Below are positions 1 through 64,000 of a DNA stretch of 64,000 nucleotides, piece after piece. Origin of the DNA: Promethearchaeota archaeon (GTDB lineage Archaea > Asgardarchaeota > Lokiarchaeia > Sigyniarchaeales > SOKP01). The position numbers were made by a program, and so were the translations under genes. Position 1 is the first letter of the stretch. The number at the start of each line of letters is the position of its first letter. The notes under the pieces are model-generated. The model did no database searches. It saw only the letters and a list, made by a program, of their open reading frames with translations, and had not been told where the DNA came from. The stretch covers positions 50,663 to 114,662 of the forward strand of contig JBHLPW010000004.1 of the NCBI GenBank assembly GCA_048939015.1, in the 5' to 3' direction.

Positions 1-2300
1 TGGTACCGTTTGAAGAATTTTTACACTTTATAAAGACCCAAGATTATTATCGTGATCAAATATCTCATATTGAGGATATTCCAGCTCAAAAAGCCCGTTT
101 TGGAGAATTAAAAAAACCAATTAAAAAACGTCTTCAACGTTGGCTAGATAGTTATGGTATTAAATTATGGAATCATCAGGCTGAGGCTATCAACCACATT
201 TTTGATGGTAAGAATACTATAATTGTAACTTCTACAGCCTCAGGGAAATCTCTTTGTTATAATCTTCCTGTTTTAAACTCAATTTTAGAAGAACCATCTA
301 CTACTGCTATCTATGTGTTTCCAACAAAAGCATTAGCTAGAGACCAATTTAATATTTTATCGAATTTATTAACAGATGTAAACATTAAACAAAATCGAAT
401 TGGTGTTTATGATGGTGATGTAGAACCAAATGAAAAAAGATTTGTGTTAAATAATGCGAATATTGTTATCACTAATCCATATGGATTGCATTTCTATTTG
501 CCTTGGTTCAAAAAGAACTGGAGGCGAATCTGCCAGAATTTAAAATATATTGTGTTGGATGAAATTCATATCTATAGAGGGATTTTCGGATCCAACTTTG
601 CCCTGCTACTTAGAAGATTAAAAAGATTACTTGAATCTTATAATGTAAAGCCCCAGTGGATTTTATCAAGTGCTACAATATATAAGCCAAAACAATTTTG
701 TGAAAAGTTAGTAGGTGAAAAGTTTGTAATTGTGGATAAAGATGATTCACCCTCAGGTGATAAAAAAGTAATTTTATGGGATCTACCTTATGATGAGATT
801 TCTAATAAGTATCATTCAGCTCATCAAGAAACTAAAAATCTATTTGTTAGCCATTTAAAACAAGGAATTCAAACTTTAACATTTACACTCTCGAGAAAAA
901 TGGCTGAACTTCAAGCAATATGGACGAGAGATACTTTACCCACATTAAAAGATAAAATCTTCAGTTACCGAGCTGGTATTAGTAAAAATAAAAGAAGAGA
1001 AATTGAACAAAATTTCAAACAAAAGAAAATTATAGGAATTAGCTCAACTAATGCTCTTGAATTAGGAATAGATATAGGGTCTCTTGATGCTACGATCAGT
1101 TCTGGCTTTCCTGCAACAATCTCAAGTTTCAGACAGCAAATTGGACGTTCTGGAAGAGGTACCGAGCTTTCCATATCGACTCTCATACCTATGCAAAATC
1201 CTCTCGATCTCTTCTATATTCATAATCCAGAAAAGTTATTTGGACCAATTCAAGAAGAAATTCTTATCACATTAAATAATAAATATATATTGAGAAATCA
1301 TATTTGTTGTGCATGTAAAGAAAGCCCTCTAAGAGTAGAGGATTATAGTAAATTTGGTATTCAAGATAAAAATCTATTTGAAGCATGTTTAGAGCAATTA
1401 GTCTCAGAATCTTTATTGATGAAAAGAGGGGAACGTTATTTTTGGAATAGTGATTTTTTTCCAAATGAAAAATATGGATTAAATGATCTTTCAAATCGAG
1501 GTTATAAAGTCCTACTAAGAACTGAATTAGGTGAAGAGCTTTTAACTATTGAGGATGAGAGTTTTGTTTTCCGTGACTTACACCAAGGTGCTGTATATCT
1601 TTATGAAGCAGAAACGTATATGGTAGAAGAACTCGACTTACAAGAGAGGTTAGTTTTTCTAAAAAAAGCAAATATAGACTTTTATACCCAATCTTTAAAA
1701 CATACAGATATAACACCTCTCGAAGTAATTTCAGATAAAAAAATAGGTTTAAATAAAAATATAGAAGCCTATTTTGGAAATGTGAAAGTAGAACACGAGT
1801 ATTACTCCTATAAAACCATTGATACATTGACTCAAGAGATACGCTCAAGACAACCACTAGAAGATATACCTATCATAGAGTTCGAGAGTCAGGCTATCTG
1901 GTTTCTTATCCCTTTTGAATATCAAAAAGAATTGGAAATAAAAGGCTATGACCTTGGCGGAACCATTCATGCTATAGAACATGCAATGATAGCTATGGCT
2001 CCAGCGTTAGCACAAATCTCTCGGTGGGATTTGGGTGGTGTCTCCATAGATTTTGATCCTGTTAAATTACAACCTATAATTTATATTTATGATGCCTATA
2101 GAGGCGGAATTGGGATATCTGAAGCATTATATTTAAATTTACATGAATTACTCGAAATGACTTATAAATTGATAGATTCTTGTAGCTGTAAAACTCCTAT
2201 TGGTTGTCCATGTTGTACTCTATCACCAAAATGTGGGAATAATAATGAACCATTAGATAAAGAAGGAGCAAAATTCATCCTTAGCAAACTCATAAAATAA
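1..2300 (+). CDS. DEAD/DEAH-box helicase with C-terminal DUF1998 Zn domain (Hrq1/MrfA-like); start codon probably clipped by the window edge
   Basis: Frame is open from position 3 (VPFEEFLHFIK...). Walker A TSTASGKS lies upstream of the ORF-track start, followed by DEIH, SAT, QIGRSGR and C-terminal CSC..GCPCC...C. Confidence 0.92.
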   Translation, partial: VPFEEFLHFIKTQDYYRDQISHIEDIPAQKARFGELKKPIKKRLQRWLDSYGIKLWNHQAEAINHIFDGKNTIIVTSTASGKSLCYNLPVLNSILEEPSTTAIYVFPTKALARDQFNILSNLLTDVNIKQNRIGVYDGDVEPNEKRFVLNNANIVITNPYGLHFYLPWFKKNWRRICQNLKYIVLDEIHIYRGIFGSNFALLLRRLKRLLESYNVKPQWILSSATIYKPKQFCEKLVGEKFVIVDKDDSPSGDKKVILWDLPYDEISNKYHSAHQETKNLFVSHLKQGIQTLTFTLSRKMAELQAIWTRDTLPTLKDKIFSYRAGISKNKRREIEQNFKQKKIIGISSTNALELGIDIGSLDATISSGFPATISSFRQQIGRSGRGTELSISTLIPMQNPLDLFYIHNPEKLFGPIQEEILITLNNKYILRNHICCACKESPLRVEDYSKFGIQDKNLFEACLEQLVSESLLMKRGERYFWNSDFFPNEKYGLNDLSNRGYKVLLRTELGEELLTIEDESFVFRDLHQGAVYLYEAETYMVEELDLQERLVFLKKANIDFYTQSLKHTDITPLEVISDKKIGLNKNIEAYFGNVKVEHEYYSYKTIDTLTQEIRSRQPLEDIPIIEFESQAIWFLIPFEYQKELEIKGYDLGGTIHAIEHAMIAMAPALAQISRWDLGGVSIDFDPVKLQPIIYIYDAYRGGIGISEALYLNLHELLEMTYKLIDSCSCKTPIGCPCCTLSPKCGNNNEPLDKEGAKFILSKLIK

Positions 2301-2466
2301 AAGGCGTAAAAAGCTAAGAATAAAGTAGAAAAATCAAAATTGATTGAAATTCTTAGAAATTTGAATATAATGTAAAATTTTTAAAGCCAAAAATTATATT
2401 AATACATAATACCAGTAAAAAACCTTTTGAAATAGGTATAATAACCAAAAGTATTGGGTATTTGGG

Positions 2467-3003
2467 TTGTCATATACTTCCACATTCAAAATTGTTATAT
2501 TTGGTGATTCTCAGACTGGAAAAACTACTCTAACTCATAGATTTTTAACGAATCTTTTTAAGCAAGATATTACTATGACTTTAGGTGTGGATTTCCACCT
2601 TAAAGCTATAGAAATAGACGGAGAAATGATAAAACTACAGATCTGGGATTTTGCGGGTGAAGAACGATTTAGATTTCTCTTTCCTTCTTATATTAGAGGA
2701 GCTCACGGAGCAGTCTTTATGTATGATATTACAAATTATGGTTCACTTGCTCATGTAGATGATTGGTTTGAAATCGTAGAAAAAGAGATAAAATCTCATT
2801 TACCAATTATATTTGTTGGTGGCAAAACGGATTTAATACATCTGAAAGAAGTATCTACGAAAAAAGCAATGGATTTAGCAATGACTAAAGGAGCAGATGG
2901 TTTTGTGGAGTGTAGTTCAAAAACAGGCGAAAATATTCATAAAATCTTTAACCTTCTTACGAAATTGATTATAAAAAATCGTGATTTACGAACCGTAGCC
3001 TAA
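2467..3003 (+). CDS. Rab-like small GTPase
   Basis: G1 GDSQTGKT, G2 TLGVDF, G3 WDFAGEE, variant G4 GKTD, G5 CSSK; no C-terminal Cys. Confidence 0.92.
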   Translation: MSYTSTFKIVIFGDSQTGKTTLTHRFLTNLFKQDITMTLGVDFHLKAIEIDGEMIKLQIWDFAGEERFRFLFPSYIRGAHGAVFMYDITNYGSLAHVDDWFEIVEKEIKSHLPIIFVGGKTDLIHLKEVSTKKAMDLAMTKGADGFVECSSKTGENIHKIFNLLTKLIIKNRDLRTVA

Positions 3004-3044
3004 TTGGTATTTAATTAAGTATATAAAAATTTTAGTGTTTTTCT

Positions 3045-3509
3045 ATTAAGATTACTCAAGCAACAGGAGAAGATATTCCTGAGATTGTAGAACTTTGGAA
3101 GGAACTTGCTGATCATCATTCAAAATTAGATTCTTTTTTCACAAGGAGGAAGGATGGACACATCAACTTTAAACCCTTTATATCTGATTTGATTGAATCT
3201 GATGATGCAAAGATATTTGTAGCATTCGAGGATGATCAAATCATAGGGTATACAGTTCCTAAGATCGATCAATATTCACCAGTTTATCTTTTAGAAAAGC
3301 ATGGTTCTATTTATGATATGTTTGTAAGTTTGGAGCATAGAAGAAGAGGGATTGGAAAAAAATTATGGGAGGAAGCTCTTAGATGGTTCAAGGGATTAGG
3401 ATTAGAAAGAGTAGAATTGAGTATTGTACCGACTAATCCTGAATCTTCATCTTTCTGGAAAAAACAAGGATTTTCTGATTATACGCATAGATTATATATC
3501 AAAATTTGA
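3045..3509 (+). CDS. GNAT family N-acetyltransferase (probable ATT start)
   Basis: Acetyl-CoA motif V..EHRRRGIGKKL and C-terminal FWKKQGF. Frame extends upstream to IKITQATGEDIPEIVELWKEL, bounded by in-frame TAG at 3033. Confidence 0.85.
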   Translation: MKITQATGEDIPEIVELWKELADHHSKLDSFFTRRKDGHINFKPFISDLIESDDAKIFVAFEDDQIIGYTVPKIDQYSPVYLLEKHGSIYDMFVSLEHRRRGIGKKLWEEALRWFKGLGLERVELSIVPTNPESSSFWKKQGFSDYTHRLYIKI

Positions 3510-3526
3510 AGATTCCATAATTCTTA

Positions 3527-5350
3527 TCATAAATTTAGAAATCTGAGCTTTTCAGCATTCGGCACTCCAGTTAAATAATCCCAATCACGATATTCATAGA
3601 AAAATTTTTTTAATTTATTAAAATTGGGAGATTTTCCTGCTGATCCTCCACTTTCGAATGGATTCAATAAAATTTGAGGTATTCTATCATCTGAAGGTGT
3701 TAATCCCATTTTTATATTAAACATTCTTTTCATATTAGCTATCCTTTCCCCATATAGCTTTACTTCTTCGAGTCTAAAGTTTAAACCTGTAGCATATTGT
3801 ATAATATCGGCATTATGAGAAGGTAAAGGATTACAAAAAGAACACATTACCATTGAACTATACAAAGCTCTATAATCCATTAATAATGAGCAACATTCTG
3901 CCATTTCCATGTCATCCTTATAAGTGTCAATTTGTTTAATGCCCAACTCCTCTAAAGGAATACCCATTAATACATAATAAGCATCACAAGCATTATGAGA
4001 AGGACCACGGGGGCCTATTCCGTAGGCAATTGACATTCCATAGTTCGCGCGGCTATCATGGTATGTAACTTCTAAATTATCAACAGTAGCAATTTCCTCC
4101 TTATCAATATTAAATTTGTCTGCAAAGTAATTTGAACCTTCGGAAAGAATACTACCAAGTCCTTCTCTTCTAGCTATCTTTTCTATTAATTGATCCACTT
4201 TATCTAATTCACTCCAACCAAGAGTTAATCCATCAATATCTTCTGAATTTATTCTTCCTAAGTTATGATGATAAATTAAGCTTGCAATTACACCACTTGT
4301 ACTAATTGTATCAATTCCGAAGTCATCACACCTTTTATTGAAATAAGCAATAGATTCTAAATCATCATTTAAGATCAAACTACCAAACCCACAAATAGTT
4401 TCATATTCTGGACCTCTTATTTGTTCAGTTTTGTATTTTCCATCTTTGATTTCTATAATCCTTCCACATCCTATTACACATGAATGACAAAATGCCTGTT
4501 TCACTAGGATAGTTTCAGCCATTGTTACCCCTGATATATTTCTTGCTTTTTCCCATTTAGATCTCGTATGATATTTTACAGGTAATTCACCTGTAACATT
4601 ATACATGTCGAGAGCGGCAGCAGTACCATACATTCCCAACATTTGGCTCGCAACTGAGGATTTTACGTAATCCCTTGCATTTTTTATTGCTACGTCCAAT
4701 TTTTCCTTATTCGCGACATTAAGGCTTAAATTAGAACCCTTTACAATTATAGCTTTTAATTTTTTTGAACCAAATATAGCACCCAAGCCAGTTCTTCCAG
4801 CTGCTCTTTGTTCAGAAATTATATTTGCAAATCTAACTAGGTTTTCCCCAGCTATTCCTATACAAGCAACCTTTGCTTTATTATCTCCAAAGACTTCTTT
4901 AAGTTTTTTAGTTGTATAGGATGTATCCTTTCCCCAAATAAACTCTGCATCACTAATTTGAATATTTTGATCATTTATTTCAATATAGACGGGTTTTTCT
5001 GAAGCACCAACTATTTCTATCCCATCATATCCTGCTTTCTTCACTTCAGCTCCAAACCAACTCCCACAATTTGATTCACCCCAGATTCCTGTTAATGGAG
5101 ATTTAGAGCATACGACCCATCTTCCAGTATTTGGAGCAAAAGTTCCGTTAAGAGGACCTGTCATTATCATTAAAATATTTTCTGGAGAAAGTGGATCCGT
5201 TTCTAGTTCTAACTTATCATATAGATAACGACAAGCATATCCTGCTCCCCCTAAGAAGTTTTTCGCAATAGTCTCCTCTAAAGGGGAAGTAGAAATTTCT
5301 TTATTAGTAAGATCAATTTTCAATATCTTTCCTCTAAACGAGTATAATAT
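3527..5350 (-). CDS. aor: Aldehyde:ferredoxin oxidoreductase family protein (probable ATA start)
   Basis: KSPLTG, ESNCG, AAGRTGLGA.FGSKKLKA, CHSCVIGC, GPEYET and DDFGIDTIS motifs. Upstream in-frame ILYSFRGKILKIDLT matches the family N-terminus. Confidence 0.92.
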   Translation of the reverse strand: MLYSFRGKILKIDLTNKEISTSPLEETIAKNFLGGAGYACRYLYDKLELETDPLSPENILMIMTGPLNGTFAPNTGRWVVCSKSPLTGIWGESNCGSWFGAEVKKAGYDGIEIVGASEKPVYIEINDQNIQISDAEFIWGKDTSYTTKKLKEVFGDNKAKVACIGIAGENLVRFANIISEQRAAGRTGLGAIFGSKKLKAIIVKGSNLSLNVANKEKLDVAIKNARDYVKSSVASQMLGMYGTAAALDMYNVTGELPVKYHTRSKWEKARNISGVTMAETILVKQAFCHSCVIGCGRIIEIKDGKYKTEQIRGPEYETICGFGSLILNDDLESIAYFNKRCDDFGIDTISTSGVIASLIYHHNLGRINSEDIDGLTLGWSELDKVDQLIEKIARREGLGSILSEGSNYFADKFNIDKEEIATVDNLEVTYHDSRANYGMSIAYGIGPRGPSHNACDAYYVLMGIPLEELGIKQIDTYKDDMEMAECCSLLMDYRALYSSMVMCSFCNPLPSHNADIIQYATGLNFRLEEVKLYGERIANMKRMFNIKMGLTPSDDRIPQILLNPFESGGSAGKSPNFNKLKKFFYEYRDWDYLTGVPNAEKLRFLNL

Positions 5351-5511
5351 TTTGGTACACCACTTTGTTCTGATTAAAAATCTATTTGGTAATTATGTGT
5401 TTATTTTTTATTTATTTTACTTTTTTATTATTTTTACATTTGAAATATGATTTGTAGAATTTATGAATAATTAAAACAACATTTTTAAACCTTGAAAGTT
5501 GAATAGTAAAT

Positions 5512-6018
5512 ATGGAACCTATAAGCGATTTAAAATGGAAAGATCTTATCTCTCCAACAATGACTCCTGATGATTACTTAAAGATTTATGGTGATAAAGT
5601 TAGAGAAGTCTATGAGAACTATGAACCAAAATCAGATGTTATTCAAACCATTAAAGAAATTCTTGACAATAAGCAAGGAAAATTAAAAATTGTTGCTTTA
5701 GGTGCTGATTGGTGTCCTGATTGTTCAAAATATATACCAAGAATGATAAAATTAATAAAAGATTTAAAAATTGAAAAAGTAAGCTTAGATATATTATATG
5801 GAATTATGGTAAATGCCTTACATAAACCGGGAGAAACTAATTGGCATAAAAAACGTTCCCCCCCAGAAGCAACTGATCCTAAGTTTGATTTGAAAAAAAT
5901 ACCTACATTTTATTTCTTTAATAATGCTGGTAAACATATTGGGGTTATTGTGGAACATCCGAAGTCGAACTCCACCTTAGAAGAGGATATATTGGAGATA
6001 TTAGAAAATAATATATAA
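5512..6018 (+). CDS. Thioredoxin-fold protein
   Basis: GADWCPDC active site and cis-Pro motif IPTFYF. Confidence 0.85.
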   Translation: MEPISDLKWKDLISPTMTPDDYLKIYGDKVREVYENYEPKSDVIQTIKEILDNKQGKLKIVALGADWCPDCSKYIPRMIKLIKDLKIEKVSLDILYGIMVNALHKPGETNWHKKRSPPEATDPKFDLKKIPTFYFFNNAGKHIGVIVEHPKSNSTLEEDILEILENNI

Positions 6019-6089
6019 AGGATTTTTGAAATCTATATCATTATTTTAAATCATCAATATTTAAATTTTTAAGAAGTTATAATAATTTT

Positions 6090-8135
6090 ATGTCAAAATT
6101 AAAAGTAAAAAGAGTTATTATATTTAAGCATGGAGTATCCTATTACATTCTTGAAGGAATCCTTAAGGGTTCTGGTAATTTTGAACTTGAATTCAAAATT
6201 GATGAGATGAATGATGTATTAAAATCACTTTTTGTTTTGGATACGAGTAAAAATGGTTATATTTCATCAATATCTTATGATGCTGCCTTAGATACTGACC
6301 AATTACTAAGATCTATAATGTTAAACATCCCTGATCGTGATTCTTTTTCTTCACTTGTAACCCAGATAAAAGGTGCTGAAGTGGTTTTAACTGTTGGTGG
6401 TGCTAAGAAAGTTTCTGGAAAAATTATGGGGATTGAGTATGTTGAAAAATTGAGTAAAGTTGAAAAAATCACTGAAAAATTATTAACACTTCATCAAGAT
6501 GATGGTACGATAACCAAATATAACTTTTCAGAGATTAAATCATTAGAAATTATGAATGATGAGATTAAAAAGGATTTGAAATTCTTCTTAGACACAGTGA
6601 TTGCTGGAAAGAAGAAAGATGCTAAAAAAATAATTATTAATTGTGAATCTGGAGGAGATGATGAGATTGATAGGAACATTTTTGTGTCCTATATACGTGA
6701 AAGTCCAATCTGGAAAACCTCATATCGATTAATTATGAGTAAGGAACAAGCATTAGAGCAAAAATGTTTACTATCTGGTTGGAGTCTTATCGAAAACACC
6801 ACAAATCAAGATTGGGAAGATATAGAATTATCTCTGGTTGCTGGCATGCCGGTTTCATTTATTTATGAATTTTATAGACCTATTTTTATCCAAAGACCAA
6901 TCATCCAACCACCGAAAGTCCTAAGCGCTAGACCTACTGAAATTGAAGAAGGATTAGAAATGGAGAAATTTACGGAGTATGCTATGGATGAATTGGAAGC
7001 TGCACCTGTAGCTAAAAAAAGAAAAGCAGAAGTCATGAGAACGGGTATGCGTCCTCCTCCAGCACCAGCAGGAGGAATAGGTTTTGCACGAAGTGTTATG
7101 TCAGATGCAGAAATGTTTGATAAAGTAAAATCTCAGGTCAAGACCCAAACAAAAGATCTAGGGGAATTATTTGAATATAATATATCAAATCCAGTAACAA
7201 TTAAACGTAAGCAATCGGCGTTAGTGCCAATCCTTACTGAATCGATTAAAGCGAAGAGAATTTTACTTTATAACAAGAATGAACATGATAAAAATCCTAA
7301 TGCTTGTCTAGAAATTACTAATAATACTAATCTAACACTGGAGAGAGGTCCTGCAACAATCATATATGATGACAATCTTGCAGGTGAAGCGATAATTCCT
7401 TTTTTAAACAAAAGTGATACAAGGTTGCTGAATTATGCTGTAGAACAAGCTGTAATTATAACTTATGAGCAGAAATCCGAAAACTTAAATGTTCATAAAG
7501 TCACTTTTGAAAGTGGATATTCTTATGAATATTATTACACTAATTCAATGACTATATACAAAATTAAAAACAAAACTGAAGAGGAAAAGGAACTTTACCT
7601 TGATCATCCAAAAACCTATGATTTTAAAATTATAGAGAAACCGATTGAGCCTGAAGAAACTCCTAATTATTGGCGATTTAAAATTACTTTAAAACCAAAG
7701 GATGCTATTAATTTTAAACTAAAGGAACAGAGAGAAAATTATTCAAGTGCATATTTATGGAATTATAGCAAGGATGATTTATTAAAACGAGTTAGTTTTT
7801 ATGTCAAAAAGAAATTTATCGAACCAGACCTAGAAAATCGTCTAAAAGAAATTGCAGTATTGATTCAAACTCTAAATGAATTAAGGGCTAAACAAGAAAA
7901 ATTGAATGAAGAGAGAGATATTATGACTGATGAACAATCTCGTCTAAGAGAAAATATTTCGGTTCTTGGTGAAGACAGTCAATCAATATCATTAAAGGAA
8001 CGGTATATAAAGAAATTAAGTGATCAAGAGAGTAGATTTGAGGAGATTAAAAAAGAACTTAAAGATCTGGATAAAAAAGTAAAGGACTTAAATAAAACAA
8101 TCGAAGAAAATATGAATTCACTCTCAAAACCTTAA
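6090..8135 (+). CDS. DUF4139-like protein with C-terminal coiled coil
   Basis: VIIFKHGVSY, PIWKTSYRL, ENTTNQDWEDIELSLVAG and LGELFEY motifs; heptad-rich C-terminus. Confidence 0.7.
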   Translation: MSKLKVKRVIIFKHGVSYYILEGILKGSGNFELEFKIDEMNDVLKSLFVLDTSKNGYISSISYDAALDTDQLLRSIMLNIPDRDSFSSLVTQIKGAEVVLTVGGAKKVSGKIMGIEYVEKLSKVEKITEKLLTLHQDDGTITKYNFSEIKSLEIMNDEIKKDLKFFLDTVIAGKKKDAKKIIINCESGGDDEIDRNIFVSYIRESPIWKTSYRLIMSKEQALEQKCLLSGWSLIENTTNQDWEDIELSLVAGMPVSFIYEFYRPIFIQRPIIQPPKVLSARPTEIEEGLEMEKFTEYAMDELEAAPVAKKRKAEVMRTGMRPPPAPAGGIGFARSVMSDAEMFDKVKSQVKTQTKDLGELFEYNISNPVTIKRKQSALVPILTESIKAKRILLYNKNEHDKNPNACLEITNNTNLTLERGPATIIYDDNLAGEAIIPFLNKSDTRLLNYAVEQAVIITYEQKSENLNVHKVTFESGYSYEYYYTNSMTIYKIKNKTEEEKELYLDHPKTYDFKIIEKPIEPEETPNYWRFKITLKPKDAINFKLKEQRENYSSAYLWNYSKDDLLKRVSFYVKKKFIEPDLENRLKEIAVLIQTLNELRAKQEKLNEERDIMTDEQSRLRENISVLGEDSQSISLKERYIKKLSDQESRFEEIKKELKDLDKKVKDLNKTIEENMNSLSKP

Positions 8136-8162
8136 TATAAATACAATTTTAATTTTTTTATT

Positions 8163-8867
8163 ATGCAAAAACAAATAGAAATCCCACGATTCAAAAGTTT
8201 TTTATATCGCAGTGCATGGCTTTATAATGCAATTACTCGGCGACTGTATAATCAAGACAAAAAATTTCTTACAATAGCTTTACTTATTGGAAAAGGTCCA
8301 AAAAAAGTTTTAGATATGCCATGTGGCACTGGTTATTTAATGAGGTTTCTAGATCCCGCAATAGAATATGAAGGTGTAGATTTAAATCGTCGATTTTTAA
8401 AGCGTATAAAAAATAAAGAGCTCAAAAAAAGAAATATAAAATTAAAGAAAATTATATTACACCAAAAAGATATTTTCGAGTTTGATAATTATAAAGGGGA
8501 AATAAAAGATGTTATCATTATTAGTGATATTCTGCATCATATTTACCCAAAACACATTGAATTAATTAATATAGCAAAGAAAATCTCACGAAAAGTTATA
8601 ATTTGTGAACCTTACACTGTTAAGCCTAAGAAGATTACTGCCCAAGATAAGATTTTTAAAATTATTATTTTTTTTGGTAAATTTCTGCCAGAAGCAATAT
8701 TCAAAATAGTTGATTTCTTCTTTTTAGATAATGATGGTATTAATTCTTACCAAAATAGATCAAAATGGAATCATAACAAAAAAAGCCTAAAACAATTATT
8801 AGAGAATTTGGGATTTACAAAAATCTACAAATTATTTGATGAATATATCGGTATTTGGGAATATTAA
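8163..8867 (+). CDS. Class I SAM-dependent methyltransferase
   Basis: VLDMPCGTG motif I, GVD acidic motif, ILHH motif. Confidence 0.85.
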   Translation: MQKQIEIPRFKSFLYRSAWLYNAITRRLYNQDKKFLTIALLIGKGPKKVLDMPCGTGYLMRFLDPAIEYEGVDLNRRFLKRIKNKELKKRNIKLKKIILHQKDIFEFDNYKGEIKDVIIISDILHHIYPKHIELINIAKKISRKVIICEPYTVKPKKITAQDKIFKIIIFFGKFLPEAIFKIVDFFFLDNDGINSYQNRSKWNHNKKSLKQLLENLGFTKIYKLFDEYIGIWEY

Positions 8868-8892
8868 AAATTCATAGAGGTTTAGTAAGAAA

Positions 8893-9561
8893 TTGAAAGT
8901 CACATTATCATTATGGGATACTGGAGGACAAGAACGGTTTGATTTTTTTAAAACAGACTTTTTTAAGGGAGTTGCAGTTCTAGGTTTGGTTTTTGATTTA
9001 AGTCGCCCAAATACCTTTGATAAAATAGATGACTATTTTAATGAAATTCGAGATAGATCTGGAAACATTCCGATTTTTTTAATAGGAAATAAAAACGATT
9101 TAAAACAAGATATTGGAGAGATAATACCAAGAGAAAAAATTATTCAAAAATTAAATCAATATTATTTATTTGAATACGTAGAAACATCTGCTTTAGAGGA
9201 TAAAAATGTAGAAAAATTGTTTTATAGATTTGCACTCACTGCTTTACTCGATTTTAAACCTAGACTTGGTGAAATTGTTGATTCTAATCATTTTCGATTT
9301 AAAGTTTTACTCGCTGGTGCAGCAGCAGTAGGAAAATCTTCTTTAATAAGAACATTTACAAAAAAAAGCTTTGAACAAGATTATAAATTAACGATTGGTT
9401 TGGACTTCATGATACAGGATCTTGAAATTCATGATGAGGATATTCCCATTGAAACTCAAGAATTAATAAAGAAATCATCGAAAGGATACAAAAAATTAGT
9501 TAAAAAATATCGCAAAAGAGAAGAAATAACTGAAATGATCGAAGTTCTAAAAGAAGCGTAA
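8893..9561 (+). CDS. Circularly permuted Rab-like small GTPase (motif order G3-G4-G5-G1-G2)
   Basis: WDTGGQE at aa 8-14, NKND 66-69, ETSAL 97-101, GAAAVGKS 142-149, TIGLDF 167-172. Confidence 0.85.
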   Translation: MKVTLSLWDTGGQERFDFFKTDFFKGVAVLGLVFDLSRPNTFDKIDDYFNEIRDRSGNIPIFLIGNKNDLKQDIGEIIPREKIIQKLNQYYLFEYVETSALEDKNVEKLFYRFALTALLDFKPRLGEIVDSNHFRFKVLLAGAAAVGKSSLIRTFTKKSFEQDYKLTIGLDFMIQDLEIHDEDIPIETQELIKKSSKGYKKLVKKYRKREEITEMIEVLKEA

Positions 9562-9581
9562 GGATTTTTACTTGAAACTTA

Positions 9582-10577
9582 TTAAACAAAGTGTTTTTGA
9601 CTTGCGATCATATCTGCTTCATGAACTAAATTGGCTAGTTCATTCATTTCTATAGGATAATATTTACTCCATTGACCGTGATGGAATATTATTGCTTTAT
9701 ATATATCATCATCATAAAATAAGATATCTTTATTTTTTCTAAGAACTGCTATTGCCTCTTCAACGTGGTGATGCCTACCCTCATAATTAAATTTTCTTAC
9801 TATCTCTTCATGAACACGGTCTAATTCTTCGCGTTCTACAATGATCTTAGATGAAAAATCCTTTTTTCTATAAGAATAATACGATATTTTTCCAAAATCG
9901 TGATATATTGCTGTTAAAACCGCTTTTTTAAGATCTATTTGATCGATCATAGAATTACTCAATTTAAAGGTATAATTTGTTACTAATAAGATATGATCAA
10001 AAAGACCCCCTATATACCCTCCATGAAATCCTCTTAAGGCTGCTGGTAATTTTTTTGCTTCTTTCAAAATGTCTCTTAGAAATTCTTTTGTTGAATCAGA
10101 AAGTTCAATAAGATCAAAAAAGAAATCAAATCCCTTATAATCGAAATTTATCTCCTTTTCAAGATCTTTATTTATAAAGTGGTTATAATCTGAAAAGTCA
10201 ATATGATTACTCTGAAAAAGCTTGACTTTCTTCTCATCGAACTCTTTTAGAAACCAGTTAGCTAATGCTGAATCTTTTTTATTTAGAAGGTAAAAAAATT
10301 TTACGATATGTTTGCAAAATCTATTATTAGGTTTTTTTCTTGCTAAATAATCAGGACAATCATGATTAATAAAATTGTATAAAGTCTTCTGAGAAATATC
10401 AAAATTAATTTTATATGGAACTAATTTATTTCCTTGTACTTCAGCCTCAATTATTCCATTTTCTTTATCAATTTTCAGAATTCTTATACAATCATCTGAA
10501 ATGGATTTAGCGCGATCCAAAGTTTTTTTATCACTAAAAATCTTAAGCTTCTCTTCAAAGTTGTATTGATTAACCAT
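9582..10577 (-). CDS. SWIM-like Zn finger fused to an HD domain (YhaM-like HD motif)
   Basis: AEVQG..PY, HDCPD...FCKH; FHGGYIGGLFDH, YHDFGK, FHHG, HEADMIAS. Confidence 0.75.
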   Translation of the reverse strand: MVNQYNFEEKLKIFSDKKTLDRAKSISDDCIRILKIDKENGIIEAEVQGNKLVPYKINFDISQKTLYNFINHDCPDYLARKKPNNRFCKHIVKFFYLLNKKDSALANWFLKEFDEKKVKLFQSNHIDFSDYNHFINKDLEKEINFDYKGFDFFFDLIELSDSTKEFLRDILKEAKKLPAALRGFHGGYIGGLFDHILLVTNYTFKLSNSMIDQIDLKKAVLTAIYHDFGKISYYSYRKKDFSSKIIVEREELDRVHEEIVRKFNYEGRHHHVEEAIAVLRKNKDILFYDDDIYKAIIFHHGQWSKYYPIEMNELANLVHEADMIASQKHFV

Positions 10578-10699
10578 ATTTTTTATTATTAATTTTGAAA
10601 AATATTTAAACCAATAGTCTCATATTAATTTAAGTTTTTAAACCAAAAAAAATTAAATAATCATGTCCTTAATATTTTAAAAAATGTAAGGTGTGAAAT

Positions 10700-10912
10700 T
10701 TGAGTATTGAAGAACTGCAAGATGAAGTTGATAAATTATTAGAAGAAATGGATGAACTTCAAGAAGTTTGTGATACACTCCCCCAATGTGATGAAGATGA
10801 TGGCTGTGCTACATGTGAGACAAATAAAAAAATTGAAGCGCTTGAACAAAAAATTGAAGATCTAGAGAATAGAGTAGAAGCACTATTAGGCGAAGAAGAA
10901 GAAGAAGATTAA
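10700..10912 (+). CDS. Small acidic coiled-coil protein with a 4-Cys loop
   Basis: SD-like AAGGTG before a TTG start; two heptad helices flank C-x5-C-x5-C-x2-C. Confidence 0.7.
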   Translation: MSIEELQDEVDKLLEEMDELQEVCDTLPQCDEDDGCATCETNKKIEALEQKIEDLENRVEALLGEEEEED

Positions 10913-10988
10913 TCAGATCTCCCATTTATATGATTAAAATATAAAATTTATTTTTATTTCTTTTATCTCGTACTTTCTGAATCTTTAT

Positions 10989-12275
10989 TTATAGATTTTT
11001 AAATAGATATCTTAAATTTCTTGACATAATGAATTGTTGTATCTGTCTACTTCCTCCAATGATCTCTTGAATCCTCGAAATGTTTAAATGATCATGCATA
11101 AGGGTGTTATCACATAAACCTGCTCCGCCCATTAAGTTTGCTGATTCGTAGCATACTTTCTTAGAAAGCAAAGCACAATTATATTTATATTGGCTTCCTA
11201 GGGCAACAAATGCACGGGATATGTTATCTGGGAGTTTTCCTCCATATTTCTCCATTTTTTCATCATAACTTTCACAAAATTTCAAAATACCGTGTGTAAG
11301 AGCTGTAGTTTTGGCTAATAGATCTGTCAATGTAAATCCAACTCCTTGAAATAACAAAATTTCTTTATCAAATTGTTTTCTCATATTAGCATAAATAATT
11401 GCATGTGATAATGCTCCCCAACATTCACTTACACCTCTAACAGCAATAGAAATTCGTTCTGGTACCAATCCCTCAAAAAGATGTTCTCTTCCTTTACCGA
11501 CAGGACCCAGTATATATTCTTTTGGTACTCTTAAATTTTCTAATCTTTCTTTTCCTAAGTATAATTTTGGAACCCAAGGTATTCCTACACGGTCACAATT
11601 CCATCCTTCCCAGCTTGTATCAATAAGAAACTGAGCCATCAAGTTTCCATTATTCTGTTCTGCGGTTGCATACGCTACTGCCCATTTGGACTTCGGAGCA
11701 TTAGTATTAAAAATTTTAGTTCCATTTAATAAAAATGAACCGTCTTCCTGTTCCTCACATGTTGTTAGCATATGTACTGCATCAGACCCCCTCTCAGGTT
11801 CAGTAATTAATAAACATCCAGTGGTTTTTCCAGTTACTAAATCCTTTAATGCCTCTAGTCGTATTGGAATGTTTTCATGATGCTCATAAATAGGGTTAAT
11901 ACAAATTACAGTTGCACCACTTCCCATAGTAAACTGAGGATCGAAGAAATCCATTGCCAATATTCTCATAAAATCCATCGTCATCCCAAATTCCTTATAT
12001 TTTAAATCAATGCAATCATAAGCATGTTGACGAGTAATATACCCTCGTTCACCAAAAGCAGGATACCACTCATAAATATCTTCCTCAGCGCCGTGGGTGA
12101 TGTTATTTTCTTTTTCAAATTTTAAACAAAAATCCTGGACTTCTTTAAGAAATGAAAATTGTTCTTCTGTAAGAATAAGAGATAAATTCTCATTAAGAAA
12201 ATTGTATCTATTATGTAGTTTTAGTTTTTCCAGGATTTCATCATTAATAACTTGAGTTTCAAATTTTTTTTTCAT
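10989..12275 (-). CDS. Acyl-CoA dehydrogenase family protein (paralog 1)
   Basis: ITEPERGSD, LNGTKIF, RKQF, FQGV and MGGAG motifs; ATG at 12275 follows GGGTG. Confidence 0.93.
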   Translation of the reverse strand: MKKKFETQVINDEILEKLKLHNRYNFLNENLSLILTEEQFSFLKEVQDFCLKFEKENNITHGAEEDIYEWYPAFGERGYITRQHAYDCIDLKYKEFGMTMDFMRILAMDFFDPQFTMGSGATVICINPIYEHHENIPIRLEALKDLVTGKTTGCLLITEPERGSDAVHMLTTCEEQEDGSFLLNGTKIFNTNAPKSKWAVAYATAEQNNGNLMAQFLIDTSWEGWNCDRVGIPWVPKLYLGKERLENLRVPKEYILGPVGKGREHLFEGLVPERISIAVRGVSECWGALSHAIIYANMRKQFDKEILLFQGVGFTLTDLLAKTTALTHGILKFCESYDEKMEKYGGKLPDNISRAFVALGSQYKYNCALLSKKVCYESANLMGGAGLCDNTLMHDHLNISRIQEIIGGSRQIQQFIMSRNLRYLFKNL

Positions 12276-12468
12276 TTTAATATACACCCATCATTTATTA
12301 TATAACTTTCAAAATATTTTATCTTCATATATTCTTTTGCATATTTTTAAAAATAAAAATATTTAAAGAATTTAAACGAATCTTCTAATGGAATATTAAG
12401 TTATATATAAAATGAAATTCTAATCTATAAATTATAATTTGTAGTAATCAAATAAAGAGATGATTTAA

Positions 12469-13767
12469 ATGTCTGAAAAACAAAAGTTTGAGACACAAGT
12501 TATTAATGATGAAATTCTTGGGAAATTAAACCTTAAAAACCGATACGCGTTTGTAAATAATAATTTAACTTCATTATTATCTCAAGATGAATTCAACTTT
12601 TTTCGAAAAGTTCAGCGGTTCTGTCTAAGGTTTGAGAAAAAAAATGAGATTACTCACGGTCCAGAAGAAGATGTGTATGAATGGATTCCTGCGTTTGGAG
12701 CTGAAGGTTTTATTACTCGTCAGCATGCTTTTGAAATGATAGATGTAGATTATCCCGAATGGGGACTAGCAATGGATATGCTTCGAACAATCGTAGTTGA
12801 TAACTTTGATCCTCAATTTTCAATGGCAGAAGGTGCTACAGTATTGGCAATAAATCCAGTTTATGAGCATCATGAAAATATTCCTGTAAGATTGGAAGCT
12901 TTAAAAGAGTTAGTGACAGGTCACACTCCTGGAGCAATTCTTATTACTGAACCTGAACGAGGTTCTGATGCGGTTCACCAGCTAACGACCTGCGAGGAAC
13001 AAGGAGATGGCAGCTTCTTGTTAAATGGAGAAAAAGTGTTTAATACTAATGCCCCTAAATCCAAATGGGTAGTTGCTTATGCTACTGCGGAACAAAATAA
13101 CGGAAATATGATGGCACAATTCTTGATAAATACAAATTGGGATGGTTGGAGATGTGAACGAGTTGGAATACCATGGGTCCCAAAAGTTTGGATAGGAAAA
13201 GAAATATTGACCAATCTAAGAGTTCCAAAAGAATTCATACTTGGTTCAGTTGGAAAAGGTCGTGAACATCTTTTTGAGGGATTGGTACCAGAACGAATAG
13301 CTATTGCATATGCTGCTATTGCACAGTGCTGGGGTGCCCTTTCACACGCAGTAATTTATGCTAACTTGAGAAAACAATTCGATCAGGAGATTTTAAAGTT
13401 TCAAGGAGTCGGATTTTTGCTAGCAGACCTGTGGGCTAAAACTACTAACCTTACATTTGGACTTTTGAAGTTCTGCGAAAGTTTCGATGAAAAATATATA
13501 AAATTCGAAGGGAACATTCCTCGAAATATTAGCCAAGCTATGGTTGCATCTGCGAGTCAATTTAAATATCAAGCTACAGCACTTTCAAAGGAAGTATGTT
13601 ACGAAGCGGCTAACTTGATGGGCGGAGCAGGTTTATGTGATAATACTTTAATGCAAGATTATCTAAATATTTCTCGAATCCAAGAAATTGTTGGTGGAAG
13701 TAGGCAAATCCAACAATATATTATGAGTTTATCACTTAGAACTCTATATAAAATGTCTGTTTCCTAA
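12469..13767 (+). CDS. Acyl-CoA dehydrogenase family protein (paralog 2)
   Basis: Same ACAD motifs as paralog 1. Confidence 0.93.
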   Translation: MSEKQKFETQVINDEILGKLNLKNRYAFVNNNLTSLLSQDEFNFFRKVQRFCLRFEKKNEITHGPEEDVYEWIPAFGAEGFITRQHAFEMIDVDYPEWGLAMDMLRTIVVDNFDPQFSMAEGATVLAINPVYEHHENIPVRLEALKELVTGHTPGAILITEPERGSDAVHQLTTCEEQGDGSFLLNGEKVFNTNAPKSKWVVAYATAEQNNGNMMAQFLINTNWDGWRCERVGIPWVPKVWIGKEILTNLRVPKEFILGSVGKGREHLFEGLVPERIAIAYAAIAQCWGALSHAVIYANLRKQFDQEILKFQGVGFLLADLWAKTTNLTFGLLKFCESFDEKYIKFEGNIPRNISQAMVASASQFKYQATALSKEVCYEAANLMGGAGLCDNTLMQDYLNISRIQEIVGGSRQIQQYIMSLSLRTLYKMSVS

Positions 13768-13795
13768 ATAAATTAAAAAAATTTTGTTTTTTATT

Positions 13796-16045
13796 TTATT
13801 TTGTATCAGGGATTAATTTGAAAATTCCTTCTAAGTTATTTGAAATTGCTTTTCTGGTAAATAAATAAGGAATATATTTACCCTTTACCCATAATTTTAT
13901 TAAGTCTTTGTAATGTTTATGGAAAGGTAATCCCGATTGTCCTCCTGGTAAAGCCCCAATTGATTTATCCCAATCAGAAAGATCATGTATTTGTCGATAG
14001 GAAGGGCCTACAACAACATCATAATCGCTTAAACGATCATAAGATCCATTATTAAGTGTATTTGCATCTCCGCCAAGTTTAAACGGTCCTGCATTTAAGA
14101 TTTTGGCATCTTTATTACCAAGTGAAAAAGGATGAGTAAGAGTAAGTTTATGTAGATTTCCCCACTGCCATTTTTTATAATCTGTTGAAATTTCATCCGT
14201 TAGAAAAGTGATTGTATCAATAAATGAAGTAAGCAAAATTTCTTTTAATTCATTCATATTTTCCTTATAGGAGGCAATAATGCGCTCTAAATTAAATGGA
14301 CGACTTCCAGAAAATAATTTCAATATATCTTCGCCAATAATAGGTTTTAATAAAATTTCAAGTGTCTTTTGATGCCATATTTTAAAAATTGTACCAGCAA
14401 TACTAGTTTTAGTCAAATAATAATTCCATTCTTCTAGTAAAAATATGTATTTTGAGTAATTATTAGACTTTTTATTAGATTTTAGATGTTTTAACATAAT
14501 AGGCAATAATTCTGCAGCTTCTTCGCTATATCTATCAAGTTGAAATTCCTGAAAGTCTTCTACAGAAAATTTTTCCTTTGATTGCATTAATTTTTTTAAT
14601 CTAATTTGTCTATATGGTTCTATTCTATCTTGAGCTATCAATAGACCATTTGGTGCTTTATCTTCATTAAAATTCGCAGTATAAACAAAGCCTTCCTTAG
14701 GATTATAAAGTGAGAATAATTGTTCAAAAGAAGATAAACTCTTCCAATTAAATTTTTCATTTGTACCTGGAGTTATTGTAGAACCATCTCCAAAATTTCT
14801 TATGGGAATTCTTCCACCATGTTGATGACCAATATTCCCGTTTACATCTCCATAAATAAAGTTTTGAGGATTAATTGTTATATATTTTATTCCCTCTCTA
14901 AATTCTTGCCAATTTGAAGCTTTATTAATATGAATAAAACCTATAATATTTCTTTCAAGTTCTGGTTCAAAACTTGACCACCTTAAAGCATATATACCTG
15001 GGAGATTAAACTTATAATATCTTTGATTGTTGTCAAAAAACTCTACAACTGGACCAAATCTTGATATTAAAACTTTATGTACTATTGGTTCAGGGATATC
15101 TTGAACTTTAATTTTTTCTTCATAAACTTCAAAATCTATCCAATCTCCATTATAATTATATTGATTCGGATTTTTTGGATTTAATTCCAATTCAAATAGG
15201 TCTATTGTATCGGCAGTTACATTAGTTAAACCCCAGGCTATATTTTGATTATGTCCTATAACAACCATAGGTAATCCAGGAAGCGAAGTGCCCATCACAT
15301 TTAATCCTGGACAATTTAAATGTATTAAAAACCATATAGCGGGATTTGTAAGAGCAAGATGAGGATCGTTTGCCAATAATACAGCTCCAGATTCAGATTT
15401 ATTAGGACTAACAGCCCATGCATTGCTTCCTTTAGATTCCTTAACATATGTCTCGGGAAAAAAAGAAATGAACTCTTTAGCTTTTTTATGACCTAATTTT
15501 ATTATTAAATGCTCACGTATTACTTCTAAAGGAAAATTCCAATTACTTAAGTTCCATTCAATCATACTAATAATCTTAAAAGAATCTTCGATTAACCAGT
15601 CACGAGGTTTAAGATTTAAGATCGAATATTCAATAGGAGGATTTTCTCGAGCTTTTTTTATACCACAATTTACCCCATTTACATAGCTACTTATCCAATT
15701 ATAGCCCTCTGAATTTTTATTTTTTTCTAATTTTGATGCGCATTTTTTTGCCAAACGATGTAATCCAATTGTTCTATAATATTTATCACTAATGATAGTT
15801 GATTTTCCTGTTAACTCTGATAACTCTCCAGAAATTAAACGTCTAAATGTTTCCATTTGCCACAATCTATGGCTTGCGTGAAGATATCCTTGAGTAAAAT
15901 ATAGATCATTTAATGATGTTCCATAAACATGTGGAATTCCCCAATTATCCCATAATACTTCAACTTCTTCCTGAATTCCCTTAATCTTTTCCGATCCAGA
16001 TATTGCTGGAAACGCCTTCTTTGCTGTATTAAGTAATCCTTCCAT
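13796..16045 (-). CDS. Penicillin acylase family (Ntn-hydrolase) protein
   Basis: WDNWGIPHVYG, RLWQME, nucleophile GSNAWAV, LLANDPHL, PGGQSG. Confidence 0.92.
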   Translation of the reverse strand: MEGLLNTAKKAFPAISGSEKIKGIQEEVEVLWDNWGIPHVYGTSLNDLYFTQGYLHASHRLWQMETFRRLISGELSELTGKSTIISDKYYRTIGLHRLAKKCASKLEKNKNSEGYNWISSYVNGVNCGIKKARENPPIEYSILNLKPRDWLIEDSFKIISMIEWNLSNWNFPLEVIREHLIIKLGHKKAKEFISFFPETYVKESKGSNAWAVSPNKSESGAVLLANDPHLALTNPAIWFLIHLNCPGLNVMGTSLPGLPMVVIGHNQNIAWGLTNVTADTIDLFELELNPKNPNQYNYNGDWIDFEVYEEKIKVQDIPEPIVHKVLISRFGPVVEFFDNNQRYYKFNLPGIYALRWSSFEPELERNIIGFIHINKASNWQEFREGIKYITINPQNFIYGDVNGNIGHQHGGRIPIRNFGDGSTITPGTNEKFNWKSLSSFEQLFSLYNPKEGFVYTANFNEDKAPNGLLIAQDRIEPYRQIRLKKLMQSKEKFSVEDFQEFQLDRYSEEAAELLPIMLKHLKSNKKSNNYSKYIFLLEEWNYYLTKTSIAGTIFKIWHQKTLEILLKPIIGEDILKLFSGSRPFNLERIIASYKENMNELKEILLTSFIDTITFLTDEISTDYKKWQWGNLHKLTLTHPFSLGNKDAKILNAGPFKLGGDANTLNNGSYDRLSDYDVVVGPSYRQIHDLSDWDKSIGALPGGQSGLPFHKHYKDLIKLWVKGKYIPYLFTRKAISNNLEGIFKLIPDTK

Positions 16046-16180
16046 TTTTAAAACCAAATAATTTATGATTTTTATTTTATGTTCTAGTTAAATTAAAATT
16101 TATTAGTAGTGGATAAATTAAAAGAATTTGATATTTCAATTCTAAATTGCTATTAAATAAAAGTAAAAAAAAAATGAGAT

Positions 16181-17464
16181 TTAGAGCATTTTAAAGAGCT
16201 GTCTTAAAGCCATACTCATAATATATTGTTGTATTTGCCTACTCCCACCAACAATTTCTTGGATTCGAGAAATATTTACATAATCTTGCATTTGAGTATT
16301 ATCTGACAAACCTGCACCCCCCATTAAGTTAGCCGCTTCATAACATATCTGTTTGGAAAGGCTAGTACAATGATATTTAAACTGAGATGCACTTGCTACC
16401 ATAGCCCTAGAAATATTCGCAGGGATTTTTCCTTGAAATTTTTCCATTTTGTCATCATAAGCCTCACAGAATTTCAATAATCCGAGCGTTAAGTTTGTGG
16501 TTTTAGCCCATAAATCTGTTAGAAGAAACCCTACTCCCTGAAACTTAAGAATTTCTTGATTAAATTGTTTTCTCATATTAGCATAAATAGCAGCATGTGA
16601 AAGGGCACCCCAACATTGTGAAATAGCCCCACAAGCGATTCCAATTCTCTCTGGTACTAATCCTTCAAACATGTGTTCTCTTCCTTTTCCAACAGAGCCA
16701 AGAATATACTCTTTTGGGACGCGTAGATTTTCAAACCATTCATGTCCTAAATATAATTTTGGTACCCAAGGGATATTTACTCTTTCACACTTCCATCCTT
16801 CCCAATTTGTATTGATAAGGAACTGTGCCATCAAGTTTCCATTATTCTGTTCTGCAGTTGCATACGCGACTGCCCATTTGGACTTCGGTGCATTAGTATT
16901 ATAGACTTTTTCTCCATTTAATAAGAATGAACCATCTTCTTGTTCCTCACAGGTTGTTAGTTGATGGACTGCGTCAGAACCCCTCTCTGGCTCAGTAATA
17001 CAAATACAACCCGATGCTACTCCAGTCACTAAATCCTTAAGAGCTTCTAATCTTTCAGGAATATTTTCATGGTGTTCTATAATGGGATTAATTGCTAAAA
17101 CAGTTGCCCCACTCCCCATTGCGAATTGAGTATCAAACATATCGATTGATAAATAGCGAAGGAAGTCTGCGACTGCTCCATATTCTTCGTAAACAACATC
17201 AATTACTTCAAAATTATGAGCTCTTGTGATATAACCTTCCGCTCCAAAATCTGGAATCCAATCATAGACATCTTCCTCTGGACCATGTGTGATTTCATTT
17301 TTCTTTTCATACCTCATACAGAATTTTTGGACCTTTTTAAGAAAGTTAAATTGGTCTGGTGACAATATTGCCATAAGGTTATTATTCAAAAAGGAATATC
17401 TGTTCTTCAAGCTCAGTTTATCAAGAATCTCGTCGTTAATTACTTGATCTACATATCTTGACAT
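16181..17464 (-). CDS. Acyl-CoA dehydrogenase family protein (paralog 3)
   Basis: Same ACAD motifs as paralogs 1 and 2. Confidence 0.93.
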   Translation of the reverse strand: MSRYVDQVINDEILDKLSLKNRYSFLNNNLMAILSPDQFNFLKKVQKFCMRYEKKNEITHGPEEDVYDWIPDFGAEGYITRAHNFEVIDVVYEEYGAVADFLRYLSIDMFDTQFAMGSGATVLAINPIIEHHENIPERLEALKDLVTGVASGCICITEPERGSDAVHQLTTCEEQEDGSFLLNGEKVYNTNAPKSKWAVAYATAEQNNGNLMAQFLINTNWEGWKCERVNIPWVPKLYLGHEWFENLRVPKEYILGSVGKGREHMFEGLVPERIGIACGAISQCWGALSHAAIYANMRKQFNQEILKFQGVGFLLTDLWAKTTNLTLGLLKFCEAYDDKMEKFQGKIPANISRAMVASASQFKYHCTSLSKQICYEAANLMGGAGLSDNTQMQDYVNISRIQEIVGGSRQIQQYIMSMALRQLFKML

Positions 17465-17652
17465 ATTTACTACCCCTAACTTTAATTTGTTATATTTTTA
17501 AGTTAATTAACTATACTAGGGAAAAAGTACTTTATCTTTTTAATTTTTGTAAAAGGAATTTACGAAATTAAAAATATTGCAATTTTTTTTAAAAAGTATT
17601 TTTATGAAATAAGTAATTATGATCAATTTTTATCTAATCAATCTTCGTAATT

Positions 17653-18405
17653 TTAACAAATCAATTTTTGTATCCTATTTGATAACCTTTTTGAGATTAC
17701 CAATCCTGTCTCAAAAGGACAATTACTTTTAAATTGAATCACAGAAATAAAGTGTTCATCAATTCCTACCAAAGAAAGCACACCAAAATCTTCTAAAGAA
17801 ATGAGTTCATTAACTCTAAAATTTCCTGATATAAAACGTCCTTCTAATAATCGAATAATTTCTGATAGGATATTTGTTTCTAATGATGAAACTATAACTC
17901 GACCAGTTTGAGTCAATAAAGCTGAAGATACAACAAAAGAAGAAAAAGTGTGTAATTCATTAAAAACTGTTAATAAATTCTTTTTAATTTCATCTGAAAC
18001 CAATTGGCTATGATTCTCCATAATGTCGTTAATATCTTTCTCAAATTCGAAATATTTTGAAATTTCGCCGTTGAAATTATTCGTTAGTAGAGTTAAATCA
18101 TATTTATTGATAAATTTATTTTTAATTGCTCTTAATTGATTTCTTAGCTCAACTAAGTTGTCAGTTCGGTCGCTAAAAAGCGCAAATAATAACTCATCAT
18201 TTCCTATTTTTTCGATTTCAAATATAAACCTAAATAATCCAACTTCAATTTCAGATAATTCTTCTGTTTTTAGTGTTTGCTTTACAAAGGAAAAAATTGC
18301 ACTTAAAAAACTACTGGTTAATTTAACATTAAAAATATCTTCATAAGTTTTATAAAAGATGAGTTCACCTGTGTTTCCTTTCATTATAAAGATATTTTTT
18401 ATCAT
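17653..18405 (-). CDS. Longin-like domain plus roadblock-like domain protein
   Basis: N-terminal IFIM...GELIF, SSFLSAIFSF, LLFALFSD (longin pattern); C-terminal VVSSALLTQTGRVIVSSL (roadblock pattern). Confidence 0.7.
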   Translation of the reverse strand: MIKNIFIMKGNTGELIFYKTYEDIFNVKLTSSFLSAIFSFVKQTLKTEELSEIEVGLFRFIFEIEKIGNDELLFALFSDRTDNLVELRNQLRAIKNKFINKYDLTLLTNNFNGEISKYFEFEKDINDIMENHSQLVSDEIKKNLLTVFNELHTFSSFVVSSALLTQTGRVIVSSLETNILSEIIRLLEGRFISGNFRVNELISLEDFGVLSLVGIDEHFISVIQFKSNCPFETGLVISKRLSNRIQKLIC

Positions 18406-18596
18406 TTAAATCAGAATACTTCTAGCAAATTGATTATATATCTGTTTTATTTCTTTAATAACAGTCCATCTATAAAAATTCTTTTATTAAATATTTGCTT
18501 TAGGAAAGCGCAACAAACATACATAAAATTTTAATTACTAAATATTAACTAATAAAAGAGATATACTTGGTATAATAAACGAAATAGATATTTACT

Positions 18597-19364
18597 TTAA
18601 AATCCATCAAATTTTGCCCATTCATCTTCTTCCTCGAGTTCCTCTTCATCGTCTGTATATTCCTCGATTTCATCGCTTCTATAACTTTCAGTTGCCTCTT
18701 CCTCAAAATCTTCCAGTTCATCTTCAAAAGTAATTGCCTCTTCTAGATCAGTTATAGTATCGGCAGAGACCTTTATTTCTGGAATAGGTTCTTCTAAAGG
18801 TTTTTTCTTCTCAACCAATTTTAAATAATCTCCATGGATCTTAATAGTTATAGGTGTCTCTTCCTGAAGTAGTCTTACTACGACCTCTTCACTACTACTA
18901 GTGTCATGAGGCATACGCATTACTAATGCTCGGGATCCTTCAAAAACCCCACTGATAATTTCTACCGTATCTCCTTCTTCCAAGTATTCGGTTACACTTC
19001 TTGGCAATAAGACATGCTTTAATTCAGTTAACTTTATGTTCTGTACAATTCTTCCTTTAATATGAGGAATTCCTTGAACAGCAATTTGTACATCTCTCTT
19101 CTGAGGTGCCTCAAAGAAAATATAACCTGGTAACAAAGGAGATACAAGCATAGCTCTTATATCTGGTATTACTTCTAAAATTTTAAATCTATAGAAAATT
19201 TGTTTTAAAATATTACTCTCTTGATTTATTGTAGTTCTTACCGCAAATAGTGTAGTTAAATCCTCTAGATCTTCAATTTCATCTGTTCCAATAGTTCCTA
19301 GAATATCCACTTCCTCACTTTCCATTTTTTTCATATTTTCTTCTTGATCTGTCAATATTTTCAC
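18597..19364 (-). CDS. spt5: Transcription elongation factor Spt5 (NGN + KOW) with acidic extensions
   Basis: FAVRTTINQE, LPGYIFFEA, GIPHIKG; KOW motif GDTVEIISGVFEG. Confidence 0.88.
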   Translation of the reverse strand: MKILTDQEENMKKMESEEVDILGTIGTDEIEDLEDLTTLFAVRTTINQESNILKQIFYRFKILEVIPDIRAMLVSPLLPGYIFFEAPQKRDVQIAVQGIPHIKGRIVQNIKLTELKHVLLPRSVTEYLEEGDTVEIISGVFEGSRALVMRMPHDTSSSEEVVVRLLQEETPITIKIHGDYLKLVEKKKPLEEPIPEIKVSADTITDLEEAITFEDELEDFEEEATESYRSDEIEEYTDDEEELEEEDEWAKFDGF

Positions 19365-19530
19365 GAATCTTATTTGAATTTAGGTTTTTTAAAATTTTTT
19401 TAGAAAATAAGTATATATAAGTAATAGAATTTAAAATTAAAAAATTTAACTTTTTGATAAAAATCTATTAATTTTCTTTCTTAGAATTATATTTATAATT
19501 ATATCTTAATATTATAAAGTATTTTTTAAA

Positions 19531-19905
19531 TTAGAGAGGTATATTGTTAATTTTTAGAATTTCTGGAATTCTATTTTTTCGTTCAAGCCAAGATATTTCA
19601 TGTTTCATATATCTCCAGGTAATTTCGCATTTCCCCATTTTATCTGAACTTTCGGTCTCCCATTCCCATGGATTCACAATAACAAGATCAGCTAACCTAA
19701 TCCATACGCGTTTCTTTATTTTACCTCTAATTCTACCTATTCTATGTTTTCCATCTTCACAAAAAACTTCCATTCTATCATTCCCAAAAATACCTACAAC
19801 ACGTCCAAACATTTCCCCTAATTTTTTATTAGGAAATTTTACACGAGTAACTACAGGTTCTTCTTGGGCGCCTCTTTTCTTTTGTTTTCCTTTTTTTTTT
19901 GCCAT
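19531..19905 (-). CDS. eif1a: Translation initiation factor aIF-1A
   Basis: GEMFGRV, CEDGKHRIGRIRGKIKKRVWI, DLVIV, WRY motifs. Confidence 0.93.
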   Translation of the reverse strand: MAKKKGKQKKRGAQEEPVVTRVKFPNKKLGEMFGRVVGIFGNDRMEVFCEDGKHRIGRIRGKIKKRVWIRLADLVIVNPWEWETESSDKMGKCEITWRYMKHEISWLERKNRIPEILKINNIPL

Positions 19906-19935
19906 TTTTATATTATACACTTATTATAATAATTT

Positions 19936-20271
19936 TCATATTTTATCATCGGGAAGATATTGCCCTTTCACAAAAATAACTTTTATTGGATTATCAGAAT
20001 CGTTTCTGATGTTATGCATTTCTTTGGGTTCACATAAGAATGCAGTCCCCTGAGGTGCGAGATATTCTGTATCATCAATAATCATTACGCCATCACCTTC
20101 TGCAAAATAAAAAGTTTCATCTAAAATATTGTGACCATGTGCTTTTTCGCCCATTGATTCTCCAGGCTGAAGTAGTATAAGTCCCCAATCAATAGAAGGC
20201 CCTCTCATTAGATATTTAACTCCAGATGTTCCACCTCTATAGTCAAAATCATTTTCATGAACTTTTTTGAT
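19936..20271 (-). CDS. Cupin domain protein (probable ATC start)
   Basis: HGH...ETFYF..G...EMH cupin motifs. Upstream in-frame IKKVHENDFDYRGGTSGVKYL is bounded by TGA at 20278-20280. Confidence 0.82.
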   Translation of the reverse strand: MKKVHENDFDYRGGTSGVKYLMRGPSIDWGLILLQPGESMGEKAHGHNILDETFYFAEGDGVMIIDDTEYLAPQGTAFLCEPKEMHNIRNDSDNPIKVIFVKGQYLPDDKI

Positions 20272-20453
20272 AGTATCTCACCAAATCGTTGAATTATATT
20301 ATAAAACAAATTATCTAGATTAAATTATAAATCTTACTTATAATAAAAAGAATAAAAATTTGATAAACTTAATTATTATGTATTTTTTTGTATAATGAAT
20401 TGAAAAAGATATAATAAATTTAGCAAATAAACAAATATGGAAGTTTAGAGTTA

Positions 20454-21641
20454 ATGATTTCTTCTTTTAATTTTGCTAGTATTCCACATATCATTTTTGG
20501 AGCTGGAAGATTAAATAACCTTTATAAGATTATTCCAAAATATGGTAATGAGATATTAATTGTCAGAGGTGGAAGTTCTCTTGAAAAATCAGGTAAATGG
20601 GATGAAATTGTGTCTATTTTAGAAAAAAAATCAATAAGATTTTCATCAATTTCAATTTCGAATGAACCATCACCAAACCTTATCGATGAAAATGTTGCAA
20701 AATATAGAAATAAGAACATTGATTTAATTATTGGCATTGGTGGAGGGAGCGTCACTGATGCAGGAAAAGCAATTTCAGCCATGTTGACTAAAAATGATTC
20801 AATTAAAAATTATCTTGAAGGAGTGGGTGATAAACTTCATGATGGAAAGAAAATCCCATATATAGCAATCCCTACGACTTCTGGCACTGGAAGTGAAGCA
20901 ACTAAAAATGCAGTTATTAGCGAAATTGGACCTAATGGCTTTAAAAAATCACTTCGCCATGACAATTTTATTCCTGATATTGCTATTATTGATCCTGAAC
21001 TCATTATTTCATGTCCTCTATCAGTTTCAGCAGCTTGTGGAATGGACGCATTTACACAACTTCTTGAAGCTTATGTTTCCTCCAAATCAAGTCCTATGAC
21101 AGATGTATTGGCTTATAGTGGGATGAAATATATGAGTGAAAGTATTATTTTAGCATGTTCAAATGGAGCATCTGATGTGAATATTAGAGCGAAGATGGCA
21201 TATGGATCTTTAATGTCGGGAATCACTCTTGCTAATGCAGGATTAGGAATAATTCATGGACTAGCTTCACCAATTGGAGGTCTCTTTGAGATCCCACATG
21301 GAGTAGTATGTGGTACGTTATTAGCTGAAGCTACAAGAATAAACATAAAAAAGCTTCAAGATCTAGGACCAGAAGGCAAATTAGGACTAAAAAAGTATGC
21401 GGAAATAGGTGCACTATTATCAGGAGATTATCATGTATCTGATGAAAAAATCCAAAACTATAATATAAAATTGGTAGAAACACTTGAAAAATGGACAATA
21501 GTTTTAAAGATCGACCGTCTAGGTAAGTTTGGTATTATTGATGTAGATATTGATAGAATTGTAGAAAAAACGGGATTAAAAAACAATCCCGTCAATTTAA
21601 GCAAAGAGGATATTAAAACTTTAGTATTGAATCGACTATAA
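20454..21641 (+). CDS. Iron-containing alcohol dehydrogenase
   Basis: GIGGGS.DAGK, IPTTSGTGSEAT, GMDAFTQ, HGLASP, IPHG. Confidence 0.92.
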   Translation: MISSFNFASIPHIIFGAGRLNNLYKIIPKYGNEILIVRGGSSLEKSGKWDEIVSILEKKSIRFSSISISNEPSPNLIDENVAKYRNKNIDLIIGIGGGSVTDAGKAISAMLTKNDSIKNYLEGVGDKLHDGKKIPYIAIPTTSGTGSEATKNAVISEIGPNGFKKSLRHDNFIPDIAIIDPELIISCPLSVSAACGMDAFTQLLEAYVSSKSSPMTDVLAYSGMKYMSESIILACSNGASDVNIRAKMAYGSLMSGITLANAGLGIIHGLASPIGGLFEIPHGVVCGTLLAEATRINIKKLQDLGPEGKLGLKKYAEIGALLSGDYHVSDEKIQNYNIKLVETLEKWTIVLKIDRLGKFGIIDVDIDRIVEKTGLKNNPVNLSKEDIKTLVLNRL

Positions 21642-21669
21642 ATAGCAAAGTTGTAAAATATTAGTTAAA

Positions 21670-22185
21670 TTATAAGTTCTTTACAAGTTCCTTTGCTAAT
21701 AATTCAAAAGCTAGATTTACATTCTCTCCAGTCTTAGAAGATATCTTTAAATAATTAAAAAAATCATATTTCGCCATATAATTTAATGCGAATTCATCTC
21801 GAACTGTATTAACATCAATCAAATCTAATTTAGTACCTAGAAAAATAATTGGAATTCCCGGATTATTTTGTCTACAAATATTAATCCATTGGTCGATTCG
21901 TAGTAAACTTGATGGTCTGGTAAGATCAAACAACATTAATGCGCCTCTTGCACCTGTTGCATAATTACTCAAGAGAGGTCTAAAATGCTCTTGTCCGCCA
22001 AAATCCCATACTTGAAGCAAAATTTTTTTCCCATCGATTCTTAATTCTTTAAGAAAAAACTCTACACCTATCGTCATTTTTGTATTAACTAAAAATTTTC
22101 CCTCTATATATCTATAAAGGAGTGTAGTCTTTCCAACACCACCATCACCTGCGGTAATCACTTTCAAAAGTATAGGTTTTTCCAT
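21670..22185 (-). CDS. Rab-like small GTPase
   Basis: GDGGVGKT, TIGVEF, WDFGGQE, variant G4 TKLD, ISSK. Confidence 0.92.
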   Translation of the reverse strand: MEKPILLKVITAGDGGVGKTTLLYRYIEGKFLVNTKMTIGVEFFLKELRIDGKKILLQVWDFGGQEHFRPLLSNYATGARGALMLFDLTRPSSLLRIDQWINICRQNNPGIPIIFLGTKLDLIDVNTVRDEFALNYMAKYDFFNYLKISSKTGENVNLAFELLAKELVKNL

Positions 22186-22305
22186 AAGTTTAACTCATAT
22201 GAATACAATAGGGAAATACTTTCGAATTTTAATTATTCTAAAGGTTCCTCATGTATTAATGGTCTTAGTTGAAACTCTAAAATGATCAAACTATTTTATA
22301 TTTTT

Positions 22306-22749
22306 TTAAGCTCTCTCAACGGATAAATATTTCTTTTGTCTTAAAAAAATTGTACTTATATTAATTCTTTTCGCTTTTCTACGCAGTTCTGAATCGTTTG
22401 TTGCAAGATACACATTTTGACCAATAATTTGTAGTTCTTGTGACTTTCTTAATAAGAAATCATCAGTCTTTTCAGTAATTTCTTTTATATCTTCTAAAAT
22501 TTCAATGTTATAATTTTGTTTATTCTTATCTATATACGATATCCCATTCTCAAGTAATCTAATATACTTGGTGCCCTTTTGCTCTCTTGTTCGTTTAGAT
22601 TCTAATTCATTTAAAATTTGGCGAAATATCACAAATTTTAATCTTCCTACAATGATAAATCTAATTTCATTTAAATAATCAATTTTAAATTGGAAAGGAA
22701 GTAAAATAAAATTAGAATCGAGAATTATTATATTAATTTTAGAATTCAA
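22306..22749 (-). CDS. PIN-domain nuclease, Fcf1/Utp24-like archaeal family
   Basis: ILDSNF, ILNELE, TDD, LATNDSELRRKA, IFLRQKKYL. Confidence 0.85.
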   Translation of the reverse strand: MNSKINIIILDSNFILLPFQFKIDYLNEIRFIIVGRLKFVIFRQILNELESKRTREQKGTKYIRLLENGISYIDKNKQNYNIEILEDIKEITEKTDDFLLRKSQELQIIGQNVYLATNDSELRRKAKRINISTIFLRQKKYLSVERA

Positions 22750-23267
22750 TAGGATTGACGCTCTAATATTTTTCTAGTTAAAAGAGAAAAAGCTTCTTGA
22801 ACATTTTGTCCTGTTTTTGAAGAGATTTTGACAAAATCTATTAAATTAAATTCTTTTAAAAATGAGGTTGCATAATCATCATCAACCATAATCTCATCCT
22901 CCAAATCCAATTTTGTACCTAAAAAGAGAACAGGAAGATTTGGGTCGCCTTTACGCACGATATTTATCCATTGTTGCAAGTTCTCCAATGTAGTTATACG
23001 AGTGAGGTCAAACATCAGTAGCGCGCCTTTTGCTCCTAATACATAACTTTCAAGAAGAAAGCGAAACCTTTCCTGACCTCCGAAATCCCACAGTTGCAGA
23101 GTGCATTGTTTAGAATCAATTTCTGTCTCTTTTAGGAAAAATTCTACTCCAATTGTCATTTTTGTTTCAGCGGAGAATTTTCCCTCTACATATCTATGTA
23201 ATAATGTTGTTTTTCCCACTCCACCTTCTCCTGCAGTTAAAATCTTCAATATGAATTTTTGAGGCAT
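22746..23267 (-). CDS. Rab-like small GTPase
   Basis: GEGGVGKT, TIGVEF, WDFGGQERF, TKLD, ISSK. Confidence 0.92.
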   Translation of the reverse strand: MPQKFILKILTAGEGGVGKTTLLHRYVEGKFSAETKMTIGVEFFLKETEIDSKQCTLQLWDFGGQERFRFLLESYVLGAKGALLMFDLTRITTLENLQQWINIVRKGDPNLPVLFLGTKLDLEDEIMVDDDYATSFLKEFNLIDFVKISSKTGQNVQEAFSLLTRKILERQSY

Positions 23268-23573
23268 TCTTGTTATCTCTTTTAAATTTTTGGGAGCAAT
23301 TTATATAGTGTTAGCTTTTTGGAGCTAATTTTGTAAGATGACTAATTTTTTCTATTATAATTATAATCTTTATACGAATTTTTATTCTTTTTCGAATCGA
23401 TAATTTGAATTTAATTTAATTGAATAATAATTTTTTATTTTAGTGTTTTATTGTTTTTTCAACTTTAAATTATTAAAAAAGATTTTAAAAATAAATTTTA
23501 TTAATGACTCTATAACTATATTTCTTAGTTTTTTTTTAGAATAATTAATTGGTAAGATATCAAGTGATTTATT

Positions 23574-23867
23574 ATGAAAATGAAAAAGAAAAGTCCAACC
23601 GAAGATGATTTAGAAAAATTTAATATAAAATCATGGGGTACATGGAGTAAAGAAGTCAGTGAATTTGATTGGTCATATGGAGATACCGAAACATGTTACA
23701 TTTTAGATGGAGAGGTTGAAGTTACAGATTCTGACACAGGTGAAAAAATACAGTTTAAAAAGGGAGACCTAGTTCAATTTGAAAAAGGATTAAAGTGCGT
23801 TTGGAATGTAAAAAAACCAATAAGAAAACACTATAGTTTTGATTTGGAATTTGGTGATATTGAGTAA
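23574..23867 (+). CDS. Cupin superfamily protein (DUF861-like)
   Basis: SWGTWSKEVSEFDWSY..ETCYILDGEV, KGDLV.F.KG..C.W. Confidence 0.85.
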   Translation: MKMKKKSPTEDDLEKFNIKSWGTWSKEVSEFDWSYGDTETCYILDGEVEVTDSDTGEKIQFKKGDLVQFEKGLKCVWNVKKPIRKHYSFDLEFGDIE

Positions 23868-23977
23868 ATAATAGTTTTTTTCTTTTAATTTTTTATTTTG
23901 TATCAATATGAAAACAAATTATTTATAGAGATTCAGTTAAATATATTCTATCAAAATAAGTCTTTAGCTGAATTGAA

Positions 23978-24460
23978 ATGAAGAGTAATGTAAATTTTAA
24001 TTTTGATAAACTAAAAGTAAGCCAATTAGGGTATGTATATAAAGATATAAGAAAGCAGACCATTATTATGGAACAATTTTTTGGGGTCACTCGATTTAAT
24101 ATTATAGGTCCAGTTGAAATGAACATCAAACTTCGAGAAAAAGAAACAAAATGGATGGCAACGGGAGCATTTAGCCGACTTTTTGATGGAGTTGAAATTG
24201 AGTTAATACAACCCGAAAGTGGTGAATCAATTCACCAAGAGTTCTTAGATGAAGGGAGAGAAGGATTACACCATATACGCTATGATATCGATGATTTACC
24301 TCTTGTTTTAGAAAAATTCAAGGAAGTTGGTATTGGAGTGTTGCAGGAGGGTAAAATTATAGGATTAAAATATGCATATATGGATACTGAATCCATATTA
24401 GGAATAATTGTTGAATTTTCTGCAGTTAAAAAAGGAAGGAAAAAAGCTTTGAATATATGA
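23978..24460 (+). CDS. VOC (glyoxalase/methylmalonyl-CoA epimerase-like) protein
   Basis: QLGYVYKD, EIELIQP, EGLHHI, AYMDT..GIIVEF. Confidence 0.85.
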   Translation: MKSNVNFNFDKLKVSQLGYVYKDIRKQTIIMEQFFGVTRFNIIGPVEMNIKLREKETKWMATGAFSRLFDGVEIELIQPESGESIHQEFLDEGREGLHHIRYDIDDLPLVLEKFKEVGIGVLQEGKIIGLKYAYMDTESILGIIVEFSAVKKGRKKALNI

Positions 24461-24468
24461 GTATTATA

Positions 24469-25011
24469 TTAAGCAAACCTTTGCTTATCTCTATGTTCTT
24501 TTACTGAGATTTCTCTTTCGTCTAGTCTATTAAGTCTAATTAAGTTTTCCTTAATTACTTTAATTTCAGCTTTTGTTATAATTTTATAATCTTTTAAATT
24601 ATCAAGAATTTCTTTTTCACTAAAGCCCTTATTATACAATTCTTGAAATTTCTCGATTGTCTCCTGATGATAAAAAATATATTGTTTATTTAGAAAGACT
24701 ATTAACCACTTTTTTTTCTCTTGATTCTGAGATAATTCAAATAACTCGTCTTGTATTACTTCAATGTGTTTTTCAAACTTTCGTGCTATTAACTCATCTT
24801 CAATTTTATAAAATTGTTTCATAAATTTCTGAAGTTTATTTTTAAAAAACAATTTTGGGATGTAAGATAAAATGAATAACAATAAAGTGATCCCGGACAT
24901 CCAAATTGCTGCAATGTGATTATAAATCGCAACAATGATTATTATGAAGACTAGAATTAGAAACCATTTTCTTCCAATGGTCTTAGTTATGACAATATAC
25001 TTTTTTGGCAA
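24469..25011 (-). CDS. Hypothetical membrane protein (two N-terminal TM helices)
   Basis: Two hydrophobic segments followed by a soluble charged domain. Confidence 0.7.
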   Translation of the reverse strand: MPKKYIVITKTIGRKWFLILVFIIIIVAIYNHIAAIWMSGITLLLFILSYIPKLFFKNKLQKFMKQFYKIEDELIARKFEKHIEVIQDELFELSQNQEKKKWLIVFLNKQYIFYHQETIEKFQELYNKGFSEKEILDNLKDYKIITKAEIKVIKENLIRLNRLDEREISVKEHRDKQRFA

Positions 25012-25084
25012 TGATTAACACAAAATTTATTCAATATTAATTAAGGTTATATTTAATAGTTTAAAAACTTAATTTTAGAAGAGA

Positions 25085-25091
25085 TAAAAAA
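25085..25091 (-). terminator. Oligo-T tract after the 5S precursor, a candidate archaeal terminator
   Basis: T6 run on the minus strand just past the processing stem; such runs are common in this AT-rich DNA. Confidence 0.4.
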
Positions 25092-25101
25092 GTAGACGAC
25101 A

Positions 25102-25286
25102 TATAACCACATAAAAAAGGCGTGACCGGGTATTTTCCTTGTATGCCATGACCGTAAGCTAACTTACAGTTTGTAGTTTCCCATAAACCGTAATTACAGT
25201 ACTATCTACAACGCTAAACAAGTTTAACTTCCGGGTTCGGATGGTTCCAGCGCCATAGCGAATTGCTATTGGTTCATGTGGTTATA
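25102..25286 (-). other. Precursor processing stem and bulge-helix junction enclosing the permuted 5S
   Basis: 14-bp stem UAUAACCACAUGAA (25286-25273) / UUUAUGUGGUUAUA (25115-25102); leader hairpin AUAGC-AAUUC-GCUAU; GGCG-CUGG-AAC pairs with CCGG-UCA-CGCC. Confidence 0.75.
25124..25244 (-). rRNA. rrf: 5S rRNA gene, circularly permuted (3' part 25244-25163, UUAG linker 25162-25159, 5' part 25158-25124)
   Basis: Minus strand carries the conserved CCGAACCCGGAAGUUAA. Helix I ACUGUAAG/CUUACGGU, helix II ACAAG/CUUGU, helix III ACCCGG/CCGGAAGU, helix V UUGUAG/CUACAA, loop E AGUA/GAA, helix IV CUGUAA/UUAUGG. Confidence 0.9.
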
Positions 25287-25321
25287 AACGCTAGTGTTAA
25301 CCATTATATAAGGTCGGTTAT

Positions 25322-25329
25322 TTTATAAG
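25322..25329 (-). promoter_or_regulatory. Candidate TATA box for the 5S precursor
   Basis: CTTATAAA about 35 nt upstream of the outer stem; a second candidate CTTATATAA lies at 25304-25312. Confidence 0.35.
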
Positions 25330-25427
25330 AAAATACCTACTTATATGGTTAATAGTAAATAGGAATAATACAAGCTATTAAAAAAAGTTTTCGGCTTGAG
25401 ACATAAAATTTAAAAGAATTAGTTAAA

Positions 25428-25994
25428 GTGGTGCTGTTTATAGTATTATTTCAATTAATAATCCAAGGAGTAAAATGGTACCAATTTCTGATTAATGCGA
25501 CTATAACAATTTTAGGAAGATCGCTTGACATTTTAAGCACGAGATATGTAACAAGAGAACTTAAATTAGAAACAAATCGAATTGCTCGTAAAATAGGCTG
25601 GCGTGGGATGATCTTACTTCAAATTCCAATAGTAATATTGGGATCATTAGATTTCTATTTTAGTTTTTTCATATTATGGTGGAGTATTTTTCTCTTTGCC
25701 AATAATATTGAGGGAAGTTGGTATATAAGAGAAGCTGGAGAAAAAGAGTATCAAAAAGAAATAAAATCAAGATTAGAAACCTCTAAAATATGGAAAATAG
25801 TTTTTGGAGAATTATCTTCAATTTTAAAATTTACTTTAGCAGGCGTTTTTATCATCATCTTCCTATTTATTTTTGAAGATCTTTTAGCTGTTTTTTTGAT
25901 TTCATTAGCTTTAATAATTCAAGGTATATTTGGAACTATTAGTTCTATTTTATATCTTTTAGAGTTGAAAAAAGATAAATCTAAAGAAGAATAA
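25428..25994 (+). CDS. Hypothetical multi-pass membrane protein
   Basis: Several hydrophobic helices; LDILSTRY....LETN motif. Confidence 0.7.
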   Translation: MVLFIVLFQLIIQGVKWYQFLINATITILGRSLDILSTRYVTRELKLETNRIARKIGWRGMILLQIPIVILGSLDFYFSFFILWWSIFLFANNIEGSWYIREAGEKEYQKEIKSRLETSKIWKIVFGELSSILKFTLAGVFIIIFLFIFEDLLAVFLISLALIIQGIFGTISSILYLLELKKDKSKEE

Positions 25995-26009
25995 CTTTCC
26001 AATAAGAAT

Positions 26010-28136
26010 TTAGTTTTTGCTTAAAAATTGCGCGTACCTTTTAAGACCAATATATATAAAGAAAATAGAAATTCCTCCCAAAAATATAATCATAACAATA
26101 GAGAGGGGAATTAAATAATCAATCATTGTTTGAGGGATTGAAAAAAAGAATTCAGTATTATAAATTACATTAGTATTATTTGCATAATCTCTTAAAACTA
26201 TAAAATAAGAATATTTACCAGGTTTTAGTTTCTCAATTGTTATTTGAAACAAATCATTGTTTTCTTCAATAATATTTGATGATCCATAATAATTATAATC
26301 GCTAAAATTACTTTTAGAATAACAGATGTATGTAGATTCAATCCCAGATTTATTTTCTTGAACTTGAATATTAAAAGTTGCTAAGACAGAAGTTTTAGGA
26401 TTTTTTGGGCAGCATTCTACACTAATAACTTCTGGCAATGTATTATCTGGCAGAGCTGTAAAATTAAAGTAAGAAGGAACTAAATTATGACCTGTAATCG
26501 ATACATTATAATCCTCATATTCTTCATTTGGAATACGAAACTTCACTAAACCATCTTCATCTGCATATGTGGTAAAATATTTTTCCCCAGATCCTTGAAT
26601 ATGAACTCGTGCAAAGGGAACGACTTTATCATCACTATCTTTTATTATCACTGAGACTAATTCGCCTTCATATATATTCTCAATAAACGGATTTAGCGCT
26701 GATTTAGGTGTATTTGTATAAATGTCAACTTCAGGATCTCCTAAAAGGCAATAGGTAAGGAGTTGCTTACGTTCAAAATCAAAATATGTTGCGGTTTCCC
26801 CTCTGTTAAAATAATCGCTATTTATATATGCTAATTTTGAATCATATAGCGCTTTACCTTGTTGAAACTTTTTATTTAAATAAAACTCTTGCCAAAAAAG
26901 TTTTGCATTTCCACGATTTAATTTTTCAAGATTGTAATCATCTAATAAATACCAAGTTACACGTAATCCTCCAATTGCACCAATGGCTCCACCTTTAGTT
27001 CGCTTAATTAATATTTCACCTATACTATTATCAGTAGTAGTATCATAACTTGAAGTTGAGCAAGCATCTAAGTAAACTAGAGAAGGTTTATCATCATTTG
27101 AACTTATAATAGCATCTGATGATGTATAACCTGCCCGTGATGGATTTCTGAAATAACTTGTTGGGAGACCATGTCCTGCCATTAATACTGTAGAATATCC
27201 ATCATTAAAATAGGTACGTAGTACTGCTTGAGTGAGATTACCAGCTTCTTCTATTAAATGAGTATATTGTAAGGATGTATCTATGTAGTTTTCAACAATA
27301 TAACTAGTTAAAAAACTCTCATATTCTCCGTTAGGATCTTCTCCACTAGGATAATCAGAAATTCCTCCTGCAAGTAACATTCTATGCATCCAATTACCTA
27401 TTTCTGGATTAGACTCGTATTTCAAAGTTTTATTTACCATTATTTCCAGTTCAAGTGCATTATTCGCTGGAAATCTCCCAACATATACTTCAGGATCCCA
27501 TGATATCTCATCTAAGCCATATAAATTATCCAGAGGAGATTCCCCCCATTCACCATCTTGATCACTATCCCATGTACCATCAAGATCGGCGTAATAATAA
27601 TCAGTAGGTTTATATTCATTATCTCCAACTGTTTCAGTTCTTCCATCCCCGTATCTATCAACATCTGGATTGTATACATATCGAATAGGGATTAAATCAT
27701 CCTGAGCATCGCCTGCTAATAATACCCATTGAATATTTTCAGTTTCATAATATGATTTAATCATATTCCTAATTTTTTCAGCATCATCAACACCCTCATA
27801 TAAACTGAAATTACTCAAAATAATTGTTTTAACTCCTTTTTCATTTTTCCATTCCATTAATGGTTTAACAGCATCAATAAAATCAGTTTTATTTGGTGTT
27901 ATAATTAACATCTCAATTTTAGGATCATACCAGAGTTCATTTAAGTGAACATAATCTATTTCTGGTAAAAATGACAAATCTACACTCAAATATCCATTAG
28001 ATGTCTCAATCGATTCTGAAGGAGTTCTCGTGTTTAAAAATATAGAATTGTGATAAAAGTTAACATTAATGATAGGGATGAAAATCAATACTAAAAGAAT
28101 TAAGTAGATAAATTTTTTAAGAGAAAGCCTAACCAT
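26010..28136 (-). CDS. Peptidase C25 (gingipain-like) surface protease, membrane-anchored
   Basis: WVLLAGD, TDYYYADLDG, VYVGRFP, catalytic AGHG and ACS, LLGDP; hydrophobic segments at both termini. Confidence 0.88.
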   Translation of the reverse strand: MVRLSLKKFIYLILLVLIFIPIINVNFYHNSIFLNTRTPSESIETSNGYLSVDLSFLPEIDYVHLNELWYDPKIEMLIITPNKTDFIDAVKPLMEWKNEKGVKTIILSNFSLYEGVDDAEKIRNMIKSYYETENIQWVLLAGDAQDDLIPIRYVYNPDVDRYGDGRTETVGDNEYKPTDYYYADLDGTWDSDQDGEWGESPLDNLYGLDEISWDPEVYVGRFPANNALELEIMVNKTLKYESNPEIGNWMHRMLLAGGISDYPSGEDPNGEYESFLTSYIVENYIDTSLQYTHLIEEAGNLTQAVLRTYFNDGYSTVLMAGHGLPTSYFRNPSRAGYTSSDAIISSNDDKPSLVYLDACSTSSYDTTTDNSIGEILIKRTKGGAIGAIGGLRVTWYLLDDYNLEKLNRGNAKLFWQEFYLNKKFQQGKALYDSKLAYINSDYFNRGETATYFDFERKQLLTYCLLGDPEVDIYTNTPKSALNPFIENIYEGELVSVIIKDSDDKVVPFARVHIQGSGEKYFTTYADEDGLVKFRIPNEEYEDYNVSITGHNLVPSYFNFTALPDNTLPEVISVECCPKNPKTSVLATFNIQVQENKSGIESTYICYSKSNFSDYNYYGSSNIIEENNDLFQITIEKLKPGKYSYFIVLRDYANNTNVIYNTEFFFSIPQTMIDYLIPLSIVMIIFLGGISIFFIYIGLKRYAQFLSKN

Positions 28137-28235
28137 ATATTATCAATATTAATGATTAATTGTTAAGATATTTATAATTGAAATAAGAATTTAAAAATAA
28201 GAATCTAATTATTATATAAAAAAGGTTATTATTAA

Positions 28236-28454
28236 ATGCCTTTACGTTTTAATACATGCCCGCACTGCGAAAGTAAAATTACATTTAGAATAGAAATGGA
28301 GGATATTGATTCTAAACAATATCCTGCTCCAGTGTATATAGTATGTAATTCTTGTAAGAAATTATCCACCTTCTATGTTGATAGTCTTTTAAGGGTTTCT
28401 TATAAAGAACTTGATAAAAAACCCGGTGCCATCAAAACAATTGAAACAAGTTAA
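28236..28454 (+). CDS. Small Zn-ribbon protein
   Basis: CPHC...CNSC. Confidence 0.7.
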   Translation: MPLRFNTCPHCESKITFRIEMEDIDSKQYPAPVYIVCNSCKKLSTFYVDSLLRVSYKELDKKPGAIKTIETS

Positions 28455-28583
28455 ATCCTTCTATTTAACCGTGTAGTTTTTTTAAAATATCAGATATATT
28501 GATTAATTTAATAAAAAATCATTTCTTAATTTTTCTTAGAAGTAATATATTTAGTAAGTAATGCACCTTAAAATTTAACTATC

Positions 28584-30137
28584 ATGTCGCCTGATTTAAC
28601 TGATATCGCGGGAATAGGAAAAGCTACTGCAGACAAAATAAAAGCAGCAGGGATAGATAGTATTGAAAAACTAGCAAATGTAAAACTAGATGATTTAGTG
28701 AAGTTGAAAATTAAGGGAGTTGGAAAAGCAACTGCACAAAAATATATAAATAATGCAAAAAATATACTTGCAGAAGCAGGATCTCAAACAGAAACAGAAT
28801 CTAAACTAATTTCCGCAATTAATGAAAAATCAGCATTAAAAACAAAAACCGAACCTAAAGTTGAGTTCTCTAACATAAAAGAATTAATGAAACAACAAGC
28901 AGAATGCAATATTGGATTAGTAGGTCATGTAGATCATGGTAAAACTAGTTTAGTAAAAGCACTTACAGGGGATTGGACAGATAGGCATTCAGAAGAACAA
29001 GAAAGAGGGATCTCGATAAAACTCGGATATTCTAATGCTACTATTTTATACTGCTCTACCTGTGATCAATATTTAACATATTATTTATCTGAAAAAGCAA
29101 GAAAAAAGGGAGAACAGAGATATTTATGCCCTAACTGTAAAGAACAATTAGAATTTAAAAGAAATATTTCATTTGTCGACGCACCTGGCCATGAAATATT
29201 AATGGCAACAATGTTAAGTGGAGCTTCACTTATGGATGGCGCTTGTCTATTAATTGCTGCTGACGAAGATTGTCCTCAACCTCAAACTAGAGAACATTTG
29301 GAAGCATTACATATTGCTGGTATAGAAAATATAATTATTCTGCAAAATAAAATTGATGCAGTTTCACGAGAGTTAGCACTAGAGAATTTTCGACAAATAA
29401 AGGAATTTGTCAAAGGTTCTATTGCAGAAAATGCTCCAATTATCCCAATTTCCGCTGTATTTGGAGCAAATATAAACCAAGTATTAAAAGCATTTGAAGA
29501 AATTATTCCATCTCCTAAACGTAGTGAAGGAGAGTTTCAATTTTTAATTGCGAGATCTTTTGATATTAATCGACCAGGGAAAGCTATCAATGATCTAAAA
29601 GGTGGTGTAATAGGCGGATCTGTCTTAAAAGGAGATATTGATGTGGGTGCACAAATTGAAATTCGACCAGGCTTAAGAATGAAAGATAAATATGTTCCTT
29701 TAAAATCAACTGTTGTGAGTATCAGCCAAGGAAGTAATTTATTAGACAAAGCGAAACCTGGAGGACTTATAGGATTGGGAACTAAATTAGATCCCGCCTT
29801 AACTAAAGGTGATCACTTAATTGGGCATTTGGTTGGAAAACCAGGGACATTACCTGATGTTATTGATGAGGTGGAATTAAGAATTAATCTTTTAGATAGA
29901 GTAATTGGTTCTGAACAAATGCTAAGAGTCCATTCAGTTAAGCATAATGAAAAGTTATTACTAGTTGTTGGAACGGAAAAAACCGGCGGACTAGTAACTA
30001 AAATATTAAAAAATAGTGTTGTCTTGAAGTTAAATCCTCCAATATGTCCTCCCGAAGATTTTATATTTGCAATTTCAAGAATTATAAATAGGCGTTATCG
30101 ATTAATCGGATATGGAGAACTAATTAATCATAATTAA
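28584..30137 (+). CDS. eif2g: Translation initiation factor aIF2 gamma subunit with N-terminal helix-hairpin-helix extension
   Basis: NIGLVGHVDHGKT, RGISIKLGY, DAPGHE, PQPQT.EH, QNKID, RSFDINRPG, GGVIGG, RYRLIGYG; N-terminal IAGIGKATA / IKGVGKATA. Confidence 0.95.
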   Translation: MSPDLTDIAGIGKATADKIKAAGIDSIEKLANVKLDDLVKLKIKGVGKATAQKYINNAKNILAEAGSQTETESKLISAINEKSALKTKTEPKVEFSNIKELMKQQAECNIGLVGHVDHGKTSLVKALTGDWTDRHSEEQERGISIKLGYSNATILYCSTCDQYLTYYLSEKARKKGEQRYLCPNCKEQLEFKRNISFVDAPGHEILMATMLSGASLMDGACLLIAADEDCPQPQTREHLEALHIAGIENIIILQNKIDAVSRELALENFRQIKEFVKGSIAENAPIIPISAVFGANINQVLKAFEEIIPSPKRSEGEFQFLIARSFDINRPGKAINDLKGGVIGGSVLKGDIDVGAQIEIRPGLRMKDKYVPLKSTVVSISQGSNLLDKAKPGGLIGLGTKLDPALTKGDHLIGHLVGKPGTLPDVIDEVELRINLLDRVIGSEQMLRVHSVKHNEKLLLVVGTEKTGGLVTKILKNSVVLKLNPPICPPEDFIFAISRIINRRYRLIGYGELINHN

Positions 30138-30160
30138 TTCTTATCTCCTTCCGATAAGGT

Positions 30161-30490
30161 TTAAGAAGTATAGCTTAAAAAAATCTCTCTTATTTTACCC
30201 TTAATAAGTTTTAATGAAGGATCTACTTGACTGAATACATTCTGTAATGAATTAATTGCTTCTTGTTTGATATCTTGATTACTAGATCTTTGTAAATTTT
30301 GTTTAGTCTCATATAGAATTAATGTATCAGAGACTTTGGCGAGAAAATGAAGAATTATTGCTGGTCTTATATCATTAGGTAAATTTTCGTGATTTTTTAC
30401 TTCCTTTATTTCGTAAAAAATCTCATTCATCATTTTATGTTTTAGAAAATAAATAAAATCATCAATATTATCGCAAAAGATAACAATCAA
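30161..30490 (-). CDS. Hypothetical protein
   Basis: 109-aa ORF filling the gap, 5 nt after the co-oriented upstream gene. Confidence 0.65.
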   Translation of the reverse strand: MIVIFCDNIDDFIYFLKHKMMNEIFYEIKEVKNHENLPNDIRPAIILHFLAKVSDTLILYETKQNLQRSSNQDIKQEAINSLQNVFSQVDPSLKLIKGKIREIFLSYTS

Positions 30491-30495
30491 GGTAT

Positions 30496-32181
30496 TTATC
30501 GCATTTTCTTGTTTTTCAAATAAAATATTACTCCAAAGATCAGAATAATGCTATTTAAACCTCCGAAAATTATTATCCAAAGAGGAAAATGAGGATAACT
30601 TGTGTAAATATAATTAATTTCCGTATAAGTATTAACATCTGATTCTGTAAGGAAATCCCCATTTTGAAAGACTTTAATGGTATAATTCCCATAAGGAATG
30701 TTTTTTATTATGATTTCTCCATTTTCATTAGTTTTACCCGGTGATATCGGCTGAACTTGATCTTTAGATATATATGTTCCATATTTTTGTCCAAAATAAT
30801 AGACTTCTAAATCTGCTCCTATTAATGGCATTTTTATATTATCAGTAATAATTAATCTCAGAGTTTGTGTTGATATATACTTAAATATAAAAGGGCAAGT
30901 CTCTCCCATAACTAAATAGGGAACCTTTGCTAACATTCCCTCTCTCCCAGTTAGTGATTTATTCAAATAATAATATGGCGAATTTCTTTCAAATAGGGAA
31001 GAGTTACCTATAACTTGCTCAGAATAAATTGTAGGCTCATAAAATGACAACCCCTTAAGAAATATATGTGGAGGGCCAGATATTATTGATGGGAAATAAA
31101 TTCGTTCTCGTATTTCTCTCCCTTCCACAAGTCTATCTATTGCCCATGTTTCTCCAACAGCTTTAACAAATTCAAAAGTAAATAATGCTGTAAAATTCAG
31201 TGAAAATGTACTTCGATCTCCAGAAAATAAGTCAGATAAATATACATCAATTGTTTTATTTAAGTTCAAATAGTTATTGATATTTACAATGACATCGTTA
31301 AGTTCAAGACTATGATCATTTAGTGAATTTCTGTCTGGTAAATTGACTGTTAATGCAACGTATATGTTTTCAGCATAAATTACCGGATCAGCAATAGAAA
31401 GATTATATTTATTAGACACTAATTCGAAATTATAATTAAAATCAACAGTAAAATTCTGATTTACTTCATTAATTAATAAATCATTTTTAGGAAGTTGACT
31501 TAACTTCCAATTATTTAATGTGAAATCGTATTCCCATATAAGATTCATTGTGAAATTTGAATTTGGTAATACTTCAAAGAAATCTACAAAATGAAATACA
31601 ATGAACTCATTACTATCTATAGAATAATCTGTTTCAGCAGTTAATTCAAAGACGTTAGTACCATTATCCACAAAAAATTGTACTAAACGACTTGAAGATA
31701 GACGAGAGTGGTAAATAATATACCCTAATGTTGAATTATCAAGTTCTACCATTAAACTTTCATTAATTTTTACTGTTATGATATTGTTATCCTCAATATC
31801 TTCATCCAAGTTATCTACTATTGCAGGCTCTATTGTTTCTAAAAATTGCATGCTAATCGGCACCATATTCAATGCGCCTGACGCATACTCTTCCCAAATT
31901 AGAGGATAACTTGTATTATCCCTATAGAAACCTATTTCCAATCCACTAAAATCGATATTATTTATTGTAATATTTCCAAGTCCTTGTTTCTCTTCACTAA
32001 GTATAGGCTTATAATCTTCTTTTGAAAAACTACTAATTTCGAGGTTTGAATTATAAATTTCGGTGCTAGAATACGAATTATCAATACTTAAAACAAATGG
32101 AATAAAAAGTTGAGATAGTATTAAAAAGACAAGCAATATTTTAATGTATGTCTGAGTATAATTCCATTTATTATAAGGCAT
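30496..32181 (-). CDS. Secreted/membrane-anchored beta-rich protein with C-terminal carboxypeptidase-regulatory-like domain
   Basis: N-terminal hydrophobic segment, TNENGEI..IPYGNYTIKV motif, C-terminal TM helix and basic tail. Confidence 0.7.
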   Translation of the reverse strand: MPYNKWNYTQTYIKILLVFLILSQLFIPFVLSIDNSYSSTEIYNSNLEISSFSKEDYKPILSEEKQGLGNITINNIDFSGLEIGFYRDNTSYPLIWEEYASGALNMVPISMQFLETIEPAIVDNLDEDIEDNNIITVKINESLMVELDNSTLGYIIYHSRLSSSRLVQFFVDNGTNVFELTAETDYSIDSNEFIVFHFVDFFEVLPNSNFTMNLIWEYDFTLNNWKLSQLPKNDLLINEVNQNFTVDFNYNFELVSNKYNLSIADPVIYAENIYVALTVNLPDRNSLNDHSLELNDVIVNINNYLNLNKTIDVYLSDLFSGDRSTFSLNFTALFTFEFVKAVGETWAIDRLVEGREIRERIYFPSIISGPPHIFLKGLSFYEPTIYSEQVIGNSSLFERNSPYYYLNKSLTGREGMLAKVPYLVMGETCPFIFKYISTQTLRLIITDNIKMPLIGADLEVYYFGQKYGTYISKDQVQPISPGKTNENGEIIIKNIPYGNYTIKVFQNGDFLTESDVNTYTEINYIYTSYPHFPLWIIIFGGLNSIILIFGVIFYLKNKKMR

Positions 32182-32467
32182 TTTTATAATTTTAACAGTA
32201 AAGTATTTAGAACAGAAAATTAAAATAAATTAAATAATTTTTCTATAGATTTCATCTTTTTACTCACTTTCTTCATAAAACCTAAAAGAAAACGGAATAT
32301 TTATAATTATAGAATATATTAGGGATTTATTAGATTTTAAAATAAGATAAGAATACTAAACAATTGCTTTTAGGATTTCACTTTCCTTGAGTTTTTATGC
32401 TGGAAGCTAATTACTATATGATGCACGAATTATATACTATCTAATATTTCAGTAAATTGTGATAAAA

Positions 32468-33847
32468 ATGACGATTTCACCAAATAAAACCAAATTTTTG
32501 GAGGAACTCAACAACGCAGTTGACCAATTTATCGATCGTTCGTTTAATCATGTAATTACAATTTCTCATAATGATGCAGATGGAATAAGTTGCTTACATA
32601 TAATGCAAAATTTATTTTATAAGATGCATCTAAATTATGATTATTTTATTTATAATAGGTCGGTTTCTTGGGAGAATTACTTAAAAGGTATTCTCTCGAG
32701 TAGGCAAACTGACAAAAATGCTCTTTTATTTACTGATGTAGGTTCCAATCTAAAAGAATTAATTCCAATAATAAAAAACAGAGAAGAAATTTTTTTTATC
32801 CTTGATCATCATGAAGTAGAGGATGATGTCCAATCTGATGAATTCCCTGAAAATCTTTTTTTTGTTAATCCAACTATTTATGGGTTTGATGGACTTGAAC
32901 ATATAGCTGGAGCGACTTTAACACACTTGTTTGCTAAAAAAGTAAAACCCTCTATTTTACAACAAGCATGGTTAACAGTAATTGGAATATGTGGAGATTC
33001 ATTAAAACCAATGGATAAACTAAAATCATTTAACCGAGAAGTTTATGAGGAATTAATAGATGAAGAACTCATTGAAGATAAAGAGAGTCTAATATTGTTT
33101 GGTAGTATGAATGAATCGATTAAAAATGGTTTAAAGTATAGTATTTTACCTTTTCTTAGCCAATTTGGAGGTGAATCAGATCAAAAAATCACTTCCTTTT
33201 TAAACTCTTTACAAATTGATCCAAAGACTAAAGTGGTTGATTTAAATGAATCTGAGATTGAAAAGATTCAAAAAAATGCTAAAATTAACAGTTATGGGCA
33301 TTATGCTATATTACCACATAAAATGGGTTTATTAAGATTCGCTTTTGAACATGCTCTTTTATTAAATATTCTCTGTTTCAAAAATATTAGTGCTGCGCTT
33401 TCAATCATTCAATTAAAGTCAATTACACGTTATGCTAAAGGAATCTATTCTGAATATATTGAAAATCTTTCTAGAAATTTGAGAACTCTCTCAAATGAAA
33501 TACCTCAAGTTGAAACTAAAAAAGCGATATTTATGGAAGTAATAGGAAAGATCCCTCCAAGTAACTGGTCAGATACAGCTAGTTTTAGTGCTGTTAATGA
33601 ACTATTCGATCCGAATAAAATTTTGTTTTTAGGAGGTCCAGAAAAGAAATCTGGGACAATAAAATTAAGTATTCGGTGTTCAAGAAATTATATTGAAAAA
33701 AGTAAAGGTAAAGGCGTAAATATAATAATTTCTAATATAAAAAAAGAATTAGGGGGAGTTGGTGGAGGGCATAAACTAGCAGGAGGTATCCGGTTATCAA
33801 AACCTTCTTATAATATTTTAAAAAAGAAAGTGGATGAATTTATTTGA
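32468..33847 (+). CDS. DHH-family phosphoesterase (RecJ/GAN-like)
   Basis: HNDADG, TDVG, LDHH, and DHHA1 motif GGGHKLAGG. Confidence 0.88.
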   Translation: MTISPNKTKFLEELNNAVDQFIDRSFNHVITISHNDADGISCLHIMQNLFYKMHLNYDYFIYNRSVSWENYLKGILSSRQTDKNALLFTDVGSNLKELIPIIKNREEIFFILDHHEVEDDVQSDEFPENLFFVNPTIYGFDGLEHIAGATLTHLFAKKVKPSILQQAWLTVIGICGDSLKPMDKLKSFNREVYEELIDEELIEDKESLILFGSMNESIKNGLKYSILPFLSQFGGESDQKITSFLNSLQIDPKTKVVDLNESEIEKIQKNAKINSYGHYAILPHKMGLLRFAFEHALLLNILCFKNISAALSIIQLKSITRYAKGIYSEYIENLSRNLRTLSNEIPQVETKKAIFMEVIGKIPPSNWSDTASFSAVNELFDPNKILFLGGPEKKSGTIKLSIRCSRNYIEKSKGKGVNIIISNIKKELGGVGGGHKLAGGIRLSKPSYNILKKKVDEFI

Positions 33848-34053
33848 TTCTTGTTGTATCTAAGAAAAAAGAAATGATAAATAAGCAAAAAATCAATCTT
33901 CAGTTTAGATCTTCTTAAGTATTTTTAATAATAATAGTACTTGATATTTTCTTCTTATAAATAGGTTATTACCTTTAAATATTGCAAAAAACCAATTTAA
34001 CTTATAAGAAAATGATTATAGGCAAGACTTGAAAAAAATAAAGGAGTTTTATA

Positions 34054-34749
34054 ATGCATAGTGTACAATTAAAAGACTTTTTATTCGAACGCCCCATTAC
34101 TATTATTTTTGATGAAAATTTGCATAAAAAAGAGGTCCTAAAAGGTTTCATTGCTGTGACAATATATTCAATTGTCTATGGATTCTACGAATACTTTATA
34201 GTGTATGGTTTGCTGATTCCCGTTTTGGGTAACCCTTTCAGCATTATAAATTGGTTTATTATGTTTTTTGGAATACTTTTTGTTGCAGCTTTAGCTACGT
34301 GGTTTAGTGTTGAAAAATCTCTTATGGCATGGTTATATTTGACGATTATAGAAGATCTTTTTTATTGGATTGCGCAATGGATTGATACAGGAGTATATCC
34401 CTTTCCAGCCCCTGATTGGTGGGATACCACAATAGCTACTTTTCGCCTATTAGGAGGTCTTGGTCAAGCTATACCTTTTTGGCCAAATATTCCTTTATTT
34501 TACCTACCAGGATTTACATTGTTAATAATTTACTATATTATATCTTATAGAAGTGCTAAATACGGTAGAATCATAGCATGGATTGTAGGACCGTTCATTT
34601 TAGCTATTCTTGGGGGGGCATTGCCAGGGATTTTTGGATTAACAGGTGATCTATTAGCAACTATCATATTGATATCCATTCCAGTATTATCTTATTCGTT
34701 TGTATTATCTCTTTTATATAGAAATGACTGGAAATTCAAGAAAAAATGA
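34054..34749 (+). CDS. Hypothetical multi-pass membrane protein
   Basis: About 6 hydrophobic helices; SD AAGGAG upstream. Confidence 0.75.
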   Translation: MHSVQLKDFLFERPITIIFDENLHKKEVLKGFIAVTIYSIVYGFYEYFIVYGLLIPVLGNPFSIINWFIMFFGILFVAALATWFSVEKSLMAWLYLTIIEDLFYWIAQWIDTGVYPFPAPDWWDTTIATFRLLGGLGQAIPFWPNIPLFYLPGFTLLIIYYIISYRSAKYGRIIAWIVGPFILAILGGALPGIFGLTGDLLATIILISIPVLSYSFVLSLLYRNDWKFKKK

Positions 34750-34909
34750 ATAAAAAACTATAGATTGGGTTGAAGTTTAATAAATCCTGCAATTAGTAAC
34801 TTTAGATTAATAAAAAATTTAAGTTAAATATGGGGGAATTTTCTAAAATAATAAAAAAATATAAGGTTTAGAAATAACGTATCAAATAATCTAAAATCAA
34901 TTCTAAAAC

Positions 34910-35212
34910 ATGAACTTTTTTAAAAAACTTACAGATTTTGTATTCCTTTTAAAAATTAATGTTAAAACTAACGCTAAAATTCAAAATATTACAAAAGTTA
35001 ATGATTTTTTAAAAATATCTCTTAAGTCGAAACCTATGCAGAATAAAGCAAATAAGGAATTAATAAATCTTATAAAAAGGAAATTAAAAATAACATCAAC
35101 TCAAATTCAAATCATCTCTGGTCTAAAAAATCCAGATAAAATTATTAAAATAACGTTTTTAGAGAAAATTAATGAAGAAGAATTAGTTAGACAACTTATT
35201 GATACAAACTGA
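34910..35212 (+). CDS. DUF167 (YggU-like) protein
   Basis: INVKTNAK, KPMQNKANKELI, IISG...K. Confidence 0.82.
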   Translation: MNFFKKLTDFVFLLKINVKTNAKIQNITKVNDFLKISLKSKPMQNKANKELINLIKRKLKITSTQIQIISGLKNPDKIIKITFLEKINEEELVRQLIDTN

Positions 35213-35217
35213 ATTAT

Positions 35218-35568
35218 CTAACTCCCAATTTTTTTCATTTTTCCACATTTTAAACATGTAATAAAATGTGTCATCCCCTCATCCGCTCTTCGTGTTTGAC
35301 GAGTTTCAAGATGAGCTTTAGTATATCCACATCGAGGACATTTAAAATCTTTAATGGTACTTCTTAGGTTCTCCTCTTTCCAATCCATAACTTCAACTAG
35401 ATTTGTAACTTCATTTCTAATAGAATGTTCAATTTTAGTAGTTAGCCTATAATCGTTAGACTTCTCTTCATTAAATGGTTTAATTGCTCCACACTTGCAT
35501 TTAAACACTTTCTGTCCATCTACATTTGAAGGTAGCATCATACCTCCACATTCATCACAAAATTCCAT
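35218..35568 (-). CDS. tfs: Transcription factor S (TFS, Rpb9/C11-like)
   Basis: Two Zn ribbons and the QTRRADEG acidic hairpin. Confidence 0.9.
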   Translation of the reverse strand: MEFCDECGGMMLPSNVDGQKVFKCKCGAIKPFNEEKSNDYRLTTKIEHSIRNEVTNLVEVMDWKEENLRSTIKDFKCPRCGYTKAHLETRQTRRADEGMTHFITCLKCGKMKKIGS

Positions 35569-35648
35569 TATTTTTTGTCAAGATTGAATTTAGTTTTTAT
35601 ATCTATAATTAATTATAAATTAATTCTACCAAATATTTTTTTTTGAAT

Positions 35649-36623
35649 TTAGATTCTTAAACCAAACACTAACGCACAAAATATTATTCCAGATAAAAGG
35701 TCAGCAGTAGTTCCAGGATTTAATTTTCCCTTTTTCTCTTGAAGTTCATTGTCTAATTCTAAAGCTAACTTAAAACCTTGATCAGTTGAGATTCCTCCAC
35801 GATCTAAGATATGTGATGCTTTTTTTGAGATATTTAATGCAAAATCAGATCCAGATTTTCTAATAACAAGTGTATCTGGATGTAAGGATAACAATTTTAA
35901 ATACGTGTTGACAATCGCACAATTTATATCATTATATTGGCTATATATTTTTAAGAAATATGGAACGCCCTCATTTAAAATAATATTAAAATTATTTGCA
36001 TACTCTAGACTGATTAAATCCCTCTCCTTTGATAACTCAAAAATTTTTTTCAGTTTAATGTTTTCTTGGATAATCTCTTTAACAGAATTTTCCTTATTTA
36101 AATCATATTTTTCAACAGTTCCTAAACCCCCAGGATTACATAATTTTATTGCTTCATATAATTTTACTGTATCATTTACAGAAGTATTCTCAATAACCAT
36201 CCCTAAGTTATTTTTCCAATCATAAAAGCTATAATCCTTCGATTTTAGACATATTATAGTTGCTGCAGCGAGTGGTGCTAAAATTAATATATGTCCTAGT
36301 AAAACATTACCTCCACTTTGCCAATTCATCATTTCCTCAGCAGCATCCTTAAAAAACTGACCCAATTCTATTTTTTCAAAATCAACTTGGTTTTTAAATG
36401 GCAACTGAAACAACTTCTTGCAAAAGTCCATAAAAGTAGGTTGGATTGCAGCAATTCCCGCTAAAAAATGTTCAAATTTCGTATTTTCGAAATCTTTTGT
36501 GCGATGAACGTTCCCTGGTTTAGGCCAACCTGCTAACTCTAATAAGCTCGCTAAGCACAAACATCGAATTAGGTCATCAATAGATTTAATGGAAATATTA
36601 AGATTAGATCTAAATAAAGACAC
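35649..36623 (-). CDS. citG: Triphosphoribosyl-dephospho-CoA synthase family (CitG)
   Basis: PKPGNVHR, PDTLVIRK, NPGTTADL. Confidence 0.88.
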   Translation of the reverse strand: MSLFRSNLNISIKSIDDLIRCLCLASLLELAGWPKPGNVHRTKDFENTKFEHFLAGIAAIQPTFMDFCKKLFQLPFKNQVDFEKIELGQFFKDAAEEMMNWQSGGNVLLGHILILAPLAAATIICLKSKDYSFYDWKNNLGMVIENTSVNDTVKLYEAIKLCNPGGLGTVEKYDLNKENSVKEIIQENIKLKKIFELSKERDLISLEYANNFNIILNEGVPYFLKIYSQYNDINCAIVNTYLKLLSLHPDTLVIRKSGSDFALNISKKASHILDRGGISTDQGFKLALELDNELQEKKGKLNPGTTADLLSGIIFCALVFGLRI

Positions 36624-36674
36624 ATTTAATACTATTTCTTTAAATAATTTAATAATTTTGAGAAAGAATAAGTT

Positions 36675-36983
36675 TTAATAATAACTTAACTCAACCATTT
36701 TCTTTTCTTTCACAATATATCCTTCATTTTCAGTAGTTTTATAAGAAATAGGTCTAAAATCATTATAAAGTCCTTTCTTATGAAGGAATTTTTTAATTCT
36801 AAGTCTTAATGCTCTTTTGGATATCTTATTTGGCATTTCTACACTTAAATCATTCCCATTTCTGTTAAGAGTTATTTGTGGTAAAGCTTCGGATAAGAAT
36901 CTAATTAAATCAAGAACATGCTGCTCATTTTTAAAACTTAAATCTTTTACATTTATCATGAAAGACTTATTTGCTTCACTCAT
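36675..36983 (-). CDS. rpl22e: Ribosomal protein eL22-like
   Basis: SKRALRLRIKKFLHKKGL..FR resembles the eL22 signature SKRYLKYLTKKYLKK..LRDWLR. Confidence 0.75.
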   Translation of the reverse strand: MSEANKSFMINVKDLSFKNEQHVLDLIRFLSEALPQITLNRNGNDLSVEMPNKISKRALRLRIKKFLHKKGLYNDFRPISYKTTENEGYIVKEKKMVELSYY

Positions 36984-37126
36984 AGTGTTATCACAGTGTA
37001 GAATAATTAAAAATATTATTAATTTTTTATGTTTTTATTATAGTAATCTAAAATTCGAATTTCTTATTTAGAAAAATCTTCGTAAGACAATAACTAGAGC
37101 GGTTAAATGATAAAAGGTGATGTAAT

Positions 37127-38407
37127 TTGGTGGATTATGTAAATTTGGATTATAAGCCAAGTGAAAATGATTTAATAGCAATGTATTATGTAGAGATTTC
37201 TCCAGATTGTAAAAATTTAGAACACGCTTCAGAAGAGATCGCAAAAGAATCCTCAATTGGAACTTGGACAGAAATAGCAACACTATCTGCTGAAATTGCT
37301 GAAAGACTCAAACCATCAACTTTCTATATCGACCATGAAAAAAATATTATTAAGATTGCTTACACTAAAGAGCTTTTTGAAGCAAATAACTTACCGCAGA
37401 TTTTAAGTGCGATTGCTGGAAATATTTATGGAATGAAGGTAATAAAATCATTAAGATTATTAGATATCAGCTTTCCTAAAGATATTGTTCATGCCCATAA
37501 GGGGCCAAAATTCGGAATCGAAGGTATTCGAAAATTAACTAAAGTAAAGGATAGACCTATCCTCGGCACAATTGTGAAACCTAAAGTTGGTTTAAATGAA
37601 GTTAAACATGCAAAAATATGTGGAGAAGCATGGATTGGTGGATTAGACATCGTTAAAGATGATGAAAATCTAACAAATATGACTTTTAATAAGTTCGAGA
37701 AAAGAATTACAGAAACGTTAAAAATAAGGGATAAAGCGGAAAATGAAACTGGAGAAAGGAAGTTCTATATGCCAAACATAACAGCACCTCTTAGAATTAT
37801 GAAAAATCGTGCAGATTATGTTATTAAAAGCGGTGGAGAATATGTAATGCTAGATATTCTTACGGTTGGATTCTCGGCTTTACAAGAAATTAGAGATTAT
37901 TTAGATGATAATAATATAGCTATACATGCTCATAGAGCTATGCATGCTGCATTAACTAGAAATAAAAAGCATGGAATAACAATGTTAGCTTTATCAAAAT
38001 TAATGAGATTAATAGGGATGGATCAACTACATACAGGAACAGTTGTAGGAAAAATGGAGGGTGGAAAAAGAGAGGTATTAGAGTGTAATGAAATACTCAC
38101 TAGTCAGAAAATTTCCGATAATAATGAAACTATGCTTAATCAAGAGTGGGGTGAGATTAAATCAACTTTACCTGTGGCTTCTGGTGGTTTAAGTCCACTT
38201 CATATCCCTGATCTAATTGAAATTCTAGGTAAAGACATGGTTTATCAGTTTGGAGGAGGGTGTCATGGTCATCCTGATGGAACTAAAGCCGGTGCAAAAG
38301 CTATTAGACAAGCGCTTGATGCAGTTTTAAATGGTTCAACTTTAAAAGAATATGCTAAAAAGAAAACTGAATTAAGGAAAGCTATTGAAAAATGGGAAAA
38401 AAAATAG
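37127..38407 (+). CDS. rbcL: Form III ribulose-1,5-bisphosphate carboxylase
   Basis: ESSIGTW, GTIVKPKVG, KDDE, HAHRAMH, GKMEG, ASGG, GGGCHGHP. Confidence 0.95.
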   Translation: MVDYVNLDYKPSENDLIAMYYVEISPDCKNLEHASEEIAKESSIGTWTEIATLSAEIAERLKPSTFYIDHEKNIIKIAYTKELFEANNLPQILSAIAGNIYGMKVIKSLRLLDISFPKDIVHAHKGPKFGIEGIRKLTKVKDRPILGTIVKPKVGLNEVKHAKICGEAWIGGLDIVKDDENLTNMTFNKFEKRITETLKIRDKAENETGERKFYMPNITAPLRIMKNRADYVIKSGGEYVMLDILTVGFSALQEIRDYLDDNNIAIHAHRAMHAALTRNKKHGITMLALSKLMRLIGMDQLHTGTVVGKMEGGKREVLECNEILTSQKISDNNETMLNQEWGEIKSTLPVASGGLSPLHIPDLIEILGKDMVYQFGGGCHGHPDGTKAGAKAIRQALDAVLNGSTLKEYAKKKTELRKAIEKWEKK

Positions 38408-38417
38408 TATCTTTTTC

Positions 38418-39350
38418 CTAAATCATTTCTGGATAGGTTTTTGCAAAATAATTTGGAACATGACTTGAAGCAAAAATACCTACTTCTGTAATTAAACCAT
38501 CAATATATCTTCTACTCACGGTTTCAAACGCAGGATTTAAAATTTCAATTCCTTCTGGGGGATTTTCCCAAATTTCTTGAGGGGCTCTCATTTCAATTGT
38601 TTCTAAAATCCCTAAATTAGTCTCGGGATTATATTTTAATAGAGGAGAAGCAACATAGAATGGTACATGTTCTTCATGAGCTACTAGAGCTAAAAGTCTT
38701 GATCCTATTTTATTAATAATAGTCCCTTCAGAAGTTATACTATCAGCACCAATTATTATTATATCAACTTGATAATGTTTAACTGCCCATCTCATTGCAC
38801 TATCGACAACATGGATGACTTCTATACCCGCTTCGAATAATTCTCTTGAGGTTTTTCTACCCTGCAGTCGAGGTTGCGTTTCTGTATTAATAGTTTTAAA
38901 AATTTTCCCTTGTCTCTTAGCTTCTAATAGAATACCAGTGACTATACTTGAATGACAATGAGTCATTACATTAAATTTTTGATTACTAGAAGGAAATCGT
39001 CTAGCGCCAATTTCAGCAATTCTCTTCTTCGAATTTTGGAGCATGTCAATATATAGATTCTTATATTTTTCAATTATATCAGAAATGTATGCAGGTATTA
39101 TACTGTCCTTTTCTTGCTCTAATTTATTCATTGTAAATTTCAAACCATTTTTCATTGCTGGTTCTGTTGGCCTTGTATCTATTAATATAGCTTGTGCCTC
39201 GTAAAGACTCTTGAAACATGTTTTAATATCTTCACAGTTCAGTCTTTTTGCATAATCACTTAAGAAATCAATAGCACTAATCGCAATATTACTAGCACCT
39301 TGAATTTCTAAAGATCTTATCTTTTGAGCATCTTGTAATAATTTTTTCAT
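38418..39350 (-). CDS. Ribose-1,5-bisphosphate isomerase (eIF2B-related family)
   Basis: IQGA, RPTEP, THCHS, GAD, NKIG, NPAF; adjacent to RuBisCO. Confidence 0.85.
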   Translation of the reverse strand: MKKLLQDAQKIRSLEIQGASNIAISAIDFLSDYAKRLNCEDIKTCFKSLYEAQAILIDTRPTEPAMKNGLKFTMNKLEQEKDSIIPAYISDIIEKYKNLYIDMLQNSKKRIAEIGARRFPSSNQKFNVMTHCHSSIVTGILLEAKRQGKIFKTINTETQPRLQGRKTSRELFEAGIEVIHVVDSAMRWAVKHYQVDIIIIGADSITSEGTIINKIGSRLLALVAHEEHVPFYVASPLLKYNPETNLGILETIEMRAPQEIWENPPEGIEILNPAFETVSRRYIDGLITEVGIFASSHVPNYFAKTYPEMI

Positions 39351-48664: not shown

Positions 48665-50875
48665 TCAAAATTCAATATCTCTATGTTGCATTTCTAAAAG
48701 ACGCTTATACTTCCTGTTTAAATCAATCAACTGTTCATGATTTCCTTGTTCAATAATTCCTTTCTTATCAGCATTTAATACTATTATATGATCAGCATTT
48801 TTAATTGTTGATAGACGATGTGCAATAATAATAGTTGTGCGTCCTTCACGTGCCTTATTTAATGCATCCTGAATCAACGTTTCTGTATAAGGATCTACCG
48901 AAGATGTTGCTTCATCTAAAATTAAGATTTTAGGGTCAGTTATTAAAGCACGGGCAAAAGCTATTAATTGTCTTTGTCCAATTGAAATATTACTGGCATT
49001 TTCTTTTAATTTAGTATCATATTTTCTATGTAATGCTTCAATAAAATTATGGAGTCCTAAAAATTTTGAAACTCCTATCATCTTTTCTTCAAGATCTAAC
49101 GAATGAGTATCAAATCCATATAATATATTTTCTCGAATGGTTCCAGTAAATAAAAATGCTTCTTGTGGAACAATTCCAATTAAATTTCTTAAATCTCTTT
49201 TTCTTACCTTTAGAATATCAACACCATCTATGAGAATCTTTCCTTTATTTACATCATAGAAACGAGCAATTAATTTTATTAACGTTGTTTTACCAGCCCC
49301 AGTTTCCCCTACGATTGCTAAAGTTATTCCTCTTGGAATTTTTAAAGAAAGATCTTTTAAAACAAAACCCTTAGATTCTATGTGTTGAAGACGTAATTTC
49401 TCTTCATTTATTGCATCATTTACGACTTTAGGGATTCTTTCCTTTATTTCGGGAGGTATTGGTGTTTTTAAAAGTTTTTTCAAAATTGATTGAGGTGATT
49501 TTTGTGCCCTCTCACTGCTAATCATTCCCCCTCCCTCAGCACTAAAGCTACTTCCATGCTGAAGACTTGTTTTAGCTTTTAATATCCTTTCTAAAGATTC
49601 AACCATTTTTACGATGTCTTCGGAAGTTAAGATTTCATTGAATGCATCAGATTCAGTTTCTCTTTTTTTTCTTGATTTTTCTTTTTTTCCTCTGTTATTA
49701 AGTATATAACCAAAGCTTACATTATCAAATTCAATAGCACCATTTAATTCTTGAAGTAGGACTGGATATTCAATATCAGGAATCTCAGCCTCTTCTTCTA
49801 ATAAAGTATAAATACGGTCACTAGCCGCAAGGGCAGATTCTATAACATTTTGAATTTGCATTAAAGTCATAAAGGGTCTGAAAAATTGTCCTAAAATGGT
49901 GATAAATGCACTCAAAACCCCCACTGAAACACTAATCCCAAAAAGCGAAATATTTCCAGAAGCAAAAAAACCTCCAACTAATAAAATAGTTCCTGTAATA
50001 ATTGTTGTAGTAAGATTGATTAAAGGAAAAATTGTTGCCATATAACTTCGGATTCTAATCATAATTTTATAATTTGCAGTATTTGCCTTATCAAATTCAA
50101 TAGCAGCTCTTCTTTCTTGACCATAAGCTTTCACCACTTTTGCACCCTCGATATTTTCCTGAATTGAAGATGTTACTCTCCCAATTGTTCTTCTTTCCTC
50201 CTTAAATAATAACGTGGCAACTTTTTTGAAAAATCGAGTAATTATAAAAAATAAAGGGAATATCACCAAGCTAATTAATGCTAAACTTATATTGAGAAAG
50301 AACATAAAGACTACAGTTAATCCAATCGAGACCATACTTGTGATAATTTGAACAAATTGACCCCCAACTAATTGGTTAAGCAATGTAACATCGTTTGTCA
50401 AGATTGATATTATTTGTCCAGAAGATCTTTTATCAAAATAATTTAAAGACATATCTTGAAGTTTAAAAAATAGATCATTTCTAATTTGATAAGTTACTTC
50501 TTGAGAAATTTTACCCATCCCATATGAGGCAATAAAATTCGCAACCGCCATAATTAATACTAATGTCAGGAAAATTCCACTCATTATAACGACAAAATAT
50601 GAATTTTTCATGACAATACCTTTATCGATAATATTTGCTGAAAAAATTGGAGTTAGTGCAGAAATAATAGTTGCAATTAGCAGAAAGATAAAGAACAGGA
50701 TGAATTTTGATTTTTGAGGCTTTAAATATGAAATTAACCATCTCCATAATTCCTTTCTCGGATGATCAAGTTTCGATTTATCCCCTTCTAACATAAAACG
50801 TTGACGAGTACTAGCACTTGGTTTAATAATTTCTTCTCTTTCCTCGTCATTATCTTTATACTTATTATCACTCAT
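48665..50875 (-). CDS. ABC exporter half-transporter (TMD-NBD) with a large NBD insertion
   Basis: TM domain; GETGAGKT, ISIGQRQ, ILDEAT, AHR. Confidence 0.92.
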   Translation of the reverse strand: MSDNKYKDNDEEREEIIKPSASTRQRFMLEGDKSKLDHPRKELWRWLISYLKPQKSKFILFFIFLLIATIISALTPIFSANIIDKGIVMKNSYFVVIMSGIFLTLVLIMAVANFIASYGMGKISQEVTYQIRNDLFFKLQDMSLNYFDKRSSGQIISILTNDVTLLNQLVGGQFVQIITSMVSIGLTVVFMFFLNISLALISLVIFPLFFIITRFFKKVATLLFKEERRTIGRVTSSIQENIEGAKVVKAYGQERRAAIEFDKANTANYKIMIRIRSYMATIFPLINLTTTIITGTILLVGGFFASGNISLFGISVSVGVLSAFITILGQFFRPFMTLMQIQNVIESALAASDRIYTLLEEEAEIPDIEYPVLLQELNGAIEFDNVSFGYILNNRGKKEKSRKKRETESDAFNEILTSEDIVKMVESLERILKAKTSLQHGSSFSAEGGGMISSERAQKSPQSILKKLLKTPIPPEIKERIPKVVNDAINEEKLRLQHIESKGFVLKDLSLKIPRGITLAIVGETGAGKTTLIKLIARFYDVNKGKILIDGVDILKVRKRDLRNLIGIVPQEAFLFTGTIRENILYGFDTHSLDLEEKMIGVSKFLGLHNFIEALHRKYDTKLKENASNISIGQRQLIAFARALITDPKILILDEATSSVDPYTETLIQDALNKAREGRTTIIIAHRLSTIKNADHIIVLNADKKGIIEQGNHEQLIDLNRKYKRLLEMQHRDIEF

Positions 50876-50891
50876 CCATATTCATTTCTAA

Positions 50892-52655
50892 TTATGTTGC
50901 TTCTCCAATTTGATCTTTTAGCTTTTGTTTTTGATATAAAGTTTCATATATTTGTTTATATAAGACATTTGATCTTATTAATTCATTATGAGTTCCATAA
51001 CCTACGACACGACCTCTATCTAAAATTAAAATTAAATCAACTCCTCTAATAGTAGAAATTCTCTGTGTTATGATAATAGAAGTTATCCCTTCCATTACTC
51101 TAGTTAATGCTTGTTGGATTTTATATTCGGTTTCCACATCAACAGAACTAGTACTATCATCAAGTATTAAGATTTTGGGTTTTGTTAGAAGAGCTCTTGC
51201 TATTGATAAGCGCTGTTTTTGTCCCCCTGATAACCTTGTACCTCTCTCACCCACGATTGAATCATATCCGTTTGGTAAATTAACAATAAAATCATGTAGA
51301 TCTGCAATTTTTGCAGCTTCAACAATCTCTTCTTTAGAGGCGTCTTCTCTGCCATATGCTATATTTTCGGCTATAGTTTTGTTAAATAGAAATGTTTCTT
51401 GAGATACAATACTAATATTTTTGCGTAAATCTGATATTAAATAATTTTTTATATCTTGTTTATCAATTTTAATAGATCCTTCATTCACTTCATAAAATCG
51501 AGGGATTAAATTTATTATAGTAGATTTGCCTGAACCTGTTGTACCTAAAATAGCAAGTTTTTTCCCAGCAGGAATATTAAAGTTAACATTCTTTAAAATA
51601 CGATGATCAGTAGTATATCCAAAGCACACATTATCAAAATCAATATCTCCTTTTAAATTAGATATAGACATTGCATTTGGTAGATCATTTATTTCTGGAC
51701 TGGAATCTAAAATATCTCGTACTCTAGTAAGTGCTGCATCTGCTTGAATATACACCAGCATAATTTGTCCTAACATCATTAAAGGAAAACCTAATGTTGC
51801 TATATAAGAGAGAAGAGTTACGACTGTATCTAAATCCATTGTTCCATTTATAAATCTAAAACCACCTATAAATAACGAACAAATGGTCATTACACCAATG
51901 ATTATATATGTAGAGGGGATAAATAGGGAATTATATTTTACAGAATCAACACTGGCTTTATAGAAACGTGAATTATTTACTTTAAATTTTTGATATTCTT
52001 TTTTTTGAGTACTAAATATCCGGACTACTTGAGCACCAATAATATTCTCCCTTATTGTTGTTGTCAAATCACCAAAACTATTCCTTGTTTCCAGGAAGAT
52101 TGGTTTTAATTTTTTAGCAATATAATATGATAATAGAAGAGAAATCGAAATTGCAATAACTAATATAAAAGATAAATCAAAGCTAAATGCAAAAAAGCCA
52201 ATAATAATCCCACTAATCTGAAGCGTTGATTGTAAACCTAAAATTAATCCCATCCCAAAAATTTGTCGAGTTTCTTCGATATCACTTGTAGCTCGAGAGA
52301 TTAATTGTCCTGTTTCAGTTTTATCAAAATATGAAAAAGTCTGACGGTAAAGAGCATTACTAATATCATCTCGTAAATAATACAAAGCTCTTGATGAAAC
52401 TTCAGCTCCTTGAAGTCGAGCCGATCTATTGAAAATATATGTTAATAATGCTAATATTAATATCATAAAAAAGTATAATAAAAAAGCTACAAAATTAAAG
52501 CTTGGGAGATTTGGATCCAATAATCCAACCATTCTCCCTATAAAGATGGGAGTAATAGTATTAAAAATCGTAGAAAATAATAAAAATATGATTTGTAAAA
52601 TGAATTCTCTCTTTGATCTCACCCAATACTTGAATATCATTCGAGCAGATTTCAT
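50892..52655 (-). CDS. ABC exporter half-transporter, degenerate-site partner
   Basis: GTTGSGKS, LSGGQ, ILDDS (Asp for catalytic Glu), TQR (Gln for His), as in heterodimeric exporters. Confidence 0.92.
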   Translation of the reverse strand: MKSARMIFKYWVRSKREFILQIIFLLFSTIFNTITPIFIGRMVGLLDPNLPSFNFVAFLLYFFMILILALLTYIFNRSARLQGAEVSSRALYYLRDDISNALYRQTFSYFDKTETGQLISRATSDIEETRQIFGMGLILGLQSTLQISGIIIGFFAFSFDLSFILVIAISISLLLSYYIAKKLKPIFLETRNSFGDLTTTIRENIIGAQVVRIFSTQKKEYQKFKVNNSRFYKASVDSVKYNSLFIPSTYIIIGVMTICSLFIGGFRFINGTMDLDTVVTLLSYIATLGFPLMMLGQIMLVYIQADAALTRVRDILDSSPEINDLPNAMSISNLKGDIDFDNVCFGYTTDHRILKNVNFNIPAGKKLAILGTTGSGKSTIINLIPRFYEVNEGSIKIDKQDIKNYLISDLRKNISIVSQETFLFNKTIAENIAYGREDASKEEIVEAAKIADLHDFIVNLPNGYDSIVGERGTRLSGGQKQRLSIARALLTKPKILILDDSTSSVDVETEYKIQQALTRVMEGITSIIITQRISTIRGVDLILILDRGRVVGYGTHNELIRSNVLYKQIYETLYQKQKLKDQIGEAT

Positions 52656-52715
52656 TTAGAACCTAACTTTTATTAATTTTAAATCATGTTTAGTAAGAAT
52701 ATATTAAAAAAAAAA

Positions 52716-53507
52716 TTATTGGCTTATTTCCATCTTATTAAAGGATCGAGCTCCGATTAAAATCAATATCGTTCCAAAACCGACAGTGATTATTAAATCA
52801 ACCCAAAAAGGGAAATAAGATACTCCTAATAAAACAAATCGAAAGAGATCTACACTATAGGAAAACGGATTGAACATTAGAATCAATGGGGGAAATGGAA
52901 TCAATGTACCCGAAAGCCACATCATTGGCATTATAATAAAAGTTTGTATTAAACCAAATGATTGCATATCTCTTAAACGTGTACTAATCGTTAAACCTAT
53001 CCCTACAATTCCAAGACTAGCAAGGAAAGCAACAGGTAAGATAAGTATTGTGCGCCAAATTAAACTAAGATCATATCCAAAATAACCAAAGATAACTCCT
53101 AAACCTATCATTATCACAACTTGTATCATTGTTTGCAAAGCAACACCAGTAGTTCTTCCAAGCATTATCGTTCTTCGACTTACTGGGGCAACCATCAACT
53201 CCTTCATAAAACCAAACATTTTATCTCTAAATACTGACATCCCTCCAAAGATCCCGGTGAAAAGGATTACCATTGCTGCAATACCTGATGCAGCAAAAGC
53301 TTTTGAATCAATAATAATTCCGCTTATCGATATATTTGCACTAGAAAATGAAAACCCTATTCCAAATACAAAGAGAAATAATATTCCTTGGGCAAGAGAA
53401 GAAATTACTCTTGATTTATTCCTCCAGAACTCCATCAATTCTCTTTTTGCTAAAATCCACACTGCGTTATAATTAACTTTTGATTTTACAAGATTTAAAT
53501 CAGACAT
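52716..53507 (-). CDS. ABC-2 type permease
   Basis: About 6 TM segments; DKMFGFMKELMVAPVSR, NPFSYSVD. Confidence 0.88.
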   Translation of the reverse strand: MSDLNLVKSKVNYNAVWILAKRELMEFWRNKSRVISSLAQGILFLFVFGIGFSFSSANISISGIIIDSKAFAASGIAAMVILFTGIFGGMSVFRDKMFGFMKELMVAPVSRRTIMLGRTTGVALQTMIQVVIMIGLGVIFGYFGYDLSLIWRTILILPVAFLASLGIVGIGLTISTRLRDMQSFGLIQTFIIMPMMWLSGTLIPFPPLILMFNPFSYSVDLFRFVLLGVSYFPFWVDLIITVGFGTILILIGARSFNKMEISQ

Positions 53508-53514
53508 TTTTCTA

Positions 53515-54846
53515 TCACTTCCTTAATTGTCGCATTTGAATTCTTCTCTTAATATCTTTAGTATGGTTTGAAGATTCTTCTCGTATCGCGGTACCTACAT
53601 AGTGGAGAAACACATCTTCCAATGTAGGTTGATGCATATTTATATTTTTAATATTTAATTTATTTTCATTTAATTTTTGAATAATAAAGGGTAATTGTTT
53701 TCCCCCATTTTCGCAAGAAATTGAGATTGAAAGTTCTTCCTCTGCTTCATCATTAACTTCTCCTTTCTTAATTTTGATAATCTCTTCCTTTATGGTATCT
53801 GGTACTTCGTCTAGGAGGGATTCATCAAACATTTCAGCAATTTTCTTTTTAATTGCGAGTGGTGCATTTAAAAACATACCGGTTGACATTGGCATTTTCT
53901 TCCAAGCCATGATTAATTTCTTTGGATCCGATAAAATGTCTCGCATTCGTGCTTTAATCATTTCTGGATTAAAATTCGCAGGCATTCCTTTTGGAAGTTG
54001 TATATTAGGCATCATTGGTAGTTCTCCTTCACTTGTACCAATGGATACATTCTTTATTCCCGGAATTTCCTTTATTTGACTAATTATCATAGGGATCTTA
54101 AATTTTTCTTCAACATTTTCAAATTTAATATCAATAACATCGCCGCTTAATTGGTTTTTAAGATTCTCAGAAGTATCCATAGCGATGATTTTTCCATGAT
54201 CCATGATACAAATTCTATCAGCGAGCTCATCAGCCTCCTCCATGTAATGAGTAGTGATTAAGATAGTCATTTTTGAATTCCCTTTATTCAATTCTTGTAT
54301 TTTATCCCATATTTTTCTGCGTGTCTGAGGATCCAATCCCAAGGTTGGTTCATCTAGAAAAAGGACTTGTGGTTCATGAATTAGCCCTCGAGCAATCTCT
54401 AAGCGTCTTTTCATTCCCCCAGAATAATTTTTTACAAATGTATCGGCTCGATCTTGGAGATCCACCAATTCCAGAACTTCTCTTATTTTCGTATGCCTCT
54501 CTTTTTTCGGCATCCCATAAAGTATTGCGTGTAATTCCAGATTTTCCCATGCTTTCATTTCACCATCTAAGGAAGGTTCTTGAAAGACTATTCCAATACT
54601 TTTTCTGACTTTATCAGGATTATCATTAACATTATAATTATTTACAAAAGCATCTCCTTTTGTAGAAGTTAATAAGGTCGCTAGTATACTAATTGTAGTA
54701 GTTTTCCCTGCACCATTCGGTCCTAATAAAGCAAGAATCTCACCTTTTTTGATATTGAAGCTAATATCATCTACGGCTAATACATTACCTTGCTCATAAA
54801 TTTTTGTTAGATTTTTTACTTCAATTATATTATTATTCTCTATCAT
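53515..54846 (-). CDS. DrrA-like ABC ATPase with Met-rich insertion
   Basis: GPNGAGKT, YSGGM, FLDEPT, THYM, PTLEDVFL. Confidence 0.92.
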   Translation of the reverse strand: MIENNNIIEVKNLTKIYEQGNVLAVDDISFNIKKGEILALLGPNGAGKTTTISILATLLTSTKGDAFVNNYNVNDNPDKVRKSIGIVFQEPSLDGEMKAWENLELHAILYGMPKKERHTKIREVLELVDLQDRADTFVKNYSGGMKRRLEIARGLIHEPQVLFLDEPTLGLDPQTRRKIWDKIQELNKGNSKMTILITTHYMEEADELADRICIMDHGKIIAMDTSENLKNQLSGDVIDIKFENVEEKFKIPMIISQIKEIPGIKNVSIGTSEGELPMMPNIQLPKGMPANFNPEMIKARMRDILSDPKKLIMAWKKMPMSTGMFLNAPLAIKKKIAEMFDESLLDEVPDTIKEEIIKIKKGEVNDEAEEELSISISCENGGKQLPFIIQKLNENKLNIKNINMHQPTLEDVFLHYVGTAIREESSNHTKDIKRRIQMRQLRK

Positions 54847-55014
54847 TTTCTTAACTTATTTAAATGTTAATTCCAAAAATATTTTTTGATTTTAATTCAT
54901 AAAACTCAGGGATAATCCCTAAAATAATTAAATGATTATTTACTAATGCTATATTATATATAATCGTAATGTTCCACCTTTGTAATATAAAAAATAATAA
55001 AAAATAAAAGGGAT

Positions 55015-55995
55015 TTATTTATTTCTATACCTTCTTTTTTTAATCCTCAGTTTTCTGAAAATTAAATAAGCACTTAAGCATCCAATACAAATTACGACTA
55101 TGATTATTATCATATAAAAGACCCAATCTGAATTACTACTAATTATCTGATATATGATATTATTACCTTCATCTTTTACAGTAAATGAAGACATAGTTCC
55201 TTCAGAACCGTAATTAATTTCTACTATATAATCTGTTTCACCAGTGCGGTTTATAGTAAGAACTTTATTGTTAACTGCTGCATTTTTGCAATCAAGTGCA
55301 GTAATAACCTCTGCTAAATAATATCCAAATGGAAAACCTGTTGTAAGCCCATTAAAGATAAATAGCCATAGAAATTCGTCTGCATTCAAAATTGGAAAGC
55401 TAATTCCATAAATTGGGTTATCAAGAAGACTATTTAGTTCAGCTGATAAATTATTGTAATCATTGAGAATTTCATCGAAGTCTGAAGGATTTTTAAATAG
55501 TAGAAGAGCATCATTTGCATCGGTAGGATCTTCCTCAAAATTCCCAATCGTAAAATTCCATGCTGCACGTAGGCCAACCCATAGATCGTAAGTATTTGTG
55601 TAATTAGCGTTTATAGTGGTTTCATTATATCCTTGACTGTTTAATAGACCTAATAGTGGGATAAGTTCCTCAGATTCGAACAATATTGGCAAAAATAGTG
55701 AAACAAATACATCATATGTTTCCCAAGTAACATAATTCCAACCCTTAATCGTGTATTTACTTTTAGCACCTGTTCGATTTGAGTCTCCTTCAAACCAATT
55801 TGAAGGTGTCGTAGATGCATTTACTGTAGTTTTCCAATCATCTTCATCATACTGTGAAACGATAAGTACTTCAGTGCCTTTAGTTAAAGCAACATTATAA
55901 TTTCCATTAGCAACTATAGAAGTTGATAACATCCCAAAGAAAATTATAAAGAGTACTGATATTCCAATTATCCTAAATTTTGTATTTTTCCTCAT
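55015..55995 (-). CDS. Hypothetical secreted protein with C-terminal membrane anchor
   Basis: Signal-like N-terminus, C-terminal TM helix and basic tail. Confidence 0.75.
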   Translation of the reverse strand: MRKNTKFRIIGISVLFIIFFGMLSTSIVANGNYNVALTKGTEVLIVSQYDEDDWKTTVNASTTPSNWFEGDSNRTGAKSKYTIKGWNYVTWETYDVFVSLFLPILFESEELIPLLGLLNSQGYNETTINANYTNTYDLWVGLRAAWNFTIGNFEEDPTDANDALLLFKNPSDFDEILNDYNNLSAELNSLLDNPIYGISFPILNADEFLWLFIFNGLTTGFPFGYYLAEVITALDCKNAAVNNKVLTINRTGETDYIVEINYGSEGTMSSFTVKDEGNNIIYQIISSNSDWVFYMIIIIVVICIGCLSAYLIFRKLRIKKRRYRNK

Positions 55996-55996
55996 C

Positions 55997-56851
55997 TTAT
56001 AATTGCCTCCGCTTGAATAGATATGCTGCTAAAATGAAATAAAACACTATAAATACAAGTAGTAGAGTAATTCCCATCTCGATACTTGGTGTCACCCATT
56101 GACCAAATGAAAAATTACCACCCATGCCACCTGGACCCATGCCACTAAATGAAAATTCAGTATATCTTGGATCTGGAAAAGGATATTCGAGTATTCCAGT
56201 TATTAGATTACCTAAATATGCTAATGAGTATAAAGGTTCAAAATTTTCCTTAAATACCAAAGTCACTATCTGATCAGCAATATTAAATCCAATTAAGAGA
56301 AGTATTAAAGTAGTTATAATTGTTAGATTTACACTTCTCATAAATGAACTAAAAAATGTCACAAAACTACTTAGTGCTATTACATATAATATAGCAATAC
56401 CGTATGAATAAAATAGTCGGATGTTAATTGGTCCACCATAGTAATAAAATCCAAGAATTCCTAAGATAAAATAATAAATGGTTATAATAGAAACAACAAG
56501 TATTAGATTACCAAAATATTTCCCTAGTATCAATTTGTATTTGTTTATTTTGGGAAAAACTATAAAACCTGTTTTTTTATCAAATTCAGAACAGATAATG
56601 CCTGAGAAAAATAAACATGCAGAAAATAGAGTTATGAATGAAATGAATTGTAAACCATTATTAAAGAATTCTGCTTGTGTATCAGATAAAAGATAACCTG
56701 GTATTAATTGTAGAACATAACCTAATAAGACTGCTACAATTATTGCGATTAAGGAAAAGAAATAAAATTTCTTTCTTTGCTTTTTAATTTCAAAAACAAT
56801 GGTGTAAAACATTGGTTTTATTCCAGTAAATCTATTTATTCTATTTTCCAC
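55997..56851 (-). CDS. ABC-2 family permease
   Basis: About 6 TM segments; ICSEFDKKTG...LILGKY. Confidence 0.82.
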   Translation of the reverse strand: MENRINRFTGIKPMFYTIVFEIKKQRKKFYFFSLIAIIVAVLLGYVLQLIPGYLLSDTQAEFFNNGLQFISFITLFSACLFFSGIICSEFDKKTGFIVFPKINKYKLILGKYFGNLILVVSIITIYYFILGILGFYYYGGPINIRLFYSYGIAILYVIALSSFVTFFSSFMRSVNLTIITTLILLLIGFNIADQIVTLVFKENFEPLYSLAYLGNLITGILEYPFPDPRYTEFSFSGMGPGGMGGNFSFGQWVTPSIEMGITLLLVFIVFYFILAAYLFKRRQL

Positions 56852-56855
56852 TTTT

Positions 56856-57926
56856 TTACACCTCTCTATTCAATGCATTTTTTTCTTTTGAATTATTATC
56901 TTTTACCATTTCAGCATAAACTCTTTCTAGTTGAGAAGTTTTTGGCTGAGTAAATGAGATCACAGTAAAATCTGATTCGAACTCCTTGATCAAGATCTTC
57001 AAGATATCTCCTTTCGATTCATTTCTTCCATCATAAAAAATTTTTAATCCTTGCTTCTTAGGAGAATACTTCACTGGAATTTTTGATATCATTGGATCTA
57101 AATCTTTATCAAGATAAGGATCAAGTCTTTCAGTTAAACGATTTATTAATGGTTCTAATTCACTTGGTTTAATTGGCTCAAGTAACACGCAATTTAATTC
57201 ACTAGTCTTTAAAGTAAGTGCTAAATTCTCTACAGTATCAAACCCAATTATTGAGCCATAATTGATTAACGCAATTTTGTCGCATACTTCAGATATTTCA
57301 TACAGCATATGAGAAGCTACAAATATTGTTTTTCCTAGTGATTGAAGTTCTCGGATATATTTCCTAATTTCAACACGAGCTAATGGATCCAAACCTGTTT
57401 GGGGTTCGTCCAATATTATAATTTCTGGATCATGAATAAGTGCTTGAATTATTCCTATTTTTTGAGTCATTCCTTTCGAAAAAGTTTTAACCGGTTTATA
57501 TTTCCATTCAGATAGTTTGAAACGTTCTAAAAGTTCATCAATTCTTTGATCGATTTTATTCTTAGGGTAATTTTGAAGATTTGCGAAATATCTTAATAAT
57601 TGATACGCGGTCATGTTGTAAAAAGCAGGAATATCAATTAGAAAACCTATTTGACTTATAGTTCTTGAGATCTTCGCTAAATCTTGTAATTCAATACCGT
57701 TAGTTCTAATAAGAATTTTCCCCGAATTTGGTCTTAATATTTTTGCTATCATCTTAATTGTAGTAGTTTTACCTGCTCCATTCGGACCGACTAACCCTAT
57801 GGTTTCCCCTCTATGTACTTCAAGATTAATATTATTAACTGCTGTTAAATCACCAAATCTCTTAGTTAAATTTTCCAATTTTAAGACGGTTTCAGATTTG
57901 TCAACATTTTCTTCTTTAAGCATCAT
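56856..57926 (-). CDS. ABC transporter ATP-binding protein
   Basis: GPNGAGKT, FSKGM, ILDEP, ASH. Confidence 0.92.
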   Translation of the reverse strand: MMLKEENVDKSETVLKLENLTKRFGDLTAVNNINLEVHRGETIGLVGPNGAGKTTTIKMIAKILRPNSGKILIRTNGIELQDLAKISRTISQIGFLIDIPAFYNMTAYQLLRYFANLQNYPKNKIDQRIDELLERFKLSEWKYKPVKTFSKGMTQKIGIIQALIHDPEIIILDEPQTGLDPLARVEIRKYIRELQSLGKTIFVASHMLYEISEVCDKIALINYGSIIGFDTVENLALTLKTSELNCVLLEPIKPSELEPLINRLTERLDPYLDKDLDPMISKIPVKYSPKKQGLKIFYDGRNESKGDILKILIKEFESDFTVISFTQPKTSQLERVYAEMVKDNNSKEKNALNREV

Positions 57927-58650
57927 TATTATATTCCCTGTTTTTTTTAATTGCTTTATTAACCATTTCTATTATTTTATCTTTATTTAAGGAGTCCATA
58001 TTCTCAATTTCTTCAATCATATTATCTAAATCGACTCTAGCATCTTTAAAATTTTCAATTCTTCTTTCTATTTGTTGAAGCATACCTTTCAACCAGGATC
58101 TAATCCCCCTAAAAAAATCAATCGCATCATCTTTAGATTCAAATTCCTTTATTTTCTCAGATAATATCATTCTTAAACCCTTAGAGGGCGATATCTCTGA
58201 CATCATACTAAACAAATTCGCCCACCTCAATTTTAATTCGTCTAAGAATTTCCTTCCAAGATCCGTTATTATAAAGAATTTATTGGCTCGACCTTCAACT
58301 ATTTCTTCTTTAGATTCTAAATATTTCTTTTCTTCCAATTCCTGTAGAGCTCTTATCAAAGTTCCTCTTGGAAAATTATACTTTTCTTGTAACTGATACC
58401 CAGTAATTCCCTCTGGATATTCTGAAATTATCAATAAAATGATAAAATCTCTAATTTCTTGAAATGATTCCCGACCTATTGGTAGAGGTGGTTTGAAGTG
58501 ACCCTTTGAAAATGGTCGAAATGCTCCAAATGGAGGAAAACCACCAAAAGGAGGTTCGTGAGGATGTCCATGTTGATTAGGTGGATCTTGTCCCATTATT
58601 TTATGTGGTTCGTTTTCAAACCTAATATGATCTATATCTCTATTAAACAC
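57916..58650 (-). CDS. PadR-family transcriptional regulator with Pro/His/Gly-rich N-terminus
   Basis: ILLII...ITGYQL...GTL.RAL.ELEE..L....K.F.ITDLG winged-helix pattern; GTG start 9 nt after AAGGTG. Confidence 0.82.
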   Translation of the reverse strand: MFNRDIDHIRFENEPHKIMGQDPPNQHGHPHEPPFGGFPPFGAFRPFSKGHFKPPLPIGRESFQEIRDFIILLIISEYPEGITGYQLQEKYNFPRGTLIRALQELEEKKYLESKEEIVEGRANKFFIITDLGRKFLDELKLRWANLFSMMSEISPSKGLRMILSEKIKEFESKDDAIDFFRGIRSWLKGMLQQIERRIENFKDARVDLDNMIEEIENMDSLNKDKIIEMVNKAIKKNREYNNDA

Positions 58651-58675
58651 TGTCGAAAACACCTTAGAACAGTAA

Positions 58676-58699
58676 ATGTCATATGTCCAAATATGACAT
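58676..58699. promoter_or_regulatory. Candidate PadR operator (ATGTCATAT-N6-ATATGACAT)
   Basis: Perfect 9-bp inverted repeat between a TATTTAAATA box (58721-58730) and the padR start. Confidence 0.55.
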
Positions 58700-58780
58700 A
58701 TGTTCATAAAATCATTTTCTTATTTAAATATTTCGCAAAATTATTTTAATAGTGGGAATTTACAAAAAAAGTGAGTATTC

Positions 58781-60121
58781 ATGGTAGAAGTATATATTGA
58801 AGATACAAATCAAGGCATAAAAAATGCTGTTAACAGGATTTTTGATCAAATTGAAGAAAGAGGTACCTCCATTCTTAAAGATTCAAATCGAGTGTTTATT
58901 AAAGTTAATGGCATTGATTTTAAGAACCATACATATACATCTCCAGAAGTTTTAGAAGCTGTCATCCTTTATTTGAAAAATAGAAATGCGGAAGTTTTCG
59001 TAATGGAGAACTCCACACAAGCTAATTTAACAAGGATTGTATTTGAAATTACAGGATATAAAGACATTTGCAATAATAATGGAGCAAAAATAATATATTT
59101 GGATGAAGAAGATACCAAAACGTATGAATTTAATTATAAACCATCATCAGAGGAAGATTCAACAGGTTATAATTTAAAAACTTATAGATTGCCTACAACA
59201 ATCACCAATATTATTGAAAATAGAGATTCCCTTACATACATTAATTTGCCAAAATTAAAAACGCATAGTATGGCAGTTATAACTTTAGGAATTAAAAATC
59301 AATGGGGATTCCCCCAACATGCAGATCGTGGTAAGGATCATAATTATAATTTACATTCAAAATTGGTAGAAGTGTATGATTTGATTAGACCAGATATTAC
59401 AATTATTGATGGTACGGAGGGTACTATACATGGACATTATTCTCCCACAGCTTGGGAAAATGAATTAGTAATTCCCTTTAATATTTTAATAGGTGGAACT
59501 GACACTTTAGCTGTTGATATAGTAGGAGCCAGAATATTTGGATTATCTATGGATGAAGTTCCTCATTTAAAAATTGCATATGAACATGGACTAGGCGAAG
59601 GGGATTTAAAGAAAATTCAGGTTATTGGAAAAGATTTAGAGGAATATAAAGAAAAATATGAATGGGACATTGTTCAAAAATTTCCTGAGAATGTTAGAAT
59701 TGTTAGAGGCAAAGAACTCTTATGCAGAGAAGGTTGTCAAAATAATCCACTAATAATTTTACAAATTCTAGCTTTTGACCACCCAGATAAATTTAAAGGT
59801 GGCTGGTTTATCGTAATGGGGAAAGGTCATGATGAGGATTTAATCGATCAATTAAAAGCAGAAGGATATACTAAAGGATTAGTTGCAGGATATTGTGCAA
59901 TTGAAGAAGTTGGTCAAAAATTAAGGAAAGAATTTGGTAGAAGAAAAATATTTTTTTCCGGTGAATGTAATAATCTTGCAGACACGACTACAGCAGAATT
60001 AAAATTATCTGGTATGAGTGCTATGGATCTAGTACCGAAGATATCCTCTGAAAAGGTTATAGAAATCATACAAGAAGCCCAAAAACATGGTACTAAAGCA
60101 TTAATAACTACAGCATTCTAA
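58781..60121 (+). CDS. DUF362 domain protein
   Basis: VFIKVN, TSPEVL, INLPKLKTH, TLGIKN, IIDG, D.LAVD; C-terminal Cys residues. Confidence 0.85.
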   Translation: MVEVYIEDTNQGIKNAVNRIFDQIEERGTSILKDSNRVFIKVNGIDFKNHTYTSPEVLEAVILYLKNRNAEVFVMENSTQANLTRIVFEITGYKDICNNNGAKIIYLDEEDTKTYEFNYKPSSEEDSTGYNLKTYRLPTTITNIIENRDSLTYINLPKLKTHSMAVITLGIKNQWGFPQHADRGKDHNYNLHSKLVEVYDLIRPDITIIDGTEGTIHGHYSPTAWENELVIPFNILIGGTDTLAVDIVGARIFGLSMDEVPHLKIAYEHGLGEGDLKKIQVIGKDLEEYKEKYEWDIVQKFPENVRIVRGKELLCREGCQNNPLIILQILAFDHPDKFKGGWFIVMGKGHDEDLIDQLKAEGYTKGLVAGYCAIEEVGQKLRKEFGRRKIFFSGECNNLADTTTAELKLSGMSAMDLVPKISSEKVIEIIQEAQKHGTKALITTAF

Positions 60122-60168
60122 ATAATAAAAATTTGAATTAATTAATGATATGACAAAAATTTTTTAAA

Positions 60169-61986
60169 ATGACAGAACAAAATGAAGAAAAAATTCCAAA
60201 TGAATTAGTTTTGATAAAGCAATTCATTGATGAAGGCAAGAATGAAAGTGCCCTCCAATTAATAGATAACTTTGAGGAAAAAGGAAAGTTCACCCATTAT
60301 GAGATAATATCAAGCCATCTCCTCAAGTGCGAAATTTTAAATCTGCAAGGGCAATATGAAGATCTTGTCAAGTTTGCTGAACAAACGTATAAAGAGAGTT
60401 TAGAATTAGGTAGAAACCTTCTGTCAATTGATGCTTTAATGTGGTTAACTGTTGCTTTAATACAACTTTATAGAATAGAGGAAGCTTCTGATGTAATTAT
60501 GCAGGGAGAGGAACTTCTGAAAACCATGAAAGAAGAAGTACCAACGGATTACAAAAAAAGAAAGGCACGTATAATTTGGGTTAAAGGTATGTATAACAAT
60601 CAATTTTATAATCCAAATGGTGATATAGATATAGCTTTAGAACATTTTTATCAGAGTTTAGCACTAAGAGAAGAAATTGGAGATAAAGAGGGAACTGCTT
60701 GGTCTCTTATGAGTATTATATTCAACTTAGGTGTAGTAAAAGGTGAAACGGATATGGCATTAAAGTACATAGAGCGATTTTTGGAACTTGTTAAGAAAAA
60801 AGAGCTTAAAAATAAATTCTATATCGCATATGGCTTAACAAATATTCAAGCTGTATATTCCCTGAGAGGGGATCTAGATTCTAGTATTAAATATTATGAG
60901 CAAAGTGTGAAGGTTTTCAAAGAACTCAATAATAAACCCCAAGTAGCATATGGACTCCTCAATATAGGCGAAAAATATAGAGAAAAAGGAGAAATTGATC
61001 GTTGTTTAAAATATGCTCAAGAAGCACTAGAAATATTTAGTGAATTGGAAATGCTAATAGATCTTGCTAAAGCTTACTCTGTTATAGTTCAAATCCTAAT
61101 TGATAAGGGCGATTTTAAACTGGCACAGCAACAGCTTGACAATATGGAACAAATAAATAATCAATTAGACAATAAACAGGTTAATACAGGATATCTTTAT
61201 TATAAAGCTTTACTCTTGAAGACCAGTCCTCGAGCTAAAAACCGAGTGGAATCAGAAGAAATTTTAAAGCAGATAATTGAAGAAGAAGATTTTCAATTTC
61301 TCTTAGATGCTTTGCTAGAATTATGTGAACTATTACTAGTCGAATTACGCATGACCAATGATTTAGAGGTGTTAGAGGAGATCGAATCGTTTATCGCTCG
61401 TTTACTAGACGAATCTGAAAAAAGAAACTCTTATAACTTCTTAGCTAAAACGTATTTTCTGAAAGCAAAATTATCGTTAATAACATTAGATTTAAATAAC
61501 GCGCGACGCTTCTTGACCCAAGCTGAACAAATAGCAAAAAGGTGGAACTATAACTTATTGGCTACAAAAATCTCTAGTGAACATGATAAACTGATTAATC
61601 AATCAAATATGTGGGAAAATTTAAAAGATACAGAGGTTTCTTTAACAGAATGTATTAAACTAGCTGGTATAGATGAAAATCTGAGTCAGTTACTCCAAAA
61701 AAGTAGTAAATTCGCTACCAAAGTAAGAGAAGAGGAGGTAACAATACATAGAGAGCGCAAAATTTGTATAGTATGTAAAGGAGATGTATTAGGATATATG
61801 TATACCTGTAAATGTGATACGGTTTACTGTGAAAATTGTGCTCGGGCTTTAACTGATTTAGAAAACGCTTGTTGGGTATGCAATGCTCCGATTGATATGT
61901 CAAAACCTATAAAACCCTATGAAAAAGAAACAATGGAAGAAAAGGATATTATAGAAAAAACTGGTAGAAAACATAAAAATAAATAA
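60169..61986 (+). CDS. TPR-repeat protein with C-terminal RING-like Zn finger
   Basis: TPR patterns (ALEHFYQSLAL, SIKYYEQSV); CIVC...CKC...YCENC...CWVC. Confidence 0.8.
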   Translation: MTEQNEEKIPNELVLIKQFIDEGKNESALQLIDNFEEKGKFTHYEIISSHLLKCEILNLQGQYEDLVKFAEQTYKESLELGRNLLSIDALMWLTVALIQLYRIEEASDVIMQGEELLKTMKEEVPTDYKKRKARIIWVKGMYNNQFYNPNGDIDIALEHFYQSLALREEIGDKEGTAWSLMSIIFNLGVVKGETDMALKYIERFLELVKKKELKNKFYIAYGLTNIQAVYSLRGDLDSSIKYYEQSVKVFKELNNKPQVAYGLLNIGEKYREKGEIDRCLKYAQEALEIFSELEMLIDLAKAYSVIVQILIDKGDFKLAQQQLDNMEQINNQLDNKQVNTGYLYYKALLLKTSPRAKNRVESEEILKQIIEEEDFQFLLDALLELCELLLVELRMTNDLEVLEEIESFIARLLDESEKRNSYNFLAKTYFLKAKLSLITLDLNNARRFLTQAEQIAKRWNYNLLATKISSEHDKLINQSNMWENLKDTEVSLTECIKLAGIDENLSQLLQKSSKFATKVREEEVTIHRERKICIVCKGDVLGYMYTCKCDTVYCENCARALTDLENACWVCNAPIDMSKPIKPYEKETMEEKDIIEKTGRKHKNK

Positions 61987-62019
61987 ATTTTTTTAAAGAT
62001 ATTTAACGAATACATTATT

Positions 62020-62769
62020 GTGGATTTAAATTCTGTTTATTCTGAAGTAAAGCAACTCTTATCAATTTCTGATGAGAATTTCGATTTGGAACGTAATATT
62101 AACCACTATTACAAAACAGAGTCAGATGAGAATAAACTCGAAATTATTAGTGATATTTTCAGTTTTATAAACAAATTTTCAATGTTTAAGGACAATAAAC
62201 CTTTCATGAACTCATTGTACACATGTATTAATAATACTCTTGAGATTAAGCTAGATTCTATTTTTGATTTCGAAGAATTATTAGTTAAGAATTCCATTAT
62301 GCATTTTGTTCAAGAATACATCAATTACTCGAAATTAAACCATAAGGATCAAGTTTTAGAGTTTTTAGTTGATTCATTAGAAAAGCTACAAATAAATCCT
62401 TTAATAACGAATCTCGGCTTATTAATTAAACCAATGTATCAAGATCAAATATACCTCAATAATCTTGAAACTTTGAAAGGAGTTGAAGTTTCTTATAACT
62501 TGGCTAATGGTACAGAGATTCAAATTAAAAATGAAATTGATGATTGGCTAAAAATCCAAGATATTTGTTTAGATAACCAAGATAAGCTAAATTACCTTCT
62601 AAAGCAAGAGTTTAAAAATATCCTAGATAAATATAACATATCATTAGATTCTAAAAAGGCAAAAAAGCTAGAAGTAGAAGTAATAGAAATGCTTGCAATG
62701 AAATTAACGATGCTAAGCCTATTGGAAACCCTTCCCGATGAGTCTCTTGAGCCTATTCCTATAAAATAA
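62020..62769 (+). CDS. Hypothetical protein
   Basis: 249-aa ORF, predicted mostly helical, no recognised motif. Confidence 0.7.
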   Translation: MDLNSVYSEVKQLLSISDENFDLERNINHYYKTESDENKLEIISDIFSFINKFSMFKDNKPFMNSLYTCINNTLEIKLDSIFDFEELLVKNSIMHFVQEYINYSKLNHKDQVLEFLVDSLEKLQINPLITNLGLLIKPMYQDQIYLNNLETLKGVEVSYNLANGTEIQIKNEIDDWLKIQDICLDNQDKLNYLLKQEFKNILDKYNISLDSKKAKKLEVEVIEMLAMKLTMLSLLETLPDESLEPIPIK

Positions 62770-62915
62770 ATCTGTAGAAATCTTCTATTTTTTATTAAAA
62801 AATATTCTACTTCTTTCAGTTTGAAAGATATTTATGAAATAAACATAAAAATTATTAAATACGAATTTTGATATTATATTTAAAAAATCTCAATAATTTT
62901 TCAGATGTGAGTAGA

Positions 62916-64000
62916 TTGGGTGAAAATGAAAAACCTTTATCTCCTGAAGAAATACAGCAACAAAAAAAACTTATTGATGACCTTTATAAGAAAAAAAAGG
63001 AAGAAAGAGACGCCTATTTAAGAAATACAGAAGAAGAGAGAAAAAAATCATTCGAAGAAGGAAAAGAACATATTTCAGATTTAATAGATGAGAAAGCATT
63101 TAGAATTGATATTCAAAAAGAAACTACCGCAAAATTAAAAGAATTACATCCTGATTTGGAAGGGACAGCCGAGAGAATTGAAAAATCAGTTGGAGAAAAA
63201 GCCTTCATGATTGAAAAACAACGAGAACGAGATGGGCAACGGAGGGAACTGCACCCAGATATTGAGGGTACAGCTGAAAAAATTGAAAAATCTATTGAAG
63301 AGAAAGCTTTTCATATAACTAAAAGAAAAGAATTAGATGAACAGCGTGTTGCTCTTCATCCTGATTTAGAAGGTACAAGCGAGAAGATTGAAAAATCTGT
63401 TGGAGAGAAAGCTTTTATGATAGAGAAACGGAGAGAACAAGATGAAAAGCGCAAAGAGATACATCCTAACTTAGAAGCACCTGCTGAAGCTATAAGTAAA
63501 TCAGTTGGAGAAAAAGCCTTCATGATTGAAAAGCAACGAGAACGAGATGGGCAACGGAGGGAATTGCACCCAGATATAGAAGGTACAAGTGAGAAGATTG
63601 AAAAATCCATTGGAGAAAAAGCTTTTCGGATTGAAAAACAACGCGAAATTGATGAAAAACGCATTGAAATGCATCCAGATATTGAAAGTGTAAGTGAAAA
63701 GATTGAAAAATCTCTTGGAGATAAAGCATTTATGATAGAAAAACGAAGAGAACAAGATGAACAGCGTAAAGAAATACATCCAGACTTAGAAGCACCCGCT
63801 GAAGCTATAAGTAAATCAGTTGGAGAAAAAGCGTTTATGATAGAAAAACGGAGAGAACAAGATGAAAAACGTAAAGAAATACATCCAGACTTAGAAGTAC
63901 CCGCTGAAGCTATAAGTAAATCTGTTGGAGAAAAAGCGTTTATGATAGAAAAACGGAGAGAACAAGATGAAAAACGTAAAGAAATACATCCAGACTTAGA
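62916..64000 (+). CDS. Charged protein with 35-aa tandem repeats (3' partial; absent from the ORF track because it has no stop in the window)
   Basis: Open frame from TTG 62916 (or GTG 62907), reading MGENEKPLSPEEIQQQKKLIDD..., to the window end. Confidence 0.85.
   Translation, partial: MGENEKPLSPEEIQQQKKLIDDLYKKKKEERDAYLRNTEEERKKSFEEGKEHISDLIDEKAFRIDIQKETTAKLKELHPDLEGTAERIEKSVGEKAFMIEKQRERDGQRRELHPDIEGTAEKIEKSIEEKAFHITKRKELDEQRVALHPDLEGTSEKIEKSVGEKAFMIEKRREQDEKRKEIHPNLEAPAEAISKSVGEKAFMIEKQRERDGQRRELHPDIEGTSEKIEKSIGEKAFRIEKQREIDEKRIEMHPDIESVSEKIEKSLGDKAFMIEKRREQDEQRKEIHPDLEAPAEAISKSVGEKAFMIEKRREQDEKRKEIHPDLEVPAEAISKSVGEKAFMIEKRREQDEKRKEIHPDL
63147..64000 (+). repeat. 105-bp coding tandem repeat, at least 8 copies
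   Basis: His-Pro codons at 63147, 63252, 63357, 63462, 63567, 63672, 63777, 63882 and 63987. Confidence 0.95.

What the first reader, a model, noticed from the sequence alone, without database searches (positions are those of the whole stretch)
8893..9561. Circularly permuted Rab-like GTPase with G3-G4-G5-G1-G2 order
Seen: the protein starts at strand beta3 (KVTLSLWDTGGQERF), runs through G4, G5 and helix 5, crosses a ~14-aa linker, then beta1/P-loop (FKVLLAGAAAVGKSS), switch I and beta2 (TIGLDFMIQDLEI), and ends in a charged tail with a basic patch. Each motif occurs exactly once. Only 25 nt separate it from the upstream gene, leaving no room for a lost N-terminus. Established: Ras-fold termini are close together, and the beta2-beta3 hairpin is a surface loop. 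Known permuted GTPases (YlqF/YawG family, cpRAS) use G4-G5-G1-G2-G3. Inference: this is a different permutation that cuts the interswitch hairpin linking switch I and switch II.
Basis: partly seen in the sequence, partly recalled or inferred. Interest (0 to 1): 0.85.

Follow-up and report, generated by a model that had tools for sequence, protein, structure and literature searches.

The report
Circularly permuted Asgard Rab-like GTPase
This archaeal gene encodes a real, strongly conserved GTP-switch protein whose two halves are in swapped order; the same swap is already known from the rare eukaryotic cpRAS domain, but here it probably arose separately, in a family whose relatives carry a membrane anchor.

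Summary
ORF 8893-9561 (+) encodes one complete Ras-fold G domain in the order G3-G4-G5-G1-G2. The chain is cut in the beta2/beta3 hairpin, and helix 5 is joined to strand 1 by a 13-aa conserved linker. All nucleotide-binding residues are intact.

It is not a remnant. Of the 120 best-scoring homologues, 119 share the breakpoint; the other is a partial record. dN/dS is about 0.07-0.09. The AlphaFold2 model (pLDDT 82.8, pTM 0.81) is a normal GTPase fold.

cpRAS (Elias and Novotny 2008) already has exactly this order and cut, so this is not a new permutation type.

What appears undescribed is the setting:
- It is archaeal, found only in two related Asgard families among 301 genomes searched, and in 22 of 22 genomes of its own genus.
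- It is Rab-like rather than Ras-like, and stand-alone.
- The permuted proteins form a single clade.
- More distant members, and some close ones, carry a C-terminal transmembrane anchor. Long forms add a proline-rich spacer and an unnamed domain.
- The window's copy lacks the anchor and ends in a cationic amphipathic helix.

Best reading: a membrane-associated Rab-like switch that was permuted independently of cpRAS. The scan has flagged the same family on other genomes.

The parts
8877..8881 (+). GAGGT Shine-Dalgarno-like motif, 11 nt before the TTG start. It overlaps the last base of the in-frame TAG at 8875-8877.
   Evidence: Read from the sequence. Orthologues start 0-1 codon further upstream with ATG.
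8893..9561 (+). Gene for the circularly permuted Rab-like GTPase (222 aa, TTG start, TAA stop).
8917..8931 (+). G3 / switch II motif DTGGQ (aa 9-13), at the end of strand beta3, which opens the protein.
   Evidence: D9, G12 and Q13 are invariant in the 35-sequence alignment A2.
9088..9099 (+). G4 motif NKND (aa 66-69).
   Evidence: K67 and D69 are invariant and N66 is nearly invariant.
9184..9192 (+). G5 motif TSA (aa 98-100).
   Evidence: S99 and A100 are invariant.
9250..9288 (+). New connection from helix 5 to strand 1 (aa 120-132, DFKPRLGEIVDSN). It carries the family signature P-R-L-G-E.
   Evidence: G126 is invariant; R124 and D120 are nearly invariant even in the long forms. The linker is as conserved as the core (0.71 against 0.63-0.82).
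9316..9339 (+). G1 / P-loop GAAAVGKS (aa 142-149).
   Evidence: G142, G147 and K148 are invariant. Verified in the sequence.
9382..9429 (+). Switch I / G2 threonine (T167, in YKLTIGLDF) and strand beta2 (aa 164-179). This is the last element of the G domain.
   Evidence: Y164, T167 and D171 are invariant. The segment aligns to Rab23 residues 5-54.
9433..9558 (+). C-terminal tail (aa 181-222). It has a conserved D-I-P-x-E-T, then a long predicted helix with a cationic amphipathic stretch (net charge up to +10 in 18 residues, muH about 0.6). There is no transmembrane segment and no cysteine.
   Evidence: Relatives continue into a TM helix.
8163..8867 (+). Upstream SAM-dependent methyltransferase gene, 25 nt away. 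It is a conserved neighbour in the window's own genus and in genus g6.
9582..10577 (-). Convergent HD-domain phosphohydrolase gene, 20 nt from the stop. It is a neighbour in genera g1 and g8.

Best explanation
The gene encodes a functional small GTPase of the Ras superfamily, closest to Rab proteins, with a circularly permuted chain. It starts at strand beta3/switch II (G3), runs through G4, G5 and helix 5, crosses a conserved 13-residue linker into strand beta1/P-loop (G1), helix 1, switch I (G2) and strand beta2, and ends in a C-terminal tail.

Shown:
- All nucleotide- and Mg-binding residues are intact.
- The predicted fold is a normal G domain.
- The family is under strong purifying selection.
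- All permuted members, short and long, form one clade.
- Full-length permuted copies were found only in one order of Asgard archaea.
- The more distant members searched, and some close ones, end in a C-terminal transmembrane helix (tail anchor).
- Long forms carry a proline-rich spacer, an unnamed conserved domain and TM helices.

Inferred:
- The permutation happened once in that lineage. A likely route is a fused tandem pair of Rab-like genes that lost both outer ends; such tandem arrays are common in these genomes.
- It happened independently of eukaryotic cpRAS.
- The protein works as a GTP/GDP switch held at the membrane through its C-terminus. That terminus leaves the domain from beta2, at the interswitch, instead of from helix 5 as in Rab or Ras.
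- The window's copy has lost the TM anchor. It most likely binds membranes peripherally, or binds a partner, through its cationic amphipathic helix.
For: Order and breakpoint: Pfam Ras matches in two stretches. phmmer against PDB gives aa 133-182 = Rab11 5-54 and aa 5-113 = Rab11 59-165.

Rab affinity of both halves: the top PDB hits are Rab11, Rab23, Rab7, Rab7L1, Rab30 and a Thorarchaeota Rab.

Fold:
- AF2 gives pLDDT 82.8 and pTM 0.81, with low confidence mainly at the two switch regions and the far tail.
- aa 1-119 superpose on beta3-alpha5 of Rab/Rho at 1.5-2.0 A, Z about 12.
- G4-G5-G1-G2-G3 cpGTPases (the chain of entry 8pv1, YlqF 1puj, YqeH) align colinearly over aa 13-177. This places the P-loop half correctly relative to the rest.

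Conservation:
- 640 homologues were found. The best 120 are 72-100% identical, and all but one partial record have the same layout.
- Invariant residues include D9, G12, Q13, K67, D69, S99, A100, G142, G147, K148 and T167.
- dN/dS is 0.07-0.09.

Single clade: on a tree of de-permuted sequences, 26 permuted proteins plus one 91-aa permuted fragment group together, with SH-aLRT 99.

Distribution: full-length matches occur in 34 of 301 genomes of the phylum, only in family f1 (31/68) and family f2 (2/7, same order). They occur in 22 of 22 genomes of the window's genus. A profile search gave the same set.

Anchors: TM tails are seen. The window's tail is amphipathic and cationic.

Tandem Rab-like genes occur in the same genome and genus.
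Against: - There is no biochemical evidence for GTP binding, GTP hydrolysis or membrane binding.
- The model's coordinates could not be inspected, so beta2-beta3 pairing is inferred from superpositions.
- Independence from cpRAS rests on motif type (TIGLDF against the TIE reported in the paper), Rab-like best hits and distribution. It does not rest on a tree that includes cpRAS sequences, which I could not obtain.
- No surviving tandem-fusion intermediate specifically related to the clade was found. Tandem proteins in the tree are recent internal duplications elsewhere.
- The tail is well conserved in sequence, which fits a protein partner as well as a membrane.
- No gene co-varies convincingly with this one.
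Confidence: 0.75

Rival explanations
1. The Asgard family and eukaryotic cpRAS share the permutation by descent: one ancient event, inherited by or transferred to the eukaryotic stem.
For: - The motif order and cut site are identical.
- Asgard archaea are the closest prokaryotic relatives of eukaryotes.
- A 2026 paper lists CPRas as potentially present in LECA.
Against: - cpRAS is described as a typical RAS-family domain with a TIE G2 motif, embedded in large VWA or COG2373-like proteins.
- This family has TIGLDF and best-hits Rabs in both halves. It is stand-alone or tail-anchored.
- It was found in only one order out of 30 families of the phylum searched.
- Its nearest neighbours on the tree are canonical metagenomic, Asgard-type Rab-like GTPases.
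Confidence: 0.06
2. It is a decaying remnant of a tandem double GTPase (deletion product) or an annotation or assembly artefact, with no function of its own.
For: Tandem Rab-like genes and fused multi-GTPase proteins exist among relatives.
Against: - The same layout appears in hundreds of independent assemblies.
- dN/dS is 0.07-0.09.
- All G motifs are invariant.
- The fold prediction is confident.
- The gene is present in 22 of 22 genomes of the genus.
Confidence: 0.02
3. The free beta2 and beta3 ends make the protein an obligate strand-swapped dimer or oligomer, or a nucleotide-binding but non-hydrolysing scaffold, rather than a monomeric switch.
For: - The cut removes the covalent hairpin between switch I and switch II.
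- The long C-terminal helix could form a coiled coil.
Against: - AF2 models a closed monomer with pTM 0.81.
- The catalytic Gln13 and all G motifs are invariant.
- Nothing here tests oligomeric state.
Confidence: 0.1

Closest known systems
cpRAS domain of eukaryotic CPRas proteins (Elias and Novotny 2008, Biol Direct 3:21, PMC2430557)
   Same: Ras-superfamily G domain with the order G3-G4-G5-G1-G2. The chain is cut between strands 2 and 3, and helix 5 is joined directly to strand 1.
   Different: cpRAS, as the paper describes it:
- It is Ras-family (TIE G2 motif).
- It lies inside large proteins with a VWA domain or a COG2373-like region.
- It is eukaryote-specific and scattered in distribution.

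This family:
- It is Rab-like (TIGLDF).
- It is stand-alone or C-terminally tail-anchored.
- It was found only in one Asgard order.
- It has its own conserved PRLGE linker.
Canonical Asgard Rab-like small GTPases (for example the Thorarchaeota Rab, PDB 7ezb) and eukaryotic Rab11, Rab23 and Rab7
   Same: These are the best sequence matches for both halves (E 1e-23 and 1e-8 to 1e-10). They share the fold, the G motifs and Rab-type switch I/interswitch residues.
   Different: - They have the canonical G1-G5 order.
- Eukaryotic Rabs are anchored by C-terminal prenyl-cysteines placed after helix 5. Here the C-terminus follows beta2 and there is no cysteine at all.
YlqF/YawG (YRG) circularly permuted GTPases (YlqF 1puj, YqeH, RsgA/YjeQ, Nog2-type)
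   Same: Circularly permuted P-loop GTPases. They align colinearly with aa 13-177 of the model (Z 10-12.6).
   Different: Their order is G4-G5-G1-G2-G3, with the cut between strand 3 and helix 2. They belong to the TRAFAC ribosome-assembly factors, not the Ras superfamily, and are universal and ancient.

Membership tests
Ras superfamily small GTPase (Pfam PF00071 Ras) | All five G motifs are present with their key residues: GxxxxGK[ST], switch I Thr, DxxGQ, NKxD and SA. | tested here: met
   GAAAVGKS 142-149, T167, DTGGQ 9-13, NKND 66-69 and TSA 98-100. These residues are invariant or nearly so in alignments A1 and A2. Pfam Ras gives E 8e-36.
Ras superfamily small GTPase (Pfam PF00071 Ras) | Six-stranded alpha/beta G-domain fold. 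| tested here: met
   The AF2 model has pLDDT 82.8 and pTM 0.81. Superpositions on Rab, Rho and Ras give rmsd 1.5-2.0 A and Z about 12. Superposition on the permuted YlqF-type GTPases covers aa 13-177.
Ras superfamily small GTPase (Pfam PF00071 Ras) | Canonical sequential order G1-G2-G3-G4-G5. | tested here: not met
   The order is G3-G4-G5-G1-G2.
Rab family | Closest sequence affinity to Rab proteins, including a Rab-type switch I/beta2 motif (TIGxDF). | tested here: met
   Both halves best-hit Rab11, Rab23, Rab7, Rab30 and the Thorarchaeota Rab. No Ras or Rap entry is among the 60 listed hits of either half, and no Rho or Arf entry among those of the whole-protein search. The motif TIGLDF is present.
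Rab family | C-terminal cysteine prenylation motif after a hypervariable region that follows helix 5. | tested here: not met
   The protein contains no cysteine. Its C-terminus follows beta2. Relatives use a TM helix instead.
cpRAS (Elias and Novotny 2008) | G3-G4-G5-G1-G2 order, with the break between strands 2 and 3. | tested here: met
   definition.
cpRAS (Elias and Novotny 2008) | RAS-family identity, with the TIE G2 motif. | tested here: not met
   G2 reads LTIGLDF and the best hits are Rabs. No cpRAS sequence was available for a direct comparison.
cpRAS (Elias and Novotny 2008) | Embedded in a large protein with a VWA domain or a COG2373-like region. | tested here: not met
   Pfam finds only GTPase families in the 222-aa protein and in the long forms P0128, P0132 and P0137.
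cpRAS (Elias and Novotny 2008) | Eukaryote-specific distribution. | tested here: not met
   All colinear relatives that carry a source name are named as Asgard archaea, bar one labelled only 'archaeon'. Genome hits fall only in two related Asgard families.
YlqF/YawG (YRG) circularly permuted GTPases | G4-G5-G1-G2-G3 order, with G3 after G2. | tested here: not met
   G3 is at the N-terminus, and nothing follows beta2 except the tail.

The most novel reading that the evidence does not exclude
The permutation is adaptive. It hangs the membrane tether (a TM anchor, or here a cationic amphipathic helix) directly on strand beta2 of the interswitch. GTP-dependent movement of switch I and the interswitch would then be passed mechanically to the tail. 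This would be Arf-like coupling of nucleotide state to the membrane, reached through a different topology, in a lineage that lacks Rab prenylation.
Probability: 0.15. Interest if true: 0.8.

Novelty: new variant of a known kind. Interest (0 to 1): 0.55.

Why it matters
Anand and colleagues argued that cutting the beta2/beta3 turn should stop a GTPase from folding. cpRAS was the single counter-example.

A second lineage, apparently independent, now keeps this topology under strong purifying selection. That suggests the interswitch hairpin is a naturally permissible place to open the Ras fold.

This is also the first prokaryotic case that I could find. It sits in Asgard archaea, whose expanded small-GTPase sets are central to ideas about the origin of eukaryotic membrane trafficking.

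How Asgard small GTPases reach membranes without prenylation is an open question. Here the anchor is genetically encoded (a TM tail or a cationic helix), so the question can be tested directly.

The short, cysteine-free 222-aa protein is an easy target for structure determination and biochemistry.

Tried and rejected
- Literature searches for a permuted Asgard or archaeal small GTPase found nothing relevant in the held library. The preprint opened uses 'permutation' only in the statistical sense.
- The search for homologous proteins with 'longer' lengths gave only rotifer multi-GTPase proteins and one other hit. It found no cpRAS.
- The ESM Atlas searches by features and by shape returned only canonical small-GTPase clusters. 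TM by query was at most 0.60, and no same-topology cluster appeared. Small clusters are not in that library, so this is weak evidence.
- I considered the acidic 70-aa coiled-coil protein at 10700-10912 as a partner for the basic tail. I rejected it as a linked gene. It occurs in 103 of 121 genomes of the family, including genera without the permuted GTPase (g4 36/41, g2 4/4). It was not found in genera that have the GTPase (g3 0/5, g8 0/1).
- Neighbourhood conservation decays to the acyl-CoA dehydrogenase gene alone in genus g3, and to nothing in family f2. No partner can be named from it.
- A homodimer prediction (2 copies with GTP and Mg) returned 'no answer', score 0.00. This is not evidence either way.
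- YN00 dN/dS failed numerically because dS is near saturation. The NG86 values are reported instead.

Full report
**1. The observation**

- The ORF at 8893-9561 (+) encodes 222 residues from a TTG start.
- An in-frame TAG lies five codons upstream (8875-8877), and GAGGT sits 11 nt before the start.
- The upstream methyltransferase gene ends at 8867, 25 nt away. No N-terminal half can be hidden there.
- Pfam's Ras model matches at E 8e-36 in two stretches, and aa 2-114 cover profile positions 47-157.
- phmmer against PDB sequences aligns aa 133-182 to Rab11 residues 5-54 and aa 5-113 to Rab11 residues 59-165. The chain is therefore opened in the beta2/beta3 turn.
- Helix 5 is joined to strand 1 by residues 120-132.

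**2. It is a real, conserved gene**

- A search of 5.8 billion proteins gave 640 hits. The best 120 are 72-100% identical and 197-277 aa long.
- All but one partial record place G3 at residues 8-26 and the P-loop exactly 134 residues later. The alignment shows the same N-terminus, M-x-[KN]-[VI]-TLSLWD.
- In a 35-sequence alignment that includes 38-43% identical paralogues, the following are invariant: D9, G12, Q13, K67, D69, S99, A100, G142, G147, K148 and T167.
- dN/dS against two orthologues at 79-82% amino-acid identity is 0.07-0.09, with dS near saturation.
- The window's 4.86-Mb genome has one such gene. Its dozens of other small-GTPase loci (97 matched segments, two per gene for many) are all in canonical order.

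**3. The fold**

- AlphaFold2 on the alignment gives mean pLDDT 82.8 and pTM 0.81.
- The predicted elements run beta3, alpha2, beta4, alpha3, beta5, alpha4, beta6, alpha5, linker, beta1, alpha1, beta2, then a long C-terminal helix.
- Confidence is low mainly at the two switch regions and the far tail.
- Sequential structure aligners place aa 1-119 on beta3-alpha5 of Rab, Rho and Ras structures at 1.5-2.0 A (Z about 12).
- The G4-G5-G1-G2-G3 permuted GTPases (the chain of entry 8pv1, YlqF 1puj, YqeH 3h2y, RsgA) align colinearly over aa 13-177.
- Together these matches show that both halves occupy their normal positions in a G domain.

**4. What is already known**

That is incorrect.
- Elias and Novotny (2008, PMC2430557) introduced cpRAS precisely as a second permutation type, G3-G4-G5-G1-G2, lacking the connection between strands 2 and 3. 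They presented it against the earlier claim that such a cut would impair folding.
- The topology in the window is therefore the cpRAS topology, not a new one.
- The paper describes cpRAS as a typical RAS-family domain with the TIE G2 motif. It lies inside large VWA or COG2373-like proteins and is eukaryote-specific.
- A 2026 paper lists CPRas as possibly present in LECA.

**5. How this family differs**

- Both halves of the protein best-match Rab proteins: Rab11, Rab23, Rab7, Rab7L1, Rab30 and a Thorarchaeota Rab. G2 reads TIGLDF.
- Pfam finds only GTPase families in the protein and in its long relatives.
- Named relatives are all Asgard MAGs, bar one labelled only 'archaeon'.
- In 301 genomes drawn evenly across the phylum, full-length colinear matches occur in 34. 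They fall only in family f1 (31/68) and family f2 of the same order (2/7). None were found in 226 genomes of 28 other families.
- In the window's own genus the count is 22 of 22. A profile built from the alignment recovered the same set. Its weaker hits cover only the beta3-alpha5 half or cross stop codons between adjacent genes.
- The single hit in genus g4 (G099, contig C223) is probably a mis-binned contig. That genome also holds a second, g1-like copy of the neighbouring acidic gene on the same contig.
- Submitters' labels on 75-84% identical orthologues (Thor-, Odin-, Hod-, Hermodarchaeota) do not fit this narrow distribution. They should be treated with caution.

**6. One origin**

- I re-ordered the permuted sequences into canonical order inside a script. 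I then built a tree with canonical single-domain relatives and the separated domains of tandem proteins.
- All permuted proteins, short and long forms from f1 and f2, form one clade with SH-aLRT 99. It lies among canonical metagenomic or Asgard-type Rab-like GTPases.
- Domains of tandem proteins pair with each other elsewhere in the tree, so no surviving intermediate was identified.
- Tandem Rab-like genes are frequent in these genomes. This makes the classical route of duplication, fusion and loss of both ends plausible, but it remains an inference.

**7. The C-terminus**

- Members from other genera (g3, g6, g8; 49-61% identity) end in a hydrophobic TM helix, as do about a tenth of the close orthologues. 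It follows a conserved basic helix and a spacer.
- A sister group of long forms (280-755 aa, 38-45% identical) carries the permuted G domain, often a proline-rich disordered stretch, a conserved unnamed domain and one or two TM helices.
- The window's protein stops 20 nt before the convergent HD gene and lacks the TM segment.
- Its tail is a predicted helix with a strongly cationic amphipathic part, with net charge up to +10 in 18 residues and hydrophobic moment about 0.6.
- The protein has no cysteine, so prenylation is excluded.
- The helix 5-strand 1 linker carries a P-R-L-G-E signature. It is as conserved as the core.

**8. Genomic context**

- Within the genus the order is Arf-like GTPase, thioredoxin-like, DUF4139/MuiA-like 681-aa protein, methyltransferase, permuted GTPase, HD (opposite strand), acidic 70-aa coiled-coil protein, acyl-CoA dehydrogenase.
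- Genus g6 keeps DUF4139, methyltransferase, GTPase and the acidic protein in that order.
- Genus g8 keeps only HD and the dehydrogenase. Genus g3 keeps only the dehydrogenase. Family f2 keeps nothing.
- In genus g4, which lacks the gene, DUF4139 and the acidic gene are adjacent. The methyltransferase-GTPase-HD block is missing.
- The acidic protein does not co-vary with the GTPase. No partner can be named.

**9. Verdict**

- The best explanation is a functional Rab-like GTP switch that was permuted once in a Lokiarchaeia-type Asgard lineage, independently of cpRAS.
- It was ancestrally tail-anchored. In this genome it is reduced to a cationic amphipathic tail.
- I found no description of it in the searchable literature, though subscription journals are not covered.
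- An earlier follow-up in this scan, on another genome, reached the same reading. I had reached the cpRAS paper independently, before seeing that note.

Noticed in passing
P0128, P0130, P0132, P0137, P0144; L027:7412-8731: These are long-form permuted GTPases (428-755 aa). Each has a Pro-rich disordered spacer, then a conserved C-terminal domain with motifs such as KTTVFY..QMNP and PLDARKD..F.ITP, then TM helices. Pfam finds no match for the C-terminal domain.
   Followed up: partly
L029 (G065:C2:50000-63000), compared with window 6090-10912: In a sister genus without the permuted GTPase, the DUF4139 gene and the acidic 70-aa gene are adjacent. The three-gene block methyltransferase-GTPase-HD therefore behaves as one indel.
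   Followed up: partly
window 10700-10912 (+): This encodes a 70-aa, very acidic coiled-coil protein with four cysteines (CDTLPQC...CATC). It is conserved in 103 of 121 genomes of the family and has no family assignment.
   Followed up: partly
window 6090-8135 (+): This encodes a 681-aa protein with no Pfam hit at E 0.01. By Atlas features and a weak TIGR02231 match it looks DUF4139/MuiA-like. It has a C-terminal coiled coil and is 78-87% identical in the related Asgard genera compared (70% in the most distant).
   Followed up: partly
G000:C21:90492-92330 (own genome, outside the window): Three canonical Rab-like GTPase genes lie head to tail. Similar adjacent pairs in the same genus score E 3.5e-50 against the permuted profile across the gene junction (G216:C16:42500-43030).
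   Followed up: no
G099:C223:2983-4944: This is the only permuted-GTPase hit in genus g4. It lies on a small contig that also holds a g1-like second copy of the acidic gene. The contig is probably mis-binned.
   Followed up: partly
one search hit list: Orthologues that are 75-84% identical carry submitters' labels from five different Asgard 'phyla' (Loki/Prometh-, Thor-, Odin-, Hod-, Hermodarchaeota). The genome search places the gene in one order only, so the labels look unreliable.
   Followed up: no
window 3189-3509 (+): This 106-aa ORF matches only the C-terminal two thirds of the GNAT acetyltransferase profile (positions 31-116 of 116). The start may be mis-called, or the gene may be truncated.
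   Followed up: no

What the first reader, a model, noticed from the sequence alone, without database searches (positions are those of the whole stretch)
25124..25244. Circularly permuted 5S rRNA gene
Seen in sequence: the minus strand reads CCAUCCGAACCCGGAAGUUAAACUUGUUUAGCGUUGUAGAUAGUACUGUAAUUACGGUUUAUGGGAAACUACAAACUGUAAG-UUAG-CUUACGGUCAUGGCAUACAAGGAAAAUACCCGGUC. The first 82 nt are the 3' two-thirds of a 5S rRNA, from loop C onward. The last 35 nt are the canonical 5' end. All five helices form, but the normal 5' and 3' ends of helix I are joined by a 4-nt loop and the gene is broken in loop C. It stands alone, with no 16S/23S nearby. Established: permuted tRNA genes (Thermofilum, Cyanidioschyzon), permuted SRP RNA (Thermoproteus) and permuted organellar 5S are known. 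I do not know of a permuted chromosomal 5S gene in a prokaryote but cannot confirm novelty. Inference: standard linear models would miss or truncate it.
Basis: partly seen in the sequence, partly recalled or inferred. Interest (0 to 1): 0.97.

Follow-up and report, generated by a model that had tools for sequence, protein, structure and literature searches.

The report
Permuted, spliced-into-a-ring 5S rRNA gene
This Asgard archaeon encodes its only detectable 5S ribosomal RNA with the back part first, between cut signals of the tRNA-splicing type, and public environmental RNA contains exactly the predicted cut-and-rejoined 121-nt ring, which explains why 5S genes look "missing" in this group.

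Summary
Window 25124-25244 (minus strand) is a circularly permuted 5S rRNA gene. Loop C to the helix I 3' strand comes first, then a UUAG tetraloop, then the normal 5' third.

- **Rfam:** the native locus scores below threshold (27.9 vs 38 bits), and the assembly has no other 5S candidate.
- **Cut signal:** leader and trailer form a bulge-helix-bulge (BHB) motif. Cutting after nucleotide 2 of each bulge and ligating restores an intact loop C.
- **RNA evidence:** contigs from four metatranscriptomes (three studies) cover exactly 25124-25244 and join 25244 back to 25124.
- **Distribution:** a covariance model of the permuted core finds one full-length copy in 120 of 135 genomes of the family (12 of 13 genera). 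None of the 47 sampled in two draws has a conventional 5S hit.
- **Variation:** members use two different break points that give the same mature sequence. Ten of 49 loci also carry a 30-31-nt BHB intron in loop C.
- **Sister family:** it has ordinary linear 5S genes.

Whether the ring itself sits in the ribosome, or is re-opened, is not settled. This scan has already found permuted 5S genes on other Asgard DNA. I found no published report.

The parts
25124..25244 (-). Permuted 5S rRNA body, 121 nt; this is the excised and ligated product
   Evidence: Read. Model R1 hits the core at 114.5 bits. RNA contigs cover exactly this span and join 25244 to 25124.
25163..25244 (-). 3' two-thirds of 5S: loop C, helix III 3' strand, loop B, helix II 3' strand, helices V and IV, helix I 3' strand
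   Evidence: Alignment to normal 5S genes; covariation.
25159..25162 (-). UUAG tetraloop joining the normal 3' and 5' ends of helix I (U..G conserved; UUCG, UUUG or UCCG in relatives)
   Evidence: Alignment A1. The closing pairs covary: A-U to G-C and G-C to A-U.
25124..25158 (-). 5' third of 5S: helix I 5' strand, loop A, helix II 5' strand, loop B, helix III 5' strand
25245..25254 (-). Leader half of the BHB: outer helix GGCG (25254-25251), central CUGG (25250-25247), bulge AA|C with the cut between 25245 and 25244
   Evidence: the junction is observed in RNA.
25119..25129 (-). Trailer half of the BHB: central CCGG (25129-25126, also the helix III 5' strand), bulge UC|A with the cut between 25124 and 25123, outer helix CGCC (25122-25119)
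   Evidence: the junction is observed in RNA.
25273..25286 (-). 5' strand of the long processing stem (contains AUAACCACAU)
   Evidence: Perfect complement to the trailer strand, conserved in relatives. It forms in the minimum-free-energy fold of the precursor.
25102..25118 (-). 3' strand of the processing stem (contains AUGUGGUUAU)
25255..25269 (-). Small leader hairpin AUAGC-AAUUC-GCUAU between the processing stem and the BHB
   Evidence: the stem covaries in relatives (AGUAGC/GCUACU, UAGCA/UGCUA).
25297..25352 (-). Conserved long hairpin in the 5' leader; function unknown
   Evidence: Fold; the same pairing is seen in other genera.
25375..25387 (-). A/T-rich box, a putative archaeal TATA element (relatives read AAAGUUUAAUUAUUAG)
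   Evidence: Conserved across genera by eye. Its promoter role is inferred, not tested.
25086..25091 (-). Oligo-T run just after the processing stem; a putative transcription terminator
   Evidence: Sequence; similar T runs in relatives. Inferred.

Best explanation
This is the organism's 5S rRNA gene, written in permuted order. A precursor is transcribed from the minus strand; the start near 25350 and the end near 25086 are inferred. Leader and trailer pair into a roughly 14-bp processing stem and then a BHB: outer helix GGCG/CGCC, central helix CUGG/CCGG, and two 3-nt bulges. The tRNA-splicing endonuclease EndA cuts after the second nucleotide of each bulge. The ligase RtcB joins 25124 to 25244. 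This recreates a continuous loop C and helix III and yields a covalently closed 121-nt RNA. Because helix I is closed by a conserved 4-nt loop, I think the ring itself is the 5S rRNA that enters the ribosome. Shown: the permuted order, the BHB geometry with its covariation, the joined RNA, and family-wide conservation as the sole 5S candidate. Inferred: which enzymes act, the transcript ends, and the ring as the mature ribosomal form.
For: 1. The ligated junction 25244->25124 ('goes back 121', no positional ambiguity) is present in RNA contigs of X15, X20 and X18, and as matching loose ends in X16. These are three studies. Cover stops exactly at 25124 and 25244. Contig length of 151 (three of the five contigs; the two in X20 are 143) equals 121 + 30, as expected for a circular unitig.
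2. All 49 classified family loci have a BHB at the one geometry that restores loop C. 46 have a perfect 4-bp centre and 3 have one A.C mismatch. Outer helices covary, for example GCG/CGC, UUAAAAUG/CAUUUUAA, UACGCG/CGCGUA and CACUAG/UUAGUG.
3. Two break points, GGUC|CCAU and CCGGAA|GUUAAAC, occur within the same genus and give the identical joined sequence.
4. In G017 an A>C change lies in the discarded part of the leader bulge, so the predicted mature sequence is unchanged.
5. The 5S fold is supported by covariation, including across the tetraloop.
6. One full-length copy is found in 120 of 135 family genomes. No RF00001 hit reaches the cut-off in 0 of 18 and 0 of 29 family genomes, including the one-contig genome G006.
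7. The genome encodes two EndA-domain proteins and RtcB.
8. Thermoproteus SRP RNA is a precedent: a permuted gene, BHB-processed, whose circular form is the functional one (PMC4731332).
Against: The RNA data are assembled contigs, not raw reads. They cannot show molecule ends, relative abundance, or whether ring and opened forms coexist. The RNA differs from this genome at 25191, so it comes from a very close relative, not from this strain. The motif has no inner helix next to the bulges; the inner side opens into the 5S body, so it is a relaxed BHB. The trailer's CCGG must choose between the leader and its mature helix III partner. The enzyme assignment is by analogy only. This assembly is 94.9% complete and lacks a 16S, so by itself it cannot exclude an unassembled linear 5S. 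A 2026 paper states that archaeal 5S, unlike 16S and 23S, is not processed by circularisation in the cultures studied (PMC12918454).
Confidence: 0.6

Rival explanations
1. The gene and the BHB cut-and-join are the same, but the ring is only an intermediate. An unknown nuclease opens or removes the UUAG linker, giving a linear 5S with conventional helix I ends. This is what is believed for circular pre-16S and pre-23S, and what happens with permuted tRNA genes.
For: Circular 16S and 23S intermediates that are re-linearised are the textbook archaeal pathway (PMC12918454; PMC7758197). Contigs cannot show ends. In g19 genomes such as G056 the linker carries about 30 extra nucleotides, which might be removed.
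Against: The linker is exactly 4 nt, U..G, in nearly all of 12 genera. It is mostly UUCG, a stable capping loop and a poor nuclease target, and its closing pairs covary. The RNA contigs run straight through the tetraloop. No processing signal is visible there.
Confidence: 0.32
2. The locus is a decayed or non-ribosomal 5S-derived element, and the true linear 5S gene lies in unassembled DNA.
For: This assembly lacks 16S and most of 23S. MAGs often miss rRNA genes.
Against: The locus is a single conserved copy in 120 of 135 genomes, with compensatory changes in every helix. One-contig genomes G006 and G069 carry it, and G006 has no other RF00001 hit. It is expressed and precisely processed. The functional loops (loop C, loop E) are invariant.
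Confidence: 0.03
3. The joint is an artefact. It would come from a genomic head-to-tail array, template switching, or k-mer assembly collapse in the RNA libraries, and the RNA would function as an unligated permuted linear molecule.
For: Contigs of RNA libraries can contain DNA.
Against: The same joint at the same base appears in four runs of three studies. It sits exactly at the BHB-predicted sites, and there is no cover of the genomic flanks. About 120 genomes show a single copy with a unique leader and trailer. An unligated molecule would leave the invariant loop C broken.
Confidence: 0.03

Closest known systems
Permuted, circular SRP RNA of Thermoproteus tenax and T. uzoniensis (Plagens et al. 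2015, eLife, PMC4731332)
   Same: A chromosomal archaeal gene for an essential structured RNA is written in permuted order. The new ends sit beside a functionally important loop. Leader and trailer form a BHB, and RNA reads span the ligated ends. The gene was 'missing' to standard annotation.
   Different: The RNA here is 5S rRNA. It occurs in an Asgard family of at least 12 genera rather than two species. The break point differs between relatives, and some copies also carry a BHB intron. EndA cleavage and protein binding were shown in vitro for the SRP RNA; nothing has been shown biochemically here.
Circularly permuted tRNA genes (Cyanidioschyzon merolae; Thermofilum pendens)
   Same: The 3' half is encoded before the 5' half. 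Maturation passes through a circular intermediate made by the splicing endonuclease and a ligase at a BHB. This comparison is from my own knowledge; Soma et al. 2007 is cited in PMC4267664.
   Different: In tRNAs the linker joining the native ends is variable and is removed by RNase P and tRNase Z to give a linear product. Here the linker is a conserved tetraloop with no known opening activity.
Circular pre-16S/23S rRNA and circularly permuted 23S rRNA of archaea (PMC12918454; PMC7758197; bioRxiv 10.64898/2026.03.23.713588)
   Same: A BHB within a long processing stem, cut by EndA and ligated into a circle. Circular or permuted 23S can be the form present in the ribosome.
   Different: Those genes are collinear with the mature fold, and the permutation arises only at the RNA level. 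Here the gene itself is permuted and ligation is needed to rebuild loop C. PMC12918454 explicitly excludes 5S from this pathway in the cultures studied.
Permuted organellar 5S rRNAs (Valach et al. 2014, PMC4267664)
   Same: A 5S rRNA with permuted gene order that standard covariance models miss.
   Different: Those are mitochondrial genes. I know of no BHB or EndA pathway there (I did not read the paper for this), and they are not archaeal chromosomal genes.

Membership tests
5S rRNA (Rfam RF00001) | Scores at or above Rfam's gathering score (38 bits) as a collinear sequence | tested here: not met
   27.9 bits, with the 5' third mis-paired. This is expected for a permuted gene.
5S rRNA (Rfam RF00001) | Full-length sequence similarity to bona fide 5S once re-ordered | tested here: met
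   nhmmer against an HMM of five sister-family 5S genes: re-ordered 36.6 bits over positions 4-114, native 27.2 bits over 26-114. The same holds for all 15 relatives tested. Infernal could not be run on a re-ordered sequence with the tools available.
5S rRNA (Rfam RF00001) | Helices I-V supported by compensatory changes; invariant loop C, loop E and loop A motifs | tested here: met
   94% of cells paired, 13 of 32 pairs with double changes, 0 of 500 shuffles reach this. Helix III covaries across the junction: CCCGG/CCGG, CCUGG/CCAG, CCUGA/UCAG, CCCAG/CUGG. GAUAGUAC, GGGAA and GGUCAU are invariant.
5S rRNA (Rfam RF00001) | It is the genome's 5S gene: one per genome and no other 5S | tested here: met
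   It is the only RF00001 candidate in this assembly. One copy is found in 120 of 135 family genomes. No conventional 5S hit in 18 + 29 family genomes, including the one-contig genome G006.
5S rRNA (Rfam RF00001) | Present in the large ribosomal subunit | not testable with these tools
   Needs ribosome purification or cryo-EM.
BHB-processed permuted RNA genes (Thermoproteus SRP RNA type) | Leader and trailer form a 4-bp helix flanked by 3-nt bulges, next to an outer helix | tested here: met
   GGCG-CUGG-AAC with CCGG-UCA-CGCC in the window. All 49 of 49 family loci show this at the productive geometry, and the outer helix covaries. Unconstrained BHB-like geometries are common by chance, about 15 per roughly 9200 position pairs at this locus. 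Only the position-specific match is informative.
BHB-processed permuted RNA genes (Thermoproteus SRP RNA type) | RNA molecules carry the ligated junction at the predicted sites | tested here: met
   The joint 25244->25124 appears in RNA contigs of four runs from three studies.
BHB-processed permuted RNA genes (Thermoproteus SRP RNA type) | The splicing endonuclease and RtcB ligase are encoded | tested here: met
   Two PF01974 hits (104.9 and 72.6 bits) and one PF01139 hit (570 bits) in the same genome.
BHB-processed permuted RNA genes (Thermoproteus SRP RNA type) | EndA cleaves the motif in vitro, and the mature RNA is circular (RNase R, gel mobility) | not testable with these tools
   Biochemistry is needed. 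Contigs cannot show molecule ends.

The most novel reading that the evidence does not exclude
The working 5S rRNA in the ribosomes of this Asgard family, and probably of many other Asgard lineages, is a covalently closed circle made by the tRNA-splicing machinery. Because the product is a ring, the break point in the gene is free to drift. Three positions are seen within one order, and BHB introns in loop C may act as seeds for new break points through tandem duplication and loss.
Probability: 0.55. Interest if true: 0.9.

Novelty: new variant of a known kind. Interest (0 to 1): 0.86.

Why it matters
5S rRNA is universal and is normally the easiest RNA gene to find. Here a whole family of Asgard archaea, the closest prokaryotic relatives of eukaryotes, depends on cutting and rejoining to make it.

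- **Pathway.** It extends the moonlighting role of the tRNA-splicing machinery to 5S rRNA, the one rRNA thought to be exempt from that pathway.
- **Annotation.** It explains the absence of 5S annotations in these genomes. About 15 families of the phylum sampled here had no conventional 5S hit. It also gives annotators a concrete model to add.
- **Evolution.** It offers a natural series of break-point shifts, plus introns in a 120-nt RNA, for studying how permuted genes arise.
- **Ribosome biology.** If the ring is the mature form, a ribosome would carry a circular 5S. That bears on assembly, stability and exonuclease resistance.

Tried and rejected
- **Rfam and ARAGORN.** Rfam at gathering threshold gave nothing in the window. 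ARAGORN found no tRNA.
- **Single-sequence folding.** The minimum-free-energy fold of the 121-nt stretch is uninformative (z = -0.9). Alternative pairings win, so thermodynamic folding alone would not have shown the 5S fold.
- **Infernal on the re-ordered sequence.** I used nhmmer and covariation instead.
- **Genome-collection pattern scan.** The scan was too loose. I used it only to read organism names from the true hits.
- **Unconstrained BHB finder.** It returns 10-30 chance candidates per locus in this A/T-rich DNA. BHB-like geometry alone is therefore not evidence.
- **Model R1 outside the family.** R1 is narrow (effective sequence number 0.88). Its silence in most other Asgard families, and at the differently broken G020 locus, is not evidence of absence.
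- **RNA cover of leader, trailer and promoter.** None was seen in the contigs, so the transcript ends stay inferred.
- **Flanking ORFs.** 24469-25011 and 25428-25994 have no Pfam family, and no functional link to the 5S is apparent.
- **sigma-70 promoter scanner.** Not used, because it is not applicable to archaea.

Full report
**1. Observation**

It consists of three parts:
- the 3' two-thirds of a 5S rRNA, from loop C (CCAUCCGAAC) to the helix I 3' strand (ACUGUAAG);
- a UUAG loop;
- the normal 5' third (CUUACGGUCAUGG ... AAUACCCGGUC).

Rfam finds nothing at its gathering score in the whole window. With relaxed thresholds RF00001 aligns 25161-25273 at 27.9 bits (cut-off 38). It forces unrelated leader sequence into helices I-III with many non-pairs. 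That sub-threshold hit is the only 5S candidate in the 4.86-Mb assembly.

**2. It is a 5S rRNA once re-ordered**

I cut the gene at the predicted splice sites and opened it at the tetraloop. The sequence then aligns over positions 4-114 of an HMM built from five ordinary 5S genes of the sister family, at 36.6 bits. In native order it scores 27.2 bits over positions 26-114 only. All 15 relatives tested behave the same way.

I aligned the permuted core in native order from 15 genomes (A1) and imposed the 5S helices. The result was:
- 94% of cells pair;
- 13 of 32 pairs show changes on both sides;
- no shuffle out of 500 reaches this;
- sliding the partners drops pairing to about 40%.

Helix I, closed across the tetraloop, has two compensatory pairs. 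Helix III, which spans the gene's two ends, also covaries between genera: CCCGG/CCGG, CCUGG/CCAG, CCUGA/UCAG and CCCAG/CUGG.

**3. The flanks form a splicing-type motif**

Upstream and downstream of the body lie three paired elements:
- a long processing stem, AUAACCACAU (25285-25276) with AUGUGGUUAU (25112-25103);
- an outer helix, GGCG (25254-25251) with CGCC (25122-25119);
- a central 4-bp helix, CUGG (25250-25247) with CCGG (25129-25126).

The central helix is flanked by two 3-nt bulges, AAC and UCA. This is a bulge-helix-bulge motif as defined in PMC4731332. The inner side opens into the 5S body rather than into a helix. Cutting after the second nucleotide of each bulge and ligating gives ...ACCCGGUC|CCAUCCGAAC..., an intact helix III and loop C, in a 121-nt circle. 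The precursor's minimum-free-energy fold forms the processing stem and the outer helix.

BHB-like geometries as such are frequent by chance in this A/T-rich DNA: about 15 among roughly 9200 position pairs at this locus. The weight therefore lies in the motif sitting at the single productive position, and in the comparative data.

**4. Comparative evidence**

A covariance model of the permuted core (R1) finds one full-length copy, at 69-120 bits, in 120 of 135 genomes of the family and in 12 of 13 genera. Within the order it hits 118 of 131 genomes of this family and none of 19 from three other families. Conventional 5S hits over Rfam's cut-off are 0 of 18 and 0 of 29 in the family. The sister family has normal genes of 53-68 bits. 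One-contig genomes of the genus (G006, G069) carry the permuted copy, and G006 has no other RF00001 hit.

I classified 49 loci:

| Type | Break or feature | Loci | Genera |
|---|---|---|---|
| A (as in the window) | GGUC\|CCAU | 25 | g1 20, g20 3, g13 1, g18 1 |
| B | CCGGAA\|GUUAAAC | 14 | nine genera |
| B + insert | type B break plus a 30-31-nt insert in loop C | 10 | g1, g14, g19, g20 |

Types A and B coexist within two genera (g1 and g20). After cutting at nucleotide 2 of each bulge they give the same mature sequence. All 49 loci have the BHB at the productive geometry: 46 with a perfect centre and three with one A.C mismatch. The outer helix changes completely between lineages while staying paired. 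In G017 the leader bulge reads ACG instead of AAG, and the changed base falls in the discarded part.

The insert is itself a BHB intron. Its centre is UCCG/CGGG, its bulges are AAA or AAG and AAC, and its inner helix is 3-9 bp. Excision gives CCCAUCCGAA|CCCGG in nine of the ten loci; the tenth (G047) has the same centre and bulges but an inner helix shorter than my 3-bp threshold. One of the nine, G095, has its intron at a different site, CCCAU|CCGAAC.

Further variants occur beyond the family:
- A genome of another family of the order (G020) shows a third break, in loop B.
- Two genomes of other Asgard families matched by R1 (G165, G155) have the type B break.

**5. RNA evidence**

Six metatranscriptome runs hold part of the stretch. 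I laid four of them, from three studies.
- Their contigs cover exactly 25124-25244 and nothing of the flanks.
- Three runs show the joint '25244 to 25124, goes back 121' with no positional ambiguity.
- The fourth has loose ends that are the same junction.
- Three of the five contigs are 151 nt, which equals 121 + 30, as expected for a circular unitig at k = 31; the two contigs in X20 are 143 nt.

The ends of the gene are therefore joined in RNA at the base predicted from the BHB. All runs differ from the window at 25191, so the RNA comes from a very close relative. Contigs cannot show molecule ends or abundance.

**6. Enzymes and context**

The genome encodes two EndA-domain proteins and RtcB. 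That these enzymes perform the reaction is an inference from the Thermoproteus SRP RNA case, where the endonuclease was shown to cleave the motif.

A partial 23S lies on another contig and no 16S is assembled. The 5S is therefore unlinked from the large rRNA, and the assembly is incomplete for rRNA. The neighbouring ORFs have no Pfam family. A conserved A/T box near 25375-25387 and a T run at 25086-25091 are plausible promoter and terminator; both are inferred.

**7. Organism**

Contigs of family members bear titles such as 'Promethearchaeota archaeon'. This phylum belongs to the kingdom Promethearchaeati, the Asgard archaea.

**8. What remains open**

Both leading readings share the cut-and-join step. 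I put that step at about 0.95.

They differ on whether the ring is the mature 5S (0.6) or is re-opened at helix I (0.32). I favour the ring for four reasons:
- the linker is a conserved 4-nt U..G loop, mostly UUCG, with covarying closing pairs across 12 genera;
- the RNA contigs read through it;
- no opening signal is visible;
- the SRP RNA precedent is a functional circle.

Free drift of the break point fits either reading.

**9. Novelty**

Full-text searches found no report of a permuted or BHB-processed archaeal 5S. A 2026 paper states that 16S and 23S, 'but not 5S', are circularised.

This scan has noted the same layout before on other Asgard DNA: Heimdall-group, Odin, Hel and Njord lineages. 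I confirmed in part that it reaches beyond this family.

New here are:
- the family-wide census;
- two break points within one genus that converge on one product;
- BHB introns inside a 5S gene;
- junction-bearing RNA for this locus;
- a sister family with ordinary linear 5S genes.

Noticed in passing
L065, L066, L070, L073, L075, L040, L043, L045, L054 (about 5-35 nt after the core end); L053: Ten of 49 family 5S genes carry a 30-31-nt insert in loop C that folds as a canonical BHB intron. Its excision restores CCCAUCCGAACCCGG. G095 has its intron at a different site. Introns in a 5S rRNA gene appear unreported.
   Followed up: partly
L007 (G020, another family of the same order), minus strand around locus 1400-1640: A third break position. 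The gene starts in loop B (GAA|AACACCCGAAC...) and ends ...CAUCGGAA|AG, with helix I closed by a 7-nt linker. Model R1 misses it.
   Followed up: partly
L073:1079-1190 (G062), 780 nt downstream of the intact copy: A decayed second copy keeps only helix V 3' strand, the helix I hairpin, helix II 5' strand and a type-A-like trailer (CCCGG-ACA-CG). It sits next to a functional type B + intron gene. It is a possible fossil of duplication and turnover between break types.
   Followed up: partly
A1 columns 43-72; G014, G008, G002, G009, G069 and others with 131-133-nt core hits: About 30 extra nucleotides extend the helix IV terminal loop as a hairpin in several genomes (a 5S expansion segment). G056 also has about 30 extra nucleotides in the helix I linker.
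   Followed up: no
window 25297-25352 (-): A conserved long hairpin in the 5' leader (AACCAUAUAAG ... CUUAUAUAAUGGUU). Its 3' strand resembles the complement of the processing-stem 5' strand (AACCACAU), so alternative pairing during transcription is conceivable. Function unknown.
   Followed up: no
L004, L025, L030 (G026, a one-contig genome of the sister family): Three ordinary 5S genes in tandem, 374-375 nt apart (64.5 bits each). A tandem array is the arrangement from which permuted or re-linearised orders could be carved.
   Followed up: no
Phylum sample: Conventional 5S hits split sharply by family: f9 30/32 and f14 14/14, against f7 0/17, f23 0/7, f16 0/6, f20 0/6 and others. Many more Asgard families probably have non-collinear 5S genes.
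   Followed up: partly
window 26010-28136 (-): A 708-aa ORF with a Peptidase_C25 (gingipain-type) domain, E = 4.7e-55. It is unrelated to the 5S locus.
   Followed up: no

What the first reader, a model, noticed from the sequence alone, without database searches (positions are those of the whole stretch)
25102..25286. Splicing-endonuclease-type junction that would regenerate 5S loop C exactly
Seen: leader and trailer form a 14-bp stem. Inside it, leader GGCG-CUGG-AAC (25254-25244) pairs with CCGG-UCA-CGCC (25129-25119). That gives an outer helix GGCG/CGCC, a 4-bp central helix CUGG/CCGG and a 3-nt UCA bulge. The exon-side helix does not pair, so this is a relaxed bulge-helix-loop motif, not a strict BHB. 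Established: archaeal EndA cuts after the second nucleotide of each bulge and RtcB ligates the ends. Applying that rule (UC|A and AA|C) gives CCGG-UCCCAUCCGAAC-CCGG, a proper loop C. This exact fit argues against a chance rearrangement. Inference: 5S maturation here depends on tRNA-splicing machinery.
Basis: partly seen in the sequence, partly recalled or inferred. Interest (0 to 1): 0.92.

Follow-up and report, generated by a model that had tools for sequence, protein, structure and literature searches.

The report
Permuted 5S rRNA gene, spliced circular
This Lokiarchaeia (Asgard) archaeon encodes its only 5S ribosomal RNA with the back part before the front part, and environmental RNA shows the transcript cut and rejoined at exactly the two predicted tRNA-splicing-type sites, giving a normal 5S sequence that is probably a 121-base ring.

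Summary

- **Locus.** Window 25244..25124 (minus strand) is a circularly permuted 5S rRNA gene. Helix I is closed by a UUAG loop and the break lies in loop C. Leader GGCG-CUGG-AAC and trailer CCGG-UCA-CGCC form a relaxed bulge-helix-bulge. It has an outer helix, a 4-bp central helix and two 3-nt bulges, but no exon-side helix.
- **RNA evidence.** Metatranscriptome contigs from four studies cover only 25124-25244. They join 25124 directly to 25244, which is the predicted junction ACCCGGUC|CCAUCCGAAC. Three contigs are 151 nt (121 + k-1), as expected for a closed cycle.
- **Conservation.** I compared 93 distinct loci. The central helix pairs in 369 of 372 cells, and the first three outer pairs in 279 of 279.
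- **Two break points.** Both occur within the genus. Each type encodes in one piece the junction the other must create.
- **Spread.** The layout is present in 119 of 135 genomes of the family and in at least six other Asgard families. The sister family, and several families elsewhere in the phylum, keep ordinary 5S genes.
- **Enzymes.** The genome has alpha-like and beta-like EndA subunits and RtcB.

Still inferred: that EndA and RtcB do the work, and that the ring is the ribosomal form.

The closest precedent is the permuted circular SRP RNA of Thermoproteus. This scan has noted the same layout before in many other Asgard genomes. I found no paper reporting it.

The parts
25303..25312 (-). 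TATA-box-like element (CUUAUAUAAU), about 17 nt upstream of the outer stem. Its role as a promoter is inferred.
   Evidence: Read. The block AACCGACCUUAUAUAAUGG recurs, with small changes, upstream of most loci of the genus. No transcription start was mapped.
25273..25286 (-). 5' strand of the long-range leader/trailer stem (UAUAACCACAUGAA).
   Evidence: The fold pairs it over 14 bp with 25115-25102. AUAACCACAU / AUGUGGUUAU recur across the genus.
25255..25269 (-). Leader hairpin AUAGC-AAUUC-GCUAU. Its function is unknown.
   Evidence: Present in the minimum-energy and centroid folds. The stem changes on both sides in relatives (GUAGC/GCUAC, GUGC/GCAC, GCAGC/GCUGC).
25251..25254 (-). Outer helix of the splicing motif, leader strand (GGCG).
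   Evidence: Pairs with CGCC at 25122-25119. The first three outer pairs form in 93 of 93 loci, against 5-66% in shifted registers.
25247..25250 (-). Central 4-bp helix, leader strand (CUGG). It imitates a strand of 5S helix III.
   Evidence: Pairs with CCGG at 25129-25126. Paired at all four positions in 31 of 31 type-A loci. The leader strand follows changes in helix III: CCGG/CCGG, CUGG/CCAG, CUGG/UCAG.
25244..25246 (-). Leader 3-nt bulge AAC. The cut falls between 25245 and 25244.
   Evidence: RNA contigs start exactly at 25244. The bulge is AAC in 28 of 31 type-A loci.
25124..25244 (-). Permuted 5S rRNA, 121 nt. Order: 3' part of loop C, helix III 3' strand, helix II 3' strand, helices V/IV, helix I 3' strand, UUAG, helix I 5' strand, helix II 5' strand, helix III 5' strand, UC.
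   Evidence: RF00001 gives 27.9 bits, with only the 3' two-thirds aligned well. After rotation the sequence is colinear with an ordinary 5S of the sister family (73/122 identical; score 85 against 36 in genomic order). 13 of 33 pairs show compensatory changes. Model R1 gives 123.9 bits. RNA contigs cover exactly this span.
25159..25162 (-). UUAG tetraloop that joins the native 3' and 5' ends of helix I.
   Evidence: the loop reads UUNG (UUAG, UUUG, UUCG) or UCCG in the 23 aligned loci of the genus; other genera also show UACG or UAUG. The flanking helix I pairs change on both sides (A-U to G-C, G-C to A-U). RNA contigs run straight through it.
25126..25129 (-). Central helix, trailer strand (CCGG). 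This is also the 5' strand of 5S helix III.
25123..25125 (-). Trailer 3-nt bulge UCA. The cut falls between 25124 and 25123.
   Evidence: RNA contigs end exactly at 25124 and continue into 25244. The bulge is UCA in 24 of 31 and UCU in 4 of 31 type-A loci.
25119..25122 (-). Outer helix, trailer strand (CGCC).
25102..25118 (-). U-run (25118-25113) followed by the 3' strand of the long-range stem (25115-25102).
   Evidence: In relatives the U-run is often interrupted while AUGUGGUUAU is kept. The stem therefore looks more constrained than the U-run.

Best explanation
The locus is the organism's only detectable 5S rRNA gene, and it is circularly permuted. Transcription (inferred) gives a precursor. 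Its leader and trailer pair into a long stem that presents a relaxed bulge-helix-bulge. In that motif a leader 4-mer (CUGG) stands in for one strand of 5S helix III and pairs with the real CCGG of the trailer.

The heterotetramer-type splicing endonuclease is inferred to cut after the second nucleotide of each 3-nt bulge (AA|C and UC|A). RtcB is inferred to join the new ends. This step is shown at the RNA level. It creates loop C (UCCCAUCCGAAC), frees the trailer CCGG to form helix III, and discards the leader and trailer.

Helix I is already closed by UUAG, so the product is most likely a covalently closed 121-nt 5S rRNA.
For: 1. **Junction in RNA.** Contigs from four metatranscriptome studies cover only 25124-25244. 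They join 25124 to 25244 with nothing in between. Three contigs are 151 nt, which equals 121 + 30, and one variant is 150 nt.
2. **Motif conserved with covariation.** In 93 distinct loci the central helix pairs at 31/31 x4 (type A) and 62, 62, 62 and 59 of 62 (type B). The outer three pairs form in 93/93 each. Shifted registers give 5-66%.
3. **Two break points that check each other.** Joined type-A loci give UCCCAUCCGAAC in 27 of 31. This is also the commonest loop C encoded in one piece in type-B loci. The type-B junction CCGGAA|GUUAAAC is encoded in one piece in type A.
4. **It is a 5S.** There is a three-way junction with 13 of 33 covarying pairs. After rotation it is colinear with an ordinary 5S.
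5. **No other 5S.** None was found in this genome. The two ordinary 5S hits in the family lie next to bacterial 23S genes, so they are on contaminant contigs.
6. **Widespread.** 119 of 135 family genomes carry the layout, nearly all as full-length matches, with one locus per genome apart from a contig-end fragment in one genome.
7. **Enzymes present.** There is a catalytic EndA alpha-like subunit (best match A. pernix 3p1z_B, E 1e-35; Tyr, His and Lys kept; loop region aligned). There is a beta-like subunit with the His replaced. RtcB scores 570 bits. PMC5829648 reports this EndA type for Asgard archaea, with broad specificity.
8. **Precedent.** The permuted SRP RNA of Thermoproteus is matured in the same way, including in-vitro EndA cleavage (PMC4731332).
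Against: - No enzyme assay was done, so EndA and RtcB are assigned from motif geometry and gene presence only.
- The RNA evidence consists of assembled contigs, not reads. Contigs cannot show ends, strand or amounts.
- A closed cycle in the assembly graph could also come from a mixture: joined molecules opened elsewhere, plus precursors.
- The motif lacks the exon-side helix.
- In the precursor the mature helix III competes with the central helix.
- The runs are environmental, so the RNA comes from this species or a near relative (0-1 differences in the best contigs).
Confidence: 0.85

Rival explanations
1. The ring is only an intermediate. After ligation the RNA is reopened, for example at the helix I loop, and a linear 5S of ordinary topology enters the ribosome. 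Permuted tRNAs of Cyanidioschyzon mature in this way.
For: Permuted tRNA genes mature through a circular intermediate that is then opened (Soma 2007, as cited in PMC4267664). Contigs cannot show RNA ends.
Against: - The helix I joint is a bare 4-nt loop, often UUCG, with no spacer and no recognisable processing signal.
- All contigs run through it.
- The 151-nt contigs indicate an unbranched closed cycle.
- The Thermoproteus SRP RNA precedent stays circular (PMC4731332).
Confidence: 0.12
2. The junction is made by other enzymes. Candidates are a different endonuclease or a self-cleaving element, with an Rnl3-type ligase instead of EndA and RtcB.
For: Heterogeneous circular 5S-derived RNAs exist in Halobacterium and Sulfolobus and are not tied to a BHB (PMC12558985). 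No enzyme was tested here.
Against: - The junction is one exact site, not a scatter.
- It lies after the second nucleotide of each 3-nt bulge beside a covarying 4-bp helix. This holds in every lineage and at three different break points.
- That is the EndA rule.
Confidence: 0.03
3. The RNA works as a linear permuted 5S with an open loop C, as in brown-algal mitochondria. On this view the joined contigs are artefacts, or come from DNA with tandem 5S units.
For: Permuted 5S that stays permuted in the final product is known in stramenopile mitochondria (PMC4267664).
Against: - The joined form is seen in four independent studies.
- Leader and trailer are absent from the RNA contigs.
- None of the loci read here shows 121-nt units in tandem without a spacer, and 119 of 135 family genomes carry the permuted locus, with one locus per genome apart from a contig-end fragment in one.
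- Loop C is a conserved functional loop, and joining restores its exact sequence.
Confidence: 0.02

Closest known systems
Permuted, circularised SRP RNA of Thermoproteus tenax / T. uzoniensis (Plagens et al. 2015, eLife, PMC4731332)
   Same: - A universal non-coding RNA whose gene seemed to be missing because it is permuted.
- The new termini lie beside a functionally important loop.
- Leader and trailer form a BHB.
- RNA-seq shows the ends ligated, which restores the loop.
- The host has a heterotetrameric, relaxed-specificity EndA and very many tRNA introns.
   Different: - Here the RNA is 5S rRNA, a ribosome component.
- The layout is spread over a whole family (119 of 135 genomes) and several other Asgard families, not two species.
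- The break point differs between close relatives (loop C, 3' of helix III, loop B).
- One strand of the central helix is a leader-encoded imitation of a 5S helix strand.
- There is no in-vitro cleavage, northern blot or binding assay here.
Circularly permuted tRNA genes (Cyanidioschyzon merolae; reviewed in PMC3978253)
   Same: The 3' half is encoded before the 5' half. A BHB forms between leader and trailer, and there is a circular RNA stage.
   Different: tRNA circles are reopened to give linear tRNAs with native ends. Here the native ends are joined by a 4-nt loop with no sign of reopening.
BHB-dependent circular pre-16S/23S rRNA and circularly permuted or circular 23S rRNA in archaea (PMC7758197, PMC12918454)
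   Same: A processing stem with a BHB, EndA cleavage and ligation of an rRNA into a ring. In some archaea the ring or a permuted form is in the ribosome.
   Different: Those genes are colinear with the rRNA, and the permutation arises only at the RNA level. PMC12918454 states that this pathway concerns 16S and 23S 'but not 5S'.
Permuted mitochondrial 5S rRNA of brown algae (Valach et al. 2014, PMC4267664)
   Same: A 5S rRNA gene with rearranged domain order that standard models miss.
   Different: In the organelles the final RNA stays permuted, with no ligation and no BHB. Here the ordinary sequence order is restored by splicing.

Membership tests
5S rRNA (Rfam RF00001) | Score at or above the family's gathering threshold (38 bits) | tested here: not met
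   As encoded, the locus scores 27.9 bits, E 1e-3, with only model positions ~38-120 well aligned. There was no hit in the gathering scan. This is expected for a permuted gene. The rotated sequence could not be given to the Rfam tool.
5S rRNA (Rfam RF00001) | Three-way junction with helices I-V supported by covariation, plus conserved loop C and loop E sequence | tested here: met
   The RNAalifold consensus of 23 loci gives a three-way junction. 13 of 33 pairs show compensatory changes. CCGAAC, GGAAGUUAAAC and AGUAC...GGGAA are conserved. After rotation the sequence is colinear with the sister family's 5S.
5S rRNA (Rfam RF00001) | It is the organism's 5S: no other copy, and it is expressed | tested here: met
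   No other RF00001 match was found in the 94.9%-complete genome. Other hits in the family lie on bacterial contaminant contigs. The sequence is present in RNA libraries of four studies.
Bulge-helix-bulge substrate of archaeal splicing endonuclease (EndA) | Central helix of exactly 4 bp | tested here: met
   CUGG/CCGG in the window. 369 of 372 cells are paired over 93 loci, with compensatory changes.
Bulge-helix-bulge substrate of archaeal splicing endonuclease (EndA) | Two 3-nt bulges on opposite strands, each 3' of its central-helix strand | tested here: met
   AAC and UCA in the window. The same geometry is seen at both break types and in other families.
Bulge-helix-bulge substrate of archaeal splicing endonuclease (EndA) | Flanking helices on both sides (strict hBHBh') | tested here: not met
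   The outer helix is present (GGCG/CGCC; 93/93 for three pairs). The exon-side helix is absent (CAUCC against AAUAC). This makes it a relaxed BHL/hBH motif. Such motifs are cut only by (alpha-beta)2 and epsilon2 enzymes (PMC5829648).
Bulge-helix-bulge substrate of archaeal splicing endonuclease (EndA) | Cleavage after the second bulge nucleotide, followed by ligation of the ends | tested here: met
   The RNA contigs begin and end at 25244 and 25124, and the two positions are joined directly.
Bulge-helix-bulge substrate of archaeal splicing endonuclease (EndA) | Cleaved by the host EndA in vitro or in vivo | not testable with these tools
   Only gene presence is shown: an alpha-like and a beta-like EndA subunit and RtcB.
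Permuted non-coding RNA genes matured into circles (Thermoproteus SRP RNA type) | 3' part encoded upstream of the 5' part, with the native ends joined | tested here: met
Permuted non-coding RNA genes matured into circles (Thermoproteus SRP RNA type) | Mature RNA is covalently circular | tested here: inconclusive
   Contigs of 151 nt (121 + k-1) wrap around the unit and cross both the junction and the helix I loop. Contigs cannot prove that single molecules are closed. No RNase R or gel data are available.

The most novel reading that the evidence does not exclude
In much of the Asgard phylum, including this whole Lokiarchaeia family, the ribosome's 5S rRNA is a covalently closed ring. It is made from a permuted gene by the tRNA-splicing machinery. 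Because the product is a ring, the position of the gene's break is free to drift: loop C, 3' of helix III and loop B are all seen among relatives. BHB introns are also tolerated inside the 5S gene.
Probability: 0.55. Interest if true: 0.92.

Novelty: new variant of a known kind. Interest (0 to 1): 0.85.

Why it matters
- **5S rRNA is universal, and its gene is usually trivial to find.** Here it is invisible to standard annotation (no Rfam hit). The genome descriptions I read in a paper on complete Asgard genomes list 16S and tRNA genes but no 5S.
- **Ribosome assembly depends on the tRNA-splicing enzymes.** In these close relatives of eukaryotes, the organism cannot make a normal loop C without cutting and ligating the transcript.
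- **It extends BHB-driven RNA circularisation.** The process was known for 16S and 23S intermediates, SRP RNA and tRNA. It now reaches the third rRNA, which one recent paper explicitly excluded.
- **The two break points within one genus are a natural experiment.** They show how permuted genes evolve once the product is circular.
- **Practical consequence.** Genome-quality standards that ask for a 5S gene will under-score Asgard genomes until a permuted model is in use.

Tried and rejected
- The Rfam gathering scan of the window gave nothing, and ARAGORN found no tRNA.
- The ordinary 5S hits in the family looked at first like a second, normal 5S (G076:C68 at 80.8 bits, G094:C263 at 51.9 bits). 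Both lie directly downstream of a bacterial-type 23S rRNA, so I rejected them as contaminant contigs.
- The R1 hit in G027 (23.5 bits, E 0.67) lies in G+C-rich sequence that looks coding. I treated it as noise.
- My first two parsing scripts mis-registered type-A leaders. In one search the regex was too strict. In one search the match was mis-registered. Only one search is used.
- One paper reading failed because the term was too short. I did not recheck Penev et al. 2020 for 5S.
- Record titles calling some of these contigs Odin-, Thor-, Hod- or Hermodarchaeota conflict with the genus grouping of the genome search. I did not use them for taxonomy.
- I did not build a tree to count break-point switches, because a 100-nt core would not resolve it.
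- I ran no complex prediction, because an enzyme-substrate pair is outside what that tool tests.
Type-B junctions and the inserts inside 5S were therefore not checked in RNA.

Full report
**1. What is in the sequence**

Read on the minus strand, window 25286..25100 holds the following, in order:
- a leader
- GGCG-CUGG-AAC
- the 3' part of 5S loop C (CAUCCGAAC)
- the 3' strand of helix III (CCGG), then GAAGUUAAAC
- the 3' strand of helix II
- the helix V / loop E / helix IV arm
- the 3' strand of helix I (ACUGUAAG)
- a UUAG loop
- the 5' strand of helix I (CUUACGGU)
- loop A
- the 5' strand of helix II
- the 5' strand of helix III (CCGG)
- UCA-CGCC and a U-run

The Rfam gathering scan finds nothing in the window. 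The permissive scan gives RF00001 at 27.9 bits, below the 38-bit threshold, and only the 3' two-thirds align well. This is what a permuted gene should give. After rotation the 121 nt between the predicted cuts are colinear with an ordinary 5S of the sister family: 73 of 122 columns are identical, and the alignment score is 85 against 36 in genomic order.

The precursor folds with 14 outer leader/trailer pairs, a leader hairpin and GGCG/CGCC. The energy is -54 kcal/mol with z = -3.45.

**2. The organism and its other 5S genes**

The genome is 4.86 Mb and 94.9% complete. It has no other RF00001 match. Record titles of homologous contigs mostly name Promethearchaeota / Promethearchaeia, that is Lokiarchaeia, Asgard.

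In the sister family f2, 12 of 14 genomes carry ordinary 5S genes at 50-69 bits, some in tandem arrays.

In the window's own family only two genomes gave an ordinary 5S. Both hits lie directly downstream of a bacterial-type 23S rRNA, so they sit on contaminant contigs.

**3. Conservation**

A DNA search found the locus in 23 of 24 sampled genomes of the genus. An alignment of 23 cores gives the 5S three-way junction with helix I closed by a tetraloop. 13 of 33 pairs show compensatory changes.

A covariance model built from that alignment (R1) finds matches in 119 of 135 genomes and 12 of 13 genera of the family. Nearly all are full-length, and there is one locus per genome apart from a contig-end fragment in G013.

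**4. Two break points that check each other**

Within the genus, and also within two other genera, there are two layouts.
- **Type A** (the window): the break is in loop C. Leader ..GCG-CYGG-AA|C-CAUCCGAAC.., trailer ..CCGG-UC|A-CGC..
- **Type B**: the break is 3' of helix III. Leader ..GCG-CYGG-AA|G-UUAAAC.., trailer ..CCGG-loop C-CCGG-AA|A-CGC..

I then counted 93 distinct loci, 31 of type A and 62 of type B.
- The central 4-bp helix pairs at 31/31 in all four positions for type A. For type B the counts are 62, 62, 62 and 59 of 62.
- The first three outer pairs form in 93/93 each. Shifted registers give 5-66%.
- The leader strand follows helix III. The leader/trailer combinations are CCGG/CCGG (38), CUGG/CCAG (13) and CUGG/UCAG (3). 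The leader 4-mer is therefore constrained to pair, not merely inherited.
- Applying 'cut after the second bulge nucleotide' to type A gives loop C UCCCAUCCGAAC in 27 of 31 loci. This is also the commonest loop C that type-B genes encode in one piece.
- Conversely, the type-B junction CCGGAA|GUUAAAC is encoded in one piece in type A.

**5. RNA evidence**

Fifteen runs on record as RNA hold part of the stretch. Contigs of four runs from four studies were laid on 25090-25300.
- Coverage is exactly 25124-25244. Nothing lies on the leader or the trailer.
- X1 (two contigs) and X5 (one contig) show the joint '25244 -> 25124, goes back 121' with no letters in between.
- X3 and X10 show the same junction as loose ends. 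These are CCGGGTTCGGATGG before 25124 and GACCGGGTATTTTCCT behind 25244, which are the plus-strand letters of the far end of the unit.
- Three contigs are 151 nt, which is 121 + 30, the length a k = 31 assembler gives a closed 121-nt cycle. A variant with one base fewer gives 150 nt.
- The best contigs differ from the window at 0-1 positions.

The helix I loop is also continuous in RNA. Contigs cannot show ends or prove that single molecules are closed.

**6. Enzymes**

The genome encodes two EndA paralogs and one RtcB.
- The 198-aa paralog matches the catalytic subunit of the Aeropyrum pernix heterotetramer best (3p1z_B, E 1e-35). It keeps the Tyr, His and Lys positions and aligns through the Crenarchaea-type loop region (..NKPR..).
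- The 206-aa paralog has both EndA domains, but the catalytic His is replaced: NDSARF where M. jannaschii has KEHSVY. It looks like a structural beta subunit.
- PMC5829648 reports that Asgard archaea have (alpha-beta)2 EndA with the L1 loop. It also reports that only this type and the epsilon2 type cleave relaxed motifs.
- Earlier unchecked notes of this scan record many 30-nt non-canonical tRNA introns in the same genome.

**7. Spread beyond the family**

The same layout, with its own leader/trailer motif, is seen in several other families.
- **f3**: a third break, in loop B. Leader ..CCGA-AA|A.., trailer ..UCGG-AA|A...
- **f4**.
- **f5**: includes a closed 1.4-Mb genome. The outer helix has 10 perfect pairs and the central helix is CGUG/CACG.
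- **f6**: a 9-bp outer helix.
- **f7**: includes a closed 3.1-Mb genome.
- **f10**: an 11-bp outer helix.

Ordinary 5S genes are found in f9 (37/37), f14 (7/7), f18, f27, f28 and f2. Many other families give no 5S hit at all.

**8. Mechanism**

Shown:
- the permuted gene order
- a conserved, covarying BHL motif
- an exact ligated junction in RNA
- presence of a suitable EndA and of RtcB

Inferred:
- EndA cuts and RtcB joins
- the precursor first adopts the processing fold, in which the leader 4-mer occupies the helix III strand, and helix III forms only after ligation
- the product stays a 121-nt ring and is the ribosomal 5S

**9. What is known**

The closest precedent is the permuted SRP RNA of Thermoproteus. 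It has a BHB between leader and trailer, RNA-seq junction reads, a circular product and in-vitro EndA cleavage (PMC4731332).

Other related cases:
- Permuted tRNA genes.
- Circular 16S/23S intermediates, and circular or permuted 23S (PMC7758197, PMC12918454).
- Permuted organellar 5S, which stays permuted (PMC4267664).
- Circular 5S-derived RNAs in Halobacterium and Sulfolobus. These are heterogeneous and were suggested to be degradation products (PMC12558985).

Eight full-text searches found no paper describing a permuted archaeal 5S gene. PMC12918454 states that circularisation concerns 16S and 23S 'but not 5S'. This scan has itself noted the same layout in many other Asgard genomes. Those notes agree with the reading here, but they are not independent evidence.

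**10. Verdict**

This is a new variant of a known kind: permuted non-coding RNA genes matured by the splicing machinery. It is of high interest because it concerns a universal rRNA across much of the Asgard phylum.

Noticed in passing
L019, L021, L062, L064, L079, L085, L099, L100 and others (type-B loci), inside loop C: 17 of 62 type-B loci carry an insert of about 30 nt in loop C, for example CCGAA[AAACC...GGUUCGGGAA]CCCGG. It folds as its own BHB, with central helix UCCG/CGGG, bulges AA|A and AA|C, and an inner helix AACCA/UGGUU. Removing it restores CCCAUCCGAACCCGG. These are candidate 5S rRNA introns on top of the permutation.
   Followed up: partly
L012-L015, L023, L024, L089 (helix IV / loop D); L085 (helix I 3' strand): About 30-nt inserts occur at other 5S positions; 19 of 93 cores are 131-133 nt long. 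In L012 the insert has a strict BHB: central UUGC/GUAG, bulges GA|A and AC|U, inner helix CAGACC/GGUCUG, and helix IV as the outer helix. G080 carries both a loop-C insert and a helix I insert. None was checked in RNA.
   Followed up: partly
L094 (G026:C63, family f3); L095 (G029:C451, family f4): In f3 there is a third break point, in loop B between the helix II 5' strand and helix III. Helix III and loop C are encoded intact at the 5' end. In f4 there is a type-B-like layout with a weaker outer helix.
   Followed up: partly
L191/L194 (f5, includes a closed 1.4-Mb genome), L192 (f6), L200/L201/L204 (f7, includes a closed 3.1-Mb genome), L202 (f10): Type-B-like permuted 5S genes with long perfect outer helices (9-11 bp) occur in other Asgard families. 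Many further families (f15, f16, f17, f21, f22, f24 and others) gave no 5S hit at all. They may hide other rearranged forms.
   Followed up: partly
window 25255-25269 (-) and the equivalent position in all loci: A small leader hairpin lies between the long-range stem and the outer helix. Its loop is often AAUUC or a near variant (AUUUC, ACUC). The stem co-varies: AUAGC/GCUAU, GUAGC/GCUAC, GUGC/GCAC, GCAGC/GCUGC. In f7 a longer hairpin sits at the same place. Its function is unknown.
   Followed up: no
L036 (G032:C1, sister family f2): Three ordinary 5S genes lie in a head-to-tail array with a period of about 375 nt. Tandem copies are the classical starting point for making a permuted gene by loss of the outer halves.
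   Followed up: no
L032 (G076:C68) 2054-2368: A group I intron (RF00028, 65 bits) sits inside the bacterial 23S rRNA of a contaminant contig binned with a Lokiarchaeia genome.
   Followed up: no
L203 (G289:C16, family f9): This 5S gene is in ordinary order but 150 nt long. Extra sequence lies in the helix IV/V arm: 68 nt where the model has 39. It scores 37.1 bits, just under the threshold. It could be an intron or an expansion.
   Followed up: no

What the first reader, a model, noticed from the sequence alone, without database searches (positions are those of the whole stretch)
25151..25170. Mature 5S may remain a covalently closed 121-nt circle
Seen: only 4 nt (UUAG) link the helix I strands ACUGUAAG and CUUACGGU, forming a tetraloop-capped hairpin with no evident spacer to remove. 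Inference: after ligation in loop C the product is a 121-nt circle of normal 5S size that might enter the ribosome unopened, like the circular SRP RNA of Thermoproteus.
Basis: inference. Interest (0 to 1): 0.75.

Follow-up and report, generated by a model that had tools for sequence, protein, structure and literature searches.

The report
Back-to-front 5S rRNA gene making rings
This Asgard archaeon encodes its only 5S ribosomal RNA with the back half first, between tRNA-splicing cut signals; environmental RNA contains exactly the predicted 121-base ring with the 4-base helix I cap intact, so the ribosome may carry a circular 5S, but that last step is not yet shown.

Summary
The hairpin is real: ACUGUAAG-UUAG-CUUACGGU on the minus strand at 25170-25151. 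It is helix I of a circularly permuted 5S rRNA gene, the only 5S candidate in this 4.86-Mb Asgard (Promethearchaeota) genome.

[quoted passage not shown] Cutting after the second base of each bulge predicts a ring of exactly 121 nt (25244-25124). RNA contigs from four metatranscriptomes (three studies) cover exactly that stretch. They join 25244 to 25124 with nothing between and run unbroken through the UUAG loop.

Across 50 homologues, 47 have a 4-nt cap, mostly UUCG-type. Helix I shows compensatory changes.

- **Shown:** the permuted gene, the BHB motif, the ligation, and ring RNA with the loop intact.
- **Not shown:** that the ring, rather than a re-opened linear form, sits in the ribosome. 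I put that at about 0.6.

This scan has already reported permuted, ring-forming 5S genes on other Asgard DNA (at least 93 genomes). None turned up in the papers I could search.

New here:
- two breakpoint classes occur within one genus;
- relatives carry 30-nt BHB introns inside their 5S genes.

The parts
25304..25324 (-). BRE/TATA-like promoter element (AAAAUAACCGACCUUAUAUAA), about 20-25 nt upstream of the leader arm
   Evidence: Sequence; nearly invariant across the genus in the alignment. Promoter function is inferred, not tested.
25276..25285 (-). Leader arm AUAACCACAU, complementary to the trailer arm; forms the outer closing helix of the precursor
   Evidence: Sequence; conserved in both breakpoint classes.
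25255..25269 (-). Small leader hairpin AUAGC-AAUUC-GCUAU. It is discarded with the leader.
   Evidence: Sequence; kept in relatives with changed stem letters (GUAGC/GCUAC and others).
25247..25254 (-). 5' strand of the BHB motif: outer helix GGCG (25254-25251) and central 4-bp helix strand CUGG (25250-25247)
   Evidence: Pairs with CGCC (25122-25119) and CCGG (25129-26); found by the BHB scan.
25244..25246 (-). 5' bulge AAC; cut between 25245 and 25244
   Evidence: The RNA join begins exactly at 25244.
25124..25244 (-). The 121-nt 5S rRNA ring. Gene order is loop C 3' part, helix III 3' strand, helix II 3' strand, helices V/IV, helix I hairpin, helix II 5' strand, helix III 5' strand.
   Evidence: RNA contigs cover exactly this stretch and wrap round. 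Permuted model R1 scores 117.9 bits against 27.9 bits for linear RF00001. Covariation. Colinear with canonical 5S once rotated.
25151..25170 (-). Helix I hairpin (the finding): ACUGUAAG / UUAG loop (25162-25159) / CUUACGGU
   Evidence: RNA contigs run through it unbroken.
25119..25129 (-). 3' strand of the BHB motif: CCGG (25129-26, also the helix III 5' strand), bulge UCA (25125-23, cut between 25124 and 25123), outer helix CGCC (25122-19)
   Evidence: the RNA join ends exactly at 25124.
25113..25118 (-). U6 tract in the trailer, between the BHB and the trailer arm. It may act as an early terminator.
   Evidence: Sequence; not conserved as a U run in relatives. Function not tested.
25103..25112 (-). 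Trailer arm AUGUGGUUAU, complementary to the leader arm
   Evidence: Sequence; conserved.

Best explanation
The 20-nt hairpin is helix I of a circularly permuted 5S rRNA gene on the minus strand. The gene is transcribed as leader, 3' part of 5S, helix I hairpin, 5' part of 5S, trailer. Leader and trailer fold into a bulge-helix-bulge motif: central helix CUGG/CCGG, bulges AAC and UCA, outer helix GGCG/CGCC. The tRNA-splicing endonuclease cuts after the second base of each bulge, and RtcB joins the new ends. This rebuilds loop C (..ACCCGGUC+CCAUCCGAAC..) and yields a covalently closed 121-nt ring. Shown here: the permuted gene order, the BHB motif, the enzyme genes, the exact ligation junction in RNA, and RNA that runs through the UUAG cap. 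Inferred: the ring is not re-opened, and this closed form, with helix I capped by a 4-nt U-N-N-G loop where linear 5S has free ends, is what assembles into the large ribosomal subunit.
For: - **Only 5S candidate.** This is the sole 5S-like locus in the 94.9%-complete genome, and it scores only 27.9 bits as a linear 5S.
- **Permuted model fits.** Model R1 finds exactly one locus per genome in 24 of 25 family genomes, at 87-122 bits.
- **Fold supported by covariation.** 91.6% of cells are paired, 17 of 27 pairs have compensatory changes, and 0 of 500 shuffles reach this. Helix I is 100% paired.
- **Junction restores a normal 5S.** The BHB cuts give the same helix III/loop C sequence that class B relatives encode contiguously. 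The rotated ring aligns colinearly with canonical 5S of the sister family, with 76-82 identical columns of 118.
- **Enzymes present.** The genome has two EndA paralogues and RtcB.
- **RNA evidence.** Six contigs from 4 metatranscriptomes (3 studies) cover only 25124-25244 and join 25244 to 25124 with no extra letters. Four of the six are 150-151 nt, one ring plus about 30 nt (a 30-nt overlap is what I expect from memory of an assembly built on 31-letter words), and the two X20 contigs are 143 nt (ring plus 22). They pass through the loop. One carries the loop variant UUUG, as in relatives.
- **Staying closed: loop conservation.** The cap is 4 nt in 47 of 50 homologues from 8 families with GC 34-64%. 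Within the family, U1 and G4 are invariant (UUCG 20, UUAG 10, UUUG 7, UACG 2, UCCG 2, UAUG 1). By contrast, the linkers of permuted tRNA genes, which are excised, vary from 1 to 74 bp (PMC3978253).
- **Staying closed: helix I and contig shape.** Helix I is 8 bp (about -7 kcal/mol) against 9-10 bp (-9.4 and -14.7) in the linear 5S of the sister family. Contigs stay ring-shaped even at mean depth 5.5-9.7, and none ends at the loop or reaches leader or trailer.
- **Precedents.** Ring SRP RNA (PMC4731332), circular 23S in ribosomes (PMC12918454), and viable E. coli with joined native 5S ends (PMC7283268).
Against: - No RNA ends, amounts or ribosome association could be measured. The RNA data are assembled contigs, which hide starts, ends and relative abundance.
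- Ring intermediates that are later re-opened are the rule for permuted tRNAs and for most archaeal 16S/23S rRNAs.
- One relative (G062) has a 35-nt insert in the helix I cap that is not a BHB intron. It could be an excised spacer rather than an expansion.
- Thermodynamic folding of the ring is not better than shuffles (z about -1), so the fold rests on comparison, not energy.
- A stable tetraloop could be selected only to help the precursor fold.
- An earlier later-check in this scan priced 'the closed ring is the ribosome's 5S' at 35/100 for another genome.
Confidence: 0.6

Rival explanations
1. The 121-nt ring is a real but transient intermediate. An unidentified endonuclease then opens or removes the UUAG loop, giving an ordinary linear 5S of about 117-121 nt with ends at helix I. 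This is how permuted tRNAs are matured.
For: Permuted tRNA rings are re-opened at the acceptor stem (PMC3978253). 16S and 23S rings are usually re-linearised. The G062 relative has a 35-nt non-intron insert exactly at this loop, which would be harmless if the linker is discarded. Contigs cannot exclude a dominant linear form.
Against: The linker is fixed at 4 nt with invariant U1 and G4 in 42 of 43 family members, and is 4 nt in 47 of 50 overall. An excised spacer should drift in length, as tRNA linkers do (1-74 bp). No tRNA-like or other known processing signal sits there. Opened, helix I would be a weak 8-bp duplex. Loop-spanning words persist in ring contigs of depth 5.5-9.7, while no contig reaches leader or trailer.
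Confidence: 0.25
2. Both forms coexist, or the ring is opened somewhere other than helix I. Ribosomes would then carry a mixture of closed and nicked 5S, or a linear molecule permuted at another site.
For: Pyrococcus 23S is circularised and then re-opened elsewhere by excision of H98 (PMC7758197). Relatives carry 30-nt BHB introns in loops C and D, so other sites on this RNA are cut.
Against: In this genome loops C and D carry no insert. The contigs are closed rings with no second break or skipped part. Intron cuts in relatives restore the intron-less sequence and so imply re-ligation.
Confidence: 0.1
3. The ends are cut but not ligated in the functional molecule. The ribosomal 5S would be a linear, permuted RNA with its ends in loop C, like the permuted mitochondrial 5S of brown algae, and the ring would be a side product.
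For: Brown-algal mitochondrial 5S is permuted in the final product without ligation (PMC4267664).
Against: The junction is present in RNA from all four runs at exactly the BHB sites. Two different breakpoint classes both restore the same conserved loop C/helix III sequence only after joining. RtcB is present. Loop C is among the most conserved parts of 5S.
Confidence: 0.04
4. The locus is a chance hairpin beside a decayed 5S pseudogene, and the real 5S gene lies in an unassembled part of the genome.
For: The hairpin alone is no rarer than chance. The linear Rfam score is below the gathering threshold. The genome is 94.9% complete.
Against: The locus is conserved as a single copy in 24 of 25 family genomes, several of them 100% complete or single-contig, with compensatory changes. 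No canonical 5S was found in the family genomes sampled, apart from one probable contaminant in G076. The RNA is expressed and ligated.
Confidence: 0.01

Closest known systems
Permuted, circular SRP RNA of Thermoproteus tenax / T. uzoniensis (Plagens et al. 2015, PMC4731332)
   Same: The 3' part is encoded before the 5' part. Leader and trailer form a BHB motif cut by the tRNA-splicing endonuclease. Ligation restores a conserved apical loop, and the ring is the mature, functional RNA.
   Different: It is a different RNA (SRP, not a ribosomal component) in a few hyperthermophilic Thermoproteus species. Its ring state was backed by northern blots and protein binding. Here only the junction and ring-shaped contigs are shown, the host is a low-GC (about 30%) Asgard lineage from sediment and wetland samples, and the arrangement spans a whole family and more.
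Circularly permuted tRNA genes (Cyanidioschyzon merolae, Thermofilum pendens; Soma 2014, PMC3978253)
   Same: Permuted gene order, a BHB at the junction, and a ring formed by the splicing machinery. Some also carry BHB introns.
   Different: tRNA rings are intermediates. [quoted passage not shown] The 5S linker is a fixed 4-nt U-N-N-G loop with no known processing signal.
Circular or circularly permuted 23S rRNA in archaeal ribosomes (PMC12918454; Pyrococcus furiosus, PMC7758197)
   Same: BHB-dependent circularisation of a ribosomal RNA, with the joined form retained in ribosomes.
   Different: Those genes are not permuted; the ring joins the natural ends. PMC12918454 states that circularisation involves 16S and 23S 'but not 5S rRNAs'. 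Here the gene itself is permuted, and the natural ends are joined in the DNA.
Engineered circularly permuted 5S rRNA in E. coli (Huang et al. 2020, PMC7283268)
   Same: The native 5S ends are connected and new ends opened in loop C or D, and the ribosomes work. Loop C is also the natural breakpoint here.
   Different: It is artificial, the cp5S is tethered into 23S rather than closed into a free ring, and it is bacterial.
Permuted mitochondrial 5S rRNA of brown algae (Valach et al. 2014, PMC4267664)
   Same: Helix I is replaced by a closed hairpin, so the molecule's ends lie elsewhere.
   Different: The final RNA stays linear and permuted, with ends at the alpha/gamma junction, no BHB and no ligation.
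Low-level circular 5S species in Sulfolobus and Halobacterium (Danan et al. 2012, PMC3326292)
   Same: 5S-derived circular RNA detected by RNA-seq in archaea.
   Different: These are minor species from ordinary linear genes. They were not validated by RT-PCR and may be degradation steps. Circularisation is not needed to build the molecule.

Membership tests
5S rRNA (Rfam RF00001) | Scores at or above the family's gathering threshold (38 bits) as a linear molecule | tested here: not met
   27.9 bits at 25161-25273(-), with helix I and II pairs broken. This is expected if the gene is permuted.
5S rRNA (Rfam RF00001) | Three-way junction with helices I, II, IV and V supported by covariation | tested here: met
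   In the encoded (permuted) order, 27 pairs give 91.6% paired cells, 17 pairs have changes on both sides, and 0 of 500 shuffles reach this. Slid controls give 33-43%.
5S rRNA (Rfam RF00001) | Conserved loop motifs and colinearity with bona fide 5S | tested here: met
   The ring rotated to start at helix I aligns end to end with canonical 5S of two sister-family genomes (76 and 82 identical columns of 118), including loop C across the junction.
5S rRNA (Rfam RF00001) | Universal, essential gene: present in each genome | tested here: met
   It is the only candidate in this genome. There is exactly one R1 match in 24 of 25 family genomes. No canonical 5S was found in the family genomes sampled, apart from one probable contaminant.
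BHB-dependent circularly permuted RNA genes (permuted tRNA, Thermoproteus SRP RNA) | 3' part encoded upstream of 5' part, with native ends joined in the DNA | tested here: met
BHB-dependent circularly permuted RNA genes (permuted tRNA, Thermoproteus SRP RNA) | Leader and trailer form a bulge-helix-bulge: a 4-bp helix between two 3-nt bulges on opposite strands | tested here: met
   CUGG/CCGG with bulges AAC and UCA and outer helix GGCG/CGCC. The same motif type appears at the class B breakpoint and at 30-nt introns in relatives.
BHB-dependent circularly permuted RNA genes (permuted tRNA, Thermoproteus SRP RNA) | Splicing endonuclease and RtcB-type ligase encoded | tested here: met
   Two EndA paralogues with N-terminal and catalytic domains (104.9 and 72.6 bits) and RtcB (570 bits).
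BHB-dependent circularly permuted RNA genes (permuted tRNA, Thermoproteus SRP RNA) | Ligated junction present in RNA at the predicted cut sites | tested here: met
   The join 25244->25124 with no letters between is reported in X15, X20 and X18. In X16 the contig's two loose ends are the wrap-around sequence. That is 4 runs from 3 studies.
BHB-dependent circularly permuted RNA genes (permuted tRNA, Thermoproteus SRP RNA) | Cleavage of the motif by the organism's endonuclease in vitro | not testable with these tools
   Needs recombinant enzyme and substrate.
Mature covalently closed functional RNA (as Thermoproteus SRP RNA) | The ring is the steady-state, functional species: exonuclease-resistant, without ends, bound to its partners | not testable with these tools
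   Only assembled contigs were available. They are ring-shaped and span the loop but give no ends, amounts or ribosome association.
Ring intermediates re-opened at the linker (permuted tRNA type) | Linker of free length and sequence, flanked by a recognisable processing signal (RNase P / tRNase Z substrate) | tested here: not met
   The linker is 4 nt in 47 of 50 homologues, with U1 and G4 invariant in the family. No tRNA was found in the window.
Permuted linear 5S (brown-algal mitochondria) | Final RNA is linear and permuted, with no ligation | tested here: not met
   The ligated junction is present in RNA.

The most novel reading that the evidence does not exclude
Ribosomes of this Asgard family, and of other Asgard lineages with the same gene layout, contain a covalently closed circular 5S rRNA whose helix I ends in a 4-nt tetraloop. 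It would be the first natural 5S rRNA without ends, made by the tRNA-splicing machinery from a back-to-front gene.
Probability: 0.6. Interest if true: 0.85.

Novelty: new variant of a known kind. Interest (0 to 1): 0.77.

Why it matters
5S rRNA is universal, and its gene was thought easy to find in all archaea. Here it is invisible to standard annotation because it is encoded back to front.
- **Annotation.** This explains 'missing' 5S genes in many Asgard genomes. The permuted covariance model built here finds them at about 100 bits.
- **Biology.** A ring 5S would be a new kind of ribosomal component in close archaeal relatives of eukaryotes. It would extend the moonlighting of the tRNA-splicing machinery from tRNA, SRP RNA and 16S/23S rRNA to 5S.
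- **Evolution.** The sister family, which includes complete 4.4-Mb and 6.0-Mb genomes, has an ordinary linear 5S. Two breakpoint positions coexist within one genus. The lineage therefore offers a natural experiment on how essential RNA genes are permuted and possibly un-permuted.
- **Testability.** The claim can be tested directly with RNase R, northern blots, end mapping or cryo-EM on enrichment cultures.

Tried and rejected
- **Rfam at gathering threshold** on the whole window found nothing. ARAGORN found no tRNA.
- **Hairpin rarity.** 8-bp/4-nt hairpins are as common as chance (75 against 75.8), so the hairpin alone proves nothing.
- **Thermodynamic folding of the ring.** The MFE of -21.9 kcal/mol gives z of about -1 against mononucleotide shuffles and does not reproduce the 5S fold. 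It is uninformative for this AT-rich RNA.
- **The look-up of encoding contigs** for the neighbouring gene, tried to name the organism, found nothing on record. The phylum came from atlas taxa instead.
- **Loss of RNase W/FAU-1 (DUF402), a nuclease linked to pre-5S processing.** Locally the pattern is striking: 0 of 37 in the family outside genus g13, against 14 of 14 in the sister family with linear 5S. Across the phylum it fails. Families without a canonical 5S hit keep DUF402: f10 5/5, f17 4/4, f19 5/5, f21 5/6, f22 6/7 and f23 3/3 (the permuted model itself matched only one genome each in f10 and f21). Family f14 has canonical 5S in 17/19 but DUF402 in 0/19. I rejected this as evidence.
- **The 35-nt insert in the helix I cap of G062 as a BHB intron.** No register restores the tetraloop.
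- **Tandem weak RF00001 hits** in some relatives are the linear model matching each half of one permuted gene, not tandem genes.
- **RNA limits.** The single read-laying run had only assembled contigs available. RNA ends, per-base depth and a DNA control run could not be examined.

Full report
**Observation.** On the minus strand the window reads ACUGUAAG (25170-25163), UUAG (25162-25159) and CUUACGGU (25158-25151). A hairpin of this size is not remarkable by itself. The window holds 75 such hairpins on both strands, against 75.8 in shuffled sequence. Its meaning comes from what surrounds it.

**What it is.**
- Rfam finds nothing in the window at gathering thresholds.
- At relaxed thresholds it finds one weak 5S match at 25161-25273(-). 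The score is 27.9 bits against a cut-off of 38, with the helix I and II pairs broken.
- This is the only 5S-like match in the whole 4.86-Mb, 94.9%-complete genome.
- Read in the encoded order, the sequence is the 3' part of a 5S (loop C to the helix I 3' strand), the 4-nt loop, then the 5' part (helix I 5' strand to the helix III 5' strand).
- Rotated to start at helix I, the 121 nt align end to end with canonical linear 5S genes of the sister family. There are 76 and 82 identical columns of 118, against 54 and 60 when the ring is left opened at the cut site.

**Conservation and structure.**
- BLAST finds the locus in 23 of 24 other genomes of the genus.
- I aligned 29 distinct sequences from six genera of the family in their encoded order (A1). 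I counted pairs for helices II, V, IV and I.
- 91.6% of cells are paired, 17 of 27 pairs have changes on both sides, and none of 500 shuffles reaches any measure. Slid controls give 33-43% paired.
- Helix I is paired in all 232 cells, with compensatory changes at three pairs (for example GUAAG/CUUAC to GUGAG/CUCAC or GUAAA/UUUAC).
- A covariance model built from this alignment (R1) finds exactly one locus per genome in 24 of 25 family genomes, at 87-122 bits. It also matches five other families in the phylum search. In addition it matches one locus each from two further families of this order, f3 and f4.
- RF00001 scores the family loci at 33 bits or less.
- Canonical 5S genes are found in 12 of 14 sister-family genomes and in 49 of 151 genomes sampled across the phylum.
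- In this family the only canonical hit is an 80.8-bit gene in G076 that looks like a bacterial contaminant.
- Atlas taxa place a neighbouring protein in Promethearchaeota, the Asgard archaea.

**Processing signal.** Upstream of the 5S body lie the leader arm AUAACCACAU (25285-25276), a small hairpin (25269-25255), GGCG, CUGG and AAC. Downstream lie CCGG (also the helix III 5' strand), UCA, CGCC, a U6 tract and the trailer arm AUGUGGUUAU (25112-25103).
- CUGG/CCGG is a 4-bp helix flanked by 3-nt bulges on opposite strands, with GGCG/CGCC as the outer helix. This has the topology of a tRNA-intron bulge-helix-bulge motif.
- Cutting after the second bulge base gives a molecule running from 25244 to 25124, which is 121 nt. 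Joining its ends gives ..ACCCGGUC+CCAUCCGAACCCGG...
- That sequence is exactly what a second group of relatives encodes contiguously.
- The genome has two EndA paralogues, each with N-terminal and catalytic domains, and RtcB.

**RNA evidence.** I laid contigs of four metatranscriptome runs from three studies on 25040-25340.
- All six contigs cover 25124-25244 and nothing outside it.
- The join 25244->25124 ('goes back 121', no letters between) is reported in three runs. In the fourth, the contig's two loose ends are exactly the wrap-around sequences.
- Four of the six contigs are 150-151 nt, which is 120-121 nt plus 30. From memory, that is what a closed cycle gives in an assembly built on 31-letter words. 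The two X20 contigs are 143 nt (121 plus 22).
- All run unbroken through the helix I loop. Some carry the loop variant UUUG and other differences seen in relatives, so several species contribute.
- The flanks present in every genome assembly are missing, so the contigs cannot come from contaminating DNA.
- Ligation at the predicted sites is therefore shown, and RNA with both junction and loop intact exists.
- Contigs give no ends and no per-base depth. A weak quantitative hint remains: the cycles are closed even at mean depth 5.5-9.7, so loop-spanning words cannot be very rare, while no contig reaches leader or trailer.

In favour:
- Among 50 homologues aligned to R1, 47 have exactly 4 nt between the helix I strands.
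- Within the family, 42 of 43 read U-N-N-G (UUCG 20, UUAG 10, UUUG 7, UACG 2, UCCG 2, UAUG 1). Other families, with GC up to 64%, have UACG, UUCG, CUCG and UGCG.
- Excised linkers of permuted tRNA genes vary from 1 to 74 bp (PMC3978253). This one does not drift.
- Helix I is 8 bp (about -7 kcal/mol) against 9-10 bp (-9.4 and -14.7) in the linear sister-family 5S. The cap seems to replace terminal pairs.
- Precedents exist: the Thermoproteus SRP RNA ring (PMC4731332), circular 23S in ribosomes (PMC12918454), and E. coli ribosomes with connected native 5S ends (PMC7283268).

Against:
- No ends or ribosome association were measured.
- Re-opening is the rule for tRNA rings and for most 16S/23S rings.
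- One relative (G062) has a 35-nt GC-rich insert in this very loop that is not a BHB intron.

I put the closed ring as the ribosomal form at about 0.6, and re-opening at the loop at about 0.25.

**A test that failed.** RNase W/FAU-1 (DUF402) has been linked to pre-5S processing (PMC11602121; PMC7758197).
- It is not found in this genome or in 37 of 41 family genomes, but it is present in 14 of 14 sister-family genomes.
- Across the phylum the pattern breaks down. Families with no canonical 5S hit keep it, and family f14 with canonical 5S lacks it.
- It is no evidence either way.

**Other things seen.**
- *Two breakpoint classes.* Class A (this genome) breaks in loop C. Class B breaks after the helix III 3' strand (CCCGGAA|GUUAAAC), with central helix CCGG/CCGG and bulges AAG and AAA. 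The flanks are homologous, and a 16-nt segment (CCAUCCGAACCCGGAA) sits at one end of the gene or the other.
- *Introns.* Several relatives carry inserts of exactly 30 nt in loop D, helix IV or loop C. These form BHB motifs, and cutting them restores the intron-less sequence letter for letter. They are probable introns inside a 5S gene.

**Novelty.**
- Full-text searches found no permuted archaeal 5S gene and no functional circular 5S.
- PMC12918454 states that circularisation concerns 16S and 23S 'but not 5S rRNAs'.
- Danan et al. saw only minor 5S circles from normal genes.
- This scan has reported the same arrangement on other Asgard DNA (117 notes in at least 93 genomes). One later check priced the ribosomal-ring reading at 35/100.
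- My own tests raise the ring's existence to near certainty for this lineage and leave its final state open.

Noticed in passing
L017-L025 against window 25119-25254 (class A): Two permutation breakpoints occur within one genus, and again in genus g14. Class A breaks in loop C (..GGUC|CCAUCC..). Class B breaks after helix III (..CCCGGAA|GUUAAAC..). The flanks are homologous, and a 16-nt segment (CCAUCCGAACCCGGAA) sits at the 5' or the 3' end of the gene. The leader's C(C/U)GG pairs with either strand of the palindromic helix III stem.
   Followed up: partly
L013:1536-1671, L014:1536-1670, L016:1527-1661, L024:1503-1637, L196:1501-1636, L204:1501-1635: Inserts of exactly 30 nt lie in loop D or helix IV of the permuted 5S gene of relatives. 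They form full BHB motifs (for example H UUGC/GCGA, or UUAC/GUGA with covariation). Cutting them restores the intron-less sequence exactly. They are probable mini-introns in a 5S rRNA gene.
   Followed up: partly
L020, L022, L185, L186, L193 (just downstream of the R1 match): A 30-nt insert in loop C has a relaxed BHB (H UCCG/CGGG, bulges AAA or AAG and AAC, no outer helix). Removing it restores CCAUCCGAA|CCCGG. In L185 the inner helix falls below my filter.
   Followed up: partly
L200:1501-1636 (genome G062): The helix I cap carries a 35-nt GC-rich insert that folds as an extra hairpin with its own small loop. No BHB register restores the tetraloop. The genus mate G064 has a plain UUCG. It is either an expansion at the helix I tip or an excised spacer.
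   Followed up: partly
whole genomes, family f1 against f2: DUF402 (RNase W/FAU-1) was not found in this genome or in 37 of 41 family genomes. It is present only in genus g13, but in 14 of 14 sister-family genomes. Across the phylum there is no link to 5S layout.
   Followed up: yes
window 25113-25118 (-): A U6 run lies in the trailer between the BHB and the trailer arm. If it terminates transcription, many transcripts would lack the outer closing helix. It is not conserved as a U run in relatives.
   Followed up: no
window 26010-28136 (-): The neighbouring 708-aa ORF belongs to a peptidase C25 (gingipain-like) cluster found mostly in Promethearchaeota.
   Followed up: no
L030 (G076:C68:17163-17272): An 80.8-bit canonical 5S sits in one genus member that also has the permuted gene layout elsewhere in the family. 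Its sequence looks bacterial, so it is probably a contaminant contig.
   Followed up: partly
L034 (G032) and L032 (G055), sister family: The sister family's linear 5S genes occur as 2-3 nearby copies a few hundred bases apart, in complete 4.4-Mb and 6.0-Mb genomes. Whether linear order there is ancestral or a reversion from a permuted gene is open.
   Followed up: no
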